IMG/VR virus record: IMGVR_UViG_3300027764_000027
Coordinates: 1-29,109 of that record
Strand: one strand, 5' to 3'
Source of the DNA: a virus
Taxonomy: Duplodnaviria; Caudoviricetes
Length of the DNA stretch: 29,109 bases
Part shown: piece after piece, positions 1-29,109 of the stretch
Position numbering within the stretch: the stretch's first letter is position 1
Layout of the letters: each line of letters starts with the position of its first letter
Made by a program: the position numbers and the translations under genes
Notes under the pieces: model-generated
The model's input: the letters and a program-made list of their open reading frames with translations, nothing else
Told to the model about the DNA's origin: nothing
The model's database searches: none

Positions 1-12
1 AGGACAAATTAG
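1..12. repeat. Left copy of 12-bp terminal direct repeat AGGACAAATTAG
   Basis: Identical to 29098-29109. Confidence 0.9.
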
Positions 13-125
13 CGAACTGGAACGGAGGCAAATGTAAAAGATTCCTTTAAAGGGGGGGGGTGCGGCGTGTTTGTGTCAGAACCCTGCCCCGATGCTGCTG
101 AGTGCTACTACTACTACCTGATTTT

Positions 126-301
126 CTCACCACACTCACCTCACTCACCACCGGAGCCTGCGCGGCAACGGTTTAAGCGGTGGCGAGAGAGGTGGCGAGT
201 GGCGAGTCGTTTGCACTTTGATTCAATCAAAGGAGCAAAATCGGCGCTTGGGTTGACGGGATTGCGCGCGGATGGAGCGGCGGTGGCGAGTCTGTGGCGA
301 G
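126..301. repeat. Iteron-like cluster, candidate replication origin
   Basis: GTGGCGAG x5 (180, 192, 199, 283, 294) facing near-complementary CTCACC(AC) copies (126, 135, 144); non-coding and just downstream of the helicase. Confidence 0.5.
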
Positions 302-402
302 TCGGTGCCGTCGACGAGCCGAGTGCAGCCGAGCGCAAACACACGCTTCGTCCGCCGGCTGCGCAGATCGAAGCGCGCCTGTTGCCTCCGATCTGCGCGC
401 CC

Positions 403-2025
403 TTACGCGATGAACTTCAGCGGATACTTCGCCACCCGCCGCTGCTTCCGGTGCGAGAACCGAAACCTGCGCCCCGTCTCATCCACCAGCTCCCGCCCGC
501 GCCACCGTTGCAGCTGGCGGCCCCACCTCTTCATCGCACTGCTGTCCAGGTCCTTGTCCCCCACCAGCCCGACCAGCCCTTCTAGCAGCCCCAGCCGGCG
601 CGCAGCCTCCACCATCTCCTGCCGATCGAAATCCGTATCCACCGCCGTCTCACTCGCCAACTTGATCAGCAGCTCACGCATCTCGTCTTCATCCTCCGCA
701 CCGCCGCCGGCCAGCTCAGGCGGCTCCAGCGGGTCCGCGTAGCCAGCGCGCTGCACGATCTCCGAGACCGTCGCCGTGTAATCTTCAAAGCTCTCCATGC
801 CCTTCACGTCCCCAGGCACGCCGCCGCCGGCCCGCACTTCTGCGCGCGATTCCACCGCATTTCTCACCAGCGCAGCAAACGCCGACAGAAAACCCTGCCG
901 CGTCTCATCCTTGCTCAGATACATCGGCGTGATCGTGCGCGTATAAGTCCTCGACCTCACATCCGTGGCGAGATGCAGCTCGATCGCCAGGCTCCGCCGC
1001 ATCAAGTCCGCGCTCACCTTGATGTCGTTGCCCGTCGAGAACACCTGCGTCACGTTTGGCATCCGAAAAATCTCACTGTTCCCACCCATGCAGCGCCCGG
1101 CATGCGAGGACGCCGTGATAAACCGATTCAGCGGCCCGCTAAAAAGCCCGCCGCCGATGTCATCGAGGAACAAGTAGGGCGCCATCGTCCGCGCCTGCGT
1201 CTCCAGCTCCTTGTCCATCTCAGTCTCGTCCTTCGGCGTCTTGCCCGCGCTGGCGTGACCATAGACCGGCATCAAAGCCATCGCCACCAGCGTGCTCTTC
1301 CCCGTGCCTGGCTGATTCCCGATCACCGTCGTCATCGGCTTCGGCGTGCCCTGCGGGAAAAGCGCTCGGCAATAAACCCCGATCATCGTCGCCACCTGCA
1401 CGCTCCAGCTCCGGTTGGCCGCCAGGCGATCCCGCTCCTCCGTCGGCCAGCTCCATGGGTAGCTTTCGCCGTGCGCATCGAGAAAGGCGCAGGCCTTTTC
1501 CAGCGTCCAGTCCATCGCATACTTTAGCCGATCCACCGTGTAGATGCGGCTCGGCGCATCGTAGCCTTCCGGCAGCCATTCAATGTCCCACGCGCTGCCA
1601 CGCCGCACCGGCAGCCGCATCGTGTGGATCCCATCCAGCGGTCGCAACGCCTCCAAAAACATGTCCATCTCCAGCAGCTGCGCGGCATCCTCCACCGCCA
1701 GCGAGTCCCGCAGTCGCCGACCACCCGACGACCGAAACGCGCAGAACTCCTCACAGAACCCAGGGAACCGCCGGGCGGACATCCGTTTCCATTCGCCGGT
1801 TTCTGCGTGCACCGTCCCCACTTCTCCCGCTTTCACAAAAATATCGCGCTTCGAGAGCAGCCGGCCCATCTCGAACGCCAGGGCGCGGATTGGCATCGCC
1901 ACATCGATGGTCGGCGCATACTGCGCGCTTCCTGGGAGATCGATGCCCATGGCGTCCGCAGCACCGCGGAGTTGTTCGAGGACGTGCAAAGGCACCGCAG
2001 CAGAAGCAGAAGGATTCATGGGCAA
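403..2025 (-). CDS. P-loop ATPase, probable replicative helicase (SF3/AAA+-like)
   Basis: Walker A GNQPGTGKST, Walker B LFLDD, sensor-like STGN, Arg-finger-like DLMRR; abuts the primase gene. Confidence 0.8.
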   Translation of the reverse strand: MPMNPSASAAVPLHVLEQLRGAADAMGIDLPGSAQYAPTIDVAMPIRALAFEMGRLLSKRDIFVKAGEVGTVHAETGEWKRMSARRFPGFCEEFCAFRSSGGRRLRDSLAVEDAAQLLEMDMFLEALRPLDGIHTMRLPVRRGSAWDIEWLPEGYDAPSRIYTVDRLKYAMDWTLEKACAFLDAHGESYPWSWPTEERDRLAANRSWSVQVATMIGVYCRALFPQGTPKPMTTVIGNQPGTGKSTLVAMALMPVYGHASAGKTPKDETEMDKELETQARTMAPYLFLDDIGGGLFSGPLNRFITASSHAGRCMGGNSEIFRMPNVTQVFSTGNDIKVSADLMRRSLAIELHLATDVRSRTYTRTITPMYLSKDETRQGFLSAFAALVRNAVESRAEVRAGGGVPGDVKGMESFEDYTATVSEIVQRAGYADPLEPPELAGGGAEDEDEMRELLIKLASETAVDTDFDRQEMVEAARRLGLLEGLVGLVGDKDLDSSAMKRWGRQLQRWRGRELVDETGRRFRFSHRKQRRVAKYPLKFIA

Positions 2026-3162
2026 TCAGGGACGCAACTCCGGCAGCATCCGGAGGGCAGTGGGGTTGGGTTTGGGGCAGAGATAAAGCAGCCGCTGCAT
2101 CTCGCCGGCGCGCGTGCAGCCAGGCAGCCGGGAAAGGCGCACCGCGGTCAAAGCCGCGGGGTCCGCACCGAGTGGCGCGACGATCTGCAAGAGAGTCTTT
2201 TTCACCGCGTCCCACTCCGCCTTGCTTGCCACCTCATAGCGGACCAGCGCGTGAATCGAGCGCTTGCCGCTCGTGTAGATCGCCGCGATCGGCAGAGGCA
2301 GATGGGCCAGCACCCGCAGCCACACCTCAGCGGGCAGCTCATCGCTCTCGAGCACAAAGTAGCGCCACGCCGCCACGTTCCCCTGCGACCGCCGCGTGTA
2401 TTTCGCCGAAACCTCCCGCCCTCCCGCCGGCGGGTAAGTCGCATCGCTGCGCACGATCCATTGCCCGCTCACCGGCTGGGTCAGAAACCACACCCCTTCC
2501 GGCCCGCCCGCCGGCAGCCTCGACTCCACCGCCTTGACCCCGCGCTGCTGGCTCAGCCGATAGCCCGTCACCACAGCCTGCGCGCCAAGCTCCGCAGGCT
2601 TTTTCCAGACGATGAAATCCCCCTGGCTGCGCTGATCCGTGAAAACCAGCACCCGCTCATCCTCCCGGTAAAGCGCATTGAGAAAATCCAGACTGCTCAG
2701 CCCCACGATCTCCACCGCACTCCGGCGCGCGACCCAAGCCTCCGCGATCTCCGGGCAGCCGCGGGTAAACGCATCAATCTGCGCATGATCCAGGGGCGGC
2801 CGATTTGGCCGAGCCTCCGCCTTGGGTTCAGCCGCCACCTCCGCGCCCCAATGGTGCCGCGGCGCCCGCGCCTCCCGGCCATTCTCGGCAAACCAGATCC
2901 GCCGACGCAGCTCCTTGTTGAAGCTCTCGACCGACGCTGAGCACGACCCGTGGAAACAGTAGCCGGTCGGCGCGCCATCCAGCACCACGCGAAAGTCCCG
3001 CTTGCCATTGCCCTTGGTGTGCATGCCCACGCCAGGGCACGCGCAAAAGCCGCCCGTTTCCAGCGCGATCCGCTGCCCCAGCAACTCTCCCAGCAGCACC
3101 TCGGCGATGCTGCGGCGATCGGCTTCACTCACCCAGCCTCCTTGCGCCAGACGCCAAGCCAC
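2026..3162 (-). CDS. AEP/RepB-like DNA primase with N-terminal Zn finger
   Basis: CPG..H..CFHGSC Zn motif; catalytic-type motifs VLESD, YTSGKRSIH, RLSRLPG; true start may be the GTG at 3132. Confidence 0.75.
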   Translation of the reverse strand: MAWRLAQGGWVSEADRRSIAEVLLGELLGQRIALETGGFCACPGVGMHTKGNGKRDFRVVLDGAPTGYCFHGSCSASVESFNKELRRRIWFAENGREARAPRHHWGAEVAAEPKAEARPNRPPLDHAQIDAFTRGCPEIAEAWVARRSAVEIVGLSSLDFLNALYREDERVLVFTDQRSQGDFIVWKKPAELGAQAVVTGYRLSQQRGVKAVESRLPAGGPEGVWFLTQPVSGQWIVRSDATYPPAGGREVSAKYTRRSQGNVAAWRYFVLESDELPAEVWLRVLAHLPLPIAAIYTSGKRSIHALVRYEVASKAEWDAVKKTLLQIVAPLGADPAALTAVRLSRLPGCTRAGEMQRLLYLCPKPNPTALRMLPELRP

Positions 3163-3207
3163 CCCGCGACCGAGGCCGCATTTCGTTTCCAGTGTGCATG
3201 GGCGCAG

Positions 3208-4017
3208 TTAGCCAACCATGACCCCGCCCACCACTTCGCCAGAATCCACCAGGGCGTCCAATGCCTGGCACGCCACCGCGTAATGCACTCGCAGTTTGTT
3301 CTGGATTTCTCCCACGTTTACCGCGGCCCCAATATCAAAGTGCCCCCGGATCTTTTCCAGCACGCGCGCCGGCGTATTAAACCGCGCGCGCACCTCCTCT
3401 GCCGCAATGATCTTTTGCTCGAGGCGCAGGACAAACTCGCCGATCGGGCGCAGCATCGCATGCAGGGCCTCCATCTGCTCCACCGGCAGCGTCTCCCACC
3501 GCCCCTCGATCTCACGCATCCAGAATTCAAACTGCTGCCGCACCGCGTGCGGGCTGCCGACCCCGCTCTCCCGGCCTCCCCCTACCTCGGCACGCGTGAC
3601 CACGCCTTTGATCATGCTCGCCCGCAGCTCCGACGGCGTCAGCTTCTCCCGCTCCGCCGTCTCCAGCCACATCTCGCGCTGCTCCGGCGGCACATCGGCC
3701 CGCGCCGCCACAAAGTGATGCTCCACGCTCAGCGCAGCGTGCGGCACCCCGTCGAGCTTAAGCAGCGCATCCATTGCCTTTACATCCGCAAACTCAAAGT
3801 CCATCTGCAGCAGCGCCTCCGCCGTCCGCTCCTCTCCATAGGCCGCGCGACCATAGCGCACATGCTTAGTCTGCCAGAAGTTCACCGATCTCCGCATCTC
3901 CGAGAGGTAGCGCCCGAGGTCATACCAAGCCTCGAAAAGCAGCCCATCGGGGATGTGCATTTCCTTTTTGAAAAACTGGACTCCGCTGGGGATGGATAAC
4001 GTGTTATTCGGGTGCAT
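3208..4017 (-). CDS. Putative DNA-binding protein with C-terminal FtsK-gamma-like winged helix
   Basis: C-terminal VGEIQNKLRVHYAVACQALDALVDSGEV resembles the FtsK gamma consensus; helical central region. Confidence 0.55.
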   Translation of the reverse strand: MHPNNTLSIPSGVQFFKKEMHIPDGLLFEAWYDLGRYLSEMRRSVNFWQTKHVRYGRAAYGEERTAEALLQMDFEFADVKAMDALLKLDGVPHAALSVEHHFVAARADVPPEQREMWLETAEREKLTPSELRASMIKGVVTRAEVGGGRESGVGSPHAVRQQFEFWMREIEGRWETLPVEQMEALHAMLRPIGEFVLRLEQKIIAAEEVRARFNTPARVLEKIRGHFDIGAAVNVGEIQNKLRVHYAVACQALDALVDSGEVVGGVMVG

Positions 4018-4543
4018 TGGTCGGGGTGGTTGGTAAGTTGGTGTTTTTGATCGTGGTTGAAGTGTTGATCGCCTTCATCGGCGCGCGCATCAGTGCCAGT
4101 CGAAATGCGGCCTTTTCCTCGCATTTCAGCAGCCGCTCACGCGTCTGTTGAGAAATCTTCGCGTCGGGGTTGCGCGCGATACCTCCAAAAAGCGCCTGGG
4201 CACGGTGCATCTCGCGGAAGCTCCGTCGCACCCGCGCCCGCGCGATCATTTCCGCGCCATCCTCCACGAGCACGATGTAGCCCCGCCCGCTCTGATCCCT
4301 GGCCGAGAGATAGAGCCCACTAGCCCCCAGCTCATCATTGATCGCGGCGATGGCTACACCAAAGGCCATCGAGTCAGCCTTCAGTGCCAGCCTTTCTTCG
4401 AGGTAGCCGATGGCGTATTGCGTCCCAAAGGTAATCCCGTTCTCGATCATCTCATCGAACAGGCGCACCCACAGGGCGGGGTAACAGTCATCCTTGGTGA
4501 TTTCCACCGCGGCTTCGATTGGTTCGTTAGGTTCGTTTTTCAT
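4004..4543 (-). CDS. Hypothetical protein directly downstream of the pentamer array (possible accessory DNA-binding protein)
   Basis: 179 aa ORF; ATG lies 8 nt after the array's terminal hairpin; GRGYIV turn followed by basic helices. Confidence 0.7.
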   Translation of the reverse strand: MKNEPNEPIEAAVEITKDDCYPALWVRLFDEMIENGITFGTQYAIGYLEERLALKADSMAFGVAIAAINDELGASGLYLSARDQSGRGYIVLVEDGAEMIARARVRRSFREMHRAQALFGGIARNPDAKISQQTRERLLKCEEKAAFRLALMRAPMKAINTSTTIKNTNLPTTPTNAPE

Positions 4544-4550
4544 AAAGCTG

Positions 4551-5020
4551 TCCGGTGATTAGCCGGATGATTGTGCCTCGCCCAGCGCAGCATAGCCACG
4601 CAAAGCCATTCCGATCAGATTTGAGCAAACTGCAACGGCCCGGGAGCCGCTGTGTGTTTGCCATGCCCTGCCCCGCTATGACACGCTGGGCCCCGCTCTG
4701 CCGCGCAAACTGCAACGGCCCGTAGGCCGCTGTGTGTTTGCTGGGCCTCGCCTCGCCGCGCCTCGCCTCGCCGTGCCTTGCCGTTCCAGGCCAAGCAAAC
4801 TGCAACGGCCCGTAGGCCGCTGTGTGTTTGCTAGGCCAAGCCGCGCCGCGCCAAGCCCTGCCGCTGCAAGCATGGCACTGCACTGCCGCTCCGCGCTGAG
4901 CCCACTGCCGCGCTCCCTCAGGAGCGCGGTGTGTGGACACTGCCCGTCCGAGCCGAGCAGGGACACGCCCCGCCTTGGTCTGCCGTGCATGGGTAAGCAT
5001 AACTTGGCTTCGCCTGGCCT
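4551..5020 (-). ncRNA. Candidate guide-RNA array: five (GGC-NN)n pentamer tracts separated by hairpin repeats
   Basis: Repeats at 4625-4661, 4705-4741, 4795-4831 and a divergent one at 4900-4938; tracts of 82, 68, 53, 43 and ~55 nt in strict 5-nt register; starts right after the RAMP-like gene stop and ends in hairpin 4551-4567. Confidence 0.8.
4625..4831 (-). repeat. Three 37-bp palindromic direct repeats (+ strand GCAAACTGCAACGGCCCGTAGGCCGCTGTGTGTTTGC)
   Basis: Copies at 4705 and 4795 are identical; the copy at 4625 differs only around the loop; outer stem GCAAAC/GTTTGC, inner stem CGGCC/GGCCG. Confidence 0.95.
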
Positions 5021-5629
5021 TTAGGAAACGAGGAAACGTCCGAACTTCGGGCGCCATCCGCCGATGCCACTCAGCCGGCCCGCCAGCTCAAGAGCTTCGC
5101 GCAGAGATTTCTCCGCGACGATGTTCTCATCGAATTCGATGTTGAATGTCAGTTTCCATCCCGTCGGCACCATCGCCCGCACCTTCCAGATCAGCGCACC
5201 GGTTTTGGGCGGCACCTTGGCCGGGCACTCCAGCCGGAAGATTTCGTCATCGTAGTAGGCATCGAGGCTGTTGTGCTTGATCTCCGTGACCAGGTCAGCC
5301 CGGTCCTCGGTAATGATGACCGCCCGGTCAATGTCCTTTCCCTTCTTGGCGGCCGCCGCACCATTGCGGATGCAGGCGATCAAGCAGGTGTCCGGAATGT
5401 AAAACTTCTTTTCCTTGGCGTCCCAGTAGGCGCTCGCCTCCCAGTCGCCGCGCTTTTGCTCGTCGGCCAGCTCCGACATGCGGTTTTCGTCGCCCTTTTT
5501 GCGGGCCGCTTTTAGCAGGCTGTTGATGCGGCGGCTGTTCACGGCGAACGGATTGGCGATCTCCACGGTCTGCGGATTCGACATGATGAGCGGACGGATG
5601 CCCGTCCAGGTTGTTTTGAGACTTTTCAT
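5021..5629 (-). CDS. Stand-alone RAMP/Cas7-like RNA-binding protein
   Basis: N-terminal TGIRPLIM strand, FYIPDTCLIACIRNGA (cf. RAMP IPGSSxKGxxR), C-terminal Gly-rich loop AGRLSGIGGWRPKFGRF; adjacent repeat array. Confidence 0.75.
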   Translation of the reverse strand: MKSLKTTWTGIRPLIMSNPQTVEIANPFAVNSRRINSLLKAARKKGDENRMSELADEQKRGDWEASAYWDAKEKKFYIPDTCLIACIRNGAAAAKKGKDIDRAVIITEDRADLVTEIKHNSLDAYYDDEIFRLECPAKVPPKTGALIWKVRAMVPTGWKLTFNIEFDENIVAEKSLREALELAGRLSGIGGWRPKFGRFLVS

Positions 5630-5677
5630 TTTTATGGGTTTTTTTTGTTTTTTTTGGGTTTACTGCACTGACATCTG

Positions 5678-6301
5678 TTACTCCCCCACGGCATCCAGCC
5701 GCACCCCGTGCCGGCGCGCGTGCACAGCCGTGGCGCGCGCGGCGTAGCTGGCCCTGGCCGATTCGCTGCGGCACCATTTCAGCACGGCAAAGCCAAGCAC
5801 GTCCCGCCACTGGCTCACATACCAATTAAGCTTTGATCGCTGCACTCCGCAGGCCCGCGCGATGTCGCTCTGGGTCCTGCCCCCGGTGACCAGCCCGTCG
5901 AGCCCGGCGGCGAAAATCATTCCCCAATGCGCCAGGCGCGGTTCGATGCCGGGCCGGATCAGATACATCATGATGCGGCAAAGCAGCCCGCTGATCTCCG
6001 TCGTGATCTCCTCCTCCACCTGCGCCCGGTGCCAGGTCATCACCTTTTCGGCCTGGACAAGGCTGATGCCGGCCAGTTCGCAGAGCACCTCCTCGGGCGA
6101 CTCTGGCAGCACCGCCGCGGTGATCCCATACACCGCGTCGTCGCGCATCTTTTGCGTCGGTTGCTGCGCCGTGTTAACCGGAGCGTCGAGCATTGGAGTA
6201 TCGAGGCCGGCGCGCGCCAGCAGCGCGCGATCCTTTGCCGACAGCCCCGCATAAGCAGCCAAGTATTGGGCCTCGCTGTCATTGCGCGCGGAACGGTTCA
6301 T
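5678..6301 (-). CDS. HTH transcriptional regulator (sigma region 4-like C-terminus)
   Basis: RTQSDIARACGVQRSKLNWYVSQW helix-turn-helix; ATGA overlap with the upstream gene. Confidence 0.65.
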   Translation of the reverse strand: MNRSARNDSEAQYLAAYAGLSAKDRALLARAGLDTPMLDAPVNTAQQPTQKMRDDAVYGITAAVLPESPEEVLCELAGISLVQAEKVMTWHRAQVEEEITTEISGLLCRIMMYLIRPGIEPRLAHWGMIFAAGLDGLVTGGRTQSDIARACGVQRSKLNWYVSQWRDVLGFAVLKWCRSESARASYAARATAVHARRHGVRLDAVGE

Positions 6302-6561
6302 GCGTTTACGTTTTCCGTCGCAATCGCTGCCAGCAGCGCGCTAAATCCCCGGCGGGCCCGCACAGGATCCACCGGAGCTCCATTGACGCCGCCCAGCCAG
6401 CGCCACACCACCTGGCGCAACGCCAGCTCTGCATCCTCGCGCTCCGCCGCGATCGCCCAGAGATTTAATCCAAACGCGGGCACCTCCGCCATCCATGCGT
6501 CCGACGCCGGCACCGCCAGCACGCGCACCGTCTCCATCAGCTCCTCAAAGCGCGCGATCAC
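6298..6561 (-). CDS. Hypothetical protein (87 aa)
   Basis: GTG start overlaps the upstream stop (GTGA) and its stop overlaps the downstream ATG. Confidence 0.6.
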   Translation of the reverse strand: MIARFEELMETVRVLAVPASDAWMAEVPAFGLNLWAIAAEREDAELALRQVVWRWLGGVNGAPVDPVRARRGFSALLAAIATENVNA

Positions 6562-6800
6562 TTCGCTCCTCTTTTTTTGCGTGGGGGCTCCGGGATCGGC
6601 ATCCAGTGCGTCACCGCTACGCGCACTCCTTCGGCCGTGCGCCACGTTTCCCCGTCAAGATATCCCAGCCACACCGGCTCGTCCTCGTCCGGGTGGTAAA
6701 TCATCACGGTTATATCCGAGTCGGGCAAATCATCCGCACACCGCGTCCATCGCTTTTTCAAAGCCACGCGCCGCGGGAATTTTTTGTTTTTGCAGATCAT
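6558..6800 (-). CDS. DUF551-like phage protein
   Basis: WTRCADDLP ... VTHWMPIPEPP signature; ATGA-coupled start at 6800. Confidence 0.75.
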   Translation of the reverse strand: MICKNKKFPRRVALKKRWTRCADDLPDSDITVMIYHPDEDEPVWLGYLDGETWRTAEGVRVAVTHWMPIPEPPRKKRGAK

Positions 6801-7015
6801 GCGCGGGCCCTCCGCTGGCGCGTTTTTTGCGCAATTTCTGCGACTTCCGTCGACGCCAGGGAATTCCACGGATGCCGCAGAACCATGCCGCTTTCGTCGC
6901 GGTAGCCGCGGCGCAGCTCCCAAGCCAGCAGCGCAACGCGCACATCGCAAAAGCTCCCGGTGCCGCGCGAGTGGCCACTCAGCGTGATTTCAAAAGATTG
7001 CGCGCGCTCAATCAT
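6797..7015 (-). CDS. Hypothetical protein (72 aa)
   Basis: ATGA overlaps at both ends. Confidence 0.55.
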   Translation of the reverse strand: MIERAQSFEITLSGHSRGTGSFCDVRVALLAWELRRGYRDESGMVLRHPWNSLASTEVAEIAQKTRQRRARA

Positions 7016-7173
7016 TTTGATGAGAGCAGTGAAAAGAACACTTGGGCAACAAGCAACAGCGTGGTGCTGATTGCCACCAGCGCCAGCCACAGACAGCGGC
7101 GCTGGTCCTGGTATTCGCGCTCGCGATCAAGCTGCCATTGGGTTTTGGGGATGTATTTGAGCATTGGGGTCAT
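7012..7173 (-). CDS. Small single-pass membrane protein
   Basis: MTPMLKYIP...CLWLALVAISTTLLLVAQVFFSLL hydrophobic helix; A/C-rich leader. Confidence 0.55.
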   Translation of the reverse strand: MTPMLKYIPKTQWQLDREREYQDQRRCLWLALVAISTTLLLVAQVFFSLLSSK

Positions 7174-7220
7174 TGGGTTGGGTTGTGAATTTGGCAAAGG
7201 CCGCGGCAGCGCGGGGCACC

Positions 7221-7415
7221 TCACGCAAGGTCGCCTTCCGCGGTTTTGTCGGCCTCGATGAGCCGGGCGATGAAATTGGAGAAACTGCGGCCGTCGCGAT
7301 CGGCGGCCGCTTTGCCCAGGCGGTGCAATTTTGCAGGCAGGCTGATGGTCGTTTTGACCACGGGCTCAAATTTCGTAATTTGCTGAATGTCTTTGCGGGA
7401 ATTCCGTTGTTTCAT
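7221..7415 (-). CDS. Ribbon-helix-helix (Arc/CopG-like) regulator
   Basis: KTTISLPAKLHRLGKAAADRDGRSFSNFIARLIE matches the RHH pattern; first gene of the early operon. Confidence 0.8.
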   Translation of the reverse strand: MKQRNSRKDIQQITKFEPVVKTTISLPAKLHRLGKAAADRDGRSFSNFIARLIEADKTAEGDLA

Positions 7416-7470
7416 ACCTGATGTGAATTAGTATGAACAAATCACACAAGCGCAAGGGCAAAGTTACACG
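7407..7470 (-). promoter_or_regulatory. Early promoter/operator region
   Basis: AT-rich intergenic stretch with inverted repeats TTCATAC/GTATGAA (7411, 7431) and TGTGAATT/AAATCACA (7422, 7439). Confidence 0.55.
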
Positions 7471-7504
7471 GACCGGCGTTTCCGGTCAAAAATCATGGAA
7501 GACC

Positions 7505-8119
7505 CTAGGCGCGATGCACTGCCGGCAGCCCGGTAAACCCGCAGGCTGCGCGCAGATCGGCCATGGGGAAGGCAGGGCCGGGATCGTTTTTTCGCTCCGG
7601 GGCGATGCAGTCGTGGCCGGTGATGTCGTCGAGCTGGTAACGCGCGACCAGCACTTGGGCCACCGCGGTGCACGCGGCCAGCTGCGCGGCTGGGAAGGCT
7701 TCCCATTCCTGCACGGGGCCGCCATGGCTGTGCGCGGCGCCGAGGCTGGCAAAGCCGACCTGCTGGCGCGCCCAGGACAGCGCGTGGGCGGAATCGCCAG
7801 CGTTGGCCAGCTCGATGCCGATGCTGTAGGCGTTGGCCCCTCCGTAGCGCGTGCCGGTGCGCGGATCGCGCCAGCGGGAGACGCCGGCGTGGCCGCAGGT
7901 GCGACTGAACGGGCGGCACTGGATGATGGTGCCGTCGCGCTCGATGACGAGGTGCGCGCTGGCCCCTTTGGCGGCAGGCGTTTTCCAGAAGTCGATGCTC
8001 GAAGCGCCAGTGGCTCCGGCGGTAAAGTGGATGACCAGGCAGCGGCGGATGGTCATCGGCAAGCCGCCGGCGATTTCGCGACGGCGCACGCCCTCGAGCC
8101 AATCGTTGCCAATCTGCAT
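7505..8119 (-). CDS. Endolysin, N-acetylmuramoyl-L-alanine amidase (Amidase_2)
   Basis: VIHFTAG, SAHLVIERDG, HAG, SIGIEL, GHDC...KNDPG zinc amidase motifs. Confidence 0.92.
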   Translation of the reverse strand: MQIGNDWLEGVRRREIAGGLPMTIRRCLVIHFTAGATGASSIDFWKTPAAKGASAHLVIERDGTIIQCRPFSRTCGHAGVSRWRDPRTGTRYGGANAYSIGIELANAGDSAHALSWARQQVGFASLGAAHSHGGPVQEWEAFPAAQLAACTAVAQVLVARYQLDDITGHDCIAPERKNDPGPAFPMADLRAACGFTGLPAVHRA

Positions 8120-8123
8120 TCCC

Positions 8124-8201
8124 TCAGCCTTTTTTGACCCAGGCGGCGGTCAGCGTGGTAATGCCGAGCAGGGCGAGGGCAAAAAAAGCCAGGTATTTCA
8201 T
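8124..8201 (-). CDS. 25-aa membrane micropeptide in the lysis cassette
   Basis: MKYLAFFALALLGITTLTAAWVKKG* fills the gap between holin-like gene and endolysin. Confidence 0.55.
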   Translation of the reverse strand: MKYLAFFALALLGITTLTAAWVKKG

Positions 8202-8213
8202 CGCTGCCTCGGG

Positions 8214-8609
8214 TTATTTGGCCAGGCCGGCGCGCGGGGCGAGTTTCACGGTGCCGCCGATGCGGCGGCCAGTGGCGTCCTCATACTGCAGGCCGTAGCT
8301 GCGGTCGTAGCGGTCGAGCGCAGAGCAGGCGGAGGCGGTGAGGCCGACGCCGGCGGCGACGAGCAGCAAAAAAGTGCCATTGGCCGAGCCATCATTGACG
8401 ATGGTCGGTGCCGCGAAGGTGCCGTTGCCAGAGACCTGGCGATCCTTGGCGTTGGAAAAAGTCAGGAAGCCGGTGAAAAGCGCGCACGCCGCGGCAATCT
8501 TTTTTCCCAGCGTCGGATCGAGCAGGGATTCGAGCAGCTCGGGAAATTGCGTGAAGAACGCGGCCAGCAGGGTCAGCGTGCCGAAGGTGGAGGTGCGCCA
8601 GTTGGTCAT
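8214..8609 (-). CDS. Holin-like membrane protein
   Basis: NWRTST start, three hydrophobic segments, upstream of the endolysin. Confidence 0.65.
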   Translation of the reverse strand: MTNWRTSTFGTLTLLAAFFTQFPELLESLLDPTLGKKIAAACALFTGFLTFSNAKDRQVSGNGTFAAPTIVNDGSANGTFLLLVAAGVGLTASACSALDRYDRSYGLQYEDATGRRIGGTVKLAPRAGLAK

Positions 8610-8655
8610 GTCGACAGGAGCGGTGTCAAAAGCCGCAAGGCGGCGTGCGCAGAGG

Positions 8656-8952
8656 TTATTGCTTAGGGCGCTGGCTGAGGTATTCGATCGCGGTGCTCAG
8701 CCGGTCTGAATTGCGCATGGCGATTTGCTGGGTGTCGGCCAGCTGCCTCAATGCGGCGCGCTGCTCAATTACGGATTGCTCGACGACGTTGATCCTGACG
8801 TCCTGCTTGGCTTGAACGACCATGCTTTGCGACCATACCAAAAAACCGCCGAGCAGCATTGATCCTGCTGTCAGGACGTGCCCAAGATTGATTGTGCCGT
8901 CGAATTTTAAGCGGCGAATTTCGGAGCGCTCAAGCTGTTCGGATTCACTCAT
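8656..8952 (-). CDS. Single-TM coiled-coil protein (lysis accessory)
   Basis: ATGA-coupled start at 8952; TM helix LGHVLTAGSMLLGGFLVW followed by a coiled coil. Confidence 0.55.
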   Translation of the reverse strand: MSESEQLERSEIRRLKFDGTINLGHVLTAGSMLLGGFLVWSQSMVVQAKQDVRINVVEQSVIEQRAALRQLADTQQIAMRNSDRLSTAIEYLSQRPKQ

Positions 8953-9338
8953 GAAAGATGTGCCCACAGCGCCAGCAGCGCGGCGCGCGCAGGGGTGCTG
9001 GTAAATTCCTGCGTGTTCAGCACAATGCGGCGGCGGCCACCGTTGGCCATGCGCGCGCACACAATGACGTGCAACGTGTCGCAGTAGGCGGTGGGCTTGT
9101 CGTTTTTGTCCCACGCAATTTCGGCCTGGGGTGCGGTTTCGACAAAGACGCCCTCGACGGTTTCGTCAGGATTAAGCAGGCCGGGGAGCGCGCCAATGGC
9201 GGTGTCCCAATTTGCCTGTTGATCACTCGGCAAGCTGTCTCGTCGAATCGATTCAATCGGTGCGCTTACCAAGCCCGCGCGGCGAACCAGGTGGGCTTGC
9301 TGCTTGGTAAAGTGGATTGTGTTGAAAGTCATATTCAA
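8949..9338 (-). CDS. Hypothetical protein
   Basis: 129 aa, stop/start overlaps on both sides. Confidence 0.65.
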   Translation of the reverse strand: MNMTFNTIHFTKQQAHLVRRAGLVSAPIESIRRDSLPSDQQANWDTAIGALPGLLNPDETVEGVFVETAPQAEIAWDKNDKPTAYCDTLHVIVCARMANGGRRRIVLNTQEFTSTPARAALLALWAHLS

Positions 9339-10303
9339 GCAGCAGTGCGTGCGCTGAGTGAAGAATTTGCGCGCACAACGTGGTTTGAAGCCTCAGCGGT
9401 AACCTGCGCGCTTTGAAACGTCAGGGTTCCGCTGGTTGTAGTTTTAAGTGTGGTTTTCAACAGCAAAGACGCATTGGCTGCTTGCGACGTGCCCGAAGAA
9501 TAGGTGCCCATCAGGGCCACGGCAAAAGAAGTAAGAGCTCCGGTATTGTCGCGATAGAAAACGCCGTCAATGCCCGAGCTGGCGGAGCCGGTGTAAGCCA
9601 GCCGAAACTTATTGCCCGCGGTGTTGCTGGGCTGGGCATACGACGCCAGAAGTTCAATTTCGTAAGTCTTTCCGGCTTCCAGGGTCAATGAAAGGCCGGT
9701 GACGTCGGTCAATGTGGTCGAGTTGTTAAGCACTGTGACATTGCTGGCATTTGAGGCGAAAAGATACCTGCGCTCAATTTCCGCTTCCACGGCTGCGGCG
9801 GTGACCAGTTCCGTGCCGCCAATGCCCGACCACACGGCGCCCTGATTGGGAGCGGTGCTTCCAGCCAGCAAAATCAACGATTGCTGCAGCTTAATGCCTC
9901 CGAGCTGGTCAATGACATCCAGCGAACTAGAGACCAGGCTCCACGTTGCCAAGCCGTCGGATACAAACTCAATGTAGCCAAGCGGCCTAAAAATGATGTA
10001 GTTTGCTGAAAGGTTAAAAAAGTTGCCGCTGGCGCACACTACTTCAAGCGTGCCAAAAATGTCGTCCAGATTAGCACCCGCATCCGCAATAATGACTCTC
10101 TGCCCGGCCGCGTAGCTGTTGGCCGGTGGTAGCGTAACAATGCGGTCTGTGGAGATTGAGGGCCCGGATTTGGTAACATAAGCTGTGGTGCCAGGCGGCA
10201 TTTTGACGTTGCCAGCAGAGGCGTCAAACGTCACAAGAACAAAGTTTTTCAACCGCGTCCGCAGCGGCTGACTTGCCAGTCCGTTAAGCAGGCCGGGGTT
10301 CAT
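9335..10303 (-). CDS. Tail fibre / receptor-binding protein
   Basis: VTLPPANSYAAGQRVIIAD and LTDVTGLSLTLEAGKTYEIE beta-rich motifs typical of phage fibres; end of tail module. Confidence 0.65.
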   Translation of the reverse strand: MNPGLLNGLASQPLRTRLKNFVLVTFDASAGNVKMPPGTTAYVTKSGPSISTDRIVTLPPANSYAAGQRVIIADAGANLDDIFGTLEVVCASGNFFNLSANYIIFRPLGYIEFVSDGLATWSLVSSSLDVIDQLGGIKLQQSLILLAGSTAPNQGAVWSGIGGTELVTAAAVEAEIERRYLFASNASNVTVLNNSTTLTDVTGLSLTLEAGKTYEIELLASYAQPSNTAGNKFRLAYTGSASSGIDGVFYRDNTGALTSFAVALMGTYSSGTSQAANASLLLKTTLKTTTSGTLTFQSAQVTAEASNHVVRANSSLSARTAA

Positions 10304-11053
10304 TTAGAAATTTTCCAAAGTGCCAGTGATGTGAAGCGCTTTGTAGTTGGTCAGCGTAGCGAGCAGGCTGACATAGATTTTGGTGCTGGCGGCAAGTGGC
10401 AGCACCGGGCGACCAGTCTGATCGGTAGTCAGGCCGGTGAGGTAGGCGTTGCCCAGAACGTCCACGGGCGCGACCACGCCGGTGGAGCTGAAGCCAGCGG
10501 TGATGGGCACATTGACCACGCCAAGGAGCGAAAGCAGGCCGGTGCCGCCTGGCTGCTGCCAAATGGCGACGTTAGCCGCGGCGGTGTCGGTGCTGGCAAT
10601 GCGCAGCGCCTTGAGGATGCTGCCATCGGTGCCAGCGGTGCAAAGCAGCTGCGGGCCGCCAAAGGCGTTGGCGTTGGTGCCATTGGCGGGGATGCCGATG
10701 ATCTGGCCGGTGTTGGTGCCAGTGGTCATCCCGGTCGAGGCGCTCATGGTCAGGCTCACGCCGGCGGAGATCGAGGAGATGGTCACGGCCGCGCCGATGC
10801 CCTGGCCAAGAAGCTGCATGCCCGTGGCGGCGTTGGTGGTGCTGGCGATGGTGATGACCGCGGATCCGCTGGTCGTGGTGTAGGCGGTGCTGGCGCCCAC
10901 AAGGACGGGCGAGCATTGCACACCGGGAACCACAAAGCCGCTGGCGAGGGTGCTGACACTGGTGTTGGCTCCCACGCTATGCGCGGCAACAATGTGCGGG
11001 ATGATCAGGCCGACGCTCTGGATCGTTTGGGTAAAGGGGCAGGTGTTGGTCAT
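10304..11053 (-). CDS. Thr/Ser/Gly-rich virion (tail) protein
   Basis: Beta-rich, low-charge composition; position in tail-tip cluster. Confidence 0.6.
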   Translation of the reverse strand: MTNTCPFTQTIQSVGLIIPHIVAAHSVGANTSVSTLASGFVVPGVQCSPVLVGASTAYTTTSGSAVITIASTTNAATGMQLLGQGIGAAVTISSISAGVSLTMSASTGMTTGTNTGQIIGIPANGTNANAFGGPQLLCTAGTDGSILKALRIASTDTAAANVAIWQQPGGTGLLSLLGVVNVPITAGFSSTGVVAPVDVLGNAYLTGLTTDQTGRPVLPLAASTKIYVSLLATLTNYKALHITGTLENF

Positions 11054-11073
11054 GGCTAGTTAGTTGGAAAACA

Positions 11074-11748
11074 TCAAAAAAAACTGCTGATAAAGGCCGT
11101 CAGGGTCATGCCCTGCGATGGGTAGGCAGGCAGGCCGTCGCTGACGGTGCCCTCGTTGCCCTTGCTCACATCGTCCCAAATCCGCAGGGTAAAGGTCGGA
11201 TAGCTAGTTTGTTTGCCGTCGAGCACGTATTCCACCTCGGCGGCCAGATCCACGTAATCCTCGCGGGCCTCGTTGAGCGTCCAGCTGGCCGAGCTCGACG
11301 GCGCGGCGGCGTTGGTCAGCATGTAATAGTCGCCGGTGTCCACCTGGCGGACCACGGCGTTGACCAGCAGGCCGGTTAGCGCCAGCCGGGCCGTGGCATC
11401 GGCCGGCGTGGCCTGCGTGCCGCCAATCGGGAAGAGGTCGTTGAGCGCGGTGGTGTTGGTGCTTGGCGTGAGCGTGTAGACCGTGGCGCTGCCTGTGCCG
11501 GTCTTGACGTAGGTTGTCGTGCCAATGATGAAAGTCTCCGCGCCCAGGGCTTCCGGCACTTTTGCGGTGATGCGGAAATCGGAAAGGACCAGCGTCGCAT
11601 CGAGCTCGACAGCGTCGCCAAAATCGTCGCAGACCACGCAGTCGAAGGGGGCGTTGTCGCCGCGCTTGATTTCGCTCAGCGTGACGTCGGCGGGGTTGTT
11701 TAGCCCGAAGACGTTGCGCTGGCGTTGGCGGTTAAGAAAAAGTTTCAC
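11074..11748 (-). CDS. Tail-tip / baseplate upper-like protein
   Basis: IKRGD motif, AEVEY...TFTLRIWDD; position after tape measure. Confidence 0.55.
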   Translation of the reverse strand: MKLFLNRQRQRNVFGLNNPADVTLSEIKRGDNAPFDCVVCDDFGDAVELDATLVLSDFRITAKVPEALGAETFIIGTTTYVKTGTGSATVYTLTPSTNTTALNDLFPIGGTQATPADATARLALTGLLVNAVVRQVDTGDYYMLTNAAAPSSSASWTLNEAREDYVDLAAEVEYVLDGKQTSYPTFTLRIWDDVSKGNEGTVSDGLPAYPSQGMTLTAFISSFF

Positions 11749-11799
11749 GGCAAAAGAAAGAAGCGCATGCTTATCGGCGGGCCGCTGTCAAAGAGCGGG

Positions 11800-12222
11800 C
11801 TACCTTCGAATCATGCGCACGCTGATTTTGCCGCTTATGCCGTAGGAGCTGTAGATCGACGGGTTATACACGCGGACGGTCACAATTTCGTTTTCTACGA
11901 ATTGCTGCGAAAAAATCAGATGAGAGTCGTGCCCGCTGCCGTGATCGATGGCGATCGGGGTGTGATCTGCGACGCCGGGCGTGGGAAGCAACAGCACCTC
12001 GTAGCTTTGCGGTCCGACCGTGACGTTCCAAGTCGTGGCGAAGATCGGAGAAATAATTTCGTTGAATGGCAGGCGCGGGAGCGGCATGAACCCGTCGACG
12101 TTTTCGTCGATTTCGCAGGTCGGGCTGCGCAGCGGGGTGCGGGCGCGGAGAGCCTCGAGCACACCGGCGGAAAACCGTTTCCACGGTTCGGGCCCTGGCG
12201 GAATATCGGGCAGCGCTTTCAT
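11800..12222 (-). CDS. Hypothetical tail-associated protein
   Basis: 140 aa, ATGA-coupled. Confidence 0.55.
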   Translation of the reverse strand: MKALPDIPPGPEPWKRFSAGVLEALRARTPLRSPTCEIDENVDGFMPLPRLPFNEIISPIFATTWNVTVGPQSYEVLLLPTPGVADHTPIAIDHGSGHDSHLIFSQQFVENEIVTVRVYNPSIYSSYGISGKISVRMIRR

Positions 12223-12899
12223 GCTTCGTATCCGCGGATGACTTCATCCTGGCACTCATACCACGGCGTGCCGTCGATTGGTGTGCCTTGCGAGGATTCG
12301 ACGCTGGCGACGATCTCGATGTCGATGGCAGAGCGCACGTTGGCCGGCGCGCTGGCGTAGCTGCTGTAGGTCAGGGGGGTGTCTTTACCGGCGCCGTCTT
12401 TGGCCGTGACAACAATTTGGTCCGAAAGGATCCTTGGATTTTGCCCTGTGACCTCTGCGGAAAACCGCGCGGCGAGCGGAAGATTAGGGGAAAAATAACG
12501 GTAGGTCGTGGCATGCACTCGGGCAGAAATTGTGCGTGTTGCTTCAATCGAGGTTGGGTACGGTTGGTCGGGAAAAAGAGTGTGAGCGGCATCGGTCACG
12601 GTGCCGCTTTTTTGAAACACTTTATTGGCTACGGACGGCGCCGCAGAGTAATCATTGAAGTCTGGGGGCATCGCCAGCACAAGATCGACCTCGCTTTTGG
12701 GCGCGGCGTCTCGGACATCGCGGTCGACAATGTAGCCGCCCGCGTATGCCGCACCAACCGGATAGCTGCTTAAAAAAGTGTCGAGTTCATCGTATCGGCC
12801 GTGCCAGGTGTCTGTGCGGGCAGGCAATCCTTTGGCTTTGCCGGAACGGCGGCTCGAAACAAAGCGCCAGGCGCAGTTGGATTTAAAAACGACGCTCAT
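12219..12899 (-). CDS. Probable distal tail protein
   Basis: First gene after tape measure; beta-rich. Confidence 0.5.
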   Translation of the reverse strand: MSVVFKSNCAWRFVSSRRSGKAKGLPARTDTWHGRYDELDTFLSSYPVGAAYAGGYIVDRDVRDAAPKSEVDLVLAMPPDFNDYSAAPSVANKVFQKSGTVTDAAHTLFPDQPYPTSIEATRTISARVHATTYRYFSPNLPLAARFSAEVTGQNPRILSDQIVVTAKDGAGKDTPLTYSSYASAPANVRSAIDIEIVASVESSQGTPIDGTPWYECQDEVIRGYEA

Positions 12900-12915
12900 G
12901 GCAAAAAGGTAGCGA

Positions 12916-14706
12916 TCATGGGCGTTTCCATACGTCTCTCATAATGGTTTTAATTTCCGCGGTGTCTTCAGCTTGCTGTTGTTCCAGAGTAAGCTTTTGG
13001 GTTGCGGGCTTACCGAGCCCAAAGGCTTTGTTGAGTCCGCCCTTGTTTAGCCCGCCGGTTTTAAGACCGGTTGCAGGGCCTGCGCCTTTGCCGTTAAAAA
13101 CTCCAGCGGAAAAAAGTTCCTCACCAGTCAGCAAATTGGTGCCCGCAAAAAGTTTTTTTGCAGGGGCATCAGGAGCAACATCAAACCCGCTTGAACGAAA
13201 CCCATCTTTTCCGGCAAGAGCTTTGGCTTTGGCAACAGCGTCCGCCAGCGCTCCCTTTGCGCCAAGCACGTCCTCGACGCCGGTCTTTTTGAAAGCCTCA
13301 GCGGCTGCGGTAAAAAGGTCTTTGATGCCTCCGTTGAGCAAGGCCGTGCCTTTGGTGACCAATGCTTCGGAATTCATACCGAAAACCGTCAATTTTTCTC
13401 CGGCGTTGGCTTTTTGAATTTCGGCAAAACTGCGGCCTTCGCCAAATGTGCTGGTCGGCTTGGATTTTTCAAAACGAGTGGTTTCACGGCGTCCCTTTTC
13501 CGTAGTTGGATTTCCGTAAATGTCGGCGTCACCGCTGGCGGTGAGTTTGCGTTGCATTGCTGCGCGTTGATTTAGGTAATCATCATTGCGCGCCCTTTTT
13601 TCGTTGCCTGCAGCGCTTCCGCCTGGCGTGAGTTTGTCTTGCACATCCTCAAAAAGAGCAAGTGCCGCCTCGACGACAAACGTCAACCCATCGCGAAAAA
13701 ACTTAAGCGGTCCTTCAAAAGCGCGAATCAGCGTGCCCGTGATGATGAATTCCAACCCCAAAAAGCCCTGCACTAGCGAAGCAAGAAAAGTGTCCGCAGA
13801 CAAAAGGTTGCCCACAAAACGGATGGCCGCAATGAACAGGTTGCCGGCGCCAAGCAGACCTGCACGCAGAAAGTCCACGGCTGCGCCAAAGAGTGCCGCG
13901 GGATCGGAAAATCCTCCTTGGATAGCTTTGACGGCAAGGGTCATGCCGTCTCCAAACCGCTGGCCAATGCCGGTGAGATCGATCTGTTCGAGTCGATCGA
14001 GCAACGGCAAAAGGGTGGCTGAAACGCGGTCGGCAACGCCAAGGAAAAAGCCGCGGAGAATGTTGCCAGCGCGGCCGAGTCGGTCGCTGATCTGGTCAAA
14101 AGTTCCGGCGTTTTTAGCTAAAATCGTGGCTTGCTTTTGCAACGCTTCCGAACCTTTGCCAAAATCCGGATCGGCAAAAAGGGCAAGCATTTTGCCGCCA
14201 CTTTTCCCAAAAAGTTCCATGGCGGCCTGTGCGCGCCCTGCGGGATTAGAGATTTTTGCAATGGCTTTGCCAATCGACACAAACTGCACGTCAGGCGCTT
14301 CGTTTTTAAGATCTTGAAAGCTTAACCCGAGGTCGGCAATAGCCTGGCGGCCCGCGTCAGAACCCAGCGTTTTCTGCATCTTGTTGATGACCCCGCCAAA
14401 ATCCTCGGCGGCCAGGCCGCTGTCGGCAAGTTGGCTGCGCAAAATAAACGCTTCGCGAACGGCAACGCCGGTTTGATCGGTCAAATCCTGCATGGCACCG
14501 CCAAGGTCAAAGGCTCCTTTGATGCCGTCGGTAAAGGCGCGCGCGCCAAAGGCTGCACCAAGCGCCACGGCAAGGCCGGCCAGCGGGCCGCGCAGCTTGG
14601 CAAAGGTCTGGCCAATGTTGCGTCCGATGGCTGCCGCCTTGTTTGCTGCGGTGCGCAGCGGGTTGACGTCGAGCCCAAAACTAGCGGTGATGGTGTTGGC
14701 AGCCAT
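12916..14706 (-). CDS. Tail tape measure protein
   Basis: Ala/Gly-rich helical 596 aa from ATG at 14706; AQAAMELFGKSGGKMLALF motif typical of tape measures. Confidence 0.85.
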   Translation of the reverse strand: MAANTITASFGLDVNPLRTAANKAAAIGRNIGQTFAKLRGPLAGLAVALGAAFGARAFTDGIKGAFDLGGAMQDLTDQTGVAVREAFILRSQLADSGLAAEDFGGVINKMQKTLGSDAGRQAIADLGLSFQDLKNEAPDVQFVSIGKAIAKISNPAGRAQAAMELFGKSGGKMLALFADPDFGKGSEALQKQATILAKNAGTFDQISDRLGRAGNILRGFFLGVADRVSATLLPLLDRLEQIDLTGIGQRFGDGMTLAVKAIQGGFSDPAALFGAAVDFLRAGLLGAGNLFIAAIRFVGNLLSADTFLASLVQGFLGLEFIITGTLIRAFEGPLKFFRDGLTFVVEAALALFEDVQDKLTPGGSAAGNEKRARNDDYLNQRAAMQRKLTASGDADIYGNPTTEKGRRETTRFEKSKPTSTFGEGRSFAEIQKANAGEKLTVFGMNSEALVTKGTALLNGGIKDLFTAAAEAFKKTGVEDVLGAKGALADAVAKAKALAGKDGFRSSGFDVAPDAPAKKLFAGTNLLTGEELFSAGVFNGKGAGPATGLKTGGLNKGGLNKAFGLGKPATQKLTLEQQQAEDTAEIKTIMRDVWKRP

Positions 14707-14707
14707 G

Positions 14708-15265
14708 TCAGGTGGTGCGCACGCCAGGGTAACGGCGGGCAATTTGCGCGGCAGAGGTAAAGACGCCTTTTTTTAAACTCATGGTGAAATACTTGACGCG
14801 GCCGGCAATCGCTCGATTTAGCGCGCGGGCGCCGCCAACGTAGGAGTTGGTGACCGTGGGCAGAAAATTGGCAATGCGGATGCCAAAACGGCCAAGGGTG
14901 CGAACAACAGCAACAGAGACCGCATCAGGACGAATTTTACCGTCCGACGGTTTGGCCTTGGGAACAAAGGATGGAACGCGCACGACTTTGCCGATAAGTT
15001 GGCCGATTTGAAACCAGCTTTGCTTGGCCAAGCCGCGGGCGCCACGTTTTGCGGCAAGCACACGCACGCGATCAGCCGCAGAAATTTTGGTGCGGCTTAC
15101 CGTGCGTTGGATTTTGGCCACATTTGCCGCAATCGTTGACGAAGCAGTTTTTTCCAGAATTTTGGCCGTTTCAAATTCCACCGCGTTTTCAAAACTTGCG
15201 CCGGTCATGCGTCCAAGGTTTTTACACATTGAATTGAAAGCGGAGGTGTCAACGCGGACGTTCAT
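14708..15265 (-). CDS. Basic virion morphogenesis protein (tail completion/neck-like)
   Basis: 185 aa from MNVRVDTSAF; ATG overlaps the stop of the frameshift product. Confidence 0.55.
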   Translation of the reverse strand: MNVRVDTSAFNSMCKNLGRMTGASFENAVEFETAKILEKTASSTIAANVAKIQRTVSRTKISAADRVRVLAAKRGARGLAKQSWFQIGQLIGKVVRVPSFVPKAKPSDGKIRPDAVSVAVVRTLGRFGIRIANFLPTVTNSYVGGARALNRAIAGRVKYFTMSLKKGVFTSAAQIARRYPGVRTT

Positions 15266-15905
15266 CCAGCAAGTGCAGCAAAGGATTGGGCGCTCGAGGT
15301 CGAGTTGCTGAAGCGCACTTCGCGGCCCTCGATGAGCCAGTAGGCGGTGCGATACTGCAAACATTCGGCCAGGGGCCAGTTCATCAGGATGTCGGGTGCG
15401 GTGCCGCCGGCGACGTGGCGGACCTGGACGGCAAGCTCGACAAGCCAATGGAGGCAGTCGGCGTGGTTTTTTTTTCTGATTCTTCGTTGCCTGTAGCGAC
15501 GGGCTCGGTGGAGCTGGCCATGATGTCTTCCATGATGCGCCCAAAAAGCGCGAGCAGCTCAGCAAAGTCGGGCGAGGCCGGGGAAAGCCGCTGTTTTTCT
15601 GCCCACACAAGCGCCTTTTCTGCGACCAGCTCGGGACGACGCACGGCAAGCAGGGTGTCGGAGACCGGACCGAGGCAAAGGTAGATCGTAATGACAGCAT
15701 CCCAGAAAATGCCGTCGTAAGCGCCAAGGCTTTCGCCCTCTGCGGCGGCAAGTTTAAAGATGCGCAGGCCGCACGCTTGAGCGGCGATCAGGCGGCGCCC
15801 GCTAAAAGCGGCCAGCGGTTGATTGCGCCAGGCAAGCGCGGCGGCTCGCTCAAAAGCCACGGCAGCGGCGGTGGGTTCGGTGGCAAGAAAGTCAGTGGGA
15901 TCCAT
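15262..15905 (-). CDS. Frameshift-extended tail assembly chaperone (gpGT-like)
   Basis: A9 slippery run at 15467-15475; the -1 frame is open to TGA at 15262-15264. Confidence 0.75.
15384..15905 (-). CDS. Tail assembly chaperone (gpG-like)
   Basis: 173 aa from MDPTDF; between tail tube and tape measure; EEKK at the slippery site. Confidence 0.7.
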   Translation of the reverse strand: MDPTDFLATEPTAAAVAFERAAALAWRNQPLAAFSGRRLIAAQACGLRIFKLAAAEGESLGAYDGIFWDAVITIYLCLGPVSDTLLAVRRPELVAEKALVWAEKQRLSPASPDFAELLALFGRIMEDIMASSTEPVATGNEESEKKTTPTASIGLSSLPSRSATSPAAPHPTS

Positions 15906-15907
15906 AG

Positions 15908-16411
15908 TTAGCGGTGTTTGTCCAGCAAGGCGAGGTCGGCGGGCTCGGCGTTGATGCTGATGCGGGTGAAGCCGGGGAAGGTGGTGGTGGTGCGGCCGTC
16001 GGCCAGGGTGCGGTCGGTGGGCGCGCCGCTGTGCTGCACGATGAGCGACGGGGTGACCTGTTGCCACATGGCGGCCCAGCGGCTGCGCTGAGCAAGCACG
16101 CAGGCGGCGATGCGAATGACGTCGAGCTGTGAAACCGGGACGTCGGTCGGATCTCCTTTGGCGCGCAAGATGGCGCACTCCTCGTCCCAGGCGGCAATGG
16201 CGGCGAGCAGTTCATCCGAGCGGGCAAAAGCGTAGGTGACGCTGCCGGGCTGGCTTTTCTGCCACGCTTCGCGGGCGGTGCAGCCAAGCTTGGTCAATTG
16301 CTCGGGCGAATACTCGTTGCGGAGAGCAAGGAGCGGAAATCCAGCGAGCGCCAGGGCGAAAGCCTGCGCGCAATTGCCGGTCTCAAAGTGAAGGGCTTGG
16401 GTAGTCTGCAT
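15908..16411 (-). CDS. Hypothetical protein
   Basis: 167 aa ORF, 2-nt gap to the next gene. Confidence 0.65.
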   Translation of the reverse strand: MQTTQALHFETGNCAQAFALALAGFPLLALRNEYSPEQLTKLGCTAREAWQKSQPGSVTYAFARSDELLAAIAAWDEECAILRAKGDPTDVPVSQLDVIRIAACVLAQRSRWAAMWQQVTPSLIVQHSGAPTDRTLADGRTTTTFPGFTRISINAEPADLALLDKHR

Positions 16412-16467
16412 GGTCTGTGGCGGTTTCTCCGGTGCCCGCTCCGGTGTGGGTGGTTAGCGCTGCGGTT

Positions 16468-16842
16468 TTACGCGCACTCGGGATTTGCACTGAGTTTCAT
16501 GGAAATGGCGCGCCATTCGCGGGGCTTTTGAGTTTCGGTTACCTCGTCCATGTAGATGCCGCCTTGAGTGGCTTGGAAAGTGGTGGTGTCGTTAGCCAGG
16601 ACCAGCGCTGTCGTGGTTGTAGCGGCCATCAATCCGGTGGTGCCTTTGACGTTGGCGTCGATGCTGATTTCAATGCTCATCTTGTCGGTCACGCCAAAGC
16701 CGGTGGTCTGGCCTTGGTAGTTAGTAAAGGGCACCTTGTATTCGGGCTTGTAGGTGACCTCAAAGCTTTGGACTTCGACGCCGGTTTCCGCGTTTTCAAT
16801 GTTGAGTTGCGAGTTGGCTAGATTTTTAAGAGTGGCTCCCAT
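16468..16842 (-). CDS. Probable major tail (tube) protein
   Basis: Thr-rich beta protein between tail terminator and chaperone. Confidence 0.6.
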   Translation of the reverse strand: MGATLKNLANSQLNIENAETGVEVQSFEVTYKPEYKVPFTNYQGQTTGFGVTDKMSIEISIDANVKGTTGLMAATTTTALVLANDTTTFQATQGGIYMDEVTETQKPREWRAISMKLSANPECA

Positions 16843-16859
16843 GGTGTGTAGTGAAAAGG

Positions 16860-17027
16860 TTACTTGGAAATTTCGGCAAGGCGGGCAATGACTTGGCTGA
16901 GGTAAAGCTCCGTGCGGATTTTAGATTCAGCACTCAGGCCCGGGGCTTTGAGCTTGGCGGCAAGCTGGGCCTGGCGAGCAGCAAGGCCGGCGACTTCGGG
17001 GTGCGGGGCGGAAGATTCGGCGGGCAT
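16860..17027 (-). CDS. Small protein (55 aa) absent from the ORF track
   Basis: MPAESSAPHPEVAGLAARQAQLAAKLKAPGLSAESKIRTELYLSQVIARLAEISK*; fills the gap and follows a TTTGACA motif. Confidence 0.6.
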   Translation of the reverse strand: MPAESSAPHPEVAGLAARQAQLAAKLKAPGLSAESKIRTELYLSQVIARLAEISK

Positions 17028-17042
17028 GACGTGGCCAAGCTG

Positions 17043-17483
17043 TCAAACGGTGCGGACGACAAAGCAGGTGGCGAGCAGGCTGATGATGCGCGTGCCCTCA
17101 TCAAAGCCGCGCTCGTTGCCGGTCCACTCAAAGTTGTCGACCACGTCCCAGCCGGTGAAATCGTTGGCGGTCGAGGAGGCGATGGCGGTCTTGACCAATT
17201 CGGCCAGAGTCTCGAGGGCCTGCCCGCTGCCGGGCGCGTCGGCGTCTGCGCGGCACTCAAAGCGCAGCTCTATGACGTCGGCAGGTCGGCGGTTGGCATC
17301 GCTCAGCGCGTAGTCTTCGCCGGTGCGGGTGGCGACGATGCCGATCATGGGCAGCGGGCGCGGCGTGCCGGCCGGGGGCGTGTCCTCGTGCTGGGTGCGC
17401 AGATTGGTGCCGACGGGCAACTCGCGGGCGAGGATCAGGCGGAAAGCCTCAGACAGAAGGCGGTCTTGGGGGCGGGCGCTCAT
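17043..17483 (-). CDS. Tail terminator-like protein
   Basis: 146 aa acidic protein with PLPMIGIV strand; synteny. Confidence 0.55.
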   Translation of the reverse strand: MSARPQDRLLSEAFRLILARELPVGTNLRTQHEDTPPAGTPRPLPMIGIVATRTGEDYALSDANRRPADVIELRFECRADADAPGSGQALETLAELVKTAIASSTANDFTGWDVVDNFEWTGNERGFDEGTRIISLLATCFVVRTV

Positions 17484-17818
17484 TGGGCAGGCGCCAGGCA
17501 GCGCAGGGTGAGGGTGGTGCCGGTCGGATCAATGACCGGGGCGTCGAGCGTGTAGATGCCGGCCAGCGCGGCCGGGGCGGTGCACTCGACGTTGGCGCCG
17601 GCGGAGGGCAGCGGCTGGCCGGCAGCAGCCAGGGCGGACGACGGCATCCAAAAGGCGATGGTGCGCTGCGCCACAGCGCCAAAGTCAGCCAGCTCTATGC
17701 CGCTGCGCAGGCCGCTGGTGGCAGCGGCGTAGCTTTGCATGCCAATCTTGATGGTGGCGGGAAATTCGGTGGCAAGAAACGCCTGGCCGAGGCTAAAAAG
17801 AGCGGAGGATTGGCTCAT
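17480..17818 (-). CDS. Head-tail joining / head closure protein
   Basis: 112 aa beta protein ending TLTLRC; synteny. Confidence 0.55.
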   Translation of the reverse strand: MSQSSALFSLGQAFLATEFPATIKIGMQSYAAATSGLRSGIELADFGAVAQRTIAFWMPSSALAAAGQPLPSAGANVECTAPAALAGIYTLDAPVIDPTGTTLTLRCLAPAQ

Positions 17819-18015
17819 AAACTTGCACGGATTATGCGGCAGGCGCGGCAGACAACATGCGGCACATCTTCGGCGTCGGCGGGCGGAACGTCGTCGAACT
17901 CATGCGGGCAGGCGGCCTGGGCGACGTGCACGGCTTGGCGGATGGTGCGCAGATGGGCCGCGCAGCTTTCCTCCAAAGCCAGCAGGACAGCGATGGGAAG
18001 GGAGGCGGTGGTCAC
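17815..18015 (-). CDS. Small Cys-rich (Zn-binding) protein
   Basis: CPH...CRAC motif; GTG start at 18015 assumed. Confidence 0.5.
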   Translation of the reverse strand: MTTASLPIAVLLALEESCAAHLRTIRQAVHVAQAACPHEFDDVPPADAEDVPHVVCRACRIIRASL

Positions 18016-18029
18016 GGCAGGGGTGGGTG

Positions 18030-18140
18030 TCAAAGGGCAACGCGGGCGATGGAAACCTCAAAAAACCACCGCCCGCGCGCTATGTTCCCCAAAAAAATGC
18101 CTAGTTGCCGAGAAATCCTCGGTAACAGCTTGAGGCGCAT
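18030..18140 (-). CDS. Possible 36-aa basic peptide
   Basis: MRLKLLPRISRQLGIFLGNIARGRWFFEVSIARVAL* runs exactly between two TTTGACA motifs. Confidence 0.35.
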   Translation of the reverse strand: MRLKLLPRISRQLGIFLGNIARGRWFFEVSIARVAL

Positions 18141-18141
18141 G

Positions 18142-18705
18142 TCAAAGCGGTGCCGGGGCGGCGGTGAGCGTGGCGTCGTGCCGGTAGTGGTGCAGCACCT
18201 TCGGGATGTGCAGGTGGTTGCGAGCCAGCGGCGCGACCTGATCCACCCAGGCGCGGTCCTCGCCGTAGTTGACCTCGGTGAAGATGCCTTGCGCGGCGAT
18301 GCTGCGGCGCCAGGCGCAGACGTGCCAGGGGCGGCGGCGCGCGGTGCCACCGGCCTGCCAGGGCTCATCGATCTGGCAGGTGGCGTCGAAGATGATGCGG
18401 CCCTCGACGCCATTGATGATGGCCAGCTGCTCGAAGGTGACCACGTCGGGGCCGCTTGCGCAGCGGGGCAGCAGCTCGGTGAGGTAGTCCTCGGTGGTCC
18501 AGTCGTCGTCGTCGCAAAAGGCGACGTAGTCGCCGCGGGCGAGATCGAGCAGGCCCTGGCGTTTGGCCCCCACGGAGCGCCGGCGGTTGTCGGCAAAGGC
18601 CAGCACTTCGACGCGCGGATCCCGGCCGAGGCGGTTGAGCAGGATGCCAAGCTGCTCGAGGCGGGCAGGGATGGTGGGGATGAGGATGGAAAGGAGCGGG
18701 TTCAT
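18142..18705 (-). CDS. GT2-family glycosyltransferase
   Basis: LLSILIPT, GAKRQGLLDLARGDYVAFCDDDD, YGED motifs; start MNPLL at 18705. Confidence 0.9.
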   Translation of the reverse strand: MNPLLSILIPTIPARLEQLGILLNRLGRDPRVEVLAFADNRRRSVGAKRQGLLDLARGDYVAFCDDDDWTTEDYLTELLPRCASGPDVVTFEQLAIINGVEGRIIFDATCQIDEPWQAGGTARRRPWHVCAWRRSIAAQGIFTEVNYGEDRAWVDQVAPLARNHLHIPKVLHHYRHDATLTAAPAPL

Positions 18706-18823
18706 GGATTGGATGAAAAAGGAAATTGCCCGCACCGGTCGCGGAAATGCGGTGACGGTTGACCCCGGAATCCGCACTCCAACGGAGGATGGGGCTGGGC
18801 GGTAAATGCCGCGGGCAAAGGGG

Positions 18824-21049
18824 TCATGCGACGGGCTTCTGAACAAGCCAGCAGGTGCCGAGCTTTTCCGCGTGCGGGAAAGCGGCATCGACGGCACGGC
18901 GGACGCCCTCGGCGTCGGTGTAGTCGTGGCCGGCAAGCCAGCCGCCGGGCTTGATCTTGGGCCACCAGGCAGCGATGTCGTCGCGGATGCTCTCGTAGTC
19001 GTGGGCGGCGTCGAGGAAGACGTAGTCGAGCGAGGACGGCAGCGCAGCGGCGGCGGCCAGGCTGGTCATCTGGCAGAGCGAAGGGGTGACCCAGCAGCGG
19101 TCGAGAAAGACGCGGCACGAGTCGAGCATGTTCTCGGGGTAAGGCGCGGATTCGCCCGGCGTGCCGGCAAAGGAATCGACGCCGATGGCGCGGCCTCCGC
19201 AGAATTCCGCGAGCGTGGCCAGGCAGGCAAGGCCGCGGCCTTGTGCGACGCCAACCTCGACGCACAGCGGCTTTTCCACGGCGTTGATGATGCCGGCGTG
19301 CACGCGCCAGGACGAGTCGTCGAGCACGCAGCCGGGGATGTCGCGCCAGGTGAAGACCTCCCGGCCAGCGCGGAGCTGCGCAATGATCTTGGCCCCCGTT
19401 GCGTAATGCATTAAGTTGTTGCTTGCAGCGGTGGTGGGGTGCATGGGCTCGCCGGTAAAGGCGGCATGCCTGTGCTCAAAGACAAGGTGCGGGGCCTCGA
19501 CAATTGCGCGGGCTTTTTCTGCGCGCTCGGTCAGCCAGTTGTCGGAGAACATGCTGAAGAAGGCCGGGTGGAAGAGGTGCCCTTCCTGCCGCCACCAGGC
19601 GCGGTTGACGATGGCAAGGACAATGAGGCCGTCGGTGCGGTGGCCGTCGCTGACGCGCAGCACGGCGGGCGCGGTGGTGTCCGCAAGGGCGGCAAGGATG
19701 GCGCGGTCCCAGCCCTGCGGTGGGATCATGTCGTCGGAGACCTGCACGAACACATCGCCCGCGGCGACGGTGGCGGCGATGTTCCAGGCTCCGCAGGGGC
19801 CGCCGGCGGCGGTGTCCTGGATGATGTGGCGAAAGCCGCCGAGGGCGGGGCCCTCTGCGTCGTCGGGATCGAGGCCGAAGATGTGCTCGATGGCGTCCGG
19901 ATCCTTTGCCCGCTCAAGCCAGAGGGCGCGCGTCTCGATGGCCTGCTGCGCGCGGCCGCGGGTGGCGTGCAACAGCGAGATGCGGCCCGCGTGGCGGTGA
20001 AAGTGATTGGATTCGAGCGCTTCGGCTTTGGCAAAGTGCCCTTGGGTGCGGAGCACGCGGGCCTGCTCCTGGACAAATTGCCAGCCCCACATCTTGCGGC
20101 GCAGATTCCACGGCGCGGGCGCTGGAAGCGGCAGCCCGGCGGCGGCGCGCAGGTAAGCCTCTGCGCGGGTGGGGTCGTCGGCGTTGAGGGCAAGATTGGA
20201 AAGCAGAACCAGTGGCTCGCGGCGGTGCGGACACTCGTGCCAGGCAAACTGCAGCCACTGCGCCTTGTCGGCTGGATCCTCCACGACCATGGACAGCGAA
20301 AGGGCGCACTCGAAGCGCTCGACCGGGCCAGCGTCGGCCCACAGCAGAAACTGCTCGGCGGCAAGTGCGCCCTCGGCTTTCCGACCAATGGCAAAAAGCT
20401 CAGCATACAGATGGTAGCGCAGCGAGGTGGTAAGCTCGGCGGCCGGGATTGACTCAATGATGCGGAGGTTGCGGCCGTTGCGCGCGGCCGGCGGCCGCGG
20501 GCCGGGATCGTGCGTGATGACGCCAGCCGGGCAGCTTGCGGTGCGCCACGTCACGCTGGAATCAATGGGCTCGAGACACTCATGCACAGGCTGCGTCCAG
20601 CGGGCAATGCCGCGTCTCACCACGCGCTCGCGGGGGTTGTCGAGCAGGCCGACATCAGGCACGGCGTAGGGGGTGATAAGCATGTCGAAACGCTCGCCTT
20701 GCGTTTCAAGGGTTGCACGGATGGCCTGCGCGGCGGCAGGCGTGAGGCGGTCGTCGGTGTCGGCCCACATGACCCAGTCGCCGGTGGCCAGGCTCCACGC
20801 TTGATTGCGTGCGGCGGCGAAGTCATCGACGTGCGGCCAGTCGGCATGCCTGGGGGCGTTGAGGTAGTCGCCGGTGATGCAGCCGCGCCCGGCGGCGATG
20901 GCGAGGGTTTCATCCGGCAGCTGATGGCCGATGGCGCGGATGACGACGATTTCGTCGGCAAGCTGCCAGAAGTCGTCGAGAAAGCGACCCATCATGGGGC
21001 CGCCGACGTTGCCGGTGATGATGCAAAGGGAGAGTTTCAAAGGTGTCAT
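18824..21049 (-). CDS. Fusion: GT2 glycosyltransferase + TPR-like repeats + second GT-A domain + class I SAM methyltransferase
   Basis: DDFAAARNQAWSLATGDWVMWADTDD and VHE; helical repeats; SLLHATRGR...VQVSDD; VEVGVAQGRG and FLDAAHDY...KPGGWLAGHDY. Confidence 0.88.
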   Translation of the reverse strand: MTPLKLSLCIITGNVGGPMMGRFLDDFWQLADEIVVIRAIGHQLPDETLAIAAGRGCITGDYLNAPRHADWPHVDDFAAARNQAWSLATGDWVMWADTDDRLTPAAAQAIRATLETQGERFDMLITPYAVPDVGLLDNPRERVVRRGIARWTQPVHECLEPIDSSVTWRTASCPAGVITHDPGPRPPAARNGRNLRIIESIPAAELTTSLRYHLYAELFAIGRKAEGALAAEQFLLWADAGPVERFECALSLSMVVEDPADKAQWLQFAWHECPHRREPLVLLSNLALNADDPTRAEAYLRAAAGLPLPAPAPWNLRRKMWGWQFVQEQARVLRTQGHFAKAEALESNHFHRHAGRISLLHATRGRAQQAIETRALWLERAKDPDAIEHIFGLDPDDAEGPALGGFRHIIQDTAAGGPCGAWNIAATVAAGDVFVQVSDDMIPPQGWDRAILAALADTTAPAVLRVSDGHRTDGLIVLAIVNRAWWRQEGHLFHPAFFSMFSDNWLTERAEKARAIVEAPHLVFEHRHAAFTGEPMHPTTAASNNLMHYATGAKIIAQLRAGREVFTWRDIPGCVLDDSSWRVHAGIINAVEKPLCVEVGVAQGRGLACLATLAEFCGGRAIGVDSFAGTPGESAPYPENMLDSCRVFLDRCWVTPSLCQMTSLAAAAALPSSLDYVFLDAAHDYESIRDDIAAWWPKIKPGGWLAGHDYTDAEGVRRAVDAAFPHAEKLGTCWLVQKPVA

Positions 21050-21054
21050 GGGTG

Positions 21055-21092
21055 CAAAAGGAAAGCCCGGCCGGGCTAGCGGTCGGGCTTTC
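21055..21092 (-). terminator. Intrinsic terminator after the major capsid gene
   Basis: GAAAGCCCG...CGGGCTTTC stem followed by CTTTT on the minus strand. Confidence 0.6.
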
Positions 21093-21176
21093 GGGTTCTT
21101 TTGGGACCACTGGGGGGCCCCGGAGAAACTCCGCCGCCGCGCACCTAGCCTTGCGCAGCGAAAGTTGAAGGTGAGT

Positions 21177-22079
21177 TTACGGTTTGGTCGCGAGGGCGAG
21201 GTTGAGCGTGATCGCCTGGGTCATGCCGAAAAGCATCTCCAAATTGATGTGATGTTTGCCGCTGCCCGGATTGTAGTGGCGGCGATAGGTGAAGGTGAAA
21301 CCGGTTGCGGGATCGGTCAGCTCTTCGTAACCGGCCAGCATCGAGAGGTCCTGCGGGCGCTTGAGGCGCATGGCTACGGCGATGGCGTCGGGCGTTTGCG
21401 CCCAGGCGATGAGCGAGATGCCGTTGAGCGGGATCTGGTTCAGCGCGTAGACGTCAAAGCCCATTGCCCGCGGCACCCGGCCTTCGCGGATGGCCTCGGT
21501 GCCGCCATAGTTGAGCGCGGCGTTGAAGGCGGTGTTTCCGAGCAGCGCGGTGTCTTCGATCTCGACCGGGATGAAGAGCGAGCGGCGATCGACCGAGGCG
21601 TCCCGCTGCTCGAGCACCAGCTTGAGCGCGCGAATCTGGGTCAGCGTCCAGCTGGCCGTGGCGAGGGTCGTGACGATGGCGCCGAAATTCACGGACGTAA
21701 TCAGCGAGGTGATGCGGCCGAAGACGCGGTTGAAGAGCGCCGAGCCGGCCTGCACAGCAAACACTTCGGCGCGGGCGGGTGAGCTGTTCAACGATTGGAG
21801 GTCGGTGATGTCCACGGGCACAATGTGGTTTTCACTCAGCGAGACGGTGATCGCGGAGACGTTGCCGCCGGTCTGCTCGTAGGGGTTGCCGGAGTTGTCG
21901 CTCTGGCTGAAGGTCGTCGCCGTAGCGGCTCCGATCAGCGGGACGGCAATGGCGTCGCCGACGTTTTTGGCGTCGGAGGAGAAGTCACGAGCGAACGCGC
22001 GGAGGGGCGCAAGTCGCTTGGTGACTTGGTTGAGGATTTCGCGGGAGAAGATTTTGTCGTCGAAGTTGATCGTGGCCAT
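21177..22079 (-). CDS. Major capsid protein
   Basis: 300 aa after protease and scaffold; GDAIAVP, IREGRVPRAMGFDVY motifs typical of HK97-fold coats. Confidence 0.85.
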   Translation of the reverse strand: MATINFDDKIFSREILNQVTKRLAPLRAFARDFSSDAKNVGDAIAVPLIGAATATTFSQSDNSGNPYEQTGGNVSAITVSLSENHIVPVDITDLQSLNSSPARAEVFAVQAGSALFNRVFGRITSLITSVNFGAIVTTLATASWTLTQIRALKLVLEQRDASVDRRSLFIPVEIEDTALLGNTAFNAALNYGGTEAIREGRVPRAMGFDVYALNQIPLNGISLIAWAQTPDAIAVAMRLKRPQDLSMLAGYEELTDPATGFTFTYRRHYNPGSGKHHINLEMLFGMTQAITLNLALATKP

Positions 22080-22127
22080 AAAGGGTCGGTGGTTGGTTGG
22101 TTAGTTGGTTGCGGGCGAGAGAGAGGG

Positions 22128-22652
22128 CTAGGCGCCGGAGTAACGGCGCGCGGATTCTTTGCGAATCACAGGGCCAAGCGTGGCGTCCTGATACATGCGG
22201 GTGGAGCTGGCGGAATCGGCGGCGGCAAAGCGGTCGTAGATAGTCTCAGCGGAATCGGACACGCTGGCAGATGGGGTGGTGGCAACCGGCGGCACGCCTT
22301 GGCTGGCGGCGAGCTCGACGGCGCGGTGGCCGACGCGGGTTTCGAGCGCAGCAGCGAAAGCCGCAGGCGCGGTGTCGAACGTCAACGCGGCGACAACCTC
22401 GGCGGTCAGCCCGAGGAGGTCGGTCACCTGGCGGAGCACGGCGTTTTCCGCAACAGCGGCGGTGTGGGCAAGCGCGGCGGCATCGCGCTCGGCAGTAAGC
22501 GTGACGACAAGATCCTCGGCGGCGACGGCGCGGGCTGCAGCCGTGGCAATGTCATCAGCCAAAGTGGCGACGTTGTTGTTGGCTGCAGCGAGCGTGGATT
22601 CGAGCTGCGCGACGCGCAGCTCGAGGGTGGCGGAGGAAGAGAAGATGCCCAT
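22128..22652 (-). CDS. Capsid scaffolding protein
   Basis: Ala-rich coiled coil between protease and capsid; ATG at 22652. Confidence 0.7.
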   Translation of the reverse strand: MGIFSSSATLELRVAQLESTLAAANNNVATLADDIATAAARAVAAEDLVVTLTAERDAAALAHTAAVAENAVLRQVTDLLGLTAEVVAALTFDTAPAAFAAALETRVGHRAVELAASQGVPPVATTPSASVSDSAETIYDRFAAADSASSTRMYQDATLGPVIRKESARRYSGA

Positions 22653-22669
22653 GATGTCTGCGTGGCTTG

Positions 22670-23494
22670 TCAAACGGAGGGCAGAAGGCCCTCGAACGTG
22701 CTGAGGTCGTCGACCAGTCCGCGGGCCAGGGCCTCCGTGCCGAGAAACGATTGGCCGCGCATCGAATCCTCATCGATGTCGCGGCGCGCGGTGACGGCGG
22801 CTCGAAACTGCACGCCGATGGCATCGATCTCGGCCTGGACGTGTGCGGCCTGGGCTTCGGTCATCGGGATGTCGGGATGGCCGGCGGCTTTGAGGTCGCC
22901 GGATTTGAAGATGCTCGCCTTGATTCCCATGGTCGCAAGGTAGGCGCTTTGGTCGTAGTAGAGCTGGTAGACGCCGATGCAGCCGACGTCGGCGCTCGGG
23001 GTGCAGCAGATGGCGCGGGCCTGCGAGGCGATCCAGTAGGCGGCGGAATCCATCATGCCCGAGGTGTGCGCGAGGACGGGTTTGATGCGGTCGGCCGCGG
23101 CGACGGCGGCGGCCAGCTCGGGCGTGCCGGTAACCATGCCGCCAGGCGAGTCGATGCGCAGGAGGATCTCCTCAATCGCGGGATCGGCGGCGGCAGCGCG
23201 GAGCCAGCCGGCGATCTGCTCGGTGTCGGCAAAACCGATAACGCGGTAAATGGGGTGAAGGCCCGAGGTAATGACGCCCTTGATCGGGATGATTGCGGTG
23301 GTGCCTACGGTGTAGGGTTTGGGCAACGGTGCGCCGTAGATGTCCTCCATCTCATACCACATCTCGTCGTCGTCGTGCTCCGCGCGGGCGGTGCAACGCG
23401 GATTTTCCAGCAGCGCAGCAGCTTCTGCGGAGGCGGCGGCAAAGTGCTGCGGGCGGATAAGGGCGATCGGTGAGGCGAGGGCAAAGGATTTCAT
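22670..23494 (-). CDS. S49 (SppA / lambda gpC-like) head maturation protease
   Basis: RIDSPGG, SAAYWIASQA, GCIGV, SGDLK motifs. Confidence 0.93.
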   Translation of the reverse strand: MKSFALASPIALIRPQHFAAASAEAAALLENPRCTARAEHDDDEMWYEMEDIYGAPLPKPYTVGTTAIIPIKGVITSGLHPIYRVIGFADTEQIAGWLRAAAADPAIEEILLRIDSPGGMVTGTPELAAAVAAADRIKPVLAHTSGMMDSAAYWIASQARAICCTPSADVGCIGVYQLYYDQSAYLATMGIKASIFKSGDLKAAGHPDIPMTEAQAAHVQAEIDAIGVQFRAAVTARRDIDEDSMRGQSFLGTEALARGLVDDLSTFEGLLPSV

Positions 23495-25023
23495 TTGGCG
23501 GATGCAGCGGCGGCGGAGGCGATTTTGGCTTGAGTGGCGGCGGTCACCTCGGAGGCTCCCGCGGTAAGAAGGGCAATGCGGGCCAGCGCGGCCTCAAAGC
23601 TAAGTCCAGGGTATTTGGCGGACAGCCGAACAGCGGCGGCACATTGGGCGTCCATCTCCACCTCGCGGGCTGGCAAAGAGGTGCCAAGGTAGTCGTTGCC
23701 GTTTTCGGCGTCGTAGCTGGTAAAGGTGTCCAGGCCGCCAAGAACGTTGTTTCGGCGCTCGGCAGATTCGCGGCCGGCGTCGACGGTGATGTCTACGAAC
23801 TTCGGCTGCCACTGCACTTGGAAGATTGCGGGGTCGTAGGGGATGTCGCCGCGGGCGACTCCGCGCGAGAGAATCCAAAAGCGGGTGCGGGTGAGCTTCG
23901 GGTAAACCAGGGAGTTGCGGCGCTGCTGCAGGCGCTGGCGCAGGATGCCGAGGACGCCGCGATAGGACGCTCCGCCAAGCAGCTCGGGCTTGAGGACGAT
24001 CTCAAAGGGCAGGCCGTAGCCGGCAAAGATGCCGCGCAGGTGGAAGTCGCTCCACTCGGCGATGGTCGGCGAGGGCTGGGCGTGGGCGAAGGACTTGAAG
24101 GTTTCGCCAGGGCGCAGGATGGGGATCTTTCCACCGCCGCCGGTCACCTGCTCGTAGGTAACGCTGACGGCGGGCTGCGCTGGCTGGTCAACGGTAGCGG
24201 CCACGGCGCCGCGGACGGTCATGCCGCGGGGCGCGCCGAGCGGTAGATCATTGGGTGTCTGCGTCTCAATGATCGCGGCGATCTCGGTGTTTTTCTTCGC
24301 GCTGGTCATGGCGAAGCCGAGGATTTCGTAGAGGTCCTGCAGCGGGGCGAGGGCGTGGACAAAGTTAGTCATTGACCGCAGCTCGTCGGGGCGGTTGCGC
24401 TCGGCCAGGTAGAGAAAATCCTGCGGAGCCAGGCGCACGGTTTTGCCACCGGGCAGGGCGACGTTGTAACCGGCCTTGCGGCCAAAGGCATCGACCCAGA
24501 TGCCATCGATGCAGCGCTCGTCGGTGGTGTCGCCGGTGATGATGCGGTGGCCCTCGATGACCTGGAGCTTGGCAGCGCCGGTCTCGTCCTCGGTCATGAC
24601 GTAGCCGAGGTCGCCATCGACATCGACGGCGCGGCAGTCGTGCAGGAGCAGCTCGTCCATCGACTCGCCAGCCATAAAGCCGATGGCGCGGGTGCGGGCG
24701 AGGTAGTAGGCGTCGTAGAGTTTGCCGACCGGCCCTGGGGTGCGCGGTTCAAAACCGGTGCCGACGGTGAGGCGAGCCATGAGATCGACGCCAGCCTTGA
24801 GCACGGGGATGTTGACGTAGCCCCAGCGGGCCAACGACATCGCGCGCGTGCGGTTGAAGGTCGTGAGGGTGTGCTTTGAGTCGGTCGCGAAGAAGGGCTT
24901 GTAGGCGCGGGCCGTCGAGTAGGCGGTGGCCTCGTAGAAGCTGCCCCACGCGCCGCCGCCAGTGGCGGCGAGGGGTTTGCCGGCGGGCAGTGCCGCGACC
25001 TTGCGTTTTTTCGGGCGGCTCAT
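23491..25023 (-). CDS. Portal protein, lambda family
   Basis: 510 aa; VGTGF, DVDGD, KLQVIEGHRI, DGIWVDAFGR motifs; synteny. Confidence 0.9.
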   Translation of the reverse strand: MSRPKKRKVAALPAGKPLAATGGGAWGSFYEATAYSTARAYKPFFATDSKHTLTTFNRTRAMSLARWGYVNIPVLKAGVDLMARLTVGTGFEPRTPGPVGKLYDAYYLARTRAIGFMAGESMDELLLHDCRAVDVDGDLGYVMTEDETGAAKLQVIEGHRIITGDTTDERCIDGIWVDAFGRKAGYNVALPGGKTVRLAPQDFLYLAERNRPDELRSMTNFVHALAPLQDLYEILGFAMTSAKKNTEIAAIIETQTPNDLPLGAPRGMTVRGAVAATVDQPAQPAVSVTYEQVTGGGGKIPILRPGETFKSFAHAQPSPTIAEWSDFHLRGIFAGYGLPFEIVLKPELLGGASYRGVLGILRQRLQQRRNSLVYPKLTRTRFWILSRGVARGDIPYDPAIFQVQWQPKFVDITVDAGRESAERRNNVLGGLDTFTSYDAENGNDYLGTSLPAREVEMDAQCAAAVRLSAKYPGLSFEAALARIALLTAGASEVTAATQAKIASAAAASAK

Positions 25024-25322
25024 ACGGCGGAGGCTGCCGAGTAGTCCGGCATGATGAGGCGCGGAGCGCGCGGCGCCACGGTCGCGGGGTTGAAAGTAGG
25101 ATCGGCAAGCAGCTCCTCGGCGGCGGCGAGCCAGTATTCGGCCTGCATGGTGACCTGGCCGCCGCTCGACCCGCCCTCAAAGCTGGCGGTTGTAACGGTG
25201 ACGGCGCTGGCTTTGCTGGTGCTGGCCAGGCCGTCAGCAAAGGTAATGAGCCCGGCAATGTCGGACGCGTATTTCCGGCGGAGATTGCGGTCGGCGGTGC
25301 GGAGAAGGATGGCGTCGTCCAT
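25020..25322 (-). CDS. Head completion (gpW-position) protein
   Basis: 100 aa between terminase and portal; ATG at 25322. Confidence 0.6.
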   Translation of the reverse strand: MDDAILLRTADRNLRRKYASDIAGLITFADGLASTSKASAVTVTTASFEGGSSGGQVTMQAEYWLAAAEELLADPTFNPATVAPRAPRLIMPDYSAASAV

Positions 25323-25355
25323 TGACGCGCAGCCCGGTGTCAAAGCGTGCGCCAG

Positions 25356-25463
25356 CTAGAGGCGCGGCGGGCGGTAGATGAAGCTCCAGAAAAGCAGGAC
25401 CATGCCAGCGGCCGAGGCGGCGTAGAGGTGGTCCGGCCAGGTAAGGGCAAGCAGCGAGGTCAT
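25356..25463 (-). CDS. 35-aa hydrophobic peptide
   Basis: MTSLLALTWPDHLYAASAAGMVLLFWSFIYRPPRL*; fills the gap after terL. Confidence 0.45.
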   Translation of the reverse strand: MTSLLALTWPDHLYAASAAGMVLLFWSFIYRPPRL

Positions 25464-25473
25464 GCGCAGAGTG

Positions 25474-27477
25474 TCAAAGCGGGGAAGGCAGCCGCGGCTT
25501 GAGTTGGTAGTGCCGGACGTTGAGGCCGGCGGCCGGGGCGTATTTAGGGCCGACAATTTGCCAGATCGCAAACTGCATTTTCATGGCATCGCCCCAATCG
25601 TTGGGCCCGACTCGGGGATCGTGGCGCCATTTCATCGTCCGCACGCCGCCGCTGCGCTGGACCCGCTCAAGGCTTTCGCTGACCTGCTCGACGATAAAGT
25701 CGTCGCCGAGGTCGCTGGGAAAGTAGAGGCGGGGAGCGGGGTAGCTGGGATCGTGGGCGCGCTCGATTTTGTGCTTGTAGTAGAGGACCTTGAGCTGGAA
25801 ATCGTTGTAGTGGTAGCGGAGGATCGGGGTGCCTTCGTAGAAGTCCTGCTTGGCAAAGACCAGCTGGCCGCCGGCATCGATGCCGCCCACACCTTTCGAC
25901 GGATACCAGGCCCAGTCGGTGCGGATGCAAAACTCGTAGATCTGATAGGTGTCGTGCCCGGAATCGATGAGGCCGTGCTCGATGGTGAGCGGCTGATCGG
26001 GGGCGACAAGGCAGACCAGGGGATCGCCCGCGGAGCTGCGCGGGTCGAGGATCATCTCGTAAAGCTCGCCGCTGGATAGGCAGGCGCCGTAGTCGATGAG
26101 CGCGCAGGTGCCGTCGGCCTGCCAGCCGCAGATTGTCCATTTGAACTTGTCGCCTTGGACGTCGGCGGTGGCGGAAATAAACGCGGGAAGGAACGGCAGC
26201 TCGCCGCGCTTGTATTCGGCGACCTTTAGCTTGCCGGCCCCATCGAGATCGTCGGGCCAGTGCTTGCCGGTCTTTGGGTCGCGCGAGCCGGCGGCGATGG
26301 CTCGGACGTGCTCGGCTTTGAGGTTGATGGCCTTCTCTCGCCACGGCCGGGCAAAGTGATTGGTGACGAGATATTTCAGTTTGGCCGGGTTGTTTTCGGC
26401 CTCGATCTTCATGCGGGCGAGGATGCCCCAGCGGACCTTGGGGAAGGGTGAGTAGAGGTCGCTGATTTGCATGCTCAGGCGGCGCGGAATGAGCGGGGGG
26501 TCTTCGTCGCGGGCGCGGTCCTCGCGGCTTTTGGGTAGCCACTGGCCGGCCTTGTTCATGCTGTGCTTCCAGCGCTCCTCGATGTCGGCGGCGCAGTGCG
26601 CGCAGCGATAGGTGGTGAGGGCCTCCACGGCCTCGAGGTCGTAGCGGCCGGCAAGATCTTTGCAACCGGGGTGCGAGTAGTTGAGGCCCTCGGGCTCGAG
26701 GATTTGCTGGCCGTTGCAGTGCGGGCAGCGAACATGCCACCGGTGCTGAGATCCTCCGCGGCAGTTGGTGATGAAATCGGAGCTTTCAAGGTCAGGCTTG
26801 GAGAAGACGCCGAGGAAGGAATCGTCGGCGGTGGTGAAGCGCGAACGCATGTGATCGATAACGTGGATCCCATCGAGCATGCCGGGGACGCCGCCCTCGG
26901 CTACCATGTATTCGACGTCGTCGAGAAACCCGTAGCGCAGGGCTTTTTCGGAGAAGAGGCCGGTGGAGTAGGACCCGCCGAGCTCGATGATCATGTCGAG
27001 GGTTTCGATCCAGGTCGAAGTGACGTCAAGGTCCTCGGAGCTGACGCGGCCGCAGTGTTGGCGGAGAAAAGGGATGATGCGGTTGGCGGCGACTTTCTTG
27101 GCTTTGTCGCGCGACTCGAAGACGTAGAGCAGGCGGCCGGGAGCAAACTGCGGGAGGTAGATCGTGGCGTTGATGGCTGCCTGGCTGAGGCCGGACTGGG
27201 AGGATTTGCAAACGAACGCCTCGTCGACGCGCTGGCCTTTTTCCACAAGCGCCGTGAGCCACCAGTCCGACTCGGGGATGTCGCGGAAATCGCTGGTGAC
27301 GGCTTCTTGGAAGAGCTTGGCGTAGGGCGTGAGGTGCGGGTCGTAAAAGCCGGTGATGTTTCCTTGCTTGGCGGTGAAGGCGAGATTTTGCGCGGCCCAC
27401 TCCCAGACGTTGAGGGTGGCGCGGTCGCGGATCCCTTCGGACCAGGTCGAAATAATCCAGTCCTGGAGGGCGATCAT
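25474..27477 (-). CDS. terL: Terminase large subunit, lambda gpA family
   Basis: LTPY, KSSQSG Walker A variant, FLDD, CPHC and CAHC Zn motifs, ADVQ, IDSG, NDWGD nuclease motifs. Confidence 0.93.
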   Translation of the reverse strand: MIALQDWIISTWSEGIRDRATLNVWEWAAQNLAFTAKQGNITGFYDPHLTPYAKLFQEAVTSDFRDIPESDWWLTALVEKGQRVDEAFVCKSSQSGLSQAAINATIYLPQFAPGRLLYVFESRDKAKKVAANRIIPFLRQHCGRVSSEDLDVTSTWIETLDMIIELGGSYSTGLFSEKALRYGFLDDVEYMVAEGGVPGMLDGIHVIDHMRSRFTTADDSFLGVFSKPDLESSDFITNCRGGSQHRWHVRCPHCNGQQILEPEGLNYSHPGCKDLAGRYDLEAVEALTTYRCAHCAADIEERWKHSMNKAGQWLPKSREDRARDEDPPLIPRRLSMQISDLYSPFPKVRWGILARMKIEAENNPAKLKYLVTNHFARPWREKAINLKAEHVRAIAAGSRDPKTGKHWPDDLDGAGKLKVAEYKRGELPFLPAFISATADVQGDKFKWTICGWQADGTCALIDYGACLSSGELYEMILDPRSSAGDPLVCLVAPDQPLTIEHGLIDSGHDTYQIYEFCIRTDWAWYPSKGVGGIDAGGQLVFAKQDFYEGTPILRYHYNDFQLKVLYYKHKIERAHDPSYPAPRLYFPSDLGDDFIVEQVSESLERVQRSGGVRTMKWRHDPRVGPNDWGDAMKMQFAIWQIVGPKYAPAAGLNVRHYQLKPRLPSPL

Positions 27478-28406
27478 GGCAGGGGCTCGGCAGTGACGGT
27501 GGCAAAGTCGGAGAACTTGGCCTCCTTAAGCGCGGCAAAGCATTTGTAGGCTTCGCCTTCCCAGAGCTGGTCGGCCTGCGCATCGGTAAGGCCGGCAAGC
27601 GCGGGGCGGACGGTTTTCCAAAGGCGGCGGACGGCGGCAAAGATGGCTCCGCAGATGCGGGCGTTTTCGTTGCGGACATCGGCGACGGGGGCGAGCTGGC
27701 CGCGGTCGCGCTGCCAGGCGGTAAGATCGGACTCGGCTTTTCGCAGGGATTCTTGCAGGGTGAGGGACTGGCGGAGGAGGGATTCGACGGCGGGCTGGTC
27801 CACGTAGAGGGTGTCGCCGACGAGGCGGCCGGCGCGCTCGGCGTCGAGCTGGTGGTGAAGGCGGAATTGCTCGCGGCGCATGCGCTCGACCTGGGCGAGG
27901 AAGTCGTAGGAGGTGGGGTCCGGGGTGGGGATGGCGACGGGGAGCGGGGGCGCGGCGGCGAGCGGATGCGCGGCGGGGATCTGCGGGATCCCGGTGGCGT
28001 GCGCGGCGCCCTGGGCGGCGGCGAGGATGGCGGGCTTGATGCGGTGTTTCATGCACGCGCTCCACCACGCGGGCATTTGCTCGGGGTGATCGAGCGGGCA
28101 AGGGTGGTTTTTCTCACGACCGATGGCGAGGTAGCGGAAGAGCTGGCGGCGTTTGGTGGCGTAGGTGGCTTCCCAGCGGGCGATCTTGTCCTCGGTGGAA
28201 GGCGCGGAGGATAGCGGGGCGGCGGCGGGAGCGGGCTCGGGAGGGGCTTCGGAGCTGGGCGGCGCGGGCTCGGGGATTTGCTGGGCGTGGGCCTCGAACA
28301 TCTTGCGCTCGGCGGTAGTCATGGTGCCGCCTGCTTTGAGCTTGGCGCAGATGTTTTCAAAGTCGGAGGCCAGAAGCTGGCGCGCGATGTCGGGGAGAAT
28401 CTTCAT
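27474..28406 (-). CDS. Probable terminase small subunit
   Basis: Directly upstream of and coupled to terL; HTH-like segment and coiled coil ending GQLAPVADV. Confidence 0.65.
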   Translation of the reverse strand: MKILPDIARQLLASDFENICAKLKAGGTMTTAERKMFEAHAQQIPEPAPPSSEAPPEPAPAAAPLSSAPSTEDKIARWEATYATKRRQLFRYLAIGREKNHPCPLDHPEQMPAWWSACMKHRIKPAILAAAQGAAHATGIPQIPAAHPLAAAPPLPVAIPTPDPTSYDFLAQVERMRREQFRLHHQLDAERAGRLVGDTLYVDQPAVESLLRQSLTLQESLRKAESDLTAWQRDRGQLAPVADVRNENARICGAIFAAVRRLWKTVRPALAGLTDAQADQLWEGEAYKCFAALKEAKFSDFATVTAEPLP

Positions 28407-29032
28407 GGCATGAGCGGGGCGAGCCAGGCGCGGTGGAAGGCGTAGAGCTCGGGGTCATGGACGACGGTGATCTGCTCGATGTTCTGGCTGCTGCGGAGGT
28501 TGGCGCTGGTTTCAATGACGAGCGCGGGGGAAAGGAGGGTGATTTTGGCGTGGGTGCGGGCGGTGCCGATGCGCCAAGGCCGGGTGGAGGCGGCTTCGGT
28601 CATGCGGGCGAGGATGGCGGGGCTGGTTTTGGCGAAGTATTCGGAGATGAGGAAATCGATGCGGTGGGCGTGGCCGGCGTCGAGGGCGGAGGCGAGGGCG
28701 GCGACGTTGTTTTCCGAAAGGCTGAGGGTGGCGATGGACAGAAGCGCGGGCTGGGCGAGGGCGCAAAGCTGGGTGATGAGATCGGCGAAGACGAAGTCGC
28801 CCGGAGTGATCGCGTGGAGACGGTCGCCAGGCGCGAGGTCGAAGATGGCGGTGGCAAGGGTTGCGGCATGCTCGGGGCGGACCATGCTTTTGCGGGCGGC
28901 GCGCTGGCGGGCGTTGTGCAGGTCGTGGACGCGGCGAATGATGCGCGACGGGGCGATCTGGAAGCAGAAGGTGGGGGGTTTCGGTTCCCTGAGACTAGCG
29001 GCGGCGGCGGCGATGCGCTGATCTGTGTTCAT
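28403..29032 (-). CDS. Phospholipase D-like nuclease-fold protein
   Basis: IATLS, HAK...TSANL...NIEQ pattern of single-domain PLD proteins. Confidence 0.7.
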   Translation of the reverse strand: MNTDQRIAAAAASLREPKPPTFCFQIAPSRIIRRVHDLHNARQRAARKSMVRPEHAATLATAIFDLAPGDRLHAITPGDFVFADLITQLCALAQPALLSIATLSLSENNVAALASALDAGHAHRIDFLISEYFAKTSPAILARMTEAASTRPWRIGTARTHAKITLLSPALVIETSANLRSSQNIEQITVVHDPELYAFHRAWLAPLMP

Positions 29033-29047
29033 TCATCCTCTGTGGGG

Positions 29048-29054
29048 TGTCAAA
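29048..29054 (-). promoter_or_regulatory. TTTGACA motif (one of nine copies: 8624, 11786, 17041, 18028, 18140, 22668, 25338, 25472, 29048)
   Basis: All copies are on the coding strand at gene boundaries; most lie 12-17 nt before a start codon. Confidence 0.7.
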
Positions 29055-29097
29055 GTGTCCGAAACCTTTTAAGACAGTGTCTTGCAAATACCGTTGG

Positions 29098-29109
29098 AGG
29101 ACAAATTAG
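29098..29109. repeat. Right copy of the 12-bp terminal direct repeat
   Basis: Identical to 1-12. Confidence 0.9.

Follow-up and report, generated by a model that had tools for sequence, protein, structure and literature searches.

The window, that is, the whole 29,109-nt stretch of viral DNA analyzed here, carries terminase, portal, head protease, major capsid protein and amidase genes and a primase-like gene (virus record); this contig may be a partial genome. On its minus strand, the gap between a 202-aa ORF (5021-5629) and a 179-aa ORF (4004-4543) is occupied by an array. Five tracts, A to E, made of 16, 14, 11, 9 and 10 five-base units (60 in all), lie between positions 4577 and 5019 and alternate with hairpins. 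Each unit comprises a triplet and a variable dinucleotide (NN). The features of the locus, in the order in which they are read on the minus strand, are:

5021..5629, minus strand: vipr gene, 202 aa, predicted RAMP-fold guide-binding protein (homology to SUSP1 Vipr, fold model)
4939..5019, minus strand: guide tract A, 16 NN units, starting directly past the vipr stop codon
4900..4938, minus strand: tail hairpin 1, 39 nt; 6 bp, ACA/CA internal loop, 9 bp, tetraloop; z -3.4; covariation
4832..4899, minus strand: guide tract B, 14 NN units
4795..4831, minus strand: tail hairpin 2, 37 nt; z -6.3
4742..4794, minus strand: guide tract C, 11 NN units; replaced in the sister strain
4705..4741, minus strand: tail hairpin 3, 37 nt, same sequence as tail 2; z -4.2
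4662..4704, minus strand: guide tract D, 9 NN units; replaced in the sister strain
4625..4661, minus strand: tail hairpin 4, 37 nt; z -2.9
4577..4624, minus strand: guide tract E, 10 NN units, its 5' triplets degenerate; the sister strain has two extra units and GGA in place of AAA
4544..4576, minus strand: terminal variant tail (short hairpin), abutting the vap start codon, near-identical there in close relatives; weak fold alone, z -0.2
4004..4543, minus strand: vap accessory gene, 179 aa, predicted winged-helix-like N-terminus and long helices; homologue in 77 of 80 viral Vipr loci

Contigs of a different study (run X6) reproduced positions 4450-4734 and 4705-4824 without difference; tracts C, D and E are, therefore, not assembly noise. 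No sigma-70 promoter-like site was found in 3900-7500.

The two variable positions of the unit have entropies of 1.96 and 1.98 bits, and the three triplet positions 1.40, 0.61 and 0.72 bits (60 units). GGC is the most frequent triplet (31), followed by TGC (8), AGC (7) and GGA (4), with 10 others; strict GGY accounts for 31/60. The triplet consensus is G at position 1 (38/60), G at position 2 (54/60) and C at position 3 (51/60, a pyrimidine in 53/60), with degenerate triplets present in tracts A, D and E. Identity at a lag of five bases was 0.44, compared to a mean of 0.28 and a maximum of 0.34 in 1000 shuffles of the region. The best run contained 9 GGY per 10 consecutive units, while 100 dinucleotide shuffles of the whole window gave at most 6. 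At least six GGY per 10 units were found at 14 positions in the window, every one of them inside the array and on the minus strand.

An earlier sequence-only reading of this DNA had listed five dinucleotide strings, and all are in the sequence as given; the string of tract E is right except for its final 'ac', which belongs to the terminal tail (the same tail start is seen in L003, L004, L005, L009, L012 and L023). Its single register for all five tracts holds for B-E, which run in one continuous phase, but tract A is off by 2 nt, because the first separator is 39 and not 37 nt long. The repeat-to-repeat distances of 80, 90 and 105 nt, emphasized as multiples of 5, are incidental, since separators (tails) in relatives span 37-45 nt; moreover, 105 nt is an end-to-end distance, the start-to-start value being 107 nt. 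The separators form structured hairpins, and it is the flanking genes, absent from that reading, that identify the system.

The separators share a fold in which an ACA/CA internal loop separates a stem of 6 bp from one of 8-9 bp capped by a tetraloop, with z from -2.9 to -6.3. In nested, pseudoknot-free folding models, the 37-39 nt tail is explained by a nested hairpin with a 4-nt loop. The stem sequence of tail 1 differs from that of the other tails with the fold unchanged. Alignment of 27 tails from the window and 10 related loci revealed that 11 of 15 pairs had changed on both sides, a value reached in none of 500 shuffles. Pairing was 99% in the true register and 31-49% in slid registers of the same tails; 24 of the 27 had been chosen by a script that requires pairing, so that percent paired is partly a product of selection; this does not apply to the covariation or to the near-invariant loop. 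Several tails are preceded by a tract but followed by none; tract A begins where vipr stops, and tract E ends in a short variant hairpin that is kept ahead of the vap start in relatives. We therefore assign the hairpin to the 3' end of each guide. Rfam gave no match, either at the gathering score or with E relaxed to 1; no hammerhead ribozyme was found between guides, and the separators are simple hairpins of 37-39 nt.

The 202-aa protein was matched by phmmer to SUSP1 Vipr (PDB 36pp_D) over residues 1-201 with E 1.8e-16, and a profile of 85 relatives matched SUSP1 Vipr with E 1e-38. It belongs to PHROG 4652, as does Felixounavirus Vipr, and Vipr is its sole significant sequence match among solved structures; identity to SUSP1-type Vipr proteins is ~30%. 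The predicted model (pLDDT 93) matched Csm3/Cas7-type chains in all rows shown, with a best E of 5e-6.

The downstream 179-aa gene is here called vap and is probably vap1-like. A homologue is present in 77/80 viral compared to 1/24 cellular Vipr loci. A profile of 59 clade Vap proteins gave a weak match (24 bits, positions 61-143) to the gene after vipr in a Felixounavirus; pairwise BLAST of the window Vap with that gene was not significant. Fold searches with Vap gave no match at E 0.001 or better, and the best winged-helix row for its model was weak (Z 7.0, rmsd 2.7, 67 residues). Two Vap subfamilies, ~70% and ~25-30% identical to that of the window, pair with near-identical Vipr (L001, L003, L004, L009 and L012 for the former; L005, L007, L013 and L023 for the latter), so vap appears to be exchanged independently of vipr.

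VIPR guides consist of 9-16 YNNGG units and a structured 3' tail (10.64898/2026.04.26.720920). Their one-base skip usually falls at the wobble position, and they are reprogrammed through NN alone (10.64898/2026.04.26.720920). The mechanism was established by binding, reporter repression and reprogramming (10.64898/2026.04.26.720920) and by cryo-EM (.720927); each unit is bound by a single Vipr subunit, and rival phages and satellites are repressed (10.64898/2026.04.26.720920;.720927). VIPR is also treated in the preprints 2026.10.15.759431 and 2026.10.21.760802.

We conclude that the locus is very probably a phage VIPR system, in membership as well as mechanism, made up of a Vipr-family gene, five guide tracts, hairpin tails and vap. 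Observed at this locus are the gene order, the homology and fold of Vipr, the 5-nt code, the covarying 3' hairpins and a turnover of guides between strains described below. By analogy with the SUSP1 and Pseudomonas fulva systems, one transcript would span vipr, the array and vap and would be cut at or after each hairpin to give five guide RNAs of ~80-120 nt. Each 5-nt unit would be bound by one Vipr subunit with the triplet flipped out, and each NN would pair with two bases of double-stranded DNA, every third base being skipped. The resulting Vipr filament, helped by Vap, is expected to block transcription of a gene of a rival phage or satellite.

The sequence-only reading had proposed that the triplets are a protein-bound scaffold and the dinucleotides a gapped target, and that the skipped base could be the codon wobble position. 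Both proposals agree with the published VIPR mechanism and rule; the adjacent gene is a Vipr homologue, and the guide of one relative (L013) fits the wobble rule. The pattern is thus a real feature that was correctly interpreted, but the interpretation is not new, because scaffold, gapped target and wobble skip are the published mechanism. In effect, the VIPR code of 2026 was re-derived from raw sequence, its headline idea being already established for VIPR. What is added here is modest: a new member of a system described in 2026, whose clade and layout may already be in the figures or data of that paper.

Like published VIPR (10.64898/2026.04.26.720920; PDB 36pp), the locus is phage-borne, with a single ~200-aa RAMP-fold protein, 9-16 triplet/NN units per guide, a structured 3' tail and one accessory gene; no self-target was found, and the L013 guide obeys the 1-nt-skip wobble rule. 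Unlike in SUSP1-type VIPR, the array is located between vipr and vap, Vipr is only ~30% identical, and H17, D177 and K82 are not conserved. The tail folds in the models as a simple hairpin of two stems around an ACA/NA internal loop, whereas that of SUSP1 is a pseudoknot; Felixounavirus tails differ too. The relaxed first triplet base (G 38/60) corresponds to the YNNNG variant already listed in the VIPR paper, which gives NNNGG, YNNNG and NNNNG as relaxed consensus forms and also lists staggered arrays (10.64898/2026.04.26.720920). Judging from the figure legend, the head-to-tail layout of the array may be such a 'staggered' array. With VIPR type II (SUSP1 and a Pseudomonas fulva prophage; vap1) the window shares a multi-guide array and an accessory gene with a weak Felixounavirus match and a predicted winged-helix-like part, but the predicted tail structure and the array position differ.

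A Vipr relative was present at 80 viral loci, in 75 of which the protein end could be scored; 72 of these 75 have a strict tract no more than 1.3 kb from the vipr stop, compared to 0/64 control stretches. Guides are almost wholly different among phages whose Vipr proteins are 86-90% identical. Cellular Vipr matches were all at most 30% identical. Matches to the window terminase were at 21-25%, and a terminase scan for related phages gave no match.

Several minor observations concern the cassette. Phages that share with the window the cassette at 4004-5629, with Vipr 86-90% identical (G001, G002 and others, L120-L132), have almost no other gene in common with it; in the complete G001 genome (51 kb) only vipr and vap of 19 window genes were matched. 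By sequence comparison, the vipr-array-vap cassette looks mobile between unrelated phages. In L001-L013, the guides nearest to vipr recur in several relatives and their triplets are degenerate; distal guides, mostly pure GGC, are phage-specific. This may reflect a gradient of age or selection along the array. Short runs of units recur in otherwise different guides (L005:3373-3420, L009:4226-4283, tract D of the window, L001:3680-3737), which suggests mosaic guides made by recombination. In L018-L020, the Vipr match covers only residues 1-132 and the vap end follows close behind, suggesting a deletion that left an orphan guide.

Guide turnover was revealed by comparison with a sister strain (runs X2-X5 of one study and X8 of another), a comparison that rests on assembled contigs and not on reads. 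In this strain tract C, tail 3 and tract D are absent and 62-64 other bases are found in their place; the replacement changes 132 nt to 62 nt, with the exchange at a tail boundary. Its tract E contains a 10-nt duplication, which adds exactly two units, and a GGA triplet in place of AAA. Across 4794-5116 a single base differs, at an NN position of B, and tracts A and B are thus almost unchanged. The simplest reading would be a whole-guide exchange at the repeated tails. Guide replacement together with a two-unit change in length between near-identical strains bears on the renewal of vrRNA guides, which is unaddressed in those portions of the VIPR preprints that were available.

The sequence-only reading had proposed a search for gapped NN.NN matches in phage, prophage and host databases and in this genome. 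Exact scans of viral contigs with six patterns of nine dinucleotides (two halves of A, and B, C, D and E) returned 0-2 independent families per pattern, 7 in total, in which 13 of 58 held-out bases matched (22%, chance being ~25%); the matches of tracts A-E thus did not rise above chance. Scans of metagenomes with 11 dinucleotides of tracts C and B gave no match. Compared with 76 stretches from Vipr-bearing phage records (2.8 million positions, both strands), tracts A-E scored no better than controls. Pattern searches of Vipr-bearing phage records with 3 mismatches allowed gave 0/5 for C and 2/50 for D, with 3 control matches; a 3-mismatch search with tract C matched 4/40 records, all four already found by the exact scan. 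No self-target was found in the window: the best skip-1 matches within it were 19/32, 18/28, 15/22, 13/18 and 14/20 for A-E, none above 70%. The collection scans were exact, and mismatches were tolerated only within records of Vipr-bearing phages, so that real targets would often be missed; patterns with skip 0, 2 and 3 were run locally.

Two candidate targets were set aside. A match of C (19/22, L105-L109) and a match of E (18/20, L160-L163) pass the 80% cut-off of the VIPR paper and are wobble-aligned. Both were rejected as unproven, since the query itself dictated 18 of the matched bases, the match was not extended by the held-out bases, and about one family was returned per pattern throughout. 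The records concerned share with the window only a generic S49 protease, 30% identical.

A clear target was found for a relative. Read with skip 1, a guide of L013, whose Vipr is 71% identical to that of the window, shows 17/18 complementarity to codons 1-9 of a 140-aa gene in L018-L020. The match starts on the ATG itself and leaves out each wobble base; it scores 28.7 bits, compared to a maximum of 23.6 in 312 control searches. The copy of this gene in L013 itself (protein 96% identical) matches its guide at 15/18. The L013 guide suggests, as likely targets, related phages or satellites that share the host. Only 1 of 78 tail-anchored guides gave a clear target, and mean skip-1 scores were no higher than in controls. 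Three more skip-1 matches of 22-25 bits are ambiguous, two having no long wobble-aligned frame and one being of low complexity. For tracts A-E, for which no target rose above chance, the gapped-code reading is supported, by analogy, by family membership and the target of one relative.

Two side observations were made on these guides. The L013 guide (L013:2227-2274) lies just upstream of the gene whose sister-phage homologue (L018:2620-2645) it matches, and it favours that homologue over the copy in L013. AT is over-represented at the 3'-most dinucleotide of clade guides (10/58 compared to 8%, p 0.017, uncorrected), and tract D ends in this way; such an excess would be expected if some guides cover start codons.

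The targets of A-E not having been found, several of the five guides may be decayed or decoys with no current target, the array of a VIPR locus acting as a recombining pool. This reading, to which we give limited credence, is compatible with the VIPR assignment at the family level and would also fit the triplet degeneracy of A, D and E, with an AAA that is GGA in the sister strain, and the absence of C and D from that strain. However, A and B are almost unchanged there, with one change across 4794-5116, and collection scans restricted to exact matches in viral and metagenome contigs would often miss real targets.

It is improbable that the clade uses the same protein family with another reading rule, such as a different skip length or RNA targets. 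Vipr of the window is indeed only ~30% identical to SUSP1-type proteins, it differs from SUSP1 at the G1-reading residues and K82, and most guides have no skip-1 target; but the one clear natural match in the clade (L013) is skip 1 on wobble. In a second set of records, scores of at least 22 bits were likewise obtained only with skip 1 (2/48, controls 0/192), both of them ambiguous. In the clade, dinucleotide usage agrees weakly better with codon positions 1-2 than with 2-3 or 3-1 (rho 0.62, p 0.01; 40/47 guides in a separate count). When GC is left out, rho is 0.42 (p 0.12), and of the three pairs of positions it is also 1-2 that comes nearest to uniform usage.

Three near-identical, regularly spaced 37-nt palindromes next to a gene for a RAMP-fold protein resemble a CRISPR mini-array with palindromic repeats and spacers, and the 10-nt tandem duplication in the sister strain recalls a simple repeat made by slippage; in either case there would be no dinucleotide code. 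As in Class 1 CRISPR-Cas (Cas7/Csm3 backbone), a RAMP fold with thumb and G-loop is accompanied by hairpin repeats that alternate with variable segments. Unlike there, no cas1/cas2 or other cas genes were seen, a scan of 28 ORFs giving no Cas family match, and the variable segments are a periodic gapped code and not contiguous protospacer copies. The 'spacers' are 43-81 nt long and 5-nt periodic rather than near-constant in length, NN entropy is near-maximal next to fixed triplets, which slippage would not produce, Rfam gave no match, and the only significant solved-structure match of the neighbour is Vipr. This reading is already largely refuted, and we give it a very low probability. The least likely reading, that the tracts are a repetitive protein-coding gene, draws on open frames of 96-176 codons that cross the array (ORFs 4527-5057, 4676-4990 and 4734-5024) and is refuted by the breaking of the frame by the 5-nt period, the 10-nt insertion, the 132-to-62-nt replacement and the tails of 37-45 nt.

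Within the preferred assignment of the locus to VIPR, the residues that read the triplet deserve comment. Counterparts of SUSP1 residues R138, W178, R179, K33, R39, G87 and K88 are kept in the window protein as R151, W192, R193, R33, R43, G97 and K98, respectively, of which R151, W192 and R193 are the kept G2 and Y3 contacts of SUSP1. According to the structural preprint, G1 is read in SUSP1 Vipr by H17 and D177, and D177A or K82A abolishes silencing (10.64898/2026.04.26.720927). Neither G1 reader is conserved in the window protein, where S17 corresponds to H17 and G191 to D177, and the clamp residue K82 corresponds to A92. The first base of NGY triplets is G in 487/616 cases (79%) for 16 proteins with glycine at the D177 position and in 1812/1969 (92%) for 69 proteins with aspartate. 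In a quick tree the glycine forms make up a single clade (14 rows, SH-aLRT 100) with within-clade values of 0.55 to 1.0, and some aspartate forms are equally loose at the first base (L021, 0.67; L083, 0.60). With one clade and confounding, the link between the absence of G1 readers and looser triplets is a lead and not a result. For triplet counts the opposite-strand control was discarded, since the reverse complement of GGC-NN also scores NGC, and a distal-flank control was used instead. As a separate observation, 11 tracts, some of them duplicates, were called at the L022 locus (2456-3755). They surround a Vipr that has S/N in place of the G1 readers, and their first base is the loosest of all (71/121 G).

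We tentatively suggest, as a possibility that falls well short of the VIPR assignment itself, that the window represents a distinct VIPR branch which has lost the G1 readers and accepts NGC scaffolds. Its hairpin tail might then act as a cap, as a cut signal through the invariant ACA/NA loop, and as a recombination handle for swapping guides or lengthening them in 5-nt steps. If so, guides would be renewed without an integrase and directed against close sister phages, with self avoided. Engineering may be simpler with this compact hairpin tail of 33-39 nt than with the pseudoknot of SUSP1, and a natural Vipr without G1-reading residues offers a direct test of how scaffold strictness is set.

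Elsewhere in the window, a 741-aa protein in which a methyltransferase is fused to two glycosyltransferase-like parts is encoded directly after the major capsid gene (18824-21049, minus strand), with ~40% homologues in related phages. At ~7000-7450, GC skew switches sign and GC content drops between the structural/lysis block and the vipr/primase block, both of which are on the minus strand.
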